From a bacterium (lineage in GTDB: Bacteria > Patescibacteriota > Dojkabacteria > GCA-016699595), in assembly GCA_016699595.1 (NCBI GenBank), contig CP064982.1, forward strand, positions 507,962 to 571,961: a DNA stretch of 64,000 bases, written 5' to 3'. Within the stretch, counting starts at the first letter, position 1. Each line of letters starts with the position of its first letter. Under the pieces are notes generated by a model that was not told the origin of the DNA, searched no databases, and saw only the letters and a list, made by a program, of their open reading frames with translations. Below are positions 1 through 64,000 of this stretch, in pieces. The position numbers and the translations under genes were made by a program.

Positions 1-232
1 TTTTTCTCAAAAACTTGTTACCTGCTCCATTAAAAATGGTATAGTCAACAGCAGAATTTACCCCAAACCTACAATTATAGACAACACTACCAGGATTTAA
101 TGGTTTCAATACTTCCGAAGATGCTATGACATCATTTTTAGGAGAAAGCAAAATACCTACATAAATGAAAACAACAGCAAACATTGCTGATACTATACTT
201 AAATATATTTTACTAATTCTTCTAGTTGACAT
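1..232 (-). CDS. Partial CDS (N-terminal part, runs off window start): hypothetical protein with N-terminal signal-anchor
   Basis: Manual minus-strand translation from ATG at 230-232 gives MSTRRISKIYLSIVSAMFAVVFIYVGILLSPKNDV... open to position 1; hydrophobic N-terminus; not in the ORF track because truncated. Confidence 0.3.
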   Translation of the reverse strand, partial: MSTRRISKIYLSIVSAMFAVVFIYVGILLSPKNDVIASSEVLKPLNPGSVVYNCRFGVNSAVDYTIFNGAGNKFLRK

Positions 233-329
233 ATCAATTATTAGTTAAATGAAATCTTTAGGCTGATAATTGTCAATAAATTATACAAAATTGTAGATAT
301 ATTTACATGAAAAAAGTACAATTAATGAG

Positions 330-1898
330 GTGAAATTTTTTAACAGATCAAAACCTATAGTTTTGTGTGTTTTAGATGGATTGGGAGCAGCACCCCCTGA
401 CCCTGGAAATGCCGTTGATTTTGCAAATACTCCAAACCTTGACTTTTTGTGGCCAAGATATCCTCACGGTTACCTATATGCCTCAGGGACAGAGGTTGGA
501 TTACCTTTTGGAGTACCTGGAAATTCTGAAGTCTGCCACTTAAACATTGGAGCTGGGAAAATTGTAATGAATGACCTATCTAGAATTGATAATGCAATTG
601 TAAAAGGAGAGTTTGACAAAAATCCCGTTTTTGAAAATTTGATAAAAAATTGCATTGACAATGGATCAAATTTGCATATCCTGAGTCTTGCTGGACTTGG
701 GTACACACACAGCAGTATAAATCACCTAAAGTCGTTTATCAAACTGGTACTTGCTAGGTCTGAATTGAAAAATGATTTAAATAACAGAGTCTTTATACAT
801 GCATTTACTGATGGTAGAGATTCAGGCCCAAAAACATCAAAGCAGGCACTTGAAGAAATACAAGATGCTTGTGACAGGTTTAAAATTGGGAAAATAGCGA
901 GCCTCGTTGGCAGATACTATGCTATGGATAGAGATGACCGTTGGGAAAGAACCAAAGTAGCCTATGATTTGATCATCGAGGGGCAAGGAGAACACTATGA
1001 TAATTTTTATGAGGCTATAGATGCAAGTTATGCCTCAAACATTACCGATGAATTTATCACTCCAAAGATATTTCCTGAATTTGAAAATATAAAATGTAAT
1101 GATTCAGTTATTTTTTTAAATTTTCGATCAGACAGAGCTATACAATTAACTGAGAGTCTAGTTCTTCCAAACTTTGACAAATTTGAAAGAAAACATATAT
1201 GTGGGCAATTACACCTTGCTACTATGACCAACTTTTACAATGGTTTGGTATCCAATGATAGAGTTGCCTTTCACTCAATCGAAGAAAATATACCGAATCC
1301 TCTTGCAAAAGTTATTTCAGACGCTGGTTTGAAGCAACTACATATTGCAGAATCAGAAAAATTTCCTCATGTTACATACTTTTTTAACGGTGCAAATCAC
1401 GAACCAAATCCTCAAGAAGACTGGGTTGAAGTTCCATCTCCTCGAGATGTGCCTACATATGATTACAAGCCACAAATGTCAGCACACGAACTAACTGACG
1501 AGGTACTGGAAAGAATAAATAATAACACTTATGATTTCATTTTGATCAACTTTGCAAATCCAGACATGGTTGGACATACTGGAGTTTTGAAAGCTGGCAT
1601 CAAAGCTATAGAGACAGTTGATGAGTGTATAGGCAGGATATATCCTGAAGTTTTGAAGCTTGGTGGAACAATGATAATTACTTCAGATCATGGTAATGTT
1701 GAAGAAATGATAAATAAAGTCACTGGGGATATAGATACTCAACATTCAATAAATCCAGTCCCATTCATCTTTATAAAAAACGGTGAAAATCCTAGAGAAA
1801 TTAGATTTGGTAGACTTGCAGATATTTCTCCGACTATTTTGAATCTTCTTCAAATACCTGTCCCACATGATATGACTGGAAGAGATTTGCTTAGCTAG
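330..1898 (+). CDS. gpmI: 2,3-bisphosphoglycerate-independent phosphoglycerate mutase
   Basis: 522 aa; N-terminal VLCVLDGLG, NSEVCHLNIGAGKIV, GRYYAMDRDDRWERT and C-terminal DMVGHTG/TSDHGN motifs typical of iPGM; GTG start at 330 is uncertain. Confidence 0.9.
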   Translation: MKFFNRSKPIVLCVLDGLGAAPPDPGNAVDFANTPNLDFLWPRYPHGYLYASGTEVGLPFGVPGNSEVCHLNIGAGKIVMNDLSRIDNAIVKGEFDKNPVFENLIKNCIDNGSNLHILSLAGLGYTHSSINHLKSFIKLVLARSELKNDLNNRVFIHAFTDGRDSGPKTSKQALEEIQDACDRFKIGKIASLVGRYYAMDRDDRWERTKVAYDLIIEGQGEHYDNFYEAIDASYASNITDEFITPKIFPEFENIKCNDSVIFLNFRSDRAIQLTESLVLPNFDKFERKHICGQLHLATMTNFYNGLVSNDRVAFHSIEENIPNPLAKVISDAGLKQLHIAESEKFPHVTYFFNGANHEPNPQEDWVEVPSPRDVPTYDYKPQMSAHELTDEVLERINNNTYDFILINFANPDMVGHTGVLKAGIKAIETVDECIGRIYPEVLKLGGTMIITSDHGNVEEMINKVTGDIDTQHSINPVPFIFIKNGENPREIRFGRLADISPTILNLLQIPVPHDMTGRDLLS

Positions 1899-2002
1899 AG
1901 AAAATTATATACATTCTTCAGAATACATATTTTGTAATATTTAAGCCTAGAAAATAGCTAAAAATTATTGAACTATTAGACACATTTTGTCATAATTTCT
2001 CA

Positions 2003-4252
2003 ATGCCTATTGATATCTCAAATAAGTACTCTACTGATTTTTTACAAACTTTAGAAAAAGCATTTGAGCTTACTTACTTTCAAAATAGATTTGAAGTAAC
2101 TATATGGGATTTTTGGAAAGTGATAATTGACCAGGAAAGCTATTTTACACTCTTTACTGAGATAAATTTGCCAACAGATACTATAGACAAGATAAAAACG
2201 CTACCCACTTCGATTGACCAGAATATTGCAAAGAAAAAGCCTGATACAAAGTCTATAAATACCTACAGAGTTCAAATTTCACATTCTTTGCACAAGTTGA
2301 TACTACTAAGTTACATGATTTCTGTTCGTTTTGGCAGAGAATTTGTGAATATTGAGGACAGCATACTCGCTTTTCTGGAATATCCTGACTCAGAACATAT
2401 ATTTTATAAATTGAAAATTGATCAACGAGCATTGGAAAATGCTATCAATGCGAGAATTGGAGGAGGCATGAATCTTACTGAAGATACTACAACTCCAGTA
2501 CTGAACAAATTTTCCACTGATTTAACAGCAAAAGCAAGGATAACTCCATTACACAAAGCCATTGGAAGAGATAGAGAAATTGCACAGTTGATTCGTGTTT
2601 TATCTAGAGAAAGCAAGTCAAATGCTATTCTAGTAGGAGAAGCAGGAGTCGGGAAGACAGCTATAGTTGAAACATTCGCTGAAATGGTAGTCAAAAATGA
2701 AATTCCAACAGCATTTCTTGATGCAAGGGTACTAAGTTTGAACCTATCATTATTGATGAGTGCAGCAATGAATCGGCAAGTTATCGACGATGTACTTACT
2801 ACAATTTTGGATGAAGTCAAACTTGATCCAAACATTATTCTCTTTATTGATGAGATTCATCTTATCACGCAAGACTCGAATCAAAGTGAAACTAGTATTA
2901 TTGCAAATATCTTGAAACCTGCTCTTGCAAGAGGTGAGATAAAAACCATTGGAGCAACAACTATGAGTGAATATAGGAAGTTTATTGAACCTGATGGAGC
3001 ACTTGCTAGAAGATTTGAAGTAATCAAAGTTGAGGAACCAAATGTAGAAAACTCTATACTTATTTGCAAAGAGGTAAGGAAGAGATTGGAAAACTTTCAT
3101 AAGTTGAAAATAAATGATGAAGCAATACAAAATGCTGTTGAATTATCAAAAAGATACATTACTGATAAATTTCTGCCAGATAAGGCTATTGACCTTCTAG
3201 ATGAAGCATGTGCAGCTGAAGAATCAGGTTCGAGTGCTAAATCAGATGACAAAATAATCACTGCTGACGATGTAAGAAAAATACTATCAGAAAAAACGGG
3301 GATACCTATTCAAAAACTGAGTGCTGACGAAGCAAGTAAACTAATGGATTTGGAAGGACAACTGAGAGAACATGTAAAAGGACAAGATTTAGCAGTCTAT
3401 AAAGTAGCAGAAGTTATACGCAGAAGTAGAGCTGGATTGAAAGATCCCAAAAAACCAATTGGTAGCTTTCTTTTTCTGGGTCCGTCTGGAGTTGGTAAGA
3501 CCGAGCTGGCCAAAGCTATCACCAAAATTGTTTATGACACAGAGAAAGCGATGATTAGGGTAGATATGAGCGAATTTAGCGAAAGTCATACTGTACAAAG
3601 GTTAGTTGGAGCACCCCCTGGTTATGTCGGTTATGAAGAGGGTGGCCAGCTTACCAATCCTGTTTTTGAAAGACCATATAGTTTGGTATTGTTAGATGAA
3701 ATTGAAAAGGCAAATGCAAAAGTCTTTGATGTATTTCTACAAGTCCTTGATGATGGACGACTTACAGATGGTCAAGGAAGAACTGTCGACTTTAAAAACA
3801 CAATTATAATCGCAACAAGTAACCTAGCTTCAGATATTATTACTCAATATTTTTCACAATCTATGAATCAATATCAAACTGCTTCTATAGAAGAAAGTGA
3901 ACAAATGATCAATAATTTGTACGAGTCCTATGTATTACCTGTTTTAAAACAAAGCTTTAGACCAGAATTCATCAATAGATTTGATAATGTCGTTATATTC
4001 AATGGACTTACTATTGATGCACTGAAACATATAGGACAGCTTAAGGTCAAAGAAATTGAAGATAGACTGAAGGATAGAAATATCACTATAAATCTGAAAC
4101 CACAAACTTTGGATGCCTTAGTTGCAAAATCATATTCTCCACAATTTGGTGCAAGACCTTTAGTTCGGGCCTTGCAGGAAAAAGTTGAGAACTTTATAGC
4201 AAAAGGTATAATTGATGCAAGCATCAAAGATGGAGACAGAGTCGAAATCTAA
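2003..4252 (+). CDS. clpC: Clp/Hsp100 AAA+ ATPase (ClpC/ClpA-like), two nucleotide-binding domains
   Basis: 749 aa; Walker A GEAGVGKTAIVE (D1) and GPSGVGKTELAKAI (D2), conserved GAPPGYVGYEEGGQLT, N-terminal Clp-N-like region. Confidence 0.85.
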   Translation: MPIDISNKYSTDFLQTLEKAFELTYFQNRFEVTIWDFWKVIIDQESYFTLFTEINLPTDTIDKIKTLPTSIDQNIAKKKPDTKSINTYRVQISHSLHKLILLSYMISVRFGREFVNIEDSILAFLEYPDSEHIFYKLKIDQRALENAINARIGGGMNLTEDTTTPVLNKFSTDLTAKARITPLHKAIGRDREIAQLIRVLSRESKSNAILVGEAGVGKTAIVETFAEMVVKNEIPTAFLDARVLSLNLSLLMSAAMNRQVIDDVLTTILDEVKLDPNIILFIDEIHLITQDSNQSETSIIANILKPALARGEIKTIGATTMSEYRKFIEPDGALARRFEVIKVEEPNVENSILICKEVRKRLENFHKLKINDEAIQNAVELSKRYITDKFLPDKAIDLLDEACAAEESGSSAKSDDKIITADDVRKILSEKTGIPIQKLSADEASKLMDLEGQLREHVKGQDLAVYKVAEVIRRSRAGLKDPKKPIGSFLFLGPSGVGKTELAKAITKIVYDTEKAMIRVDMSEFSESHTVQRLVGAPPGYVGYEEGGQLTNPVFERPYSLVLLDEIEKANAKVFDVFLQVLDDGRLTDGQGRTVDFKNTIIIATSNLASDIITQYFSQSMNQYQTASIEESEQMINNLYESYVLPVLKQSFRPEFINRFDNVVIFNGLTIDALKHIGQLKVKEIEDRLKDRNITINLKPQTLDALVAKSYSPQFGARPLVRALQEKVENFIAKGIIDASIKDGDRVEI

Positions 4253-4390
4253 TATAGATGAAATAATTAACGGTTATTTATTATGCAGAGAAGAAAAAAT
4301 ACAAATCGATCTATTTATCGACTTGAATTAATCATGGAATATCTTGCGAGATATTTAAGGTGTTAAGAAATACAATATAATATAACATCA

Positions 4391-4435
4391 GGGATAAAAG
4401 GAAAATTGCTCGGCTCGCAATTTTCCTTTTATCCC
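4391..4435. terminator. Perfect 18-bp stem / 9-nt loop hairpin between convergent clpC and SDR genes, putative bidirectional intrinsic terminator
   Basis: GGGATAAAAGGAAAATTG-ctcggctcg-CAATTTTCCTTTTATCCC followed by TTGTT; lies downstream of both flanking 3' ends. Confidence 0.4.
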
Positions 4436-4520
4436 TTGTTAAATGAGGGTGAACGAAACGAAGTGGAGTGAAAGCGCAGCGTCCCCTTGAGTTCAAGCCC
4501 GAGCCGTCTCTACACTTAGA

Positions 4521-5261
4521 TTAATCATATCCACCATCAACTTTTAGAATACTTCCAGTAATATAATTAGCATCATCAGATGCAAAAAATAAAATCGCTT
4601 TTGCAATTTCTTCTGGTCTGGCAAATCTTTTCATATAGATTTTCTCTGTTTCTTCTTCAACAAAATTCTTTGGCAAATCTTTATTCATCTCGGTATCCAC
4701 CCAACCTGGAGCAATGGAATTTACTTGAATTTTTGGAGCAAGTTCTTTTGCCAAATTCTTAGTCAAATTAATAATTCCTGCTTTTGAAGCGTCATAATCC
4801 GCAGCTTCAGGACTAAGAGTATTAATTCCATTTGTTGAAGAAATGTTAATTATTTTTCCTTTGCCATTTTTCAGCATTTGTTCAGAAGCATATTTACTGC
4901 AAAGAAATGTTCCAATTAAATTGACATTTAAGGTTTGTTTCCATTGCTCAACAGTTTTTTCAAACAATGGAACATCAAAAACAATTCCCGCATTATTTAC
5001 TAAGATGTCAATTTTTCCAAAAGTATCGATTGTTTTTTGAATCATTTCTTTGACTTCGTTTTCTTTGGAAACATCGCATTTGATTGCTATTGCTTCGGAA
5101 CCAATTTTCTTGATTTGATCAACAACAGAAAATGCTTCTTTTTCAGAGGAAAAATAATTGACTACTACTTTTGCTCCTTCTTTTGCGAAAAGTAATGCAG
5201 TAGATTTGCCAATACCTTTACTAGAACCAGTAATAATTGCGATTTTATTTTTTAGCTTCAT
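4521..5261 (-). CDS. Short-chain dehydrogenase/reductase (3-oxoacyl-ACP reductase FabG-like)
   Basis: MKLKNKIAIITGSSKGIGK glycine-rich NAD(P)-binding motif, NNAG, YxxxK-type catalytic region; start trimmed from track M (5306) to the MKLKNK Met at 5261. Confidence 0.8.
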   Translation of the reverse strand: MKLKNKIAIITGSSKGIGKSTALLFAKEGAKVVVNYFSSEKEAFSVVDQIKKIGSEAIAIKCDVSKENEVKEMIQKTIDTFGKIDILVNNAGIVFDVPLFEKTVEQWKQTLNVNLIGTFLCSKYASEQMLKNGKGKIINISSTNGINTLSPEAADYDASKAGIINLTKNLAKELAPKIQVNSIAPGWVDTEMNKDLPKNFVEEETEKIYMKRFARPEEIAKAILFFASDDANYITGSILKVDGGYD

Positions 5262-5366
5262 ATGGATATGATTAATTGATTGGTATATATAACTTTTTCT
5301 ACACATCTAGGCTCGGGCTTGAATTTCATTTAACATCAATATGAACGAAATAGAGGAAATATAGGT

Positions 5367-6152
5367 TTATTTCCATATCTCAAACATTCTTTTTGCAACC
5401 TCATATGGGTTTTTGCTAGCCCAAATATTTCTACCTACAGCCATTCCTGCAGAACCTGAAGATTTCAACAATTGAACTCTATTTAGAAAGTCTTCTTCTT
5501 TGGTTTCTATACCGCCAGCAAAAATAACTTTCGTAGGGCCTGCAATCTGTACAATTTCTGAAAGTATTGACAACTTGTCATCTTGATTCATATCTTCACT
5601 AAAATGTGGATATTTTATCTTTACTGCATCAGCTCCAATCTCTAGACCCAATCGTGCATGGTATGCAATGTTTTTTGGACTTGTACTCAGCTCATCATGC
5701 TCTTTTTTGGATGGATATGACCATAAGACAAAATCAAGACCAGCAACTTTTGTGCTTTCTTGCAATATTCCTGCTTCCCTAACCATGTCAGATTCATATT
5801 CAGAACCCCAATATACAGTATAACCTATCGCTGTGGCTCCTATGCTAACTGCATATTCTATCGTGGAATATGCCAAACTGACATCATTTGTAGCAGACAT
5901 TCTTGTCTTCCCATTTATCTTAAGCACTAACGAAGTTGGAGAAAAGTTTAGCATTGAACCAAGTTTATATTTTTGAGAATAATGTGATGCCGGACCTTTT
6001 TGAAGAGCAATTCCGGTGAATCCTTGTTCTTGTGCAAGTTTGAAAATATTATAAATATCTGAACTCCAGCTATTCAAGCATGATGGCCCAATTTCCATGC
6101 CTTGATCATAAGCTAAGATAAATACTTGTCCTTTGTTGTTTGTAATTTTCAT
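5367..6152 (-). CDS. Class I fructose-bisphosphate aldolase (DhnA/FbaB-type)
   Basis: 261 aa; ILAYDQG, LKIN, AIGYTVYWGSE, VLWSYP, GADAVKIKYP segments align by eye with the E. coli FbaB family. Confidence 0.7.
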   Translation of the reverse strand: MKITNNKGQVFILAYDQGMEIGPSCLNSWSSDIYNIFKLAQEQGFTGIALQKGPASHYSQKYKLGSMLNFSPTSLVLKINGKTRMSATNDVSLAYSTIEYAVSIGATAIGYTVYWGSEYESDMVREAGILQESTKVAGLDFVLWSYPSKKEHDELSTSPKNIAYHARLGLEIGADAVKIKYPHFSEDMNQDDKLSILSEIVQIAGPTKVIFAGGIETKEEDFLNRVQLLKSSGSAGMAVGRNIWASKNPYEVAKRMFEIWK

Positions 6153-6168
6153 AGGCAGTAAATGTTGA

Positions 6169-6453
6169 TTAAGTAGCTTTCCCTAGTACTGAAGGCACTC
6201 CAAATCCACCTTTTCGAATATTCTTAGCATTTGACAATGCTTCTTCTTGGGTTAGGGATGGTTCAGAAATATCTTCTCTTAGATTGTTAATTTCTACAAA
6301 GCTCAAAAACTCTATTCCTTTGGTATCTACATCTTTGAGAGATTCAAACAATTCAAAAATGTTTGACAATTGTACAGAATACTTGGCTAATTCATCTTCA
6401 GTTAGCTTCAATTTTGCTAATTTTGCTGTTTTTTTAACTATACTAGTATCCAT
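6169..6453 (-). CDS. gatC: Asp/Glu-tRNA amidotransferase subunit C
   Basis: 94 aa; LAKLKLTEDELAKY...NNLREDISEPSL pattern and size typical of GatC. Confidence 0.75.
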   Translation of the reverse strand: MDTSIVKKTAKLAKLKLTEDELAKYSVQLSNIFELFESLKDVDTKGIEFLSFVEINNLREDISEPSLTQEEALSNAKNIRKGGFGVPSVLGKAT

Positions 6454-6470
6454 TTGTCTATACCAATCAA

Positions 6471-8393
6471 TTATAATTTTCCTGATATTATCGTATGTAC
6501 CAACGAAGATGGAAAAACCACATGTACATTTCTCTTTATACTTTCAATCATTATATTACCAAATTTGCCAGAAATCAAATTGTCATCCAGATCTTTATCT
6601 ACAAACCTGAGCATTAACAGAATCCCTAGATCCTTTTTTGACATATTTTTTATTTGTGTATTTATAGGATCAGTTAAAAAGTTAAAAAGTTTTTCTATGC
6701 CATATTTATAACCAAGCTCAAAAAAAACTGATTTCATCAAACTTTCAAATAATTCTGATTCAGAAAACCTTCTATACAACGCTTGTTTTCCAAATGTTGA
6801 TAACTGACATTGATTATTTGAAACCTTAGCTAAACTGGCCAATCTTAATAACTCTAACATTTGCGAATTTTGTTTGGACGAAGGTTTACCAATGTCAAAG
6901 TTTACAACTGATTCTAAAGTATGTAATAACTTTGTAACAATCCCATTTTGAAATCTACCCTCTTCATTGTCCTCAAATTTAGTCACTATCAAAACTTTTG
7001 TCAAAATCATATCTGACATTTTATCCGCTCTAAGATGAGTAGCATTCTTAGAATTGTTTTTAATATTTACATTGCCAAGCAAAAACTTCCTGATATCTTC
7101 AAAATGCTTCTTTTCGAGCAATCTATATAGTCTATTTAGAGATTTTTTGTAGTATAGACTATTTCTATTTCTCTCCCTTAGATTTACATTTACAGATGTC
7201 AATTCATATATCGGCAATAATTTTTGAAAAGTGGCCAAATATTGTTCAAAGTTATCATAGCACCTGTACACACTTTGAAACTTTTCGTTTATTCTCTCAA
7301 ACTCTTCAACTACTTCAAATGTAGAAACTTTATTTGGAACACTTGAATAGTTTAACAAATTACTCTCATCACCATCATTCATATATTCAGAGATTCTTAG
7401 AACCTTGTTTATGAAGTCCTTCGTAAAGCTCTCAGTATTCAGAAAAGATTGTTTTGCAGGATGAGATACAAACAAACTTTTGGCAAGAAATTTCAAAAAA
7501 ACTATATCTTCAGCCGATAGTAATTCAAAGTTCAATTTTAATTCAAGATTCTCTATAAATTTCTCAATGGACTTCTCCTCCAATATTTCTAGTTCAAAAT
7601 CAAAAAGATTGAGTCTTATCAATAATTCTCTGCACTTATGAAAAAAAACTACGAGAAGTTCATCGTATTCCAAACTCTGGATCACTTCTATTTTGTCTAA
7701 TGTATTTTGAAATCTATAAAACAAATATAATGAATCAAGTTGGGGTGAATATTTTTTAAATGATTGACCTCGCAGAAGTTTTTGACCCGCCTCTAACTTC
7801 TCAAATCTAGCTGCAACAAAACCTTCGGTAAATTTCCAAATATACCCATCTTTATAAATTCTAGCTAGAAGGATCGCTCCCCTTTTCAAAAAGATTCTAT
7901 CACTTTTGTCAACAGAAAAAACACTTTTCGTTTTGATATTTTCAAGGAAGACTATATTTGCAGAATCAAATCCAACTATTTTGAATTCGGAATAAATTGT
8001 ATGTAGAAAATTCTGGAAAAGTATATATTCCTCAGGGTCAACTACTTTTGCAAAATCAAGATAATGTTCTAGTATTGTTTTTGTCTCTCCACCAATATCT
8101 ACTTTTCCTTCAAAAACCAATCCTTCAAACAAAGCTACAATCTGATCCATATTTGCTACACCTTCAAAATATTGCATAATCTTCAATTCAAAGTACTTAG
8201 GCCAAAACTTCTGTGAAGCAAGCCAAACTCCAATTTTCTTCATCCATCCTGGACCTTGAAATTTTGAAGAAAGGGTAAAATTCGAAATATTTAATTCGTT
8301 TGATTTTGAATCTGGATAATTGTCAAATTTCTCCTTTGCTTTAACTTTTTTTTCAGAAAATGGATCTTGATTTGCCAGTATCTTGTATGACAT
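6471..8393 (-). CDS. Hypothetical protein (640 aa), no recognisable motif
   Basis: Long uninterrupted ORF tightly spaced with neighbours; no Walker or other motif recognised. Confidence 0.5.
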   Translation of the reverse strand: MSYKILANQDPFSEKKVKAKEKFDNYPDSKSNELNISNFTLSSKFQGPGWMKKIGVWLASQKFWPKYFELKIMQYFEGVANMDQIVALFEGLVFEGKVDIGGETKTILEHYLDFAKVVDPEEYILFQNFLHTIYSEFKIVGFDSANIVFLENIKTKSVFSVDKSDRIFLKRGAILLARIYKDGYIWKFTEGFVAARFEKLEAGQKLLRGQSFKKYSPQLDSLYLFYRFQNTLDKIEVIQSLEYDELLVVFFHKCRELLIRLNLFDFELEILEEKSIEKFIENLELKLNFELLSAEDIVFLKFLAKSLFVSHPAKQSFLNTESFTKDFINKVLRISEYMNDGDESNLLNYSSVPNKVSTFEVVEEFERINEKFQSVYRCYDNFEQYLATFQKLLPIYELTSVNVNLRERNRNSLYYKKSLNRLYRLLEKKHFEDIRKFLLGNVNIKNNSKNATHLRADKMSDMILTKVLIVTKFEDNEEGRFQNGIVTKLLHTLESVVNFDIGKPSSKQNSQMLELLRLASLAKVSNNQCQLSTFGKQALYRRFSESELFESLMKSVFFELGYKYGIEKLFNFLTDPINTQIKNMSKKDLGILLMLRFVDKDLDDNLISGKFGNIMIESIKRNVHVVFPSSLVHTIISGKL

Positions 8394-8405
8394 TTACAAA
8401 TTATA

Positions 8406-9107
8406 TCAATTGAAGCGTTCAAAATGAATACTTTCCTCAGAATAGCCCTTTTGAAGTAAGTATTCCTGCAAATCATTTACAGCTTGTTTGCTACCACAAA
8501 TGAAGAAATGAGGAGATTTCAAGTTGCTTAATGTAAGTTTATCTAATCCGTCTTGTATATGCCCAATATTATAGCTACCAAATATCTCTTCACCTTTGGA
8601 TAACCATAATTCATAGTGAAAGTGATTATTCTCTTTCATGAGCTTATCAAAACAGTCCTTATAGTAAATGTCCTTTACAAATCTCAGTCCATGATAAAGA
8701 AACAAATGTCTTATTCTTTGTGAATGAAAATTTATTTCTGTCTCAGGGAGCAAACTTTCTATCATGATTTTTATAGGGGCAATACCAACTCCAGTTGCTA
8801 AGAAAATTAGATCCGAATCGATAGGGATCTTTTCAAGTGTAAATTTACCTATAGGACCTAGCATTTTGATGTTATCGCCAATTTGTAAATTTGATAATAA
8901 GCTTGTAAATCTACCTCCTTCAATGATTTCTATCGTCAAACTAAAGGAATCTTCTAGAATACCTGATATTGAATAAGCCCTAGCAACCTTGTCTAATACT
9001 AAGTTGACATATTGACCAGGCTGTGGATTAAAATTTTGTGGCCTTGCAAAAAAAAATTCGACAACACTTGTTGTCAAATTTATCTTTTTTAATAGCCTTG
9101 TGAACAT
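8406..9107 (-). CDS. Ferredoxin-NADP reductase-like FAD/NAD(P)-binding oxidoreductase
   Basis: RAYSIS (RxYS FAD-binding) and LATGVGIAPIKIM nucleotide-binding motifs; start trimmed to MFTRLL at 9107 to avoid overlap with the upstream gene. Confidence 0.6.
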   Translation of the reverse strand: MFTRLLKKINLTTSVVEFFFARPQNFNPQPGQYVNLVLDKVARAYSISGILEDSFSLTIEIIEGGRFTSLLSNLQIGDNIKMLGPIGKFTLEKIPIDSDLIFLATGVGIAPIKIMIESLLPETEINFHSQRIRHLFLYHGLRFVKDIYYKDCFDKLMKENNHFHYELWLSKGEEIFGSYNIGHIQDGLDKLTLSNLKSPHFFICGSKQAVNDLQEYLLQKGYSEESIHFERFN

Positions 9108-9132
9108 ATACTTTATAAAAAGAGAAAAATTT

Positions 9133-18614: not shown

Positions 18615-19442
18615 TTACAAAGCAGCATCTGCTGCTGATTTCATTTCAGTCCAACTATATGCTCCAGCAAAGTTTTGATAATTCACAAAAAAGCCCGGTG
18701 TCCCAAAATTAGGGCCTACTGCAAAAGTATATGACAGAGTTTGTTCTGATGCCAATCTTGCTTTATACTTACCAGAAGATACACACTCCTTTAACGAGTC
18801 ATTAACTACATTTGTGGGTAACAAAGCATATAGTTTATCAACTAGTGCAATATCATTTTTGACTTCATTGTTGATCACGCTATAAGCAATATTTGTGAAT
18901 AAGGCATTATGAGCTTCAAAAAACTTGCCTTGATCGTATGCACAATACATAACTTGTGTAGCAACTTCACCAGCTCCATGTCCTGGGAAATATAACCAGA
19001 CAAATTGTGCCTTTCCTTCATTTACAAGCTTCTCAATCTCTCTAACAGGTGGAACATAAGTTCCTCCATCGGTATCATATTTAAACCTAGCATCTTGACT
19101 AGCTAGTTCTGGGTTGTATCCTCCTGCAATATGACAATAAGGACAACTTGGATCTGATATTTCTACTATTTTCAATTTAGCATCCTTACTTCCCATGAAA
19201 ATGAGATCATTTCTTTCAAAGAGTGCATCAATTTGTTCATTGGAAATCGTTTTGGTTTCTGCAGTAGTAGTAGTGTTTTGTGAGTTTGCAGTCAAATTCA
19301 AATTTCCACCTGATAGCTTATCTACTTTTGTAGATATAACTATCAAACCAACAAAAATTATGATTGCTGATATAAATATAGTTATAGGAGTCAAAAAAGG
19401 CAATAAATTCACCTCATCCATTTTTGAAGAATTTCTATCCAT
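18615..19442 (-). CDS. DsbA-like thiol:disulfide oxidoreductase, membrane-anchored
   Basis: N-terminal TM helix, thioredoxin-fold CPYC active-site motif. Confidence 0.7.
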   Translation of the reverse strand: MDRNSSKMDEVNLLPFLTPITIFISAIIIFVGLIVISTKVDKLSGGNLNLTANSQNTTTTAETKTISNEQIDALFERNDLIFMGSKDAKLKIVEISDPSCPYCHIAGGYNPELASQDARFKYDTDGGTYVPPVREIEKLVNEGKAQFVWLYFPGHGAGEVATQVMYCAYDQGKFFEAHNALFTNIAYSVINNEVKNDIALVDKLYALLPTNVVNDSLKECVSSGKYKARLASEQTLSYTFAVGPNFGTPGFFVNYQNFAGAYSWTEMKSAADAAL

Positions 19443-19506
19443 AATACTTGTCTCATCTGGATTACCAGATCAAATTGATAAGTCAGATATTCTATAACAA
19501 AAATAA

Positions 19507-20673
19507 TTAAAGTGCAACAATAAAATCTCCGGAAATCCACCCAGTCAGATTTCCTTTTGAAATTTTATACCATCCATTTTCTTCTGAAATAACTTTATAG
19601 ACTTCGCCATTATAAACCCTGTCTATCTCAACAGAGTAAATGTTCGAACTCTCCCTTACACGAAGAAAATCATTCGGGGCGCCGCTTACAACAATACTTT
19701 TTTCAGTTTGCACTCCTTGTATAGCTTGTATCAGTTTTACTTGCTCACGATCAGTATTTACTGAGAATCTGGTATTACTTATTTTGATCCCGTTTAATGT
19801 GCCCAAAATGAAATCCTGTGAAGCATTGGGAACAAACTTAATAAACAAGCTAATCACTTTTTCATCATTCACCTTCAAAACATCCTTGGGTTTGAAAAGT
19901 GCAACTCTAGAAAAAGATGACCAGTATTCCTCTCCTGCGTAAAACTTACTCGTTTTGTCAAATGGATTTTCAGTTATCAAAAATATTGGGGAAATATTCT
20001 CTCCATATATGCCAACATCACCAATGTTTTTTAAGGACATTTTAACTTCAACTATGTCACCTTGCTTATAGCTTTGTTCCATTTCTTCAAAGTTTACAGA
20101 TAACTTATACTCTGGAGACTTAGTACTTGATAGATCTTTTAGTGAATTTATGGAATTAGATAAACTTGAATTTTCCGAATCAAGCAACGATAATTTGTAG
20201 GATTTTTCTTCTTCATTGATATTTATTTGCAATTTGCTTAGGATAATATCTTCAATAGCATAGCTTTCAAGCATTTTTTGAATATCCTTATTCACTACAC
20301 TTTCGCTAGGTGAAGTCCATACAATTATTTCATTTGATGTTTCGCCTAAGTTTATTTCTGATTCAGGTCCATCTTTTGCAAGTTGGTACAGTTCCTGATT
20401 GCATAAAAAATAATGAGCAGGCAAGTCAGACATAAAAAATCTTGTAGTCAGATAATACTGTAAATTTCTAACTTGCCTATCGCAACTTCTGGTCTCACTT
20501 AGTTCAACTTCAACGAATCTTAGTGATTTTGGCATTCTGAAGACTGCTTCTTTTGAGTATAGGGCTTCGTCAGCTAGCCAAACCTCCCTTTTCGTTAGTG
20601 CAAAATTATCTATAGTCGAATAGCTAAAGAAAAATATTGTAAAGATAAGTATTAAAAAAAGTTTTTTGATCAT
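19507..20673 (-). CDS. Secreted hypothetical protein with C-terminal SH3b-like domain
   Basis: N-terminal signal peptide MIKKLFLILIFTIFFFSYS; C-terminal YKVISEENGWYKISKGNLTGWISGDFI resembles bacterial SH3. Confidence 0.5.
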   Translation of the reverse strand: MIKKLFLILIFTIFFFSYSTIDNFALTKREVWLADEALYSKEAVFRMPKSLRFVEVELSETRSCDRQVRNLQYYLTTRFFMSDLPAHYFLCNQELYQLAKDGPESEINLGETSNEIIVWTSPSESVVNKDIQKMLESYAIEDIILSKLQININEEEKSYKLSLLDSENSSLSNSINSLKDLSSTKSPEYKLSVNFEEMEQSYKQGDIVEVKMSLKNIGDVGIYGENISPIFLITENPFDKTSKFYAGEEYWSSFSRVALFKPKDVLKVNDEKVISLFIKFVPNASQDFILGTLNGIKISNTRFSVNTDREQVKLIQAIQGVQTEKSIVVSGAPNDFLRVRESSNIYSVEIDRVYNGEVYKVISEENGWYKISKGNLTGWISGDFIVAL

Positions 20674-20695
20674 AATTTATAAAATGCCGTTACAT

Positions 20696-21619
20696 TTAGC
20701 GGATATATCTTCTTATCACAAAAGCATTTATGAATCCTCCAAAAAGTACTCCAACTGCGACATTAATTAACAGACAAAATATCAAATTTACCAAACTAAT
20801 AGAATCCCTCAATCCTATTTGATTAAAAAGATTATATATTTGACCTTCCCTAAGAATGTTTGGGTTAATGAAATAAATAACAAGAAAAATAGCTAAGAAA
20901 AATAACATCGAAAATATAATGGAGATAAAACCATATACAGCCCCTTCCATGACGAATGGAGTTCGAATTTGACTATTCGTAGCACCAACCAGCTGCATAA
21001 TACCAATTTCTTCTGACCTGATCCTTATTGAGAGTTCAATTGATAGTATGGTACTTGCCAAAGCTACCAAAAACATCAACCCCAAAAATATTCCTACCAA
21101 AACTCTAGCTACATTTAGTAACTTATCTAGTTTTTCAATATTGTCAATCTGCGATTCAATATCTTCGATTTGGCCCTCCGACAATTCCTTTTCTTTTGTT
21201 ACGAAACTAACCAATTCCTTAAGTTCGTCAATTGTATTCGCTCTAATGTCAAGAGATGCAGGTAATTGTCCAGGTTCATCTGGCTTTATTGATTCGTAAA
21301 TCAAAGGATAATCCTTTACTGATTCTAGGAAGTATGGAATAGCTTCTATATCAGAGGTATATATTATTTGATTTGCCTTTTTTGTATCTTCTATTTTAGT
21401 TTTAATGTCATTTATATAGTTTTCTGGAGTATTTATCTTAAAGAAAATGATTACATTAGGTTGCGTCTCAGCATAATTTGCAATTTTTTGAAAAACAAAT
21501 AAACTTATCAGCAGTATATTTGTGAGCAAAAATATCAAGGATAATACTGACAAAGTAGAAAAAGTTATAAACTTATACCTTGCAATATTTTTTGTAGCTG
21601 TAGATAAATTTTTAAACAT
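20696..21619 (-). CDS. ftsX: Cell division permease FtsX-like
   Basis: 307 aa; N-terminal TM, large extracytoplasmic loop, three C-terminal TM helices, MQLVGATNSQIRTPF motif. Confidence 0.7.
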   Translation of the reverse strand: MFKNLSTATKNIARYKFITFSTLSVLSLIFLLTNILLISLFVFQKIANYAETQPNVIIFFKINTPENYINDIKTKIEDTKKANQIIYTSDIEAIPYFLESVKDYPLIYESIKPDEPGQLPASLDIRANTIDELKELVSFVTKEKELSEGQIEDIESQIDNIEKLDKLLNVARVLVGIFLGLMFLVALASTILSIELSIRIRSEEIGIMQLVGATNSQIRTPFVMEGAVYGFISIIFSMLFFLAIFLVIYFINPNILREGQIYNLFNQIGLRDSISLVNLIFCLLINVAVGVLFGGFINAFVIRRYIR

Positions 21620-21712
21620 GATGAAATTTTAATCATTATCGATTTTGATTGCAAGAAGAAGATTGCAGAATTTACTCAAACAATACCAGTCATTTGAAAA
21701 AGAAAATGCTTA

Positions 21713-22960
21713 TCATATGCGTTTCATCTCTTTTGCTAACTCAACCTCATATTCATCTGGAGTTGCTGAGACATAAATTGTTTGATGAAGTTTTGAGTTA
21801 AATTCTTCAAACTTGAGAGGTCTATTGTCAAGTGCAGAAGGAAGTCTGAAGCCATACTCAACTAAGTTCGTTTTCCTTGCTCGATCTCCATTGTACATTC
21901 CACGAACTTGCGGAATAGTCATATGAGATTCATCAACTACAAGCAACCAATCTTTTGGAAAATAGTCAAGAAGTGTGCTAGGAGAACTTCCAACTTCTCT
22001 ACCTTCAATGATTCTGGAGTAGTTTTCGATTCCAGAAACATAACCGACTTCTTGAAGCATTTCAATATCAAAATTAACTCGCTGCTCAATTCTTTTTGAT
22101 TCAACTATTAGGCTCCTATTTTTGAAGTAATCAATTCTTTTGACTAACTCTTCTTGAATTTTTGGAATAGATGAAACAAGTTTTTCTTCTGGAGTTACAT
22201 ATTGTTTTGCAGGAAAGATTTTTATTTCAGTAATGCTGCTTCCCTGGATACTTTCCGGTTTATTTCCAATTTTCTCTCCAGTTAGTGGATGAAATAAGTT
22301 AATTTGTTCCAAAGTATCTCCAAAAAATTCAAGTCGAATTGCATTTTCACCTCCAACTTGATAAATATCTATGATATCGCCTCGAATTCTGAAACTTCCT
22401 GGGATGAAATCAAGCTCAGATCTTTCATACTGAAGATCAATCAACTGATGAATGAGTTTGTCTCTTGGGTAATCTTCTCGAACTTTCAAATTTCTAGTTA
22501 AAGCCATATAATCTTCAGGGTTTCCAAGTCCATAAATTGCAGAAACAGAAGCAACTATGATCACATCTGATCGAGTTAGTAATGACTGAGTAGTTGCAGC
22601 TCTATAGCGCTCAATATCTTTATTTATATCAACTTCCTTTTCAATGTAAAGATCTTTACTTGGAACATAGCTTTCCGGTTGATAATAGTCATAATAAGAA
22701 ATGAAGTATTCAACTGCATTATTGGGAAAAAACTCTTTAAATTCTGAAAATAACTGTGCTGCTAGAGTTTTGTTGTGAGCAAGAACTAGTGTTGGTTTTT
22801 GGATATTTTCGATAACATTTGCAATTGTGAAAGTTTTCCCAGTTCCAGTTGCACCAAGTAAGACTTGATTTTTCAAACCATAATTTATTCCTTGCGTTAG
22901 ATAATCTATAGCTTTTGGCTGATCTCCAGATGGTTTGTACTTAGAATGAAGTTGAAACAT
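21713..22960 (-). CDS. uvrB: UvrB excinuclease subunit, N-terminal 415 aa only (truncated or split)
   Basis: KPSGDQPKAI, LLGATGTGKTF Walker A, YFISYYDYYQPE, VDESHMTIPQ, RLPSALDNRPLKFEEF, IYVSATP; ORF stops where UvrB domain 3 should begin. Confidence 0.8.
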   Translation of the reverse strand: MFQLHSKYKPSGDQPKAIDYLTQGINYGLKNQVLLGATGTGKTFTIANVIENIQKPTLVLAHNKTLAAQLFSEFKEFFPNNAVEYFISYYDYYQPESYVPSKDLYIEKEVDINKDIERYRAATTQSLLTRSDVIIVASVSAIYGLGNPEDYMALTRNLKVREDYPRDKLIHQLIDLQYERSELDFIPGSFRIRGDIIDIYQVGGENAIRLEFFGDTLEQINLFHPLTGEKIGNKPESIQGSSITEIKIFPAKQYVTPEEKLVSSIPKIQEELVKRIDYFKNRSLIVESKRIEQRVNFDIEMLQEVGYVSGIENYSRIIEGREVGSSPSTLLDYFPKDWLLVVDESHMTIPQVRGMYNGDRARKTNLVEYGFRLPSALDNRPLKFEEFNSKLHQTIYVSATPDEYEVELAKEMKRI

Positions 22961-22968
22961 AAATTTAA

Positions 22969-23793
22969 CTAATCTTTAAATAACTCTAATATCATTTTTC
23001 TATAAATATTTTTAACAATATCATAATGTTCTTCCGAGAATTCAGAAAATATCTTTAGTGAAGCTGAACCATTTACTTCCAATATTATAGGTTGTCCAAA
23101 TTCATCAATAAGAAAATCTACTCCAGCATACCTTAATTCCATAATTTTGCAAGCTTTCTTTGATGCATCAGCAATCTTGTCCTTTAAATCACTAGAAACA
23201 TTCAATTCTGGAATTGCACCTTCAGACAAATTATGTTTCCAACTTGTAGTTCTTTTCTTAGCATAAACAAGTTCTATTTCACCATTCAAAATTATACATC
23301 TATATTCAAATTCAGAATCAATAAATGGATTTACTACGAAATTAAAATAAGTCTTTACTTGGTTTAAATAATATTGCAAAAAGATCTCTTTAAAATCATT
23401 TAAGTTTTCTATCTTATAAACATCTTTTCCACCAGATGAATTAAGAGGTTTAATAACTATTGGAAATTTTTCATTTTTTACAAATTCATAAGCTAAATTG
23501 AAGAATTTCTCAAACTTATTTTCTGTTTCTATTTCATTATCCAATGTCCAAAATAATTTGTATTCTACAACATTTATATTTTCATGCGAAAGAATTTCAT
23601 AAGTAATTTGTTTATCTTTTGCAAGCTCCAAAGCATTTCCAGAATTTGGATTTGGTTGTTTATTTAAAATATATTTAGTTACTTCACCATTCGTAAGCTT
23701 CGCAAGATATTTATCATTTTGCAAATATTTTATTTTTACCCTTGCTTCCTTGCATACTTCTTCTAAAACTTTGAATAAACTATCGTTTTGCAT
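22969..23793 (-). CDS. ATP-grasp family protein
   Basis: 274 aa; fold-level resemblance (IVIKPLNSSGGKDV, EVNGSASL) to RimK/glutathione-synthetase-type ATP-grasp enzymes. Confidence 0.5.
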   Translation of the reverse strand: MQNDSLFKVLEEVCKEARVKIKYLQNDKYLAKLTNGEVTKYILNKQPNPNSGNALELAKDKQITYEILSHENINVVEYKLFWTLDNEIETENKFEKFFNLAYEFVKNEKFPIVIKPLNSSGGKDVYKIENLNDFKEIFLQYYLNQVKTYFNFVVNPFIDSEFEYRCIILNGEIELVYAKKRTTSWKHNLSEGAIPELNVSSDLKDKIADASKKACKIMELRYAGVDFLIDEFGQPIILEVNGSASLKIFSEFSEEHYDIVKNIYRKMILELFKD

Positions 23794-23818
23794 ATGTTAG
23801 AATTATATTATTAATTTA

Positions 23819-24685
23819 ATGCTGAATATTATATCAGTTCTAAAACCCTATAACCCAGAAACTAAATCCGGTCTAATCGTTTTTGATAAACCTACGGGAA
23901 TTACTACGAATGACTTGGTTTATCAAGTTCGAAAAGAATACGGAACTCGCAAAGTTGGTGCAGCTGGAGTTCTAGATCCATTCGCAACTGGTGCTGTGAT
24001 AATAGGTATAGGAAATTGTACAAAAGACCTGACTCAATTTGAAAATTGTGAAAAGACTTACGAATTTGAGATGATTTTCGGACTTCAAACCTTGTCTGGA
24101 GACAATCAAGATATGATCGTAGATATCGTTCCTTTTAGGAAGGTGCCAAATGTCAATGAGGCGAAAGGTTTAAGTATAGATACTCTTGCAACTAATCGTC
24201 AAAATATTATTTCTACTTTTCCTAACTCCTACTTTCAAGAAGTTCCACTTTTGAGTTCAGTTAAGGTTCAAGGTCATAAACTTCGAGAATTAACTAGGAA
24301 GAATGTAAATAATATTGAATTCCTAAGCGAATATAAGTTCAATATAAAAACAGAAAGAGAAGTAAACTTCAAAAAAAGTGAAATAATACTCAAAATTCCA
24401 AGAAGAAAAGTTGAGATAAAGAGTTTAGAATTACTTGAGACCGGAACAAAGAGTTATAATCAAATTATACAAAATGCAAGTCAAGAATTTATAAATTCTT
24501 TTAATTGCTTCCTTGGGGAAGCTGTCCCGCAAAGCGGGGCTGAAGGGGTTCATTTCTCTTATTTCAAGTTCAAAACAACAGTTTCCAAAGGAACATATAT
24601 CCGAAAACTTGCAGAAGATATAGCTTTCTTGAATAATGAATTGGGGTGTGTGATGCTTTTAAGCAGGACGTCTTATATAGCTTAA
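23819..24685 (+). CDS. truB: tRNA pseudouridine(55) synthase TruB
   Basis: KPTGITTNDLV, GAAGVLDPFATG catalytic Asp motif, SKGTYIRKLAEDI. Confidence 0.85.
   Translation: MLNIISVLKPYNPETKSGLIVFDKPTGITTNDLVYQVRKEYGTRKVGAAGVLDPFATGAVIIGIGNCTKDLTQFENCEKTYEFEMIFGLQTLSGDNQDMIVDIVPFRKVPNVNEAKGLSIDTLATNRQNIISTFPNSYFQEVPLLSSVKVQGHKLRELTRKNVNNIEFLSEYKFNIKTEREVNFKKSEIILKIPRRKVEIKSLELLETGTKSYNQIIQNASQEFINSFNCFLGEAVPQSGAEGVHFSYFKFKTTVSKGTYIRKLAEDIAFLNNELGCVMLLSRTSYIA
24506..24558. repeat. GC-rich double-hairpin palindromic element, copy A, in-frame within truB
   Basis: GCTTCCTTGGGGAAGCTGTCCCGCAAAGCGGGGCTGAAGGGGTTCATTTCTC; close match to 53853-53905; encodes FLGEAVPQSGAEGVHFS. Confidence 0.65.
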
Positions 24686-24998
24686 GGGCCCACCATTAGA
24701 ATTCGAACTACTTAACTCCTGTTCCCTAGCCTGAGCAAACACAATTTTTTCTATACAGTCAGTAAGCTTCTGCAATGCCTCCTTTAAGGAGACTTCCGAA
24801 TAACATCTTATCGCCCCATTTACATCATCAGTAGCTTGATCTACTAATTCAGTAAAGGGTCCATCAGATCTATAGTATGTAGTACCAAAAAGTCTTCTAA
24901 TCTCTACTGATGCTCCTTTTATTCCAGCTTCTATTTTTTGCTTATTTTCGGGAGTATAGACATTAGAACCTTCGAAAGCATGAAAAATTTTTTGCCAT
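24659..24998 (-). pseudogene. Frameshifted or unconventional-start ORF convergent with truB
   Basis: ATG at 24996-24998 opens an 11-codon frame; the neighbouring frame is open for ~107 codons with no Met; a 1-nt slip in the A6T5 run would fuse them. Confidence 0.3.
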
Positions 24999-25116
24999 AA
25001 AGTTTAAAGTTTAGTTAGTAAAATTCAATCTGTAGAATTATATATATATATGGAAAATCAAGCAAAAAAATTATCAAATGTAATAGAGTCAAATTCAGTA
25101 GTTCACAATACGAAGA

Positions 25117-25147
25117 GAATGCATTTACATTGTAAATAAATGCATTC
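25117..25147. terminator. 11-bp stem hairpin downstream of the adhesin gene stop, putative terminator
   Basis: GAATGCATTTA-cattgtaaa-TAAATGCATTC, followed by CTTTATTTATTAT on the plus strand. Confidence 0.35.
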
Positions 25148-25181
25148 CTTTATTTATTATAAGAAATTTATATGCTTACCC

Positions 25182-28100
25182 TTAAATATACTTCAAGAAG
25201 AAAATCTTCTTCCCTGTTGATGCGAGAGAACCCAAAATCTCTCCAAAATTGATATTTTCAATATCAGAATCAATTATATTTACAGACTCTTCGTTTGAAG
25301 GTCTTTCCGTAGATGAGTACTTCTCAGGTTGTGACTCTACGACTCGATATTGACCAGGCAATAAATCAGTGAATTCATAATAGCCGAATTCATCAGTCAG
25401 AACTATTTGCCCATTTGACAAAGTCATTTTGATACCTGCAAGTGATCTGTCGCCATAATTCTTTGATTTATCGGCATTTTTATCATGATATACATAACCA
25501 GATATTGTATACAGTTTTAATCTAGCATATGCCAAGTCAGTATCCATAACATTAGCAGGTTGCCCAGATGGTAGAAGTGGTGGAGTAGCTACTACTGTTG
25601 CTACATTCACATGCTGACTTGAATCAGTTGGTGCAAGATAAGTTGCAGTACATTGCATACTCTCTCCTTCAGTCAAAACATCTTTCGGACACTGAATATT
25701 ATTTATAAGATTATCTGTAACTGATATATCATGTAGATTTGTATTTCCAGTGTTTGTCACATAGTATGTTATATTCATCATTTCTCCAGCAGATACTACA
25801 ACACCCGGAGGTGTATTTGCATCATCTCCGTTTATTTTCTTAACAATACTAATTGATGAAGATGTACCAACTAAACCTGCATCTATTGTTAAATTATTTT
25901 CTCCGACCATAAGCTCAAATTGTTCCGTATCTCCAAGAGCATCAGAATTTGAATCTGTCAAAAAACTCCCACCATTCTTGTATGTAAATTCATAACCATT
26001 AGGTTTAGCAAACCTTACTTTATAACTTCCATGCAATATATTTTCAAAAAGATAGTGTCCATCTGCATCAGTGAAAACAGTTCCAACTACATTATTCAAG
26101 CTATCCAATAATTCAACTTTCATATTTCCAAACCCAGATTCATCATTATCTTGGATCCCGTTGCCATTCTTATCTAACCAAACAAAGTTACCTATACTTC
26201 CATTAACTACTATTATAGGTACATTATTTGACTGTACTGGTAAAGCTAGACCTGTAGCTCTAAGCATAAACTTGTTTGTATAAATATCTCCTGGTTTATT
26301 CGGATTTGATATAGAAGGTATCAATACCAGCAGATACTTTGATTCTTCATTAGGTAACATTGCACTTGTTTGTATTCTAAAACCAGTAACCTCAGTTATG
26401 TTTGACGGACATCCGGCATTACCGAACTGACCTTGAGCACACCAAACTATACTTGGATTGATGGTTTGTGGGTCAAAGTCTTGAGGAAGCGTCAACAAAG
26501 ATTGTGATTGTTTCGAGTAAAGTATTGCACTTGGATCTACTCCAGATACTTTTGTCAAACTACTCAAGTAAGTAGTTCCTGTAAAATTCGTTGCAGGATT
26601 GCGCCCATCACCATTCCATGGTAGCCAATCGATGAGGTCAGTTCCAGCAACTGGATCACTTCCGGTGTTTTTCATCACAATTTCATACTCAAGTGGTTGC
26701 ATACTCTCAATTAGGGGTGAAATTGCTTTTTTGTTTACCGAAAAAGCAGATGAATTTTCAAACTGTACTGTAGCAGTAGAAGTTCGTACACTTTCAAACG
26801 AATTATCATTATCTGCAGACATAATTGCTTGATTAATTTTGATATCTCCATTACCAATGGTTGCATCTGAAATTGTTTTATATGTAATTTTTGTCAGGGG
26901 TAAACCAGAGGTTACATTACCAAAATTCCAAACTAATGTTGCACTTCCATCATTGTTCACAGTGAATGTTGGTTCACAAGTTACAGGTTGAATCATATCA
27001 GTATCCATACATATAGAAGAGCCATATTGATATCCCAATCCAGCAGGAATTGTATCTACTATTTTTACATTTATTGCTTCACCGGCTGGAGTTACTCCCA
27101 TAGCATCAGTACTTGGTTGCAAGTACCAGTTTATCTCACTCCCTGATAATTTCGAATCATTTTTTGTAGTTAAATCTTTCGTTGTTTTATTTATCCTAAC
27201 TCTAGAACCTGTAACTATTACCCTATCTCCGTGAGTGCCAGTAGCAGTATTTGCATTATAAGAAGGAACTGTTTGCCATGAACTTGGGTCATTTGGATTT
27301 GCATTAAACCAATTCCCACCTGGTATGTACCACTTACCATAATTTGGAACTATATCGCCAGGTTGTGCTGTAGGCAACATCTTATGTTTAATTGCTAAAA
27401 ATTGTACGCCATAACCTGTTTGGGCTATCATATCAGCCTGTTCAGATGCAGTAAAATTATCCCTAAATTTCAACCTAACTTTTGTAACCCGTTCAGGACC
27501 TCCAGGTATACTGTTTAGATCCAAATACCATATTCCCCCAGTAGAGTCATTATCAAAACATGTGCCAAGTCTTTCATCTTCAAAATTACTCCATGTAATT
27601 CCTTGACCATTTAGACCACCTACTCCATATTCAATAACTGCATCAGTATATGATTCCCATAAACTTGAATTTGATGGAATATGAGTAAATGCACCTTCAC
27701 CAGTATTTCCAGGGATTCTATCTATTGAAGAATTTTTGTTATCTATAGTTGTACACATAATCGAACCATTTGGTATATCAGCTATCCCATAATAATACCA
27801 AAGATTCAATGACGTCCAATTTGAATTGGCACTTAAAAACCCATCTCCTGTACGATAGGATGATCCAACATATTCTGCACCCCACCACATTGCACATGAA
27901 TCAGCATTTGCTTCAGTAATAAAGTTACAATTAATCAAATCATCGCTACGATAATCATAATCAGCTTTTTCAACCGAACCTTCAGATGGTCTAGCTATAA
28001 TTTGTTGATACCAGTTTTCAGTTCCCACTAAATCTGACTGTCCTGTTGTTTGTATATTTGTCATTCCACTACCTGGCTCATTACCAACCCCGCCCCAGTT

Positions 28101-29267
28101 TTGCCTTCCTGATATTGCTCCAATTGGCTCAAAGTTATTTATTTTATTCAGAGCAGAGATCTGATACTGATTTGATCCAGAAAACTCTGAATATGGTATC
28201 CATACACCTATTGAATACGAACCAATCCAATTATCTCTTGAAGATAAAGACACACCCGTCCAATCAACAGTTGGGAAATAAGATGGATTTGTATGAAGAT
28301 CAGTAATTGTTACATCAATTAACTGTGAATTACCCATACTAGGAATACAAGTTATTTGCCCTGAATCTTCCACAGATCTGTCAGGCGTTGAATAGCCAGG
28401 GTTATTCCCTCCATAAATACCTAATCTTCCAGCAGGTGCATTATAAGCATAGTGAAGGTTATTCGTAAATCCAGGGGTAGAAAAATAATTTAGTGACAAT
28501 CCGCATTCAAACAATTTTGCATTGGGACTAATCATTGATATATCATCTTGAAAAGTTATTGGTAAGGCAGGAATTTCTGATCCTGCACGAAGTTTCAAGC
28601 CAACTCCATAAGTCCATACTCCTCCAACTACACCATCTACTGTTATGGTTCCTCTAAATGAGGCTGACAATTTCTGTAAATCCACCTTCATGGCAGATGT
28701 TCCAGTTATATCAACTGTTGTTGCATTATCAGTATTTGGTACACCAGAAACTGAAACTGAAGCAGATACATTGAAAGTACTCCCATCAACTAATGTAGGC
28801 AAAGCTTTTACATTTGCTGTGAAACCCAGCGTATCACCCGTAGATTTTGTACCTAAGTTACATGTCAATTGACTTTGATTGTTAACGCCATCACCAGTTA
28901 TTTGTGAACCAGTTCCATTACAAACCAATGGAAGTGCTTCCCATTTATACCCTAGAGGTAAAGGAACTGTAGTCAATGTATAATTATCATAAGGGCTTGG
29001 AACAGTAGCATTTGGATCATTCAGAGAAACATCAAATCGATAGCTTGTTATCTGACCAGCCCGAACTATCTCATTACTATCACCAATGTCATTACCCGAA
29101 CCTGCAACAGAATCAAAAGGTGCAGTACCATCGAATAGTTTCGTGATAGCGATTTCAGGATAAGTGGTCGTGGAATCAGCATTAACTTTCAATTTATAGT
29201 CACTGTAAATATTTATAGATAAAAAAACAAATACAAAAAGTGTTATTAGTTTAAAGAATTTTTTCAT
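25182..29267 (-). CDS. Large secreted surface protein (1361 aa) with SdrD/Cna B-type domains and C-terminal SLASTGK motif
   Basis: Signal peptide MKKFFKLITLFVFVFLSINIYS; B-type repeats (GNFVWLDKNGNGIQD..., YTISGYVYHDKNADKSKNYGD...); C-terminus GSLASTGKKIFFLKYI. Confidence 0.75.
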   Translation of the reverse strand: MKKFFKLITLFVFVFLSINIYSDYKLKVNADSTTTYPEIAITKLFDGTAPFDSVAGSGNDIGDSNEIVRAGQITSYRFDVSLNDPNATVPSPYDNYTLTTVPLPLGYKWEALPLVCNGTGSQITGDGVNNQSQLTCNLGTKSTGDTLGFTANVKALPTLVDGSTFNVSASVSVSGVPNTDNATTVDITGTSAMKVDLQKLSASFRGTITVDGVVGGVWTYGVGLKLRAGSEIPALPITFQDDISMISPNAKLFECGLSLNYFSTPGFTNNLHYAYNAPAGRLGIYGGNNPGYSTPDRSVEDSGQITCIPSMGNSQLIDVTITDLHTNPSYFPTVDWTGVSLSSRDNWIGSYSIGVWIPYSEFSGSNQYQISALNKINNFEPIGAISGRQNWGGVGNEPGSGMTNIQTTGQSDLVGTENWYQQIIARPSEGSVEKADYDYRSDDLINCNFITEANADSCAMWWGAEYVGSSYRTGDGFLSANSNWTSLNLWYYYGIADIPNGSIMCTTIDNKNSSIDRIPGNTGEGAFTHIPSNSSLWESYTDAVIEYGVGGLNGQGITWSNFEDERLGTCFDNDSTGGIWYLDLNSIPGGPERVTKVRLKFRDNFTASEQADMIAQTGYGVQFLAIKHKMLPTAQPGDIVPNYGKWYIPGGNWFNANPNDPSSWQTVPSYNANTATGTHGDRVIVTGSRVRINKTTKDLTTKNDSKLSGSEINWYLQPSTDAMGVTPAGEAINVKIVDTIPAGLGYQYGSSICMDTDMIQPVTCEPTFTVNNDGSATLVWNFGNVTSGLPLTKITYKTISDATIGNGDIKINQAIMSADNDNSFESVRTSTATVQFENSSAFSVNKKAISPLIESMQPLEYEIVMKNTGSDPVAGTDLIDWLPWNGDGRNPATNFTGTTYLSSLTKVSGVDPSAILYSKQSQSLLTLPQDFDPQTINPSIVWCAQGQFGNAGCPSNITEVTGFRIQTSAMLPNEESKYLLVLIPSISNPNKPGDIYTNKFMLRATGLALPVQSNNVPIIVVNGSIGNFVWLDKNGNGIQDNDESGFGNMKVELLDSLNNVVGTVFTDADGHYLFENILHGSYKVRFAKPNGYEFTYKNGGSFLTDSNSDALGDTEQFELMVGENNLTIDAGLVGTSSSISIVKKINGDDANTPPGVVVSAGEMMNITYYVTNTGNTNLHDISVTDNLINNIQCPKDVLTEGESMQCTATYLAPTDSSQHVNVATVVATPPLLPSGQPANVMDTDLAYARLKLYTISGYVYHDKNADKSKNYGDRSLAGIKMTLSNGQIVLTDEFGYYEFTDLLPGQYRVVESQPEKYSSTERPSNEESVNIIDSDIENINFGEILGSLASTGKKIFFLKYI

Positions 29268-29353
29268 TGTAGAATTTAATTTACCAAATTTATATAATTA
29301 TTTGAATTTATTTTATCAAAGAAAAGAATTAATTTCAAGTTTATTTCAAAATC

Positions 29354-30058
29354 ATGGATAGAAATTCGGACTTCCACAATATCTACAAGCTACTAAAACT
29401 AAAGTATCCTAATGTAAAATCAAGTCTAAACTTTTCAAATGAAGTTGAATGTTGGGCTGCCGTTTTATTATCAGTTCAAAATACAGATAAACATATAAAT
29501 ACGCTTACGCCAAAATTATTCACAAGATTTAAAACTTTTGAAGATTATGCAAACTCAAGTACAAGTGAAATTTTTGAATATGTGAAAGCTGCTAATTACA
29601 ATAAGACTAAAGCAAAATATCTCTTTAATGGAGCCAAAGTAATCTGCAATGAATTTAAAGGCGAATTGCCAAACAATTTGAATGATTTGATGAAGCTTCC
29701 AGGGGTTGGTAGAAAGGTTGGGAATGTGATATTTAGTGAAATGAGCAATGTTTCAGCTGGAATTGCTATAGATACTCATAACTTGAGAGTTTGGAATAGA
29801 ATCTTGTATATAATTCCAGAACAAAACAAAGAATACAAAAAATTATCAGCAAAACAACTTGAGCAACTTCTCATGCAAAATTTAGATAAATCAACTTGGA
29901 GAGAAATTAGTTTGTTAGTTATAGAACATGGAAGAAATATATGCAAAGCTCAAAAACCAAAGTGTGAAGAATGCTTGCTTAAGACGTATTGTGCTTATTA
30001 TATGAGTGAAGTATCCGGACAAAAAATTCACGATATACCAATTTCAACTAGGACTTAA
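29354..30058 (+). CDS. nth: Endonuclease III-family HhH-GPD DNA glycosylase
   Basis: LPGVGRKVGNVI HhH-GPD motif, C-terminal Cys cluster CKAQKPKCEECLLKTYC. Confidence 0.85.
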   Translation: MDRNSDFHNIYKLLKLKYPNVKSSLNFSNEVECWAAVLLSVQNTDKHINTLTPKLFTRFKTFEDYANSSTSEIFEYVKAANYNKTKAKYLFNGAKVICNEFKGELPNNLNDLMKLPGVGRKVGNVIFSEMSNVSAGIAIDTHNLRVWNRILYIIPEQNKEYKKLSAKQLEQLLMQNLDKSTWREISLLVIEHGRNICKAQKPKCEECLLKTYCAYYMSEVSGQKIHDIPISTRT

Positions 30059-30504
30059 CGCTTTGAATACTGTGGAGCCTTTCTTGCTTTCTTTAAACCA
30101 GATTTCTTTCTTTCAACTTTCCTAGGATCTCTTGTCAAATATTTTGAATCCTTTAAAGTCTTTTTATAGTCTGGATTATACATTGACAAAGCTCTAGCAA
30201 TACCGAGTCTCACAGCTCCAACTAGACCGGAAGTACCTCCACCATTTGCTTTTGCCGTGAAAAACATTTGACCTTGCAAATCCAAAACTGAAAATACTCT
30301 GAGTAATTCATCCAATTTCTGTGGATCCAAAAAATCTTCAATATTTCTATCATTTATCGTTGATATTCCTTGACCTTCATACAATCTAACTGACGCAATT
30401 GCAGTTTTTCTTCTCCCTAAAGCAAAAATATACTTTTGATTTTCTAGTTCAGTCTCATTACTAACTTTAGTTTTGTTTTTTATAGTTTTTGCCTTTGTTG
30501 CCAT
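30055..30504 (-). CDS. rpsI: 30S ribosomal protein S9
   Basis: C-terminal RDPRKVERKKSGLKKARKAPQYSKR and GGGTSGLVGAVRLGIARAL. Confidence 0.95.
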   Translation of the reverse strand: MATKAKTIKNKTKVSNETELENQKYIFALGRRKTAIASVRLYEGQGISTINDRNIEDFLDPQKLDELLRVFSVLDLQGQMFFTAKANGGGTSGLVGAVRLGIARALSMYNPDYKKTLKDSKYLTRDPRKVERKKSGLKKARKAPQYSKR

Positions 30505-30508
30505 AATT

Positions 30509-30943
30509 TTATTTACTTACTTGTACTGATTCATAGTCAACTGGTAATTTCACACTATCATCTTTATACACCCTTACATTTTTGATTAATCTTCTGCCAT
30601 ACCTATTTTTTGGTAACATTCCCCAAATACCATCTTTTACAAACTTCTCTACATTTTTTTGCATCTTCTTTTCTAGTGTAATTTCCCTAAAGCCACCTGG
30701 ATAGCCTGTATGCCAAAAAAATTTTTTATCCATCTTTGTTGGATGAATATCGACTTCATTTGCATTTATGATAATGACTTTATTTGAATCAGGGATATAC
30801 TCGACAGATGCTACAATGTCATTTTTACCTAGTAAAAGCTCACTTGCTTGTGTCAACAACTTTCCTAGCCTTATGCCTTTGGCATCCAAAACATAAGTCT
30901 TCTTTTTAAATTCAACTTTTTTTATAGATCTAGTTTTCAACAT
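30509..30943 (-). CDS. rplM: 50S ribosomal protein L13
   Basis: 144 aa; conserved uL13 sequence, adjacent to rpsI. Confidence 0.95.
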   Translation of the reverse strand: MLKTRSIKKVEFKKKTYVLDAKGIRLGKLLTQASELLLGKNDIVASVEYIPDSNKVIIINANEVDIHPTKMDKKFFWHTGYPGGFREITLEKKMQKNVEKFVKDGIWGMLPKNRYGRRLIKNVRVYKDDSVKLPVDYESVQVSK

Positions 30944-30962
30944 AGCAAATAATTAAACTTAG

Positions 30963-31373
30963 TTATTTTGATTTAGCTTTTTTCGAAATTTTTGATTTAT
31001 TTGTGACTTCTTTTTCAGACACATCTATCCATTCAACTTTTGTCAAAACAGCATTATCTCCAACTCTATTTTTGATACTTACATGAGTAGTAAATCCGGA
31101 ATTTCTACTCCTCATTCTTTCTGACAAAATAAATACCTTCCTTACTAAACGATCACTTTGTAATTTTGCAAACATCAATCTAGATGCATGTTCCTTATCT
31201 TCCTTTCTTGATGTCGTTATAATCTTATCAGCATTAGCCTTAAGTACTTTTGCCTTATTTAGAGTAGTATATATGGATTCTTTTTCTATAAGAGATTTAA
31301 GTTGATTGTTCAACATACTATCCCTGTGATGTTTCACTCTGCCGAATTTTTTTACTGATGATAAATGGAGCAT
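30963..31373 (-). CDS. rplQ: 50S ribosomal protein L17
   Basis: 136 aa; bL17 family sequence, directly downstream of rpoA. Confidence 0.9.
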   Translation of the reverse strand: MLHLSSVKKFGRVKHHRDSMLNNQLKSLIEKESIYTTLNKAKVLKANADKIITTSRKEDKEHASRLMFAKLQSDRLVRKVFILSERMRSRNSGFTTHVSIKNRVGDNAVLTKVEWIDVSEKEVTNKSKISKKAKSK

Positions 31374-31374
31374 A

Positions 31375-32295
31375 TTAGTCTACAATTTCTATCTGATATT
31401 TTTCAAGCATTTTTAATAATTCTTTCTTACTCTTTTCACCCAAACCTTTGATCTCACCAATTTCCTTCTTTGTCTTGCCTTCAAGATCATTTAGAGTTTG
31501 AATGTTGAGCTTGTCCAAACAATTGTAAAGTCTAGTTGAAATGTTTAGTTTCGATATAGATAGATCTACTTTCTTGCCTTGTGCAAATCCTTCTTTCTTG
31601 ACCTCTACAACTTTACCGTGACAGACTTCAACAAAATGTGCAGTTATCGCATTCAAGACTTCAGATGATTCTTTCAAAGCTTCACTTGGCAATATTGAAC
31701 CATTGGTGTAAATATCCAATTCAATTTGATCTAAATCCAGATCTTGACCTAACCTTGTTTGACTTACTTTGTATGCAACTCTTTTGACTGGTGAAAAGTC
31801 AGAATCTAATGGTATAAGACCTACCTCTGATCTTTTTTCGTTATCTTCTCTTTGGTATCCTTTTTCCTTTTTTAATGTGATTTCTAATTCAAAGACTGCT
31901 TTTGAAGAACTTAGTGTAGTAATTACAAAATCTGGATTCAATATTTCAACACTTGAAGAATCTTCAAAGTCATCAGCCAAAACATCACCTTCACCTTTTT
32001 TAGATAATTTCAATTTTACTTCATCTTCGGTATTTAAGACAAAAACTATTTCTTTCAATTTCAGCAATATTTTCAAAACATCATCTGTAATACCGTCCAA
32101 AGCAGAATATTCATGCATTACATTGTTTACTCTAACTGAAGTAATTGCAACACCCATTATTGAAGAATATAGTACCCTTCGAATCATATTTGCCAAAGTA
32201 TATCCATAACCTCTAGGTAATGGTCCAATTACAAACGAACCTTCGTTTGACTTTTCAGAAATGGTTTTTAAATTAAATCTATTGAAATCAATCAT
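31375..32295 (-). CDS. rpoA: DNA-directed RNA polymerase subunit alpha
   Basis: 306 aa; N-terminal dimerisation domain and C-terminal HhH CTD. Confidence 0.95.
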   Translation of the reverse strand: MIDFNRFNLKTISEKSNEGSFVIGPLPRGYGYTLANMIRRVLYSSIMGVAITSVRVNNVMHEYSALDGITDDVLKILLKLKEIVFVLNTEDEVKLKLSKKGEGDVLADDFEDSSSVEILNPDFVITTLSSSKAVFELEITLKKEKGYQREDNEKRSEVGLIPLDSDFSPVKRVAYKVSQTRLGQDLDLDQIELDIYTNGSILPSEALKESSEVLNAITAHFVEVCHGKVVEVKKEGFAQGKKVDLSISKLNISTRLYNCLDKLNIQTLNDLEGKTKKEIGEIKGLGEKSKKELLKMLEKYQIEIVD

Positions 32296-32326
32296 AAATT
32301 TATATTGATATAAACGAAATAATTGT

Positions 32327-32923
32327 CTATCTTGAATAAAATTCGACTATAAGTCTCTCTCTAAATGTTTTGTCAATCATATCTCTCGATGGTAATAATT
32401 TTACTTTTCCACCATCAGAATATTCTTCCAACCAAACTGGCAATTCAATAACTTTCATGCCCTCTTTCATCGAAACAAAGTAATTATTGTTTTTGGTTTT
32501 TTCCTTTAATGTAACTTGGTCACCAGAGTCAACTATATAAGAAGGGATGTCTAATTTCTTACCATTCACCAATATATGCCCATGAGCGACTAACTGCCTA
32601 GCAGCTGGTCTAGAATTCGCCAACTTAAGTCTATAAACTACATTATCTAGTCTCCTTTCCAACAACTCCAAAAATTTAGCACCTGTATTTCCTATGTCAG
32701 ACTGTGCCATCGCAAAAAACCTTCTAAATTGCTTTTCGCTCATACCATAAATCTTTTTTACCTTTTGCTTTTCTGCAAATTGTTCTGCATATGGTGAATT
32801 ATTGGGTCTACCACCTTTATGTTGACCAGGTTTGCCCGGCCTTAATTTATAATCTTCCTTATCAAAAATAGGGAAGTTTGCTGCTCGTGCTATTCTTCTT
32901 TTTGGTCCAGTATATCTCGACAT
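32327..32923 (-). CDS. rpsD: 30S ribosomal protein S4
   Basis: MSRYTGPKRRIARA N-terminus, S4 domain. Confidence 0.95.
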   Translation of the reverse strand: MSRYTGPKRRIARAANFPIFDKEDYKLRPGKPGQHKGGRPNNSPYAEQFAEKQKVKKIYGMSEKQFRRFFAMAQSDIGNTGAKFLELLERRLDNVVYRLKLANSRPAARQLVAHGHILVNGKKLDIPSYIVDSGDQVTLKEKTKNNNYFVSMKEGMKVIELPVWLEEYSDGGKVKLLPSRDMIDKTFRERLIVEFYSR

Positions 32924-32928
32924 AGTTT

Positions 32929-33327
32929 TTAAACTTTTCTTTGTTTCTTAGGTTTTACACCACCGTGAGGTATAGGTGTTTTATCTGTTATAAAATTTAT
33001 TTTCAATCCAGCTGCCCTTGCACCTTTTATTGCTGCAGTTCTACCCTGTCCAATACCCCTTATAAAAGCGTGAACTTCTTGCAATCCATATCTTTGAGCT
33101 TTCACGACAAGATCCTCAGCTGCTTTGGTAGCTGCAAAAGCAGTAGACTTTTTTGATCCTTTGAAACCAATGGTGCCACAATTCGACCAACACAATACAT
33201 TTCCATCCAAATCAGTTATTGTAAGTTTTGTATTGTTGAAAGTCGATAAGACATACAACCTACCTACAGGAACCTGTATCTTAATCTTTTTTGCCTTTTT
33301 TTGAGTTGCTTTTGCTTTCTGTGCCAT
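32929..33327 (-). CDS. rpsK: 30S ribosomal protein S11
   Basis: uS11 family sequence, conserved position. Confidence 0.95.
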   Translation of the reverse strand: MAQKAKATQKKAKKIKIQVPVGRLYVLSTFNNTKLTITDLDGNVLCWSNCGTIGFKGSKKSTAFAATKAAEDLVVKAQRYGLQEVHAFIRGIGQGRTAAIKGARAAGLKINFITDKTPIPHGGVKPKKQRKV

Positions 33328-33334
33328 AAGTTTA

Positions 33335-33718
33335 TTAAGTCTTAGTCAAAACTCTTTTCAAGCCACCAACTGCCATATTTTTACCCTTTCTAGTTCTACC
33401 ATTTTTTCTTGTACCTTGTCCCTTTGTTGGTAGATTTTTTTTATGCCTATCACCCCTGTAAGATCTGATATCTTTCAATCTTTTTATGTTTCTAAATACT
33501 TCTTGTCGTAATTCTCCTTCAACTTTATAATTTTCTTCCAATAGTTTCGTCAGTTGAGCTATAGTAACATCATCGATATTCTCCGTTACCGTCGTAGGGT
33601 CAACCTTAAGTTCTTTAAGAAGTTTCTTTGCTACAAACGGTCCAACACCATAAATTTCTGATAAAGAATACATTATTTGCAACTTGGGTTTTAAGTCAAT
33701 ACCGTATATACGAGCCAT
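33335..33718 (-). CDS. rpsM: 30S ribosomal protein S13
   Basis: [10 protein letters not shown]-terminus, uS13 family. Confidence 0.95.
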   Translation of the reverse strand: MARIYGIDLKPKLQIMYSLSEIYGVGPFVAKKLLKELKVDPTTVTENIDDVTIAQLTKLLEENYKVEGELRQEVFRNIKRLKDIRSYRGDRHKKNLPTKGQGTRKNGRTRKGKNMAVGGLKRVLTKT

Positions 33719-33834
33719 TATTTTTGTCTTTGCTTGTGTTTGGGATTTCTTTTACAGTAAACAAAAAGTTTACCATCCCTTTTAACTGAATAGCAATTAT
33801 TGCACATGGGTTTTACACTAGTTCTAACTTTCAT
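33718..33834 (-). CDS. rpmJ: 50S ribosomal protein L36
   Basis: Manual translation [38 protein letters not shown] (38 aa); below the ORF-track size cutoff; stop overlaps the rpsM start. Confidence 0.85.
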
Positions 33835-33838
33835 ACTT

Positions 33839-34087
33839 TTATAGTCTTTGAATAATCCTTCCTTTCGTCAAATCGTATTTACTTACCTCAATTTTCACTT
33901 TATCTCCACTAACAATCTTTATATAATGTAACCTCATTTTACCAGATTCATAACAAAACATATCAAGCTCAGTGTCTTCGATTTTCACCTTCACTTTAAA
34001 CTTACCCTCAGGCAAAACATCAATTATAGTTCCTTCAAAAAGAAATTTATCTTCTTGATTTTTCATTTTCTTTATCTGGTTATTCAT
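33839..34087 (-). CDS. infA: Translation initiation factor IF-1
   Basis: S1-like fold sequence [31 protein letters not shown]. Confidence 0.9.
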
Positions 34088-34164
34088 ATTGAAATACTTT
34101 ATTGCGACTTTTTCAGTATAGCAATTAAACTAAAATATTTCAAGCAAATAATTCGGATTAACAA

Positions 34165-34941
34165 CTAATTTGTCAGTATTTCACATCCATCATCCAAAAC
34201 AAGTACAGTATTTTCATAACTAACTGCTTTCATATCGTCTACTATTCTAGCATTAAGCCCAAGTAAACCTTCAGATTCAGTATATCCCGAGCCAGAAGAT
34301 ATCATCGGTTCAATTGCCAAGGTCATACCACTTTTCAAAATCATATCGTCATTTGAGGATATCCAAAAATTTGGGATATCTGGTTCTTCATGTAAATCAT
34401 AGCCAACTCCATGTCCACAAAATTCAATAATAGGTTGAAATTCATATTCAATAATTTTACTCTCAATCTTCTTTATAACCTTGCTGAGCTTTTGCCCGTT
34501 TTTAATCTGTTCACAAGCAACATTCATACAGGAATATGCACAATCAATCAATAACTTTTCCGTCTGGTATGCCTCACACACTCTCTCTTGTTCTAAACCT
34601 TCAATTAATTTGCATCTTGTCGAATCAAGGTACATGCCTTCAAAAATTATCCCGCAATCAATAGACAATAAATCCCCCTCTACTATGACTCTATCAAAAG
34701 GCGTACCATGCTGCACTATAGAATTCAAGTTTAAACATGTCGCATATTGATAGCCATAGTAACCCAGGAATGCTGGTTGTACGCCATAGACATTCATCAA
34801 TCTATTTGCTTCATCTTCAATTGCTAACAAGTTAACTCCTATTTTTGTAAATTGTAAAAGCTTATCTAAAATGTCTGATAATATTTTTCCTCCCTTCCTC
34901 ATAGACTCTATCTCTGTTTTATTCTTCACCTGTTGCATCAA
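34165..34941 (-). CDS. map: Methionine aminopeptidase, type I
   Basis: 258 aa; pita-bread fold motifs, conserved position between adk and infA. Confidence 0.9.
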   Translation of the reverse strand: MMQQVKNKTEIESMRKGGKILSDILDKLLQFTKIGVNLLAIEDEANRLMNVYGVQPAFLGYYGYQYATCLNLNSIVQHGTPFDRVIVEGDLLSIDCGIIFEGMYLDSTRCKLIEGLEQERVCEAYQTEKLLIDCAYSCMNVACEQIKNGQKLSKVIKKIESKIIEYEFQPIIEFCGHGVGYDLHEEPDIPNFWISSNDDMILKSGMTLAIEPMISSGSGYTESEGLLGLNARIVDDMKAVSYENTVLVLDDGCEILTN

Positions 34942-34952
34942 AATTTGAAAAA

Positions 34953-35537
34953 TTATATATAGCCCATTATCTCGTCATGAATATCATAAATATCAGCATC
35001 TCCATCAATTTTCACCAATTTATTATTCATTCCAAAATATTGTTCAATAATTTCAAAATCTATAGCATATTCTTTCAATCTATTTTGGAATATTCTGAGG
35101 TCTGCATCATCTTGCCTAATCTGTTTCCCAAGTTTCAAAGCATCTTCATTTCTAGCAATTCTTCTTTCTAAAGCAACTTCATCACTAATATCAAGTAAAA
35201 AAACCCTTGTTTGTTCCAAACCTTGCTTCCACAAATAATAATCAAATCGAATTGTTTGAGAAATAGTTCTATTACTTCCATCAAAAATAAAACCATTTTT
35301 CAAAAAATTATCAGGTATATATTTCTCAGTTATAGTTTGTATAATATCACCCGGAATAAAAATTCCATTCTCAACCATTTCTCTCACTTTGCGAGATAAA
35401 TCAGTTTTAGCTTCTATCTCCTTTCTCAATAAATCGGACATAACAATAATTGGCGATTTTATACTTTCGGATAGTAATTTCGCTTGTGTACCCTTTCCAC
35501 AACCTGACTTTCCAATTATTGAATAAATCTTTCCCAT
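34953..35537 (-). CDS. adk: Adenylate kinase
   Basis: P-loop IIGKSGCGKGTQA, conserved position downstream of secY. Confidence 0.85.
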   Translation of the reverse strand: MGKIYSIIGKSGCGKGTQAKLLSESIKSPIIVMSDLLRKEIEAKTDLSRKVREMVENGIFIPGDIIQTITEKYIPDNFLKNGFIFDGSNRTISQTIRFDYYLWKQGLEQTRVFLLDISDEVALERRIARNEDALKLGKQIRQDDADLRIFQNRLKEYAIDFEIIEQYFGMNNKLVKIDGDADIYDIHDEIMGYI

Positions 35538-35546
35538 ATAACTAAA

Positions 35547-36881
35547 TTAATAATTAATGCCATCATAGTTACTAGTTACCAAGTAAGAGTTAATCTGTCT
35601 TACAGTGTCTAGAACTCCAGTCACAATAATCAATAAACTAGTACTTCCTAAACCATACCTTAAAACATCTAAGTTAATATTTTGATTAACAATTGATGGT
35701 AAAACAGTAAGTAAAGCTAAAAATATCGTTCCTACAATTGTAAGCTTAGCAACCAGACTTGTCAAATACTTTGCAGTTGATGCACCTGGTCTAATGCCTG
35801 GTACAAATGCACCTGACCTTTGAAAGTTTTCTGCTATTTCATTCGGCTTAAACATTATAAAAAATGTTACAAAAAAGCCAAAAATCATCACAGCAAAAAA
35901 CAAAAGAATATCATATGTCCAAAAGCTTTCGTTTGAATAAATATTATTTACAAGCCACATAGCGGATCTATAGATAAAATCGCCCTCCTTAATATTGAGA
36001 GGATTGTTTGCAGAGAGTAAAAATTGTGCCACAAGAGAAGGTGCACTAACTAGTGCCTGAGCAAAGATTACTGGCATTACACCAGCCATATTGAGCTTTA
36101 CAGGAAAAGTTGATTGTGGAGAGACGATTGTTCCTACATTATTCCTTACTCTACTAGAATACTGTATTATCACATTGCGGACAGCTTCAGTAATAAATAT
36201 GATTACTCCTGTCAATACTAGTAATCCAATTATCATGAAAATAATTGTATTTATTTGCCCATTATCAAGGAACTTAGTAATATCTTGCCAAATAAGCGAT
36301 GGCAAAATGCTAGCAATTCCTGCAATTATTATTATAGTAGAACCATTTCCGATACCTTTCTCAGTGATAGCTTCTGATATCCACATCAATAATAAAGTAC
36401 CCGCCGTCATTGAAGCTAAAATAGCTATAAGCGTTGATTTGTGTGAAAAATCAAATAGTCCTGCATAGTTTTGATTCAATAAAACTATAATTGCATATGA
36501 TTGAATTATACTAATAGGCACTGTAAGAAATCGAGTAATTTGATTTAACATCATCCTACCTCTTGCACCTTCTTTTGACAAATCATCCAACTTTTTAATC
36601 ACACTTTGCAATAGTTGCACAACAAAGGACGCACTAATGTACGATCCAAGTCCTACTGCAATAATTGAAGGCGAATCAAGTCGGCCACCAGTTACAAGAG
36701 TAAAAGCTAGACTAAATGGATTATTGAAAGAATTACTCAAAACAATAGAATTTGTTCCAGGTAATGGAACTGCAGAAAGAAATCGAAATACAACTATCAT
36801 TCCAAAAGTAAACAAAATCCTGGATTTAACTTCAGGATTTTTTGATATCGATCTTACTTTTTCTGAAAATTTTTCTAACAC
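35547..36881 (-). CDS. secY: Preprotein translocase subunit SecY
   Basis: 444 aa multi-TM protein with SecY signature, conserved operon position. Confidence 0.95.
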   Translation of the reverse strand: MLEKFSEKVRSISKNPEVKSRILFTFGMIVVFRFLSAVPLPGTNSIVLSNSFNNPFSLAFTLVTGGRLDSPSIIAVGLGSYISASFVVQLLQSVIKKLDDLSKEGARGRMMLNQITRFLTVPISIIQSYAIIVLLNQNYAGLFDFSHKSTLIAILASMTAGTLLLMWISEAITEKGIGNGSTIIIIAGIASILPSLIWQDITKFLDNGQINTIIFMIIGLLVLTGVIIFITEAVRNVIIQYSSRVRNNVGTIVSPQSTFPVKLNMAGVMPVIFAQALVSAPSLVAQFLLSANNPLNIKEGDFIYRSAMWLVNNIYSNESFWTYDILLFFAVMIFGFFVTFFIMFKPNEIAENFQRSGAFVPGIRPGASTAKYLTSLVAKLTIVGTIFLALLTVLPSIVNQNINLDVLRYGLGSTSLLIIVTGVLDTVRQINSYLVTSNYDGINY

Positions 36882-36911
36882 AAATTTACTGTTCGCTTAC
36901 TAATTTTAAAT

Positions 36912-37340
36912 TTACAAAAGTGATTTTGAAACAAAAACATCAACAAAATTGAATTTTTTATTCAAAGGAACATCCTTCAAAACTTTAATTTCTAACACTT
37001 TTCCTTGCTTTACTTTGGTAGCATTCATCTCAAGCAACTTAGCAACAGTAATTTCATCATTTTCATTGAAATGATCGTTTATATATGATGATTTTATAAG
37101 CACTCTTTGAATATTTAACTTTCTTTGTGACTTAAAACCTCGCAATTTAGGAAGTCTCCTTGAAATTCTGTTTTGACCACCTTCAAAATCTAGCGAAGGT
37201 AATTTCGCTCCAGATCTGCTCATTTGTCCATTCATACCTCGGCCTGTAGTATGTGCACCTTTTCCACTGCCAGCACCTCTACCTACGATCTTTGCCCTTT
37301 TTTGATAATTTTTTTGTTTTGGTAGAGAATGTAAATTCAT
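36912..37340 (-). CDS. rplO: 50S ribosomal protein L15
   Basis: GRGAGSGKGAHTTGRG glycine-rich motif. Confidence 0.95.
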   Translation of the reverse strand: MNLHSLPKQKNYQKRAKIVGRGAGSGKGAHTTGRGMNGQMSRSGAKLPSLDFEGGQNRISRRLPKLRGFKSQRKLNIQRVLIKSSYINDHFNENDEITVAKLLEMNATKVKQGKVLEIKVLKDVPLNKKFNFVDVFVSKSLL

Positions 37341-37350
37341 TTGAATAGTA

Positions 37351-37947
37351 CTATTTTTTCAACATAGTTAAACCTTTCATAGTTGCATAAGCATTTGAAA
37401 CTGGATTTGAACAACCAAGTTGCTTTGTTAAAATATCACTTACACCAGCCATTTCCAATACTTTTCTAACTGGTCCCCCAGCGATAATACCAGTTCCAGG
37501 AGCTGCTGGTTTCAACATCACTTTTGCAGCACCAAACTTCACAGTTATTTCATGAGGTATTGTCCTACCTTTCAAATTTACTTTAACTAATTTCCGCTTA
37601 GCTCTTTCAAGTGCTTTTTCCTGAGCTATTTTAGTGTCAATTCCCTTACCAGAACCAATTGCTAATCTACCTTTTTTGTCGCCAACGACCATAAATACTG
37701 ACATCCTCATTCTTTTTCCTCCAGAATGCACCTTTGTTACTCTTTTCATTTTCAGCAAAACATGATCAAGTTCCTTTTCTTTCTTTTGAGATGATTGTTG
37801 AGTAGTATTTGGAGCAGAAACCCTACCTTGTATAAGGTTTGAAACCCCTTGTTTTCTCCTTTGTACAATTCGTTGTCTGTTACTATCAACTTCATTCGTT
37901 TTTGAAGCTAGTTGTGCTTGGTTTTCAGTTATCATTTTATCATCCAT
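37351..37947 (-). CDS. rpsE: 30S ribosomal protein S5 (with N-terminal extension)
   Basis: uS5 core MVVGDKKGRLAIGSGKG...GTGIIAGGPVRKVLEMAGV; only 10 nt from rplO, so no room for an L30 gene. Confidence 0.95.
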   Translation of the reverse strand: MDDKMITENQAQLASKTNEVDSNRQRIVQRRKQGVSNLIQGRVSAPNTTQQSSQKKEKELDHVLLKMKRVTKVHSGGKRMRMSVFMVVGDKKGRLAIGSGKGIDTKIAQEKALERAKRKLVKVNLKGRTIPHEITVKFGAAKVMLKPAAPGTGIIAGGPVRKVLEMAGVSDILTKQLGCSNPVSNAYATMKGLTMLKK

Positions 37948-37951
37948 AATA

Positions 37952-38287
37952 CTATATGATTATATTATTTTGCCTAACACTTTCTACTAATGCCTTCACT
38001 CTTCCATGATACTTGTAGCCACTTCTATCAAATGTAACTTTTTCAATTTCATTATCCTTCATCATTTTCGAAACCAAAAGTCCAACCTCATTCGCATCTT
38101 CAATCTTGTTCTTATTTTTTAGTTTAAGACTACTTGCAGAAAACAATACCTTACCTTTGTTATCATGTACATAACCATAGATATGCTTATTAGACCTAAA
38201 GACTGACAAAACATACCCAGTTACTTCTCTTTGAAGCCTAGATCTTATACTTAGTTTTCTTTTTTGATGCTTTATCCTTTTACTCAT
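37952..38287 (-). CDS. rplR: 50S ribosomal protein L18
   Basis: uL18 family sequence, conserved position. Confidence 0.9.
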   Translation of the reverse strand: MSKRIKHQKRKLSIRSRLQREVTGYVLSVFRSNKHIYGYVHDNKGKVLFSASSLKLKNKNKIEDANEVGLLVSKMMKDNEIEKVTFDRSGYKYHGRVKALVESVRQNNIII

Positions 38288-38303
38288 TATTTTATAAAAA
38301 ATT

Positions 38304-38864
38304 CTACTTACTACCCGCGGTCTTTCCTTGCTTTCTTCTAACTACTTCACCTGCATATCTTATACCCTTTCCTTTATAAGGTTCCGGCTTCCTCACTTTA
38401 CGAATTTTTGCGGCATATTCTGTAACCTTTTGTTTGTCGATCCCACTTATAGTAATGTTTACCGGATCTTTCAATTCAAAATTGATATCAGCTGGTGCTT
38501 CTATGATTATGGGATGTGAATAACCAACTTTCAAACTTAATTTATTGCCATTCAATTCTGCCTTGTAGCCAATTCCTTGAATCTCCAATTTCTTTTCATA
38601 ACCTTGAGTGACTCCAATGACAGCATTATTTACTATAGATCTATACAATCCATGATAAGCTCTAAGTTGCTTTTCATCACTATCTCTATCAAAAACTATT
38701 TCTTCATTAACTACTTGAAATGTTATACCCGGCTGCATATCAATTCTCAAATCGCCTCGTGGACCGCTCACCAATACACTAATCCCACCATATATATTAT
38801 TGTTTTCTGTTTTTATTTCCACTCCTGCTGGTACTTTTACAGGAGCCTTTCCAATCTTTGACAT
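38304..38864 (-). CDS. rplF: 50S ribosomal protein L6
   Basis: uL6 family sequence, conserved position. Confidence 0.95.
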   Translation of the reverse strand: MSKIGKAPVKVPAGVEIKTENNNIYGGISVLVSGPRGDLRIDMQPGITFQVVNEEIVFDRDSDEKQLRAYHGLYRSIVNNAVIGVTQGYEKKLEIQGIGYKAELNGNKLSLKVGYSHPIIIEAPADINFELKDPVNITISGIDKQKVTEYAAKIRKVRKPEPYKGKGIRYAGEVVRRKQGKTAGSK

Positions 38865-38872
38865 AGTATTGA

Positions 38873-39268
38873 TTAATAAATTTCACACAAAATTTCTCCA
38901 CCTAATCTCTGCCTGTATGCATCTTCACCAGTCATTACGCCTTTGGTAGTCGAAATAATACTTACACCTCTTCCACCCAAAACTTTTTTGATACTTTTGT
39001 AACCTGTATAAACTCTTACACCTGATTTTGAAATTCTTTTCACTTCTGAAATAGCTGGAGCACCTTCAATACTTGATATCTTTGCTTTGATAGTTTTGGC
39101 ATTTTTGATTTTAGGATTGTCAGAAACTTCTACTGACTCCAGAAAACCTCTCTCCTTTAAAACTATTGCAACATTTTCTACAAGGTTTGAATGATTTACA
39201 GTTATTTCATACTTTCCTGCAGTTCCTATGTTTTTAAGTGAACTTAAAAAGTTCGATAAATTATCCAT
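38873..39268 (-). CDS. rpsH: 30S ribosomal protein S8
   Basis: uS8 family sequence, conserved position. Confidence 0.95.
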   Translation of the reverse strand: MDNLSNFLSSLKNIGTAGKYEITVNHSNLVENVAIVLKERGFLESVEVSDNPKIKNAKTIKAKISSIEGAPAISEVKRISKSGVRVYTGYKSIKKVLGGRGVSIISTTKGVMTGEDAYRQRLGGEILCEIY

Positions 39269-39272
39269 AAAT

Positions 39273-39470
39273 TTACCAAGTCGCTTTTGTTACGCCGGGA
39301 ATTTCACCATTAAAAGAAAGCTTTCTCAGGCATATTCTACAAACTCCAAATTGTCGAAAGTAAGCACCAGATCTACCACAAATATTACATCTATTATAAT
39401 TTCTTGTAGAATACTTGCCCTTACCTGCCTTATTCATTTTTGCTTTGTATTCTTTAGCAACAGTACTCAT
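39273..39470 (-). CDS. rpsN: 30S ribosomal protein S14, zinc-binding type Z
   Basis: 65 aa; [20 protein letters not shown] zinc-ribbon motif. Confidence 0.95.
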
Positions 39471-39472
39471 GT

Positions 39473-40030
39473 TTATATATTAGTTTTAACAAATGGCATT
39501 CCTAACATTTCTAGTAATTTTAGTGATTTCTCTGGATCAGAATTTTTTATAACTATTGTCACTTCAAAACCTCTAAGTTTGTCTAGTTTAGTGCCATCAA
39601 CTTCAGGAAATACAGTTTGTTCTTTGAATCCTAAAGTAAAATTTCCTGCTTTATCAAACTTCTTAGGTAGACCTCTAAAATCCTTTACTCTAGGTAGAGC
39701 AACATTCATAGTCCTATCTAGAAAGTCCCACATTTTATCCTTTCTCAAAGTAACCATACATCCTATTTTCGCACCCTTTCTTAAAGAAAAATTTGAAATA
39801 TCAACTCTAGCCTTAGTCAATACTGGAGCCTGCCCAGTCATTTCTTTGATAGCATCAATTGTATTTTCCAAAGCATTAGCATTTTTCAAAGCCTCACCTA
39901 ATCCGAAATTTACTACCACCTTTTCAATCCTTGGTAGTCCCAAAAGATTTTTTATTTCCAATTCACTTGCCAATTTCTTTGCTATTTCTTTTTTATATTT
40001 ATCTTGCAAATTAGTCATTCTTTTTTTCAC
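39473..40030 (-). CDS. rplE: 50S ribosomal protein L5
   Basis: uL5 family sequence; start may be an internal Met (20-nt overlap with rplX). Confidence 0.95.
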
Positions 40031-40325
40031 TTGAAGATGCTAATGTTTTTCGCTTTACATTTTCTTTTTTAATCTTCACTGACTTGCTCTTTTCATCTTC
40101 AATATAATCTGTCAAAACAACATTTGAATGATGGATTTTCCCTTCAACTTTAAACAATCCACCTGCAAAGCCTAGTGTTTTGTTTGGCTTAGCATGCCTT
40201 GTTTTCATATTGATTCCCTCAACCCATAAATATTGTTTGTCCTTGCTCATTTTCAATATCTTTCCGGACTTACCTTTATCATCACCACAAATTATTTTTA
40301 CTTTTTGATCTTTTTTTAAATTCAT
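40011..40325 (-). CDS. rplX: 50S ribosomal protein L24
   Basis: KOW-domain sequence KVKIICGDDKGKSGKIL. Confidence 0.9.
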   Translation of the reverse strand: MNLKKDQKVKIICGDDKGKSGKILKMSKDKQYLWVEGINMKTRHAKPNKTLGFAGGLFKVEGKIHHSNVVLTDYIEDEKSKSVKIKKENVKRKTLASSSEKKND

Positions 40326-40340
40326 ATGTTTATTAATCTA

Positions 40341-40724
40341 TTACAATACTTCTGGAGCGAGAGAGATAATTTTGTTGAAACCCTTCGCTTTCAACTCTCT
40401 TGCAATTGGTCCAAATACTCTAGTCCCTTTTGGATCTCTATTTTTCATATCAATTATTACAGCAGCATTATCGTCAAATCGAATATAAGTTCCATCCTTT
40501 CTTCTTTGTTCTTTCTTTGTTCTGACAATAACTATATGGCATTTATCACCATCCTTAAATTGACCATTAGGCTTAACCTTCGTTACAGCTGCCGAACAAA
40601 TATCTCCAATCCTTGCATACCTATGCCATTTACCACCCTTTAACCCACCTCTTACCTGTATAATCATAGCTTCCTTAGCTCCTGAATTATCTGCAATTGT
40701 TACATGAGATTTAGATTGTAACAT
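40341..40724 (-). CDS. rplN: 50S ribosomal protein L14
   Basis: [25 protein letters not shown]-terminus. Confidence 0.95.
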
Positions 40725-40729
40725 ACTTT

Positions 40730-40981
40730 TTAATTTACTAATTTATGTGCGACCCTTTTAGACAAAGGTCTAATCGAAACCATATTTACAACATCACCAA
40801 CTTTAGGATTCAAGTCTGATTTTGATACTAAATACTTTTTTGATTTTCTTAATATTTTTTTGTATTTTGAATGTGCAAAGCTTCGCGTTACTTTCACAGA
40901 AACTGTGCCTTCCATCTTGTCTGAAACTACTATCCCAACAATTTTCTTTTTTGCTTTTATATTCTTATCCATAAATAACAT
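40730..40981 (-). CDS. rpsQ: 30S ribosomal protein S17
   Basis: [18 protein letters not shown]...IRPLSKRV; start abuts the rplP stop, leaving no L29 gene. Confidence 0.9.
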
Positions 40982-41400
40982 TAAACTTCAGATTCTGATT
41001 TGATCAAAAATCTTACATGAATAGGTAACTTTTTTGCTGCCTTTTCCAAAGCAGTTTTTGCAATCTCCTTACTAACACCACTAAGCTCAAATATAACTCT
41101 ACCTGGCTTCACTATTGCAACATAATGATCAATATCACCTTTGCCTGAGCCCATTCTTGTTTCAGCTGGCTTTTTTGTAATTGGCTTATCTGGGAATATT
41201 CTTAACCATAATTTCCCCTTTCTTTGAGTTTCCCTAACTATAACTCTTCTAGCAGCTTCAATCTGGTTTGGAGTAATCCTACATCTTTCTAACGCTTGAA
41301 TGCCATAATTCCCAACTGTCAAGGAATTACCAGAAAAAGCAAGCCCTCCCATTCTTCCTTTCATTTGCTTCCTGTATTTTGTTCTTGCTGGTTGTAACAT
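40981..41400 (-). CDS. rplP: 50S ribosomal protein L16
   Basis: [20 protein letters not shown]-terminus. Confidence 0.95.
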
Positions 41401-41413
41401 AAATCTTAGTCAA

Positions 41414-42055
41414 TTATTTCTCCAATTTATCTTCTTTGTATATCCAAACTTTTATACCATGCAATCCTGCATTAGGAACCCTGACATTATACAAATGATA
41501 GTCTACATTGGCTTTCAGAGTTTGCAAAGGAACAGATCCAAAAGATACCTTTTCCGTTCTAGCAATTTCAGTACCTCTTATGCGACCTGAAACTGATATT
41601 TTTGCACCCCTTACACTAGGTATTGCCTTCATTTTTAGAAGCTCTCTTTGCATAGCTTGTTTTGGAGAAACCCTCCTTTTGCATTGATCTGCAACCATAT
41701 AAGCAACAATAGCTGCTTGAGATTCGGGATTCTTTGATTCAATAATTTTCACATCTACTTTTACTTTCAACAGTTTCGCCAAATCTTTCTTTAAATCTTC
41801 TATCGCTTTGCCACCTCTACCTATAACTACACCTGGTCTAGCCACAGTTACATCTATTTGTATATCATTTATATTCCTATAAATAAATATTGATTCAATT
41901 CCGGAAGAATCAAGTTTCTTTTCAATAAATCTTCTTACTTTGTTGTCCTCAGCCAAATTCTTCGCAAAATCAAGTTTTGTCTTTGAAAACCAACTACTTG
42001 AATGTGTTTTATTTACTCCCAATCGCAAAACAATTGGATTAGTTTTGTGTCCCAT
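41414..42055 (-). CDS. rpsC: 30S ribosomal protein S3
   Basis: MGHKTNPIVLRLG N-terminus, KH domain. Confidence 0.95.
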   Translation of the reverse strand: MGHKTNPIVLRLGVNKTHSSSWFSKTKLDFAKNLAEDNKVRRFIEKKLDSSGIESIFIYRNINDIQIDVTVARPGVVIGRGGKAIEDLKKDLAKLLKVKVDVKIIESKNPESQAAIVAYMVADQCKRRVSPKQAMQRELLKMKAIPSVRGAKISVSGRIRGTEIARTEKVSFGSVPLQTLKANVDYHLYNVRVPNAGLHGIKVWIYKEDKLEK

Positions 42056-42398
42056 TAATTTCTTCTAAAACTACAGTTATATGAGAAGATCTTTTCAATA
42101 TCTCACGAACACCGTGTCTTGATGCAATTCTAGCTCTTTTCAATGTTGGTGCTTCATCAACCATTATCTTGCTTACAACCAAACTATTCACTGATAAACC
42201 AGCTACTTTGGCATTCGCCACTGCACTACTTATTGTTTTATAAACAGATTTTGAACCTGATCTATTTACAAATTTTAAAGCATCCAATACATCCAAAGCA
42301 TTTTGCATTCGAACCATATCTGCAACCAACCTAGTTTTTTGAACTGAAATACCTGTATACTTGTTTTTTGCTATTGCAAATTTTTTCGTCATTGCCAA
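42039..42398 (-). CDS. rplV: 50S ribosomal protein L22
   Basis: uL22 family sequence, conserved position. Confidence 0.9.
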   Translation of the reverse strand: MAMTKKFAIAKNKYTGISVQKTRLVADMVRMQNALDVLDALKFVNRSGSKSVYKTISSAVANAKVAGLSVNSLVVSKIMVDEAPTLKRARIASRHGVREILKRSSHITVVLEEINGTQN

Positions 42399-42407
42399 TA
42401 AATATGT

Positions 42408-42713
42408 CTATTTAGCTAAAGAACCTGAACTCCCGGTAGCTTTAGCGATTTTACCTTTCTTGCTATGACCATTAAACTTTCTAGTCAAAGAAAATTCACC
42501 CAATCTGTGTCCAATCATAGATTCAGTAATAAAAACAGGAATGAAATCTTTCCCGTTATGTACCTCCATAGTAAATCCAACCATTTCTGGAGAGATCTGA
42601 GAAGCTCTCGCCCATGTCTTAAAATATTTCTTCCCATTAGTTTCTAGTATCTTATCAACCTTTTTTTGAACTCTTGGATCTATATAAGGTCCCTTTTTCA
42701 ATGATCTTGACAT
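42408..42713 (-). CDS. rpsS: 30S ribosomal protein S19
   Basis: [14 protein letters not shown]-terminus. Confidence 0.95.
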
Positions 42714-42725
42714 AATATTGTACTT

Positions 42726-43568
42726 TTAAACTAAAGCCTTTTTACTATTTCGCCCTCTTAAAATAAATTTTTGTGTTCTCTTGTTGTTTCTAGTCTTAGC
42801 AAATCTCTTATTCCCCCATGGATCAACAGCTGGACCACCCGTTCCGTGCCTACCAGCCTTTCCTTGACCTCCTCCATGTGGATGTGATCTTGGATGCTGA
42901 GCTACACCTCTAACAATCGGTCTGAAACCTTTGTGTCGGAGCGTACCAGCCTTACCAAACTTCTGATTCATGTTATCAAGGTTTGAAAGCTGACCTATTG
43001 TAGCATAATTTTTCGATAAAACAAGTCTAACTTCACCTGATGGTAACTTAATTTGTGTATAATTTTCTTTTTGCCCCATTACAACTGCACTAGTTCCAGC
43101 TGACCTAACTAATCCACCATCTCTATTTTCATCTATAATTATATTATGCACAGCAGTACCAGATGGAATATTTGCAAGCCTCATAGCATTACCAACAAGC
43201 ACTGGTGTTGTTTCAGCAGATAATACTTGATCTCCAACCTTTACGCCATTTGGATTTAATATATAGGACTTTTTACCATTTGGATAAAAAACTAAACTAA
43301 TATAACAAGATCTATATGGATCATATTCAACAGTTTTTACCGTACCTGGCAAATCTCTGTCTAGTCTCCTGAAATCAATAAGTCTATACATTCTATCTGC
43401 CCTCGTTCCTCGACCACGCACAGTTATTTTACCTCTCCCACTCCTAGCAAGCCTTGGATTTAATTTCTTTAATAAAGATTTTTCTGGAGTATCTGTCGTC
43501 AAATCTACATGCTTTACCCTTACTTGATGCCTTCTTGTTTGTGTTGTGGCTTTATGATGCGTTAACAT
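42726..43568 (-). CDS. rplB: 50S ribosomal protein L2
   Basis: Conserved C-terminal GGGQGKAGRHGTGGPAVDPWG region. Confidence 0.95.
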   Translation of the reverse strand: MLTHHKATTQTRRHQVRVKHVDLTTDTPEKSLLKKLNPRLARSGRGKITVRGRGTRADRMYRLIDFRRLDRDLPGTVKTVEYDPYRSCYISLVFYPNGKKSYILNPNGVKVGDQVLSAETTPVLVGNAMRLANIPSGTAVHNIIIDENRDGGLVRSAGTSAVVMGQKENYTQIKLPSGEVRLVLSKNYATIGQLSNLDNMNQKFGKAGTLRHKGFRPIVRGVAQHPRSHPHGGGQGKAGRHGTGGPAVDPWGNKRFAKTRNNKRTQKFILRGRNSKKALV

Positions 43569-43915
43569 TATATTGCAAAACCTTCAATACTATCACCCTT
43601 CGCTAGTTTCACTAAATATCGTTTTTTAGAATCTGTAATTCGGAAATTTCTAGTATTTCCAATTCGCTTTTTTTTACCTCTAATTGATACTGACCTTATA
43701 TCTACGACTTTCACCTTGTATAAATTAGCTATCTCTTTTCCAACAATTATTTTATTCGATCTTGACTTCGACGATTCTTTTTTGGTCACAACAAAACTAT
43801 AAATTCCGTCTTTTGCGAGCAATATTGATTTTTCATTTATTATAGGTTTCAAAAATTCTGAACCTTTATCAATATCTACTGCACCTGTTTTTTTTACTTG
43901 GTTTGCTTTTGCCAT
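43568..43915 (-). CDS. rplW: 50S ribosomal protein L23
   Basis: uL23 family sequence, conserved position. Confidence 0.9.
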   Translation of the reverse strand: MAKANQVKKTGAVDIDKGSEFLKPIINEKSILLAKDGIYSFVVTKKESSKSRSNKIIVGKEIANLYKVKVVDIRSVSIRGKKKRIGNTRNFRITDSKKRYLVKLAKGDSIEGFAI

Positions 43916-44529
43916 TAACTTTCGTATCTAGCCTCTAAGCTTTTGATTGACTCTTCAGTAAATATTACTTTACCATAATTTATAATGTCATAAACTGACA
44001 ATTCTGATAAATTTGCTACTTTATATCCCTTGAGATTTACGAAAGCTTTGTAAATCATAGGTTCATCACCACTTTGAACAATCAGTAATTTTTTGAAGTT
44101 CAATAACTTGATAAATTCATTAGCTTCCTTCGTTTTCGTAAAATCAAACTTATCCTTCGATACATACAACCCATCCGAACTAGCAACCATATTCAAAGCC
44201 GACAACATAGCAAGCAATCTTAACTTTTTCGACAATTTTCTTTTGTAATTCCTATCATTTTTAGGTCCAAACACTGTTCCACCACCTCGTAGCAATGGCG
44301 ATTTGACAGATCCTCTTCTAGCATTTCCAGTTCCTTTTTGCCTGTATAGTTTTCTAGTAGAGCCTGTAACATCTCCCCTATCTTTCGTATGTGCATTTGA
44401 CTCTCTTTGGTTCCCTAGATAAATCTTGACCGATAGTGCAACCAAGTCAACATTTGGTTCAATATCAAGAAATTTATAATCTTTTTGTTCAACTACTTTT
44501 CCTGTTTTGTTTAATACATTAACTTTCAT
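43915..44529 (-). CDS. rplD: 50S ribosomal protein L4
   Basis: uL4 family sequence, conserved position. Confidence 0.9.
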   Translation of the reverse strand: MKVNVLNKTGKVVEQKDYKFLDIEPNVDLVALSVKIYLGNQRESNAHTKDRGDVTGSTRKLYRQKGTGNARRGSVKSPLLRGGGTVFGPKNDRNYKRKLSKKLRLLAMLSALNMVASSDGLYVSKDKFDFTKTKEANEFIKLLNFKKLLIVQSGDEPMIYKAFVNLKGYKVANLSELSVYDIINYGKVIFTEESIKSLEARYES

Positions 44530-44531
44530 AA

Positions 44532-44912
44532 CTAAATTGCATTAATTGCATAATACAAATCATTAATACTAAGATTAAAAGCCTCAATAAAACTTTCACT
44601 TCCATCTTCTGTAGAACCTTCACTGATTTTAACTAAATCCTCATTTACAGTATCAATTTTATTTTTGATCTCAACAAAAAACACTTCACATTCTTCGTCA
44701 ACTTTCAAACTCAAAAACAATTTGTCTTCATAGTTTTGCGACAAAATTCTTTGATTTATGCCTAGCTTTACATCATTTACAGACCGACTCAAAATGTACC
44801 TACAATTTTCCTTATTCAGTACATTTTCAAACCTTTCAGTTTTTTCATAAAAAAAGAAAGATAAGACAAAACACAAAATAAGAAAAGCAAATGAAAAAAT
44901 AGCCTTCAACAT
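44532..44912 (-). CDS. Hypothetical small membrane-anchored protein embedded between rplC and rplD
   Basis: 126-aa ORF spaced 2-3 nt from both ribosomal genes; N-terminal hydrophobic segment AIFSFAFLILCFVLSFFFY; no recognisable family. Confidence 0.5.
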   Translation of the reverse strand: MLKAIFSFAFLILCFVLSFFFYEKTERFENVLNKENCRYILSRSVNDVKLGINQRILSQNYEDKLFLSLKVDEECEVFFVEIKNKIDTVNEDLVKISEGSTEDGSESFIEAFNLSINDLYYAINAI

Positions 44913-44915
44913 AAT

Positions 44916-45527
44916 TTATTGCTTTCTTGCCTTTTTCAAAAAAATATAAGAACCTTTCATTCCAGGAACAGCACCCTTTACAAGGATAATTTTATTTTCC
45001 CTATCATACTTAACTATTTGCAAATTTTTTACAGTCACTTGATGGTTACCAAATTTCTTAGGCATTCTTCGGCCCTTGTGTACATGTCCAAAAGTTTGAC
45101 CCTGAGCAATAGATCCTATCGACCTATGTTTTGTACTTTGTCCATGAGTTTTCGGTCCACCTTTAAAATGATATGCCCTAACTACACCTTGAAACCCTTT
45201 GCCTTTACTAGTACCTGTGACATCTACAATATCGCCTTCTGCAAGTTCTGAAGCATAATCATCACCAACATTCAAACCTTCAACAATTGTTCCAAATTCT
45301 TTAATATACTTATAGGATTTACCAATCCCAAATTGGTTTTTTTCTGGCTTATTTGAATTTTTCTTTACATCTTTACCAACAACAGTTGACTCGTAACCAT
45401 CAGTTTCTTTCGACTTAGCACCCAAAAAAATATTATCCGCCACATCTATTACAGTACAAGGCACAACATTCCCACCGTCTTCAAATATCTGAATCATATT
45501 CTTTTTTGTTCCTAAAATAAAATTCAT
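44916..45527 (-). CDS. rplC: 50S ribosomal protein L3
   Basis: uL3 family sequence, conserved position after rpsJ. Confidence 0.95.
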   Translation of the reverse strand: MNFILGTKKNMIQIFEDGGNVVPCTVIDVADNIFLGAKSKETDGYESTVVGKDVKKNSNKPEKNQFGIGKSYKYIKEFGTIVEGLNVGDDYASELAEGDIVDVTGTSKGKGFQGVVRAYHFKGGPKTHGQSTKHRSIGSIAQGQTFGHVHKGRRMPKKFGNHQVTVKNLQIVKYDRENKIILVKGAVPGMKGSYIFLKKARKQ

Positions 45528-45530
45528 TAT

Positions 45531-45830
45531 TTACTTAATTTCTATACCTACACCAGAAGGTGCTTGCATTTTTGTCAACGCATCTATAGTTTTAGCATTA
45601 TAGTCATTCAAAACCAGAAGTCTTTTATGCCTTATCAGCTGTACATGTTCCTTTGACCTAGCATCAATGTGAGGTCCCCTAAGTAAACAAAAAACGCTCC
45701 TTTTGTTTGGCAAAGGAATTGGACCTGAAAGCCTAGCTCCTGTTCTGAGTACATCTTCAACCAATTGAGAAATTACTTTATCAACTAGTTTTGAATCGTA
45801 TCCTGTTATAGTTATCTTTATGGGTGTCAT
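45531..45830 (-). CDS. rpsJ: 30S ribosomal protein S10
   Basis: 99 aa; uS10 family sequence. Confidence 0.95.
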   Translation of the reverse strand: MTPIKITITGYDSKLVDKVISQLVEDVLRTGARLSGPIPLPNKRSVFCLLRGPHIDARSKEHVQLIRHKRLLVLNDYNAKTIDALTKMQAPSGVGIEIK

Positions 45831-45835
45831 ACTTT

Positions 45836-45863
45836 AAAAATTGCTGCACTAGGGCAGCAATTT
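45836..45863 (-). terminator. Putative intrinsic terminator downstream of tuf
   Basis: Hairpin AAATTGCTGC-actagg-GCAGCAATTT; on the minus-strand transcript it is followed by a U-rich run. Confidence 0.45.
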
Positions 45864-45877
45864 ATTTAAGTTAATAT

Positions 45878-47077
45878 TTATTTAAGAACTTTGGTAACAA
45901 CTCCAGCACCAACTGTTCTACCACCTTCTCGAATTGCAAATTTCATTTTTTCTTCGACGACTACTGGAACTATCAACTTGATAGTCAAAGTTACATCATC
46001 ACCTGGCATAACCATCTCTGTACCTTGTGGCAAAAAAACTTCGCCTGTTATATCAGCAGTTCCTATATACAGTTGAGGCTTGTACCCTGCAAAGAATGAT
46101 GTGTGTCTACCACCTTCTTCTTTAGTCAATATATAAACTTGAGCTTCAAATTCCGTATGAACTTTCAAGGAACCTGGTTTACACAAAGTTTGACCTCTTT
46201 GAATCCTATCTTTATCAACACCTCTAAGCAAAAGTCCAACATTATCACCTGCTTGAGCCTCTTCCATTTGTTTATTAAACATTTCAACTCCAGTAACAAC
46301 TGATTTTTGGGAAGCTTCTCCCATACCCAAAATTTCCACTTCTTCTCCAACCTTTATTTTACCTTTATCTATTCTACCAGTTGCTACTGTACCCCTACCT
46401 GAGATAGAAAATACATCCTCAACTGACATTTTGAAAGGTAAGTCAATTTCTCGAACTGGTTCGTCTATCCATTCATCTAGCTTAATCAAGAGTTCCTCAA
46501 TTCCCTTTCTTGATTCTGCATCTTGGGGATTAGTCATAGCATTATAAGAATTTCCATAGACAACTGGAGTACCTTTCCCATCAAATTCATACTTCTCCAA
46601 AAGATCTCTGACCTCTTCTTCAATAAGAGCCAACATGTCTGGATCATCAGAACCTGGATATACATTGACATAAACAACAATCTTAGGAACACCAACCTGC
46701 TTAGCAAGTAAAAGATGCTCTCTTGTCTGAGGCATTGGGCCATCAGCAGAACTCACAACCAATATCGCTCCATCCATCTGAGCTGCACCAGTTATCATAT
46801 TCTTTATATAGTCAGCATGACCAGGACAATCAACATGAGCATAATGCCTATTTGCAGACTCGTATTCAACATGAGAAGTTGCAACAGTAACTATTTTTTT
46901 ACCATCGCCTCGAGTGATACCACCTTTAGCAATAGTAGCATAATCCTTTGCTTGAGCAGAGTAACCCAATGCTGCAGATACTTGCAAAAGAGCAGCAGTA
47001 GTTGTAGTTTTGCCATGGTCAACATGACCAATAGTACCAATGTTTAAATGAGGTTTGTTTCGAACAAATTGTGCCAT
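45878..47077 (-). CDS. tuf: Translation elongation factor Tu
   Basis: [15 protein letters not shown]1 motif, DCPGH, NKCD-type motifs; start placed at [10 protein letters not shown] Met (track ORF begins 47092). Confidence 0.97.
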
Positions 47078-47344
47078 AAAAATAAAGTTCATTCCGCTAT
47101 TAACGGAATCAAAGAGCCTATCTTAAATTAATAACTTAGGCAGAATAAATATTTTCAAACAATTCTCAAATTCAGATCATCACCAGAAGAATTATTCAAT
47201 ATCAAAAGCTTATTCAATTGCAAAATCGATTATCACACAATGTTTTAAAATTTGCAAGCAAATTTTTACTAATTTTAAAACTAAATATGCTTTCCAACTT
47301 AAAAAACATTTCCAGTCTTTACAATACAATTGCAATAAATTCTT

Positions 47345-49474
47345 TTACTCTTCTTCGCTCGCATCCTTTTTCAACCTATCTCCCAAAAGCTCAGCAACCA
47401 ATCCGTTTGGTACTATTGAATAGCTATCAAATTCCATAGTACTTGCACCCCTTCCTGATGTCATAGATCGAAGTTCCATCGTCCAACCAAACATATTTGA
47501 TAATGGAACCTTTGCTTTGACACTTTGTATATCACCATCCAAAGCGTCCATACCTTCAATCATTCCCCTTTTTGATGAGAGTGCTCCTGTTACATCACCT
47601 GCATATTGAGTAGGAACAGTAACCACAACTGTCATCATAGGCTCCAAAAGTACAGGTTTCGCTGCTTTTAGAGCTGCCCTCATAGCCATTGAACCTGCTC
47701 TTTCGAATGCTTCTGAACTTGAGTCAACATCATGATATGAACCGTCATACAGTTCAACCTTGACATCACTTGTAGGAAATCCACCAATAACACCATTACC
47801 CAGAGCTTTCTCGCAGCCATCTTGAATTGGTTTGATATACTCCCTAGGTATTGAACCTCCCTTTATAGCATCAACAAACTCAAACCCTTTCCCAACATTA
47901 GGTTCAATTCGAATCCTACAATGCCCATACTGTCCACGACCTCCAGATTGTTTGATATATTTTCCTTCCTGATCTGCAGTTCCAGTAATCGTTTCCTTGT
48001 AAGCAACTTGAGGTTTTCCTACATTTACATTTATACCGTAATCTCTTTGCATTATATCAACTTTGATCTCCAAATGAAGCTCACCCATTCCTGAAATAAT
48101 CGTTTGACCCGTTTCTTGATTTACAGTTACTTTGAATGTAGGATCTTCTTTCGTCAACTTGTTCAATGCCTCACCCATTTTTTCTTGATCAGACTTTGTC
48201 TTTGGCTCAATTGCTAGACTTACAACTGGATTTGCAAAACGAATTGTCTCAAGTATTATCGGACTACTTGGATCTGACAAAGTTTCTCCTGTGCCGGTAT
48301 CTTTCAAACCAATAATAGCTGCTATATCACCAGCTCTCACTTCTTGTACATCCTCTCTAGAATTTGCATGCAACATAACAATCCTACCAATCCTTTCATC
48401 AGCCCTTTTAATTGGATTTAAGACTGTTGTACCTGCCTTCAAAGAACCTGAATACACCCTAAAAAACGACAATGTTCCAACATGAGGGTCAACGGCTATT
48501 TTGAAGACTAATGCAGCAAAGGGATCTTTTGTATCTGGCTTTCTTTCCAAACTTACAGATTCATCTACTGGATCATGACCTTGAACTGCCCCTCTGTCAT
48601 TTGGAGATGGTAAATATCTACAAATCACATCAAGCAGTGGCTGAATCCCTTTGTTTTTTAATGATGCTCCAACTAGTACAGGAAAAATTTTGTTCTCAAT
48701 TGTAGCCTTTCTCATGACAGGATAAATTTCTTCAGGAGTGATTTCCTCGCCAGCAAAAAACTTTTCAATCAATCCATCATCAAATTCAGCAATCTTTTCA
48801 ATCATTTTTGTCCTCCATTCATTTGCAGTTTCAATCATATCTGCAGGAATTTCAGTAATCGTCATTTCCTTGACATCATCTTTGCCATATTCATAAACTT
48901 TCATAGTCACCAAGTCAATTATTCTGTACAAATCTGACTCTGCACCAATAGGAATTTGGATAGCTATAGCATCTTTTGACAGTCTAGCTTTTATAGAATC
49001 TAGTGACTTATAAAAACTTGAACCAATAGAGTCAAGTTTGTTTACATAGCAAACTCTAGGTACTTTGTATTCGTTTGCTTGTCGCCAAACAGTTTCCGAC
49101 TGAGGCTCAACCCCCATCTTGCCATCAAAACAAACTACAGCTCCATCCAAAACTCTCAACGACCTTTGAACTTCAGCAGTAAAGTCTACATGACCGGGTG
49201 TATCTATAATATTTATCCTATGAGCTTTTCCATCGGTATTCCAAAAGCAAGTAGTTGCAGCTGACTGAATAGTGATACCTCTTTCTCTTTCCTGTTGCAT
49301 GAAATCCATCTCAGCAGCACCCTCATGTACTTCGCCTAATTTATGTTTCCTCCCTGTGAAGTATAGTATTCTTTCTGTAGTTGTAGTTTTACCAGCATCA
49401 ATATGAGCTATGATACCGATATTTCTATATAAGTTTAAGTCTTTGACTTGTGTATAATCTATTGCGTTCGCCAT
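47345..49474 (-). CDS. fusA: Translation elongation factor G
   Basis: [28 protein letters not shown] and the five-domain EF-G architecture. Confidence 0.97.
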
Positions 49475-49636
49475 ATATTTTGTTTAAGGAATTTTCAGAA
49501 TTTCTAAAGAAAAATAAAAGTATATAAAAGTATAAAAGTAAAATTGATTATATCCTATTTTATCTGTGAATTCTATCAATACAAAATAGAAACACGTCAT
49601 CTATTCTAGCATTAAATTTGAATAATTCAATAACAA

Positions 49637-51844
49637 TCAATGAAAAAGAGAGTGTATTAAAGAAAGTAGTACATTCATCTTACCAGTACTAGCTAGAGAT
49701 GCATTGATACTAATACTAACATCCGTACTCCCCAAAACTCCTGCTATACTCTCTTTCGATACGGTTAGCATGTAGCTACTACCTGTTAGGTTTGCATTTG
49801 ATACACAACTTACACTACTTCCTGTTGCTGGTGTAGGTGTACATGTAAAGTTTGGTATAGTAACCTTATCTCCTACTTCCGTTACCACAACTACTGTAGG
49901 CTTGGTACTGTTCGTACTTGATAAGATTTCTACACGGGTACTTGTTTGTATAACTAAATTCAATACAGTCGATCTTGCTGATTCTTGTCCTGATCCATTT
50001 GTATCAGTATAACTGAGTACATAACTAGCATTTGTTACTGGGAATATCAAATTCAATGTGACTGGTCCAGTAGTTGTACATGTATAAGTTGTGAGTAGGT
50101 CATTACCACTATACACTTTTAGAGTATTTCCTACTTCACTACATATCAAGCTTACATCTGGTGTATTGTCTGATGTGACATTGTCAGTAGAAGATATACC
50201 TGTATCGCTACTAGTTAGCAGGTCAATCATTACAGGTTGAGTTGGTGGGGTACTTTCACTTACATACACATTGAAATTTTTGTCAAATACTCCCCCTAGG
50301 TTATCTGTTACTCTGATACATAGACTGTAGATACTTTTCGTTTCATAGTCTGGTTGTACATTTAGTCTTAGGTTGTTTGTTGATATATTGAAACTTCCAT
50401 CATCTAATCCTGGTACTGCACATGATAGGGAGTATGTATATGGTGAGTCTCCTTCTGCATCTGTTGCTGTCAGTACTCCAACTAGGTATGGTGATACTAT
50501 ACTCTCTGTTACTACATTATTACTTAGGCTTATGTCAGTAGGATCTTCGTTAGTATAGGTTACAAATACATCTACTATTGAATTTGTATCCCCAGGAACG
50601 AGGTTGTTAGCATCGGAAGTGAATGTTACAAATCTTCCGTCTGCAGAAATTGAAGAGAATCCAGAAAAATTATTTCCTTCTACTCCACTACTACTTACCG
50701 ATACTCTTTCTACAGTATCAGTATCTCGATCATATACAAAAATATCCTCAGTAACATTGGCATCACCAGGGACTAAATTGTTAGCATCAGAAGTGAATGT
50801 TACAAATCTTCCATCTGTAGAGATTGAAGGTACATATGAGTAGTCATTACCTTCTACCCCAGTACCACTTACTGATACTCTTTCTATATTGTCAGTATCT
50901 CGATCATATACAAATACATCTGCCATTGAATTCGTATCTCCAGGAACTAAATTGTTAGCAGCAGAAGTGAATGTTACAAATCTTCCATTTGTAGAAATTG
51001 AAGGTTCATATGAACCATCATTACCCTGTACTCCACTACTACTTACCGATACTCTTTCTACAGTATCAGTATCTCGATCATATACAAAAATATCCTCAGT
51101 AACATTGGCATCACCAGGGACTAAATTGTTAGCATCAGAAGTGAATGTTACAAATCTTCCATCTGCAGAAATTGAAGGTTCATATGAATCAATATTACCC
51201 TGTACCCCACTACTACTTACCGATACTCTTTCTACAGTGTCAGTATTTTGATCATACACAAAGATATCATCTCTAGCATTTGTATCTCCAGAAACTAAAT
51301 TGTCAGCTCGTGAAGTAAATGTTACAAATCTTCCATCTGCAGAAATTGAAGGTTGATATGAAACATGATTACCCTCTACCCCAGTACCACTTACTGATAC
51401 TCTTTCTATACTATCAGTATCTCGATCATACACAAAAATATCAGCTCTAGCATTTGTATCACCAGGGACGAGGTTATTAGCAGCAGAATAGAATGTTACA
51501 AATCTCCCATCTGCAGAAATTGAAGATTCATATGAGTAGTCATTACCTTCTACCCCAGTACCACTTACTGATACTCTTTCTATACTATCAGTATCTCGAT
51601 CATACACAAAAATATCAGCTCTAGCATTTGTATCACCAGGGACGAGGTTATTAGCATCGGAAGTGAATGTTACAAATCTTCCATCCGTAGAGGTTGAAGA
51701 TAAATATGAACCATCATTACCCTGTACTCCAGTACTATCAACTGATATTCTCTCTACATATCTTGTAGTAGCTGCATACGTAGGAAGGGTAAATATACCA
51801 AGTAGCAATAGTGTGTATGTTGTTAATTTGAGCAGTGTTTTCAT
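49637..51844 (-). CDS. Secreted surface protein with ~7 tandem 59-aa PD40/TolB-like repeats and C-terminal SLASTGK motif
   Basis: Signal peptide MKTLLKLTTYTLLLLGIFTLPTYAA; repeats of ERVSVSxxGVxGNxxSYxPSISxDGRFVTFTSxANNLVPGDTNxxxDIFVYDRDTD; C-terminus ASLASTGKMNVLLSLIHSLFH. Confidence 0.7.
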   Translation of the reverse strand: MKTLLKLTTYTLLLLGIFTLPTYAATTRYVERISVDSTGVQGNDGSYLSSTSTDGRFVTFTSDANNLVPGDTNARADIFVYDRDTDSIERVSVSGTGVEGNDYSYESSISADGRFVTFYSAANNLVPGDTNARADIFVYDRDTDSIERVSVSGTGVEGNHVSYQPSISADGRFVTFTSRADNLVSGDTNARDDIFVYDQNTDTVERVSVSSSGVQGNIDSYEPSISADGRFVTFTSDANNLVPGDANVTEDIFVYDRDTDTVERVSVSSSGVQGNDGSYEPSISTNGRFVTFTSAANNLVPGDTNSMADVFVYDRDTDNIERVSVSGTGVEGNDYSYVPSISTDGRFVTFTSDANNLVPGDANVTEDIFVYDRDTDTVERVSVSSSGVEGNNFSGFSSISADGRFVTFTSDANNLVPGDTNSIVDVFVTYTNEDPTDISLSNNVVTESIVSPYLVGVLTATDAEGDSPYTYSLSCAVPGLDDGSFNISTNNLRLNVQPDYETKSIYSLCIRVTDNLGGVFDKNFNVYVSESTPPTQPVMIDLLTSSDTGISSTDNVTSDNTPDVSLICSEVGNTLKVYSGNDLLTTYTCTTTGPVTLNLIFPVTNASYVLSYTDTNGSGQESARSTVLNLVIQTSTRVEILSSTNSTKPTVVVVTEVGDKVTIPNFTCTPTPATGSSVSCVSNANLTGSSYMLTVSKESIAGVLGSTDVSISINASLASTGKMNVLLSLIHSLFH
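50524..51769. repeat. Tandem ~177-nt repeat array (about 7 units) inside the PD40-repeat surface protein gene
   Basis: Some adjacent units are near-identical at nucleotide level over more than 100 nt (e.g. around 51377-51480 versus 51554-51657). Confidence 0.7.
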
Positions 51845-51898
51845 GTGAAAATTATTTAAGTTGATGCTAAACAATGCAATTTTATGTTAAATGCAATT

Positions 51899-52420
51899 TC
51901 ATTTCAACTTAAAATTCAAAGCATGATCCAAAATCGACAACTCTTTGGCAGTGAACCTCTCAAGCAGATAGTCAGCTCCACTCGTATATTCTTTTTGTTC
52001 TTTGGTTCTATTGTCAATCCCGACTCTAAGTCTCCAAAAGCTTTTGGTTTCGAGCCTTTGTTCGATGTCCAAAATGCCATTGTGTACCTTCGGACCTATC
52101 GCAAATTGAAGTTTGTATTCACTAAGCTGCAAATCAAGATCATCATGGATAACTAGTAATTCTTCAGGTTTTATTTTGTAATACTTTAGTTTTTTAGCTA
52201 CAAAACTACCAGATTCATTCATGAAAGTGTCTGACTTGAAAAACTTCACATCTGGGCTAAATTTCACATGCTTGAGTTCGAATATTTCGCACTTTTCGTC
52301 TCTAAACTTTGATTCAAGTCTTTCCAAAACTAGATGCCCTGCATTATGACGGGTAAATTCATACTTTTTCCCGGGATTTCCGAGTGAGACAATGAGTTTT
52401 AATTGAAAAAAGTTACTCAT
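51899..52420 (-). CDS. pth: Peptidyl-tRNA hydrolase
   Basis: KLIVSLGNPGKKYEFTRHNAGH signature; start placed at the MSNFFQ Met. Confidence 0.85.
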   Translation of the reverse strand: MSNFFQLKLIVSLGNPGKKYEFTRHNAGHLVLERLESKFRDEKCEIFELKHVKFSPDVKFFKSDTFMNESGSFVAKKLKYYKIKPEELLVIHDDLDLQLSEYKLQFAIGPKVHNGILDIEQRLETKSFWRLRVGIDNRTKEQKEYTSGADYLLERFTAKELSILDHALNFKLK

Positions 52421-52463
52421 TTTTGGATACTCCATCATTGAAATGATAGCATTCTAAGAACAA

Positions 52464-54071
52464 CTATTCTTCATTCCTCTTTTCCCACTCCATCCCAAAC
52501 TTACAAATTTTGTCCTCTTCAAATCTACTTCCTATTATCTGCATACCGATCGGAAGTTTCATGCAAACTTCACCCAAGTAATTTTTCCCAAATCCAGCTG
52601 GGTCAACAGTTGTTTTATAACCAACATTTATAGATAACCCTGGAATTCCTGCTGCATTGACTGGAATTGTGAATATATCAGCAAGATAATTGAAAACCGG
52701 ATCATCACTTTTTGTCCCAATTCCCCAAGCAACAACTGGTGAAGTAGGTGCCATTATGACATCAACTTTCTCAAATGCTTTATCAAAATCTTGTTTAATA
52801 AGCGTTCTTACTTGCATAGCTTTACTGTAATACCTGTCAGCATAACCTTTCGCCGAAGTATAAGTTCCAATCATGATTCTTCTTTTCACTTCGGGTTCAA
52901 GCAAAGCTCTATTCTCAAGATAAAATGATTCTAAATCTTGTGCATTATTCAAGGCCTCTTTTGCATCAATTGGATTGTTTTGGTCAATTTCTTTCGAAAG
53001 CCCTCCATATCTGATTCCATCAAACCTTCCCATATTACTTGCAATTTCAGTAGGAACTACGACATAGTAAACGGGGACAGCATACTTGGTATACGGCATC
53101 TGGATATCTACTAGCTCACAACCCATAATCTCAAACTCCTTGATCGCATCTAGAACAACCTTTTTGATATCTTCATCTACTCCATCTGCAAAATATTCTT
53201 GGGGAATTCCAATCTTCATACCAGCAATTGAGCTTGATTTCAATTTATCTAATTCTGATTTTACTTTTTCTACAAATTCAGATGAACTAGTATCTATGCC
53301 TTGCCCTAAAAATGGTTCATGTGAACTTGTCCCGTCTTTTGGATCATGACCTTCTATGTACTTCTGCACTATCCAAGCATCTTCAGTATTTTTTGCGAGA
53401 ACTCCAGGAGTGTCCCAACTACTTCCCATAGCAATCAAACCATACCTAGAATTTCTACCATAGCTTACTTTAAGTCCAGAAAGTCCAGTAAGTGCTGCAG
53501 GTTGCCGTATCGAACCACCTGTGTCAGTTCCTATTGAATATTCTCCGACTTCAAGTTTTACTGCAGCAGCAGATCCTGATGAGCTTCCACCAGTTATTCT
53601 GTTTATACAAACTGGATTTCTTGTTGGTCCAAACCCTGAATTTTCTCCACTTGCACCAAATGCAAACGGATCAGAATTGTTTTTTCCAATCATTATAGCT
53701 CCTGCTTTGTCAAGTCTGGCATGCGTAGTAGAGTCATATTGAGGGATGTAAGTATTGAGCATTTTTGAACTTGCAGTAGTTCGAATTCCCTTTGTAACTA
53801 TAACATCTTTGATTGTCATCGGAATTCCAGCAAGTAATGATTCTGTACTAACTGCTTCCTTGGGGAAGCTCCCCGCATTTTGCGGGGTGAATGGGTTTTT
53901 CATTTTCTCATCTACTTGCAAAGCCTTTTCTAATGCTTCTTTATCTGTCAAAGTATTTAGGAAATTTATTTCAGAGTTATACTTTTTGACTTTGTCAATT
54001 GCTACTTGAGTAAGTTCAGTTGAACTAATTTCTTTATTTTGTAGTTTTTTGTGAATATCCAAAATCGACAT
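52464..54071 (-). CDS. gatA: Glu-tRNA(Gln)/Asp-tRNA(Asn) amidotransferase subunit A
   Basis: Amidase signature GGSSSGSAAAV, GIPMTIKD, GTDTGGSIRQPAA. Confidence 0.9.
   Translation of the reverse strand: MSILDIHKKLQNKEISSTELTQVAIDKVKKYNSEINFLNTLTDKEALEKALQVDEKMKNPFTPQNAGSFPKEAVSTESLLAGIPMTIKDVIVTKGIRTTASSKMLNTYIPQYDSTTHARLDKAGAIMIGKNNSDPFAFGASGENSGFGPTRNPVCINRITGGSSSGSAAAVKLEVGEYSIGTDTGGSIRQPAALTGLSGLKVSYGRNSRYGLIAMGSSWDTPGVLAKNTEDAWIVQKYIEGHDPKDGTSSHEPFLGQGIDTSSSEFVEKVKSELDKLKSSSIAGMKIGIPQEYFADGVDEDIKKVVLDAIKEFEIMGCELVDIQMPYTKYAVPVYYVVVPTEIASNMGRFDGIRYGGLSKEIDQNNPIDAKEALNNAQDLESFYLENRALLEPEVKRRIMIGTYTSAKGYADRYYSKAMQVRTLIKQDFDKAFEKVDVIMAPTSPVVAWGIGTKSDDPVFNYLADIFTIPVNAAGIPGLSINVGYKTTVDPAGFGKNYLGEVCMKLPIGMQIIGSRFEEDKICKFGMEWEKRNEE
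53853..53905. repeat. GC-rich double-hairpin palindromic element, copy B, in-frame within gatA (coded on the opposite strand to copy A)
   Basis: GCTTCCTTGGGGAAGCTCCCCGCATTTTGCGGGGTGAATGGGTTTTTCATTTTCTC; encodes KNPFTPQNAGSFPKEAV. Confidence 0.65.
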
Positions 54072-54441
54072 CTCATGAGTTTAGCATGAAGGCATACAAA
54101 ATGCTAGATGCTCGACAAAATTAAACTCTGTGGTATAACTTCGATTATGCTAACTCCAGAACTAGCCACAGACATACTTGAATTTATTGACACACTCACA
54201 CCCAAGTTGCTACAAAGCATAACTTTAGTCAAAGTCGGTAGCGAATCGAAGGTTTATAAAAATATATAGAAGTGCTGCTGGATTAGGTGAAGTTTTTGTA
54301 GCTGGATTTGTCATTGAATCACTAAAAGCTGTTAATGAAAAAAGGGATCTTTACATACTAGCCTATTTTGTGATGTCAGGACAATCCTGGTTGCTTACTT
54401 AGGACAAGAAAGTCCGAAAGCATTCGAAGTATCTTAAATAC

Positions 54442-54723
54442 CTATTTCCTCAGCTCCTTCAATTTCCACATGAAGATCTTTCCTCTGTTTCCTGATTTGA
54501 GATTGTAGTCAATCGCAAAGTCAAAAGCTTCTCTGATCAATTTTTCATCAGTAACCTTGCAAAGTTTTATATACAAAGATTTGTGTGACAAATCATCAAG
54601 TTTAGTTGCAATCTCGACTCCAAGTTTTTGAAAATCATATTTCAAATATTTCTTTTCTTGCAATATTTTTTGAGTTATAAATCCGGAGTTTGAACTTGAA
54701 ATAATACTTGAAATCTTTTTCAT
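54442..54723 (-). CDS. Hypothetical small protein (93 aa)
   Basis: ORF only; no recognisable motif. Confidence 0.35.
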   Translation of the reverse strand: MKKISSIISSSNSGFITQKILQEKKYLKYDFQKLGVEIATKLDDLSHKSLYIKLCKVTDEKLIREAFDFAIDYNLKSGNRGKIFMWKLKELRK

Positions 54724-54796
54724 AAGAAAAATTTTAACAAATAAAAACGATTAATTGTATAATTGTGAATTGTTTTAATGTTTAACCTAATAAATC

Positions 54797-55957
54797 ATGA
54801 ACATAAAAAGCGACCCACAACTTGAAAAGTTAATTAATCTTGAAGAAAAAAGACAATCTGAAACTTGGTCATTGATAGCTTCAGAAAATGAAATGTTTGA
54901 TGAGGTTCGAGAAATTTTGGGAAGCAAGTTGAATAATAAATACTCAGAGGGTTACGCAGGCAAAAGATACTACAATGGAAATCAGTTTATAGATGAAATT
55001 GAGAATCTTGCAATTTCTAGAACTTGTGAAGGTTTCGGAGCAAATTTTGCAAATGTGCAAAGTTATTCAGGAAGTCCTGCAAACCAAGCAATTTATAAAG
55101 CACTACTAAATCCTGGTGATACAGTTTTAGGTTTTGACTTAAATTGTGGAGGACATTTGACTCATGGAGCAAGTGTGAATTTTTCAGGAAGTTACTATAA
55201 CTCTATAACTTATAAAGTAGATCCTCAAACTGAACTAATTGACTTTGAAGAAGTCAGAAAGTTAGCTTATGAGTATAAGCCAAAGCTGATAATCTGTGGA
55301 ACAACTGCATATAGTCGTGAAATAGACTTTCAAAAGTTCAAGGAAATTGCAACTGAAGTTGGTGCTTTTTTGCTTGCAGATATTTCTCATATTTCAGGTC
55401 TTATTATTTCAAATCTTCACCCTAGTCCAGTTGGAATTGCAGATGTTATGATGAGTACAACTCATAAACAACTTAGAGGTCCAAGAGGAGCTGTGATTTT
55501 GAGTAATAGTGAAGAAATTATGACAAAAATAAACAAGGCAGTTTTTCCAGGCCTTCAAGGTGGACCGCATAATAGTACAACTGCTGCAATTGCTCTTTGT
55601 ATGAAGAAAGTTAACAGTCGAGAATACAAAGATTATTGCAAACGAATTGTAGAAAACAGGAAAGTTATGCAAGATGTATTTGTGGATAATGAAATTCAAG
55701 TTGTTAGCGGTGGATCTGATAATCATCTCTTGGTTTTGAAAGTAGGAACGGGCAGAGGAAGGCAAGTTGCTGATGAACTTGAAAAGCTTGGAATAATCAT
55801 AAATGCAAATACAATTCCATTTGATCCAAGTAGTCCTTTTAAGCCAAGTGGCATAAGAATCGGAACCCCATGGATTACAAGTAGAAATATAGATAGTGAA
55901 AAGTTGACTGAATTGACAACCAAAATTGTAGAAATTGTGAAAAGTACAAATATCTAA
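54797..55957 (+). CDS. glyA: Serine hydroxymethyltransferase
   Basis: PLP-enzyme motifs GGHLTHG and TTHKQLRGPRGAVIL, YSEGYAGKRYYNG. Confidence 0.85.
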   Translation: MNIKSDPQLEKLINLEEKRQSETWSLIASENEMFDEVREILGSKLNNKYSEGYAGKRYYNGNQFIDEIENLAISRTCEGFGANFANVQSYSGSPANQAIYKALLNPGDTVLGFDLNCGGHLTHGASVNFSGSYYNSITYKVDPQTELIDFEEVRKLAYEYKPKLIICGTTAYSREIDFQKFKEIATEVGAFLLADISHISGLIISNLHPSPVGIADVMMSTTHKQLRGPRGAVILSNSEEIMTKINKAVFPGLQGGPHNSTTAAIALCMKKVNSREYKDYCKRIVENRKVMQDVFVDNEIQVVSGGSDNHLLVLKVGTGRGRQVADELEKLGIIINANTIPFDPSSPFKPSGIRIGTPWITSRNIDSEKLTELTTKIVEIVKSTNI

Positions 55958-55974
55958 ACGATCGAAATACTTCA

Positions 55975-56379
55975 ATGACTACAATTGACCTTCTAACAAT
56001 CAAAACACTTGGCCAACAAATTGCAAATATTCTTGATTCAAATCATATTAATTACTTAGTCTATGGAAGTTTCGGAAAATATCTTCATGGATTTGATATT
56101 GACAAGTGTAATGATATAGACATTATCATAAAAGAGATTGATTTAAACAAAATTTATGAAGTTTTCAAAAGTGACTATAATTGTTTTTTATATAAATACG
56201 GTTTACATGCAAACTCTAAATATTTCGCAAATTACAAAAACGAAACATTTGACATATCTTTTGATAGTTACGAACATTATTTTTTGGACAATGGTATAAA
56301 GCTCAATTTTCACAAAGACTGTCAAATCATCGATGGCATCAAGTGCATAAGCTTTGCACAAGCTGATATTCAGTTCTAA
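55975..56379 (+). CDS. Nucleotidyltransferase-fold protein, Lnu/Lin (lincosamide nucleotidyltransferase)-like
   Basis: YGSFGKYLHGFDIDKCNDIDIII fits the hG[GS]...DxD minimal NTase motif; C-terminal IKCISFAQADI resembles Lnu(A) KIPCISKEAQL (from memory). Confidence 0.45.
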   Translation: MTTIDLLTIKTLGQQIANILDSNHINYLVYGSFGKYLHGFDIDKCNDIDIIIKEIDLNKIYEVFKSDYNCFLYKYGLHANSKYFANYKNETFDISFDSYEHYFLDNGIKLNFHKDCQIIDGIKCISFAQADIQF

Positions 56380-56437
56380 AATACTCTCCAATCTTACCTT
56401 ACAATTCTCTTTCAATTTTTGCTAAAATATTTTCTGA

Positions 56438-58036
56438 ATGATCGAATTTCGAAACATATATAAAAAGTATGGAAGCAATGTGATATTTGATGGCTTTACA
56501 GAAGCTATTCAAACTGGAGAGTTTGTCTTTTTGGTAGGAGCGTCTGGATCAGGTAAATCTACATTGTTCAAAATGCTAATTAAGGCAGAAACTCCAGATA
56601 GTGGCAATATTTTGATTGATGGGTATGATCTAAATGATTTAAGAAATCCTCAATTACCCATGCTTAGAAGACAAATAGCAGTGATTTTCCAAGACTTCAA
56701 ACTTGTCCCAAACAAAACTGTTTATGAGAATTTGGAATTTGCTATTAGAGTTCAAAATATAAAGATAAATATTCCAGCAAAAATAAACGAACTTTTGGAT
56801 CTAGTTTCATTACAACACAGAAAAGACGCTCTGCCAAAGCAACTTTCGGGAGGAGAAAAGCAAAGAGTGGCAATAGCTAGAGCTATGAGTACGGATCCGA
56901 AAATTCTGCTAGCTGATGAACCAACTGGCAACCTAGATCCTCAATCGACTTGGCAGATTGTGAAATTGCTTGATGAGATAAATGAAACTGGAACAACTGT
57001 AATTATGGCGACTCATGATCCTGAGATAGTAGATACTGTAAACACTAGAATTATCCATCTTGGATCAGACAATAAAGCTGAAAATAAAACAAAACAATAT
57101 AAAGAAGAGGTGATGAATGATTTTGCAAATGAAGGTAGAAGGTTTCTATATACCGAGCCTGACTCAAAAGCAAGTACAGATATAGATAATTTTGAATCTA
57201 CTTACTTTGCTAATGATTTTACTTCATCTGATGTACAGCAACCACAAGACGAATCTTTTGAAGGTAAAATGCGAGAGGCTGAGACTAGGCAGGAAGCAAA
57301 TTCTAGATTTGCTCAAACCGAAAACATAAGACCTGAAAATGTCAAAGGTAGCTTACTGAACGAAACACAAGAAAATAAGCATGAAGATAGAGCAAGTGAA
57401 TTTGAGAAAAGTTTTGCAACAAAGCGAAGTATATTCGGAAGTAATTTGACAGAGAGAAAACCAGCTTCACCTAACACAAATCAGAAACAAAATTACAGCT
57501 CAACTTTGACTAGTAATAATCATGTCAAAAAGCCAAAGAATGACATGTCGTTGAATAAGGACCGTAAACATAATGAGAGGAAATCAGATGATAAACCAAA
57601 AATCGATAAGAATTCTATAGAAAATAAGTCATACTCTATAGCTGAAAATCAGAATGTACCACACAAGCAATTTCAAAATACTTCACTAGCTAGATTCAAA
57701 AGTATTTTTAGCAAAAACAAAGTAACTTCTGATACTGTGGACAAAAAGATCAGCATCGACATAGTAGAACCGACAACTCAAACAAAAGAGTCACATACAA
57801 GCAAACATTATCAAGGCTTCACTTATACTACAACGAAAGTTTCACAAATTTCAAATGACAATGTCGATGAACTTGAAGTTCTTGATTTGCCAGAAGATAT
57901 AAAAAGAACACTAAGGATAAATAGAGTTCGGACCATTCGACAACTGAAACTAATGAGCGAATTTGAGCTAAATAAACTTGTTGGAAGTTTGAATACTTGG
58001 AAAGTGAAGAAGGCTATAGAGAAAGTCAGATTGTAA
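56438..58036 (+). CDS. ftsE: FtsE-like ABC ATPase with ~300-aa low-complexity C-terminal extension ending in an RpoA-CTD-like HhH segment
   Basis: Walker [13 protein letters not shown] signature [14 protein letters not shown], Walker [14 protein letters not shown]-loop; C-terminal [48 protein letters not shown]. Confidence 0.75.
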
Positions 58037-58110
58037 GAATTATAGAAAGTAACTTAAAGAACTCTATTGAATTTATGAGTTCAAGCAAATTAGTTGATCC
58101 AGTTGACAGA

Positions 58111-60642
58111 TCATCTATTTACACTTGCAATACCTTCTAGTTCATCCATATCTCCATAAATTGAATCTTCAGCTTTGCTAGTAAATCCTACCGGTTCACT
58201 ATCAGCAGTATACTCATTCACTTTATCCCAATTAATTGTATAGCCCTTTGTCCCACCTAAGTTTTCGCCAAGAAATCCTTCTTCTTGAAGCTCTGCTACC
58301 AACCTAGAAGATTTGTTGTAACCTATCTTCATATGTGTTTGCAAAAGCGAGGCTGAAGCTTTCCCAGCTCTTTTGATGATTTTCAATACCTCAATCTTTT
58401 CAACTGAAAGATCACTATCGCTTGGAATATTTTCACCTTGTGAATATTCTACAAAGGACTTTCGTTGCGAATCCCACTTCTGAGATGAATTCACACTTTC
58501 TAAGTAGTTAGGTTCATTTGAGTAAGATTCATATTGTTCCTTGATAAATGCGACAATTCTTTTGATCTCATCACCAGAAATGAACGCACCCTGCAATCTC
58601 CTGACTTTGTTTGATTCTATTTGTGCCAACATATCTCCATTTCCCAAAAGATCTTCTGCGCCAGGTTGATCAAGAACAACCCTAGAATCAGTATTGCTAT
58701 TGACCCTAAGTGCTACATGCGCTGGAAGATTACCTTTCAAAATACCAGTTATGACATTGACACTAGGTCTTTGTGTAGCAAGTATTAGGTGAATTCCGAC
58801 TGCTCTTGCCTTTTGGGCAATTCTAGTAACTTCTCCTTCAAATGCTTTTCCTGTAGTCATCATCAGATCAGCAACCTCGTCTATAATGATAACTATAAAT
58901 GGCATAGCTGAAAATCCCATTACATCATTGTATTCAGATATATTTTTGACACGTGCTTCAGCAAGTATCGTATATCTTCTATCCATTTCTTCAACCGACC
59001 ACTTGATAGCATTCATAACTTTATCAGTTTCACCAGTTATAAGTGGAGTTAGCAAGTGCGGTATACCATCATAGTCAGCAAAGTCAACTTTCTTAGGATC
59101 AACAATAATCAATCTAAGTTCGTCAGGACTTTTTGTCATAAGCAGACTCATCAGAAGCGTATTTGTCAAAATAGATTTCCCAGAACCAGTAGTACCAGCT
59201 ATAAGTAAATGAGGCATTTTTTGTAAGTCATAGACAACCGTTGAACCATCTATAGCTTTACCTAGAGTGACACCTAATTTATGAGATTTATAACTTTTAG
59301 AAAGTGTTTCCATCATTTCTCTAAATCTAACTATATTCCTCACTTTGTTTGGCACCTCTATCCCTATATACGGAGTTCCATCAATTTGTTGCATTCTGAT
59401 TTCACCTACTGCAGATAGGTGCGACTTCAAATCACTAGAACGCCTTTTGATCGAATCGACAGTAACTCCCTCTGCTATAGCTACTACATACTGTGATACA
59501 GATGGACCTATCTTACATAATTCTCTTTGTACTTTCACATTTATACCAAAAGATCTAAACGATCTTTCAATAATTTCAGAGTTTCTTTCAATTTCCTTTC
59601 TATCTTGTTTTGGAAGTTCGTACTTATCAAGTTCTGAAACAGGTGGATTTATCCAATCACTAAATTTCAAAACTAAGTTTTGCAGAGCTTCTTCACTTGT
59701 TGCATTTTCTGCTAATTCTTTAGTAAGGTCAGACGGATCTTCATCACCTTCGATGTAATTGATAGCTTTATCTACTTGCAAATTCTTCTTATCAACATCA
59801 AGGTTAACCGATTTTTGCCTTGCCAATTCTTTCCATGGCGGCTCTTTAGCTTCATTGTTGTATTGATTGTGATTAGGCTTAAGAGGTTCAATATCTTTTT
59901 CGTTATTTTGCCAATACTTTGAGTTTATGATCCTGTCTTCTTCATCTTCATCATCTATCTCATCTTCGCTTACTAGTTTTGTCTCACGCGCAGCTTTCTT
60001 TTGTTCGATATACAAATTAGTTGCTAGAAACAAGCCTTTGATCTGATCATAGATTGAAGAGAATATCTTGGCTATCATCTCAAAAATCTTCAAGATTTTG
60101 ACCCAGATATTTGCAAGAGATAAATTGAAAGATAATGACGCTACTAAAATCATCGTAATGACGAGAATAAATTTAGCAAGAAAATTTCCCAAAGCATCTG
60201 CCAAAAATCCGCCAAGAAAATAGCCTACATGACAATTACCCAAAAAGGTAAGAATATCAAGTGAACCTGAAACAAATTTACAACTATAGGAAGCAAAGTT
60301 GCCTAAATATTCATAACTTCCAATAAGGAAAAAAAGTATAAACTGAAAGAAACTAGATAAATTTTGATTTGCAGCATAAGAAAAACCTAATTTCTTTAGG
60401 GAAATATTTATAAGCAGAAATGACAATGGGAATGTTGAAATACCAAGAAATTTACCAATAGTTACCAAAATCTTTCCTGAATCAACAGGTGCAAAATATG
60501 AAAGTAAAACAATAATTCCTAATATGAATATAAATATACCAAAAACTATATTTACTTCTGTAATGTCGTATTTGACAACTTGAGGTGCTTTTTTCCGTCC
60601 CATGTCTCTGATATTACTAAATAATACTAGAGATATCAACAT
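58111..60642 (-). CDS. ftsK: DNA translocase FtsK/SpoIIIE
   Basis: N-terminal TM domain, Walker A GTTGSGKS, Walker B IVIIIDEVADLMM, ILATQRPS, C-terminal gamma-like winged helix. Confidence 0.9.
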   Translation of the reverse strand: MLISLVLFSNIRDMGRKKAPQVVKYDITEVNIVFGIFIFILGIIVLLSYFAPVDSGKILVTIGKFLGISTFPLSFLLINISLKKLGFSYAANQNLSSFFQFILFFLIGSYEYLGNFASYSCKFVSGSLDILTFLGNCHVGYFLGGFLADALGNFLAKFILVITMILVASLSFNLSLANIWVKILKIFEMIAKIFSSIYDQIKGLFLATNLYIEQKKAARETKLVSEDEIDDEDEEDRIINSKYWQNNEKDIEPLKPNHNQYNNEAKEPPWKELARQKSVNLDVDKKNLQVDKAINYIEGDEDPSDLTKELAENATSEEALQNLVLKFSDWINPPVSELDKYELPKQDRKEIERNSEIIERSFRSFGINVKVQRELCKIGPSVSQYVVAIAEGVTVDSIKRRSSDLKSHLSAVGEIRMQQIDGTPYIGIEVPNKVRNIVRFREMMETLSKSYKSHKLGVTLGKAIDGSTVVYDLQKMPHLLIAGTTGSGKSILTNTLLMSLLMTKSPDELRLIIVDPKKVDFADYDGIPHLLTPLITGETDKVMNAIKWSVEEMDRRYTILAEARVKNISEYNDVMGFSAMPFIVIIIDEVADLMMTTGKAFEGEVTRIAQKARAVGIHLILATQRPSVNVITGILKGNLPAHVALRVNSNTDSRVVLDQPGAEDLLGNGDMLAQIESNKVRRLQGAFISGDEIKRIVAFIKEQYESYSNEPNYLESVNSSQKWDSQRKSFVEYSQGENIPSDSDLSVEKIEVLKIIKRAGKASASLLQTHMKIGYNKSSRLVAELQEEGFLGENLGGTKGYTINWDKVNEYTADSEPVGFTSKAEDSIYGDMDELEGIASVNR

Positions 60643-60684
60643 TTAAGCTACTGACACAGTATATAAATATACTTCTGTAACATA

Positions 60685-61179
60685 TTATAAAACTTCCAAT
60701 AGTTTAACTTCAAAATATAATATTGAATTTGCAGGAATTAATCCATTTTGATTCGCACCATATCCAAGTTCAGCTGGAATCTTCAAATACCTGGTTCCAC
60801 CAACCTTCATACCTTGTAATCCATTCCTCCAACCCTCTATCACACCTGACAATGGGAAACTGATTGGATCTTTTATCTCTGAACCATTTGCATTTATAGT
60901 CTTATCAAATTCTGTGCCATCTTCAAGCCAACCTCTATAATGAACCTTGACTGTAGATGTATCAACCACTTCAGTCCCTGTACCAACCTCTTTGTCAACA
61001 ATATAAAGTTTTGCATTTGCTACAGTGCCATCAGGCAAAGTATATTCCACTAGTTTTGCATTATCTTCGTTGAACATAATTTTTGCATTATCGATAGTAT
61101 TATTATTTTTCCATAATATAACTACCCCAAATATAAGTAATAAAGTAACGAATGTGATGTAGATAAATTTGTCTTTCAT
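60685..61179 (-). CDS. FKBP-type peptidyl-prolyl cis-trans isomerase
   Basis: VKVHYRGWLEDGTEFD...FPLSGVIEGWRNGLQGMKVGGTRYLKIPAELGYG FKBP signature; N-terminal TM/signal. Confidence 0.85.
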   Translation of the reverse strand: MKDKFIYITFVTLLLIFGVVILWKNNNTIDNAKIMFNEDNAKLVEYTLPDGTVANAKLYIVDKEVGTGTEVVDTSTVKVHYRGWLEDGTEFDKTINANGSEIKDPISFPLSGVIEGWRNGLQGMKVGGTRYLKIPAELGYGANQNGLIPANSILYFEVKLLEVL

Positions 61180-61194
61180 ATCTTTAAATTTAAG

Positions 61195-61980
61195 TTAATT
61201 AATTAAATCATTTTGATACATAGAAATAACACTATTAGGTTCTCCTACTGCGGCAACCTTATGATCTTTGATATACAAAACTTTGTTGCAATATTTAGCA
61301 ATAGATACTAAATCGTGACTCACAAAGATGATCGTACTTCTTTCGCTAATTTTCTCCTCCAATTTCGAAGTACACTTTTCTTGAAACTTTGCATCACCAA
61401 CAGCAAGGACTTCATCCATGATGTAAATATCTCCTTTTGCTTCCATAGCTATTGCGAAAGCCAGCCTTACCATCATTCCAGAAGAATAGTGTTTGATTTG
61501 CATATCCTCAAATTCACGAAGTTCAGCAAAGTCCCAAATTTTATCATACCTAGAGCTAATTTCCGCTGCAGTTAAACCCAAAATAGTACCGTTCAAGTAT
61601 ACATTCTCTTGCCCCGTTAACTCTGGATTGAACCCAACACCAAGTTCCAAAAAAGGAATAATTTTTCCATCACTCAAAATTTTACCTATATTTGGAGTAT
61701 ATATTTGGGCAATCATTTTCAAAAGCGTTGATTTGCCTGAACCATTCCTACCAATGATACCAAAGAAGTCACCTTTTGTTACTTCAAAATTAATATCATC
61801 TAATGCAATAAATTTAGTCTTTTGACTCTCGTTTTTCTTAAAAAAATTCTGAAACCTTGATTTGAAAGTATTATGATTATCTTTATCTAGAAAAAACCAT
61901 TTACTTACATTTTCAACTTTGATAGCCAAACTTGGAGCTAAGACTTGATTCACTTTTTTTATACTATCTTTGATAGACAC
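61195..61980 (-). CDS. ABC transporter ATP-binding protein (polysaccharide/teichoic-acid exporter TagH/Wzt/KpsT-like)
   Basis: Walker A GRNGSGKST, signature YSSGMMVRLAFA, Walker B IYIMDEVLAVGD; no cognate permease recognised nearby. Confidence 0.75.
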   Translation of the reverse strand: MSIKDSIKKVNQVLAPSLAIKVENVSKWFFLDKDNHNTFKSRFQNFFKKNESQKTKFIALDDINFEVTKGDFFGIIGRNGSGKSTLLKMIAQIYTPNIGKILSDGKIIPFLELGVGFNPELTGQENVYLNGTILGLTAAEISSRYDKIWDFAELREFEDMQIKHYSSGMMVRLAFAIAMEAKGDIYIMDEVLAVGDAKFQEKCTSKLEEKISERSTIIFVSHDLVSIAKYCNKVLYIKDHKVAAVGEPNSVISMYQNDLIN

Positions 61981-62022
61981 AATGCCATTATAACATAACT
62001 AGTATTCTATATTTATGATAAG

Positions 62023-62235
62023 TTAGAAGTTTGATTTAAGCAAATCTGCATTCCCGTCATATATCTTCAAAATATCCGTTCTTAATTCAGGATCCATTTT
62101 CTTTATTTCTTTTGTCACAATTGTCTTTGAACTCATATCCAAAAACATCTGGACACCAGTTGATACTAAAATAACTATCAAAAGACTACCTATAAACAAT
62201 GACCATGTTTTCGAAATTTTGACCTTTGTTTTCAT
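62023..62235 (-). CDS. Small hypothetical membrane protein (70 aa)
   Basis: Single predicted TM helix; 1-nt spacing to the upstream gene. Confidence 0.35.
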   Translation of the reverse strand: MKTKVKISKTWSLFIGSLLIVILVSTGVQMFLDMSSKTIVTKEIKKMDPELRTDILKIYDGNADLLKSNF

Positions 62236-62236
62236 A

Positions 62237-62812
62237 CTAATTTCCTACGCTAACAAGCGAGTAAAAGTTTATATTTAAGCTATATGTTCCATTACCAGTC
62301 TGACTTATACCAGTAATCTCAACTCCCCTTGGATACCTTTCAATATCATGAATAAATTTTGCGAAGTTAGATTCATCATTTCTTGATTTGATGTCGATAG
62401 AAAAGGATTTATAGGAGAGCGTTTGATAAGCTTCACCTACACCTATTATACTAGTTTCAAAAGAAAGCATATCAAACCCAGAGACATTGGCAATATCTGC
62501 TAAATTTTGTATCAATTCTTCTTCTACGTGATCCTCAACCATTCTAACTTTAACCAATGAGAAACTAGCTTTATTTTCTTCAAACTTGTCACTTAAAACT
62601 CTAAGAGTCTCAATCTTTTGGTTCATATCACTAAGGTACTGTGTATTGACTACGATTTCATTTTTGATTCTTGTAATTTTCAATATTGTAGGTCTCACAG
62701 TCAGAAGAAAAAGAAGTAAAGTAATTAGAATGCTCAAAAATAGGAGCAAAAAAGTTTTTTTCTGAGTTGATTCAAGTATGTCAGTTAGTTTTGAAGAAAA
62801 TGATATATTCAT
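62237..62812 (-). CDS. Bitopic membrane protein, PilO-like (type IV pilus assembly)
   Basis: N-terminal TM, predicted coiled coil, C-terminal domain; overlaps the upstream PilN-like gene by 4 nt. Confidence 0.4.
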   Translation of the reverse strand: MNISFSSKLTDILESTQKKTFLLLFLSILITLLLFLLTVRPTILKITRIKNEIVVNTQYLSDMNQKIETLRVLSDKFEENKASFSLVKVRMVEDHVEEELIQNLADIANVSGFDMLSFETSIIGVGEAYQTLSYKSFSIDIKSRNDESNFAKFIHDIERYPRGVEITGISQTGNGTYSLNINFYSLVSVGN

Positions 62813-63357
62813 ATTTGATTGTCAATAACTTCAATTTCACTAAATTCTTTGTCCAAGATTAGCTCTCCAGAAAGCGAAGCTACTATTGCCCCTTCCTTGT
62901 CTGGTGTATAACTAGCCAAAACTACATTTTTTGTATACTTTGATTCTTTAAGCATTCGTTCTATTTCTTGAATATTTGAAGGTGTCGAAACGATACTAAT
63001 CTCAAAAGATTTTCCTTTTGCAATCGTAATATTCATTTTCTTGAAATCAGGTAATTTCGAGAATAAATCAACCCAAACATTTTCATATATAAAAATATTT
63101 GAACTTAGTTTAACTAAGTCATTTAGTTTGGCCTGAGCATCGCGTAATTCAGCTTCAGAATCTTGATAAACCATAAGTATTCGCTCTTTTTGCTCGATTT
63201 CTTCTTTCAAATCATTTGACTGTCGGTCTAATATTACCCTATATCCAAAACTAATTATAATAACTATTTGTACAAAGAGAATTAAAATCCTCACAGTTCC
63301 AGTGAGCCAAAAATAAATTTTGTCCCAAAAGGGAATTACAGGTCTAGCTGACTTCAA
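62809..63357 (-). CDS. Bitopic membrane protein, PilN-like (type IV pilus assembly)
   Basis: Short cytoplasmic N-terminus, TM RILILFVQIVIIISFGY, coiled coil, C-terminal domain. Confidence 0.4.
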   Translation of the reverse strand: MKSARPVIPFWDKIYFWLTGTVRILILFVQIVIIISFGYRVILDRQSNDLKEEIEQKERILMVYQDSEAELRDAQAKLNDLVKLSSNIFIYENVWVDLFSKLPDFKKMNITIAKGKSFEISIVSTPSNIQEIERMLKESKYTKNVVLASYTPDKEGAIVASLSGELILDKEFSEIEVIDNQI

Positions 63358-63438
63358 TAGGTTGAATATCTGTTTTGAGGAGGTTGGCAGTTTTTTGATA
63401 GCTTTACATTTGCAAATTCTTCAGACAAACAGGATTTA

Positions 63439-63996
63439 CTAACTTGATATGATTTTATCAAATTCTTTTGGGTTATTGCAAACAGATAAATACAATCCTT
63501 TATTTTCGAACTTAAACTCTTCTGCTAATTCCTTCTGCTTGATTTCATTTAGAACTTCATTATTTTTGTAATGGCAATTTGGTACAGCTTCAGTGCGACC
63601 GTTCTTTCTTATAATATAGTGACTCATTCCTCTAGCATCTGGTATAGATTTGTAGTTCAATTTATAGTCATTTTTATAAACTTTCGAAACGATACACGGA
63701 GTTGACCTTATATTGATTATTGTAAAGTCGTATCCACAGGGAACAGTAAACTTCTCACCTTTTCTCAGTTTGACCAAAGCCGAAAATTCAACTTCAGGAT
63801 TTGCAGGTACAAGCCAATCTTCTTTGGACTTGCGTACTTGCATCATAACCAAGCATTGTCCATATATCGGCTCAATAACGGAAGAAATACCGACTTTTAT
63901 AAACTTATCCAAAAGATTATCCGTTTTTTTTATTTTTTTATTTGTTAGGAACTTTGAAGTATATATATGAGTTCTACTATACTCCACTCCTATCAT
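63439..63996 (-). CDS. Hypothetical protein (185 aa)
   Basis: ORF only; Cys/His-containing segments but no confident motif. Confidence 0.4.
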   Translation of the reverse strand: MIGVEYSRTHIYTSKFLTNKKIKKTDNLLDKFIKVGISSVIEPIYGQCLVMMQVRKSKEDWLVPANPEVEFSALVKLRKGEKFTVPCGYDFTIINIRSTPCIVSKVYKNDYKLNYKSIPDARGMSHYIIRKNGRTEAVPNCHYKNNEVLNEIKQKELAEEFKFENKGLYLSVCNNPKEFDKIISS

Positions 63997-64000
63997 CTGT

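Follow-up and report, generated by a model that had tools for sequence, protein, structure and literature searches.

The system closest to the locus described here is that of the highly repetitive beta-propellers (PMC9218822; see also a 2019 paper, PMC6805158). According to Pereira & Lupas (2022), consecutive blades of such propellers have a median pairwise identity above 60% (PMC9218822). Independent amplification was documented in that study among homologues more than 80% identical, and VCBS propellers related at this same level differ in blade number (3, 4, 6 and 9). An assembly caveat was also raised there for repetitive propellers. The nearest group in the study, named 'DPPIV-like', has a median of 13 blades (PMC9218822). 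PD40, TolB and Patescibacteria have no occurrences in its main text, and none of the papers listed in a literature search on PD40 and Patescibacteria contained the term PD40. A second type of repetitive array is represented by the variable-number surface repeats of the alpha C protein/Rib family and by the staphylococcal SD repeats. These are linear, fold independently or are disordered, and are typically nearly 100% identical; their number is free to vary.

The array studied here is carried by a 64-kb window (64,000 nucleotides, the whole stretch of DNA that was analysed) of a small, AT-rich genome of ~0.76 Mb. The 735-residue product of the PD40 gene (Table 1) is 100% identical to GenBank QQR93355.1, "PD40 domain-containing protein [bacterium]", and the corresponding record is one 761,814-bp contig. 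The stop codon is at 49637-49639. Use of an in-frame TTG located upstream, at 51874, would give a 745-residue protein instead. As argued below, it is likely that the array is a closed seven-blade PD40 propeller, partly homogenised by recombination, carried by an exported accessory protein and replaced as a module between strains.

Table 1. Features of the PD40 gene and of its immediate surroundings (positions in the window; W1 to W7, blades of the array)
Feature	Position	Strand	Basis or remark
PD40 gene, predicted propeller protein of surface type (CDS)	49637..51844	-	ORF list; 735 aa from ATG at 51844
Promoter-like TTGAAA-17-TAAAAT	51879..51907	-	Consensus scan, 10/12 matches, just 5' of the gene
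Signal-peptide-like N-terminus, MKTLLKLTTYTLLLLGIFTLPTYA / ATT	51773..51844	-	Translation read by eye: basic n-region, hydrophobic core, T-Y-A small-residue site
Blade 1 (W1)	51581..51754	-	Protein register; unit-HMM match E 1.5e-36
Blade 2 (W2)	51407..51580	-	Protein register; unit-HMM
Blade 3 (W3)	51233..51406	-	Protein register; unit-HMM
Blade 4 (W4)	51059..51232	-	Protein register; unit-HMM
Blade 5 (W5)	50885..51058	-	Protein register; unit-HMM
Blade 6 (W6)	50711..50884	-	93% nucleotide identity to W4
Blade 7 (W7)	50537..50710	-	Least similar unit: 70-75% nucleotide identity to the rest
108-nt exact tract, copy A	51375..51482		W2 end and W3 start
108-nt exact tract, copy B	51549..51656		W1 end and W2 start; offset 174 nt from copy A
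137-nt exact tract, copy A	50681..50817		W6 end and W7 start
137-nt exact tract, copy B	51029..51165		W4 end and W5 start; offset 348 nt (two units) from copy A
Cadherin-like domain	50297..50512	-	aa 455-526 (745-aa numbering); Pfam PF00028 E 1.5e-4
Big_13 bacterial Ig-like domain	49949..50236	-	aa 547-642; Pfam PF19077 E 2.4e-8
LASTG motif and short hydrophobic tail, LASTGKMNVLLSLIHSLFH	49640..49696	-	Candidate LAXTG-type sorting signal

The array (1218 nt) spans 50537-51754 on the minus strand, where units of 174 nt (58 aa) follow one another head to tail exactly seven times, without indels. Tandem Repeats Finder returned a period of 174 nt with 6.8 copies and 83% matches (50582-51762), and an independent repeat search gave 7 copies with a start-to-start spacing of exactly 174. 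A first-pass annotation of this DNA had described about seven near-identical PD40-like units of 177 nt (59 aa) at 50524-51769. Its count and its family assignment are borne out, the latter by a Pfam PF07676 match at E 3.7e-15 (55.8 bits for a cut-off of 20.9), and its boundaries are right within ~15 nt; the unit size has to be corrected. The wording "near-identical" is also too strong. Pairwise identity of the units ranges from 70 to 93% at the nucleotide level (mean 80%) and from 64 to 88% at the amino acid level, with dS values (Nei-Gojobori) of 0.13-1.05 and a median of 0.45. The first six units are 79-93% identical to one another in nucleotide sequence. No further PD40 units, which might have served as conversion donors, were found in the window.

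A search for related sequences gave more than 8000 homologues, most of them with PF07676. The array is confidently predicted to form a 28-strand domain corresponding to a seven-bladed beta-propeller; this closed-ring fold is a prediction. The array begins with a lone strand, 'RYVERISV', and ends after 'DVFVTYT' with a three-strand last unit, an arrangement that would be expected for a 1+3 'velcro' closure. Thus, each of the seven units may be viewed as one four-stranded blade, and all seven together as a single closed PD40/TolB-type beta-propeller. The blade counts of homologues are in line with this view. Among the best 120, as ranked by summed bit score, which favours long arrays, 14 units are found in 92, 13 units in 17 and 7 units in 4. 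Most of the 13-unit homologues show one double-length gap, and linkers come after the 7th unit. Because the units would be blades of a closed ring, with 7 per domain in the family, their copy number should be structurally constrained, unlike that of a linear stalk repeat. Closure of the ring would fix the number of blades at 7 per propeller, so that the array should not behave as a free-running variable-number repeat. The median blade identity is 0.76 over the 7 blades, above the 60% of Pereira & Lupas, as compared with a family median of 0.55; values above 0.60 are found in 26% of the top 120 matches. Identity with TolB itself was considered and rejected, since TIGR02800 scores 39.4 bits for a cut-off of 343.15, only propeller positions 287-387 match and the TolB N-terminal alpha/beta domain is absent.

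In places, the units are identical over more than 100 nt, as had been noticed at first reading. The longest exact tracts measure 137 and 108 nt, and each occurs in two copies; the third-longest in the array has 56 nt. Under a null model that preserves the conservation of each column, the longest run has a mean of 37 nt and a maximum of 69 nt in 5000 simulations. The two tracts exceed this maximum and therefore do not result from chance. They are long enough for homologous recombination, and a crossover between copies would remove exactly two units or one unit in frame. Two sources would explain the likeness of the blades. The first would be a strong family-wide blade consensus under purifying selection. 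The second would be amplification together with continuing partial homogenisation via intragenic recombination or gene conversion, of which the 137- and 108-nt tracts may be the youngest traces. Since blade dS exceeds the dS between genomes (see below), most of the divergence among blades is older than the strain split, and only the exact tracts are younger. Homogenisation of the blades would be recent and partial, and the amplification itself older.

A sister strain, represented by two identical contigs, shows the syntenic order gatA-pth-PD40-fusA. The two strains are 94-97% identical outside the array, with dS values of 0.057-0.109 in the flanks. In the PD40 gene, the C-terminal half gives a dS of 0.072 and a dN of 0.021, and the signal peptide is identical apart from 5 nucleotide differences in 30 codons. 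Identity between sister and window drops from 95-98% exactly at 51762 and returns exactly at 50527. Between these two points, the sister gene encodes five blades as compared with seven in the window. Blades at equivalent positions show dS values of 0.62-1.05 and a nucleotide identity of 66-74%. With one exception, sister blades have a dS of at least 0.6 from every window blade (at least 0.62 for 4 of the 5). The fourth sister blade is degenerate, with 53 aa, and has no counterpart in the window. It cannot be explained as a frameshift product, as the other frames show no canonical blade. The sister allele also contains a nonsense codon, TGA at codon 32. It is represented in the read sets SRR30164251 and SRR30164240, and the sequence of the window in SRR11674035. 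Reading of TGA as a sense codon (code 25) was rejected: TGA terminates 7 of 39 long ORFs, and no in-frame TGA occurs in EF-G, EF-Tu or the PD40 gene. The five-blade allele is probably defective. Arrays with other than 7 blades can nevertheless exist, and the comparison of repeat number between strains that had been proposed as a check yields a difference. Within this single comparison of one sister lineage without outgroup, the aligned sequences suggest that the strains differ by divergence or replacement of the whole module rather than by slippage of units.

In the next relative, whose pth is 72% identical, pth is directly followed by fusA and the PD40 gene is absent. The PD40 gene is thus accessory. 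The pth-fusA spacer of contig L008 is too diverged from the window spacers to place the insertion point. Gene order differs in three more distant pth neighbourhoods (L009-L011).

Could the array be a contingency-type repeat, in which slippage or unequal recombination adds or removes units in frame and produces size and antigenic variation, as put forward in the first-pass annotation? The exact tracts would be adequate RecA-type substrates, with crossovers taking out precisely 348 or 174 nt and leaving the frame intact, and the strain at a flank dS of 0.06-0.11 has 5 units, not 7. However, neither slippage nor deletion in the window array gave rise to the five-blade allele, as shown by the latter's divergent blades (4 of 5 at a dS of at least 0.62), its degenerate 53-aa blade and its premature stop. 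Logan short-read contigs 100% identical to the window break off at 51751 and resume at 49636, which speaks for this reading, and the blade numbers of VCBS propellers (PMC9218822) illustrate that such variation occurs. Near-identical units throughout would be the mark of a variable-number locus, but the units are only 70-93% identical (mean 80%). With a median dS of 0.45, ~5 times the between-strain value, they have also diverged considerably at synonymous sites, which counts against the proposal by the yardstick of the first-pass annotation itself. Moreover, a family blade number of 7 or 14 and the predicted closed ring imply that most variants with one blade more or less should be counter-selected. 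What remains of the proposal is that tracts sufficient for recombination are present and that a five-unit relative exists; as an account of the array as a whole, it appears quite unlikely.

Another possibility is that the whole array was re-amplified from one blade after the split from the sister strain, as in the re-amplifications described by Pereira & Lupas. W1-W6 indeed resemble one another more (79-93%) than their positional sister counterparts (66-74%), and independent amplification has precedents at this level of relatedness (PMC9218822). On the other hand, dS among the window blades (median 0.45, minimum 0.13) is greater than the 0.06-0.11 observed between the genomes, which makes this scenario very unlikely.

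Finally, a collapse or expansion of the true array at the exact tracts, a risk raised at first reading, is highly improbable: the 137-nt (offset 348) and 108-nt (offset 174) repeats could be mis-joined by short-read assemblers, independent short-read contigs matching this sequence fail to span the gene and the caveat made for repetitive propellers (PMC9218822) applies here, but such an event would yield 5, 6, 8 or 9 units, whereas the array has the exact canonical number of the family, keeps the reading frame, opens with a single strand and closes on a unit of three strands, corresponds to a confidently predicted 28-strand domain and belongs to a single-contig record.

The remainder of the protein has a layout that fits with the earlier proposal of a surface protein. 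From the N- to the C-terminus, it would comprise a signal peptide, the propeller, a cadherin-like domain, a Big_13 Ig-like domain, a beta-rich region and the LASTG tail. The Big_13 domain scores 34.8 bits for a cut-off of 27. The PF00028 match reaches 22.5 bits, below the 28.8 cut-off, and we therefore only use the term "cadherin-like". The C-terminal architecture has Pfam as its sole basis (the full-length AlphaFold model, computed from a two-sequence alignment, has a pLDDT of 45). Distant relatives of the cadherin-like part, with 33-42% identity, were found by tblastn in Pirellulales and in metagenome contigs. Orthologues of the non-repeat C-terminal 305 aa were not found in the genome and metagenome contig scans, the only matches being to the cadherin-like part. 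Upstream of the gene, TTGAAA/TAAAAT-like sites are no commoner than in shuffled sequence, so that the evidence for a promoter is weak.

LAXTG is the motif of class E sortases. The candidate LASTG tail suggests that the PD40 protein is probably anchored to the cell wall or cell surface. 'SLASTGK' and a hydrophobic tail also end an SdrD_B/SpaA-domain protein encoded at 25182-29267 of the same window. The hydrophobic tails of the two proteins are short, 13 aa in the PD40 protein and 8 residues in the SdrD_B/SpaA protein, without a basic end. The PD40 protein resembles sortase-anchored LPXTG/LAXTG proteins of Gram-positive bacteria by its signal peptide, its Ig-like and cadherin-like stalk domains and its L-A-S-T-G motif followed by a hydrophobic stretch. 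It differs from them by its short tail devoid of a basic end, and neither a sortase gene nor, among the ORFs, a TLxTC motif was found in the 64-kb window.

In the reading that we favour, the partly homogenised propeller would form the N-terminal domain of an accessory protein, exported and probably anchored to the cell wall. Between close strains, it would constitute a discrete hypervariable module with conserved flanks, and recombinational replacement of the whole module would be the simplest cause. In Patescibacteria, the foremost candidates for host-cell attachment are surface proteins, and the propeller may have a ligand- or host-binding role. Should more strains confirm that divergence is confined to the module, the PD40 accessory protein would be a fast-evolving determinant, possibly facing the host or phages. 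In a bolder, and unlikely, extension, the bacterium would be an episymbiotic member of the CPR, the accessory protein a sortase-anchored adhesin, and the propeller its recognition module, which would diversify and could be swapped. Alleles that differ in blade set and number (7 or 5) would then recombine via the conserved signal-peptide and cadherin-like flanks, pressure from hosts or phages would maintain the polymorphism, and the tracts would add an in-frame switch of two blades or one. If this were true, alleles co-existing in one sample would account for short-read contigs that end exactly where blade 1 begins and where the stop codon lies. Returning to the favoured closed propeller, a more general caution is that the presence of near-identical repeats, in frame within a surface gene, is not sufficient to infer a variable-number contingency locus, since repeats that are blades of a closed ring have a quantised copy number.

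The propeller of TolB is six-bladed, and those of S9 peptidases are typically seven-bladed. With these TolB and S9 prolyl-oligopeptidase/DPPIV propellers of the PD40 lineage, the array shares the PF07676 signature and Foldseek matches at E ~1e-14. Unlike S9 peptidases, the PD40 protein has no peptidase domain, and its propeller is associated with the cadherin-like and Big_13 domains. CylK is an enzyme with an extra Ca-binding N-terminal domain. The propeller of this Friedel-Crafts alkylase (PDB 7ron) is only 13% identical in sequence to the PD40 propeller, and no functional inference was drawn from it.

Like the alpha C/Rib and SD repeats, the PD40 units are in-frame tandem repeats with exact stretches able to support recombination. 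Unlike them, they would be interdependent blades of a closed ring, 70-93% identical and quantised in number. The likeness to highly repetitive propellers is closer. Here too, blades are locally identical at the nucleotide level and the array is located at a protein terminus. Counts cluster at the number preferred by the lineage and at its double, and close homologues carry non-orthologous blade sets, with disrupted versions containing in-frame stops. The PD40 case differs in that the blades were not amplified very recently (median dS 0.45) and in that divergence between strains is confined to the module. It would add a further example of the well-described amplification and re-homogenisation of propeller blades, this time from the PD40 lineage and from a genome that probably belongs to the Patescibacteria/CPR. 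The PD40 array belongs, as a further case, to the highly repetitive beta-propellers, a class already known, and is not a freely slipping variable-number repeat.

The PD40 gene lies on the minus strand (49637-51844), and its product is 100% identical to GenBank QQR93355.1 (P0001), named 'PD40 domain-containing protein [bacterium]', with 735 aa from ATG 51844. The PD40 family (PF07676) covers the repeats with 55.8 bits against a Pfam cut-off of 20.9, which bears out their earlier description as 'PD40-like'. Big_13 is found above cut-off at aa 547-642, and a cadherin match at aa 455-526 falls below it. The NCBIfam TolB model matched weakly (39 vs 343 bits), so the protein is not TolB. The non-repeat C-terminal 305 aa are 100% identical in P0001 and 96% identical in protein P0050.

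According to Tandem Repeats Finder, 6.8 copies of a 174-nt period fill 50582-51762, with 83% matches and 1% indels; describing the array with a 348-nt period improves this very little. A repeat search of the window gave a start-to-start spacing of exactly 174 nt across seven copies, on the minus strand within the ORF 49637-51874. The first-pass annotation was right about the position of the array and the number of units. Its unit of 177 nt (59 aa) is one codon off, the measured unit being 174 nt, or 58 codons.

Repeat units of the PD40 gene, 5' to 3' along the gene
Unit	Position	Strand	Length and register
W1	51754-51581	-	58 codons, protein register
W2	51580-51407	-	58 codons, protein register
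W3	51406-51233	-	58 codons, protein register
W4	51232-51059	-	58 codons, protein register
W5	51058-50885	-	58 codons, protein register
W6	50884-50711	-	58 codons, protein register
W7	50710-50537	-	58 codons, protein register

Compared pairwise, the units share 70-93% of their nucleotides (mean 80%) and 64-88% of their amino acids, so that 'near-identical' does not fit the array as a whole. Exact identity over more than 100 nt, also claimed, does occur. The longest exact direct repeat has 137 nt (50681-50817 = 51029-51165, offset by two units) and the second 108 nt, in adjacent units (51375-51482 = 51549-51656); the next ones have 56 and 37 nt. In a null model that preserved how conserved each of the 174 positions of the unit is (5000 trials), the longest exact run was 37 nt on average and 69 nt at most. 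Because both tracts exceed this maximum, they are real signatures of recent copying from unit to unit.

An AlphaFold2 model of aa 34-455, built from an alignment with 43 homologues, has a pLDDT of 94 and a pTM of 0.92. A pattern of four strands recurs in it seven times, giving 28 strands. With Foldseek, the model matches the propellers of S9 peptidases, TolB, oligogalacturonate lyase and tricorn (E about 1e-14). The array opens with a lone 'RYVERISV' strand, and its last unit breaks off after three strands, the third being 'DVFVTYT'. Judging from sequence and strand count, we infer that this is the layout which a 1+3 'velcro' closure of the ring needs. An HMM of the seven window units was run against the 120 best-scoring homologues, a ranking that favours long arrays: 14 units were counted in 92 of them, 13 in 17 and 7 in 4, and none of the 120 had 8, 9 or 10. 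Most 13-unit homologues have a single spacing of twice the usual length, a sign that a unit was missed. Where a long linker is present, it comes after the seventh unit. Even with the bias of the ranking towards long arrays, blade number in the family is clearly quantised at seven per propeller. On the predicted fold, each repeat forms one blade of a seven-bladed PD40 propeller, and the protein that carries it is accessory and exported.

The N-terminus (MKTLLKLTTYTLLLLGIFTLPTYA|A) resembles, by inspection, a Sec signal peptide. It looks canonical only from the downstream ATG 51844. The mechanical ORF begins at TTG 51874 and GenBank uses ATG 51844; in the sister strain the upstream position is itself an ATG (MGLFIINLNNFHMKT...). 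This leaves the true start uncertain by 10 codons. At the other end (...SLASTGKMNVLLSLIHSLFH), 'SLASTGK' is followed by a short hydrophobic tail at 49640-49696 (-). The same 'SLASTGK' and hydrophobic tail end a second large protein (...SLASTGKKIFFLKYI; 25182-29267 (-), 1361 aa), with SdrD_B, DUF7507 and SpaA domains typical of sortase-anchored Gram-positive surface proteins. LAXTG is the motif of class E sortases. The common ending suggests a candidate sorting signal of the LAXTG type, which may be lineage-specific and whose tail is unusually short and lacks basic residues at its end. A surface location for the PD40 product is plausible but not proven, since neither of the two short tails has a basic end and the ORFs of the 64-kb window contain no TLxTC sortase motif.

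The window has a G+C content of 33.5% and uses TGA as an ordinary stop codon; named close homologues of the neighbouring genes belong to Patescibacteria. Taken with the size of the 761,814-bp contig that carries QQR93355.1, these features suggest a CPR bacterium. ARAGORN and Rfam detected no RNA genes in the window other than two tRNA-Met (CAT) genes, 86 nt apart at 18324-18397 and 18483-18557 (-). In the closest relative found beyond the species-level group (contig L008, 322-1434; pth 72% identical), fusA directly follows pth after a 153-nt spacer and the PD40 gene is absent. The gene is therefore accessory: either it was inserted between two housekeeping genes or it was lost in that relative. 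A scan of genome and metagenome contigs with the non-repeat C-terminal region found no further orthologues.

Two Logan contigs, L001 and L002, each from its own run, carry a sister-strain allele; they are identical across the PD40 gene and keep the order gatA-pth-PD40-fusA of the window. The background dS between the strains is small (gatA 0.057, fusA 0.083, pth 0.109), and the last 299 codons of the PD40 gene lie in the same range (dS 0.072, dN 0.021, ratio about 0.3). A sliding comparison of the two loci gives 90-100% identity on either side of the array, apart from one 60-nt bin of the pth-PD40 spacer (83%), with 95-98% directly beside the array. The collapse falls exactly at 51762 and the recovery exactly at 50527. 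Divergence is thus confined to the propeller module.

The sister propeller has five blades, 42-70% identical to each other. One is a degenerate 53-aa blade, which is not a frameshift product. Nor does the count of five reflect k=31 assembly collapse, since the sister array holds no internal exact repeat >26 nt. Positional counterparts differ from the window blades with dS 0.62-1.05. The only close pair across alleles is sister blade R1 (L001 4074-4247) and W5, with dS 0.15 and dN 0.17; R1 and its positional counterpart W1 have dS 0.75. This closeness, with nearly equal nonsynonymous and synonymous rates, hints at common blade ancestry across positions and at relaxed or diversifying selection. 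In both contigs, the sister allele has TGA (L001 4073-4075; window 51749-51751) where the window has AGA, the codon for the conserved Arg of the first 'ERxSV' strand. This is codon 32, just after the signal peptide, and the next possible start, GTG at L001 4217, would give a protein without signal peptide. The sister allele is therefore probably non-functional, a pseudogene or an 'off' variant.

Among window blades, dS has a median of 0.45 and a minimum of 0.13, several times that between the two genomes. Therefore the array as a whole predates the strain split and was not re-amplified afterwards, and the two arrays cannot both derive from a single array present when the strains parted. Most simply, recombination replaced the propeller module in one lineage, either by way of its conserved flanks or with a paralogue beyond the window as donor. 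The exact tracts are younger than the split: at background divergence, 137 nt should differ at about 4-5 positions, and no difference is seen. They are best read as products of intragenic gene conversion or partial duplication. Length change does have a substrate, since a crossover between the copies of a tract would remove two blades or one in frame; however, ring closure and the seven blades seen across the family suggest that most of the resulting proteins would be defective. The contingency-repeat reading is only partly supported: strains differ in module and blade number, but unit slippage is not the route and the number is structurally constrained.

The short-read Logan contigs L006 and L007 of run SRR11674035 are 100% identical to window 55092-51751 and 49636-47143. 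The sequence missing between them runs from base 3 of blade 1 through the stop codon, so that the two contigs bracket the whole mature-protein coding region. These ends could stem from co-existing alleles, from low coverage or from repeats in other parts of the genome. That the array has exactly seven units, the canonical number, is in frame and is folded confidently in the prediction speaks against collapse in the window sequence. Internal repeats do not explain the contig ends: repeated 31-mers begin only at 51682 and none is near 49636, so both ends fall outside any 31-mer that recurs in the window.

The most interesting feature is the allelic divergence restricted to the propeller module. 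The locus as a whole matches the 'highly repetitive' propellers of Pereira and Lupas, in which blades are strongly similar, close homologues carry non-orthologous blade sets, copies disrupted by in-frame stops occur, and assembly is uncertain (PMC9218822). The class is defined by a median blade identity >60% (PMC9218822). With 0.76, the window protein qualifies; the median of its homologues is lower (0.55), although one in four of them likewise lies above 0.60.

Follow-up and report, generated by a model that had tools for sequence, protein, structure and literature searches.

The essential gatA gene in the stretch of DNA analysed here (64,000 nucleotides of an AT-rich, ultrasmall bacterium, referred to as the window) contains a short GC-rich segment with two adjacent hairpins, located just before the part of the gene that encodes the conserved GIPxxIKD motif. 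A segment of the same kind is found in truB. What is this element, and how did it come to be read in frame, on opposite strands, in two housekeeping genes?

The repeat unit and its insertion in GatA and TruB

The coordinates of the features are collected in Table 1. Both units in the window consist of an 18-nt block containing hairpin 1, a 17-nt hairpin 2 and a 10-nt tail, TGAA[G/T]GGGTT, beginning with TGCTTCC and ending with GAAGGGGTT. In the gatA copy the order on the plus strand is TGCTTCCTTGGGGAAGCT, then CCCCGCATTTTGCGGGG, then TGAATGGGTT. Hairpin 1 is identical in the two copies. Hairpin 2 differs between them in sequence (GTCCCGC-AAA-GCGGGGC in the truB copy) and retains a stem of 7 bp and a loop of 3 nt in each, while the tail of the truB copy is the consensus TGAAGGGGTT itself. 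The units are strongly GC-rich in a window with an overall GC content of 33%. Folding of the two copies gives two adjacent stable hairpins, with minimum free energies of -23 to -25 kcal/mol and z-scores of -2.6 to -4.4.

Table 1. Positions of the hairpin-repeat units, their modules and their host genes in the window
Feature	Position	Strand	Description
Hairpin-repeat unit, gatA copy	53853..53897	+	45 nt, solo half-element; 60.7 bits (covariance model)
Hairpin 1, gatA copy	53854..53869	+	GCTTCC-TTGG-GGAAGC, 6-bp stem, 4-nt loop
Hairpin 2, gatA copy	53871..53887	+	CCCCGCA-TTT-TGCGGGG, 7-bp stem; variable module of the family
Tail TGAATGGGTT, gatA copy	53888..53897	+	one substitution relative to the family consensus TGAAGGGGTT
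gatA host gene	52464..54071	-	535 aa, amidase family
Hairpin-repeat unit, truB copy	24506..24550	+	45 nt; 62.4 bits (covariance model)
truB host gene	23819..24685	+	288 aa

A preliminary description of this DNA had regarded the gatA segment as the same element as that in truB, in the same plus-strand orientation. This agrees with the distribution of the 18-mer TGCTTCCTTGGGGAAGCT: the window contains only two exact matches, at positions 24506 and 53853, each on the plus strand, where shuffled sequences give an expectation of 0.03. The pattern CCCGC-loop-GCGGG is confined to the same two copies, with none expected. The covariance model R1, built from 22 members of the family described below, recognizes the two copies with E-values of about 1e-17 to 1e-18. 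No third copy was found in the 64 kb by pattern searches, by a scan for GC-rich islands or by the covariance model (E<=5), and the copy number in the window is low, two per 64 kb. The span of 53853-53905 given earlier for the gatA element holds for its beginning and for the element as such, but the unit ends at 53897 and positions 53898-53905 belong to the flanking sequence.

The GatA protein of the window is identical to GenBank QQR93357.1. Its codons 59-73 are the unit read antisense in exact codon register, giving NPFTPQNAGSFPKEA, and the GIPMTIKD motif follows on the C-terminal side at residues 82-89. The insertion site is located just N-terminal of the GIP..KD strand bearing the catalytic lysine. 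The homologues aligned with this protein range from the nearest relative (59% identity) to the GatA of Tepidibacter, and all 21 of them have a gap of at least 14 residues at the site. The preliminary description had proposed about 15 extra residues before GIPxxIKD, to be checked by aligning orthologues, and had named conservation of the peptide in unrelated GatA proteins as the observation that would speak against it. The alignment bears out the extra residues, and none of the 21 homologues carries the peptide. In the AlphaFold model of GatA (mean pLDDT 86.6) the insert is predicted to form a coil, with pLDDT values of about 53-73, between a helix of residues 43-58 and a strand of residues 84-88. 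The insertion is in frame and is tolerated in a loop of the protein. A tryptic peptide predicted to span the insert would cover NPFTPQNAGSFPK.

A GatA protein carrying the insert and 98% identical to that of the window is also present in an independent Logan assembly. Five of the nine substitutions between the two proteins are located within residues 53-67. One of them, G67V, would give a mismatch in the stem of hairpin 2, and another, P60T, would harm the tail further, the tail of the window copy being already TGAATGGG rather than TGAAGGGG. Because the substitutions are clustered in this section and damage both stem and tail, the gatA copy looks like a passively drifting, decaying remnant and not like an active element, as far as can be judged from the sequences.

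In TruB, codons 230-244 correspond to the unit read in the sense direction, as CFLGEAVPQSGAEGV. The unit occupies a loop that is variable among TruB homologues, just before the conserved VSKGTYIR motif. At this site the nearest homologue (40% identity) carries AT-rich sequence that is unrelated but of comparable length, so that insertion and replacement are indistinguishable here, and the unit in truB may have replaced existing sequence instead of adding to it.

Five of the six reading frames of both window units contain no stop codon; the sixth, a sense frame, is stopped by the TGA in the tail. The covariance model detects no partner unit beside either of the window copies, for which reason they are described as solo half-elements.

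A family of related units in other genomes

Species-representative genomes were scanned with the 18-mer only, the tail being left out of the query. This gave 19 loci, of which six are chance matches with nothing recognizable downstream. The other 13 share the three-part organization of the window copies, in which the 18-mer is followed by a GC-rich hairpin, differing in sequence and length, and by (C)TGAAGGGGT(T). They come from three assembly sets, namely one Woesebacteria MAG, three MAGs of SRP342105 and one MAG of GL51. The labels of these MAGs are Woesebacteria, 'Gammaproteobacteria' for three with genes that resemble CPR housekeeping genes, and 'bacterium' for one with 30-37% GC. A scan of metagenomes added ten further loci of the family, and the same three-part unit occurs in independent assemblies from NCBI, JGI and ENA. 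The tail is conserved across the loci and is almost never seen there without the hairpins. The sequence of hairpin 1 is the same in 19 of the 22 aligned members, a uniformity that partly reflects the design of the search; the other three, which include L017b and L042 and of which none is in the window, have the loop TAGG.

The second hairpin is the variable module, and its pairing is maintained. At its foot all four base pairs covary, with 18 double-change cells in the 22 units compared with 5.0 in shuffles, and none of 500 shuffles reaches 18. When the pairing partner is slid by 1-3 columns, the proportion of paired cells drops from 96% to about 36-62%. Between the orthologous loci L015 and L041, whose flanks are about 90% identical, the fixed modules have hardly changed, while the hairpin 2 sequences, CCCGCCGTTTGAGGCGGG and CCGCGTCAGACGCGG, differ by compensated changes and by an indel of 3 nt, one whole codon. 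Several variants of hairpin 2 contain the mini-hairpins GCGAAGC or C-GNA-G, which are unusually stable in DNA. The stems of the family contain 123 Watson-Crick pairs and 2 G-T pairs and mark no strand as the active one; a comparison of G-T with A-C pairs is uninformative as to strand specificity, since the stems are almost all Watson-Crick. The plus strand folds better in 20 of the 22 copies with RNA parameters and in 10 of the 22 with DNA parameters.

Both window copies are members of this dispersed repeat family. The gatA feature is probably a solo unit of a dispersed, non-autonomous family of GC-rich hairpin repeats in Patescibacteria (CPR). Full-text literature searches gave no publication describing elements of this kind in CPR/Patescibacteria, although one may exist.

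Outside the window most copies adjoin an inverted partner unit, detected by the covariance model on the opposite strand with E-values from 4.5e-8 to about 0.5; loci L011, L017 and L022 carry solo units like those of the window. The paired form is about 100 nt long, compared with 45 nt for a single unit, and its two halves are approximately reverse complementary to each other. In the head-to-head arrangement ACCCCTTCC is followed by a variable hairpin, by CCTTCCC or CCCCTCCC, a loop and GGGAAGG or GGGAGGG, then by an AT-rich linker, GCTTCCTTGGGGAAGC, T, a variable hairpin and TGAAGGGGT. The two tails of such a pair can themselves pair to form an 8-bp closing stem, ACCCCTTC/GAAGGGGT. In the tail-to-tail arrangement TGAAGGGGT is followed after about 10 nt by ACCCCTTCC. 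The occurrence of both arrangements leaves the true ends of the element undefined. No direct repeat that could be a target-site duplication flanks six full pairs or the solo units, and no consistent target motif is visible at the ends of the elements.

Like the two window copies, about half of the other copies are located inside open reading frames. Copies read in frame in the sense direction occur elsewhere in MutM/Fpg, TsaD and IleRS (the last in two genomes, in the same loop), and copies read antisense in a transaldolase-like gene, a FemAB-like gene and the C-terminus of a RecJ-like gene. At least seven unrelated housekeeping genes carry the unit in frame in one direction or the other. Among the genic copies all three antisense frames are in use, as are the two sense frames in which the TGA is not read as a stop, and roughly half of the copies run in the sense direction of the host gene and half against it. 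The sense and antisense copies of related genomes thus agree with the earlier proposal of a coding-tolerant palindromic element that preserves the frame in both orientations. Intergenic copies are also found: one between two tRNA genes, some by promoters and some in AT-rich spacers, and those of L011 and L012 are located at the ends of genes, just upstream of TGCTATAAT promoters.

Orthologues show that inserts are gained and lost, being present in some and absent from others. In IleRS the unit is found in L017 and L022 and is absent from L063, the protein of which is 86% identical to that of L017; in L017 and the more distant L022 the same loop is occupied by units with different hairpin 2 sequences. 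In TsaD a homologue with 94% identity retains the same insert, while homologues with 72-78% identity have a different palindromic insert, still ending in ...EGV. Two of the latter contain the same 55-nt palindrome in opposite orientations. Among TsaD homologues at 63-94% identity the loop is filled, differently filled or short. The IleRS and TsaD loops are hot spots of insertion with turnover. None of the IleRS and TsaD orthologues without the insert provides an exact empty site at nucleotide resolution, and the boundaries of the insertion cannot be fixed to the base because these loops are too diverged.

No copy is present in about 28 kb of sequence (26-28% GC) from the closest relative of the window organism. 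With this result and two copies per 64 kb in the window, the copy number in the lineage is low. Copies within one genome always differ in at least one of the three modules, so there is no sign of recent transposition.

Origin of the insertions and alternative explanations

The units are likely to spread as selfish, non-autonomous DNA. Copies would land widely, and those surviving in essential genes would be the ones that add whole codons, contain no stop and fall in surface loops. Because five of the six frames of the unit are free of stops, the chance that an in-frame copy survives would be high; selection and the stop-free unit would together filter which genic copies persist. Read antisense, one 45-nt unit would have lengthened a disordered loop of GatA by 15 residues; another, read in the sense direction, would account for 15 residues of a variable loop in TruB. 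The inserted peptide would itself be functionless, and in gatA the copy would now be drifting.

The route of spread can be proposed only tentatively. The one favoured here is a trans-acting enzyme of the RAYT or IS200/IS605-type HUH style, which would recognize the folded single-stranded hairpins together with the adjacent fixed tail. It is favoured because of the layout of hairpin plus motif, the alternating pairs resembling those of REP/BIME and the lack of target duplications. By analogy with those systems such an enzyme is conceivable, though doubtful. The strand neutrality of the stems and the lack of an enzyme gene in the DNA searched are points against the HUH route: no gene for a transposase, RAYT or TnpA-like protein was found in about 175 kb in a weak test by tblastn with an approximate IS608 TnpA query (E<0.4). 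Transport by phage found no support either, as the scan of viral contigs gave chance matches to hairpin 1 only and no full unit.

A wider proposal, which we put forward as a possibility of clearly less than even weight, is that of an undescribed Patescibacteria-wide system of mobile DNA. A dedicated enzyme would recognize the fixed hairpin and tail, and these would be near-invariant because of this recognition; the variable hairpin would be turned over by palindrome-templated changes, and the system would repeatedly seed surface loops in GatA, TruB, TsaD, IleRS and MutM. Alternatively, hairpin 1 and the tail could be strongly conserved in distant lineages because they have a role in the cell.

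Three other origins, besides chance, have to be weighed against the spread of selfish DNA. The unit might be one terminal inverted repeat of an insertion sequence with a DDE transposase, and the family the remnant of classical MITEs, in which solo units are left over from partial deletion. The inverted pairs outside the window, with their roughly reverse complementary halves, would fit this origin, and solo units such as those of the window could be deletion products. However, the pairs have no target-site duplication around them, and the occurrence of both head-to-head and tail-to-tail arrangements fits arrays of the REP/BIME kind better than fixed ends. No parent insertion sequence was seen, and a hypervariable internal hairpin within terminal repeats would be unusual. 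A MITE remnant is considered unlikely.

The element might also be kept by the host, either as a binding site for a protein of the nucleoid, of DNA topology or of repair, or as a terminator or stabilizer hairpin in RNA. Secondary host roles of the protein-site and RNA-hairpin kind are known for the REP/BIME repeats of E. coli. The near-invariance of hairpin 1 and the tail in distant CPR lineages, the compensatory changes that keep hairpin 2 paired and the position of L011 and L012 at gene ends before promoters would all be in accord with such a role. On the other hand, the mixed orientation relative to the host gene speaks against a role at the level of mRNA, the positions are not conserved between lineages and orthologues without the unit exist. 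The gatA copy, moreover, gathers changes that disrupt stem and tail. No family of Rfam 15, which includes self-cleaving ribozymes and introns, matches the element: at the gathering threshold only tRNAs were found in the window and the 13 loci, and the best E-value in a permissive scan of 53780-53980 was 4.4. Retention by the host is therefore held to be quite improbable. By inspection, the order of elements and the conserved bases also do not fit hammerhead, HDV-like, twister or pistol ribozymes, nor kink-turns, integron attC sites or DNA uptake sequences.

A very remote alternative is that the hairpins guide an intron-like excision and religation after transcription, leaving a mature protein without the insert. 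The strong conservation of the structure, the 8-bp closing stem that can join the ends of the paired forms and the unusual richness of Patescibacteria in introns (PMC13011429) would speak for it. However, every copy in a housekeeping gene is in frame and free of stops, as expected only if it is translated; solo units, for example that of gatA, have no closing stem, and none of the models for ribozymes or introns matches. A chance resemblance, convergence or an artefact of assembly, for which only the small copy number in the window speaks, has a practically negligible probability in view of the 0.03 18-mers expected from shuffles, the covariance-model E-values of about 1e-17, the independent NCBI, JGI and ENA assemblies and the GatA insert at 98% identity in the Logan assembly.

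Comparison with known palindromic repeats

In-frame selfish palindromic DNA in essential genes is, to our knowledge, rare enough to be a textbook exception, known essentially from Rickettsia. It is useful to compare the unit of the CPR genomes, as probable selfish DNA, with this and other systems. Rickettsia palindromic elements (RPEs) are functionally the closest of these, while REP/BIME/REPIN repeats and the GC clusters of yeast mitochondria are closest in architecture.

RPEs are about 100-150 bp long and form Rickettsia-specific families, each encoding a conserved peptide, according to the summary of Ogata et al. 2000 in PMC10969869. Both RPEs and the CPR units are short palindromic repeats of a reduced, AT-rich genome, inserted in frame in unrelated housekeeping genes and read through as a tolerated surface peptide, and no transposase is known for either. 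The CPR unit has the stable hairpin of RPEs and their in-frame insertion in unrelated genes. It differs in being 45 nt long, below the range of about 100-150 bp, strongly GC-rich on a background of 33% GC and modular (a fixed hairpin, a variable hairpin and a fixed tail), and in using several frames and both orientations. Its hosts are Patescibacteria, and it is set apart from RPE families 1-10 of Rickettsia by its length and its host.

REP/BIME/REPIN repeats share with the unit the GC-rich imperfect palindromes of similar size, the conserved single-stranded motif beside the stem and the inverted pairs, head-to-head and tail-to-tail, without target-site duplication. Imperfect palindromes of 20-40 nt in inverted pairs are typical of REPs, and outside the window most copies of the unit indeed have an inverted partner. 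REPs, however, are extragenic by definition and have a GTAG or CGTC head (PMC3733652), whereas the CPR unit is often inside genes and lacks such a head. REPs can also number in the hundreds in one genome, where they flank a gene for a RAYT, while the unit is present in few copies in the window and no RAYT was found in the DNA searched.

In the GC clusters of yeast mitochondria the stem is under selection, sequences turn over rapidly and modules are merged and shuffled (PMC4478555). Together with the hairpin elements of fungal and sponge mitochondria (PMC4478555, PMC2800124), they resemble the CPR unit as GC-rich hairpin modules of an AT-rich genome that merge and shuffle and in which pairing of the stem is under selection although loop or stem sequences change fast. 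These mitochondrial elements are mostly intergenic, and a putative target duplication of AG or TAG has been reported for them (PMC4478555, PMC2800124), whereas the CPR unit is located on a free bacterial chromosome, is frequently inserted in genes and shows no duplication. Genic MITEs such as ERIC, Correia and BOX (PMC10969869) are likewise small and non-autonomous, consist of inverted halves and can be joined in frame to ORFs of the host. In MITEs, however, the terminal inverted repeats are defined, the target site is duplicated and a parent insertion sequence can be recognized; for the CPR unit no duplication and no parent were found, and the true ends of its inverted pairs are undefined.

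The unit is a member of none of the three groups RPE, REP/BIME/REPIN and MITE, because the length and sequence families of RPEs, the head and extragenic site of REPs and the duplication of MITEs all fail to apply. The repeat is a concrete source for otherwise unexplained lineage-specific loops of CPR proteins. For annotation and phylogenomics this is a warning that GC-rich inserts of 15-35 residues in marker genes such as those of GatA, TsaD and IleRS are derived from repeats and are not homologous characters. The fixed hairpin and tail offer a handle for finding any enzyme that moves or binds the unit, and the model R1 can be used as a probe. If a Patescibacteria-wide mobile system did exist, it would be the first case beyond Rickettsiales of RPE-like selfish DNA in genes and would serve as a general source for the many lineage-specific insertions in CPR proteins. 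The same lifestyle in Patescibacteria as in Rickettsia suggests that such elements recur in reduced, AT-rich genomes, here with a different, modular and much smaller architecture. What is new is in-frame palindromic, probably selfish DNA in another phylum, with a new modular architecture.

Strand composition of the window and labels of related contigs

The plus strand of the window has a negative GC skew over almost its full length (1-64000), and the genes lie on the minus strand nearly throughout. The minus-strand genes include a ribosomal-protein cluster (about 30-46 kb) and two open reading frames of 404 and 709 residues, which look like EF-Tu and EF-G, respectively, as judged only by size and position; two adjacent tRNA-Met (CAT) genes were also found. 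The plus orientation is common to both hairpin units (the 45-nt GC-rich double-hairpin repeat) of the window, a number (n=2) which is statistically uninformative.

Coordinates of the genes, segments and repeats discussed in the text
Feature	Sequence	Position	Strand
tRNA-Met (CAT), two adjacent	window	18324-18557	minus
truB	window	23819-24685	
404-aa ORF	window	45878-47092	minus
709-aa ORF	window	47345-49474	minus
GatA extra segment, residues about 352-378	window	52938-53018	
tsaD with ~55-nt palindrome	L047, related CPR genome	10001-11146	
tsaD with ~55-nt palindrome	L048, related CPR genome	575-1762	
IleRS gene	L063	1958-4669	
Tandem array, intergenic	L040	about 8560-8660	

Contigs L001, L010, L015, L016 and L019 come from metagenome-assembled genomes (SRP342105) recorded as 'uncultured Gammaproteobacteria'. 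By gene content and nearest homologues, these contigs look like Patescibacteria rather than Gammaproteobacteria; for example, the TsaD homologues bear the names Candidatus or Patescibacteria. The records may thus be mislabelled.

Palindromes and tandem repeats

A single palindrome of about 55 nt (…TTTTGC…GTGACGTACCCCTCGGGAGAACCCCGTCA…GCAAAA…) occupies the same loop of TsaD in two related Patescibacteria (CPR) genomes, in opposite orientations. The TsaD proteins of these genomes, at loci L047 and L048, are each about 75% identical to the query from L016. The opposite orientations suggest either that an inversion took place in situ, between the two arms of the palindrome, or that the loop is a hot spot for repeated insertion. 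At another locus, L040, a roughly 31-nt unit (GATCCTCGCCTTCGCAAGGATGACATCTACA) is present as three copies in tandem, immediately downstream of a cluster of hairpin repeats.

Additional segments in GatA, IleRS and TruB

Alignment of GatA with its homologues revealed an extra segment, EIDQNNPIDAKEALNNAQ..., and a lengthened linker around SSSEFVEKVKSELDKLKSS (residues about 262-285), both lineage-specific and missing from most homologues. The two segments are AT-rich, the hairpin motif is absent from both, and their pLDDT in the predicted structure is below 50-65. They could be old inserts that have decayed completely, or else ordinary loop expansion.

The IleRS of L017, encoded on the minus strand and filled with the hairpin unit, has additional hairpin modules, CGACGAAGTCG among them, directly after the first unit. 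Within its open frame, the region of residues about 355-420 holds a second insert (ARHPACPDPLGELDSGFGSMKESETNSQNQKAVSSNEIPDRVQNDKVS, about 55 residues long), which is missing in L022, the other IleRS filled with the unit, and in L063, an orthologue with no insert. Many CPR homologues of IleRS are called at just 200-520 residues, even where the contig is long (P0395, P0399 and others), and several of the short calls end near ...SRSRYWGSPVPVWEC. The L063 gene is present as three consecutive calls of 319, 211 and 301 residues. Frameshifts or assembly errors could explain short and split calls of this kind, as could a split gene or some intervening element.

In TruB (residues 161-250), the stretch that separates the catalytic domain from the VSKGTYIR motif is about 60 residues longer than in the Thermotoga protein, and the hairpin unit accounts for only 15 of these extra residues.
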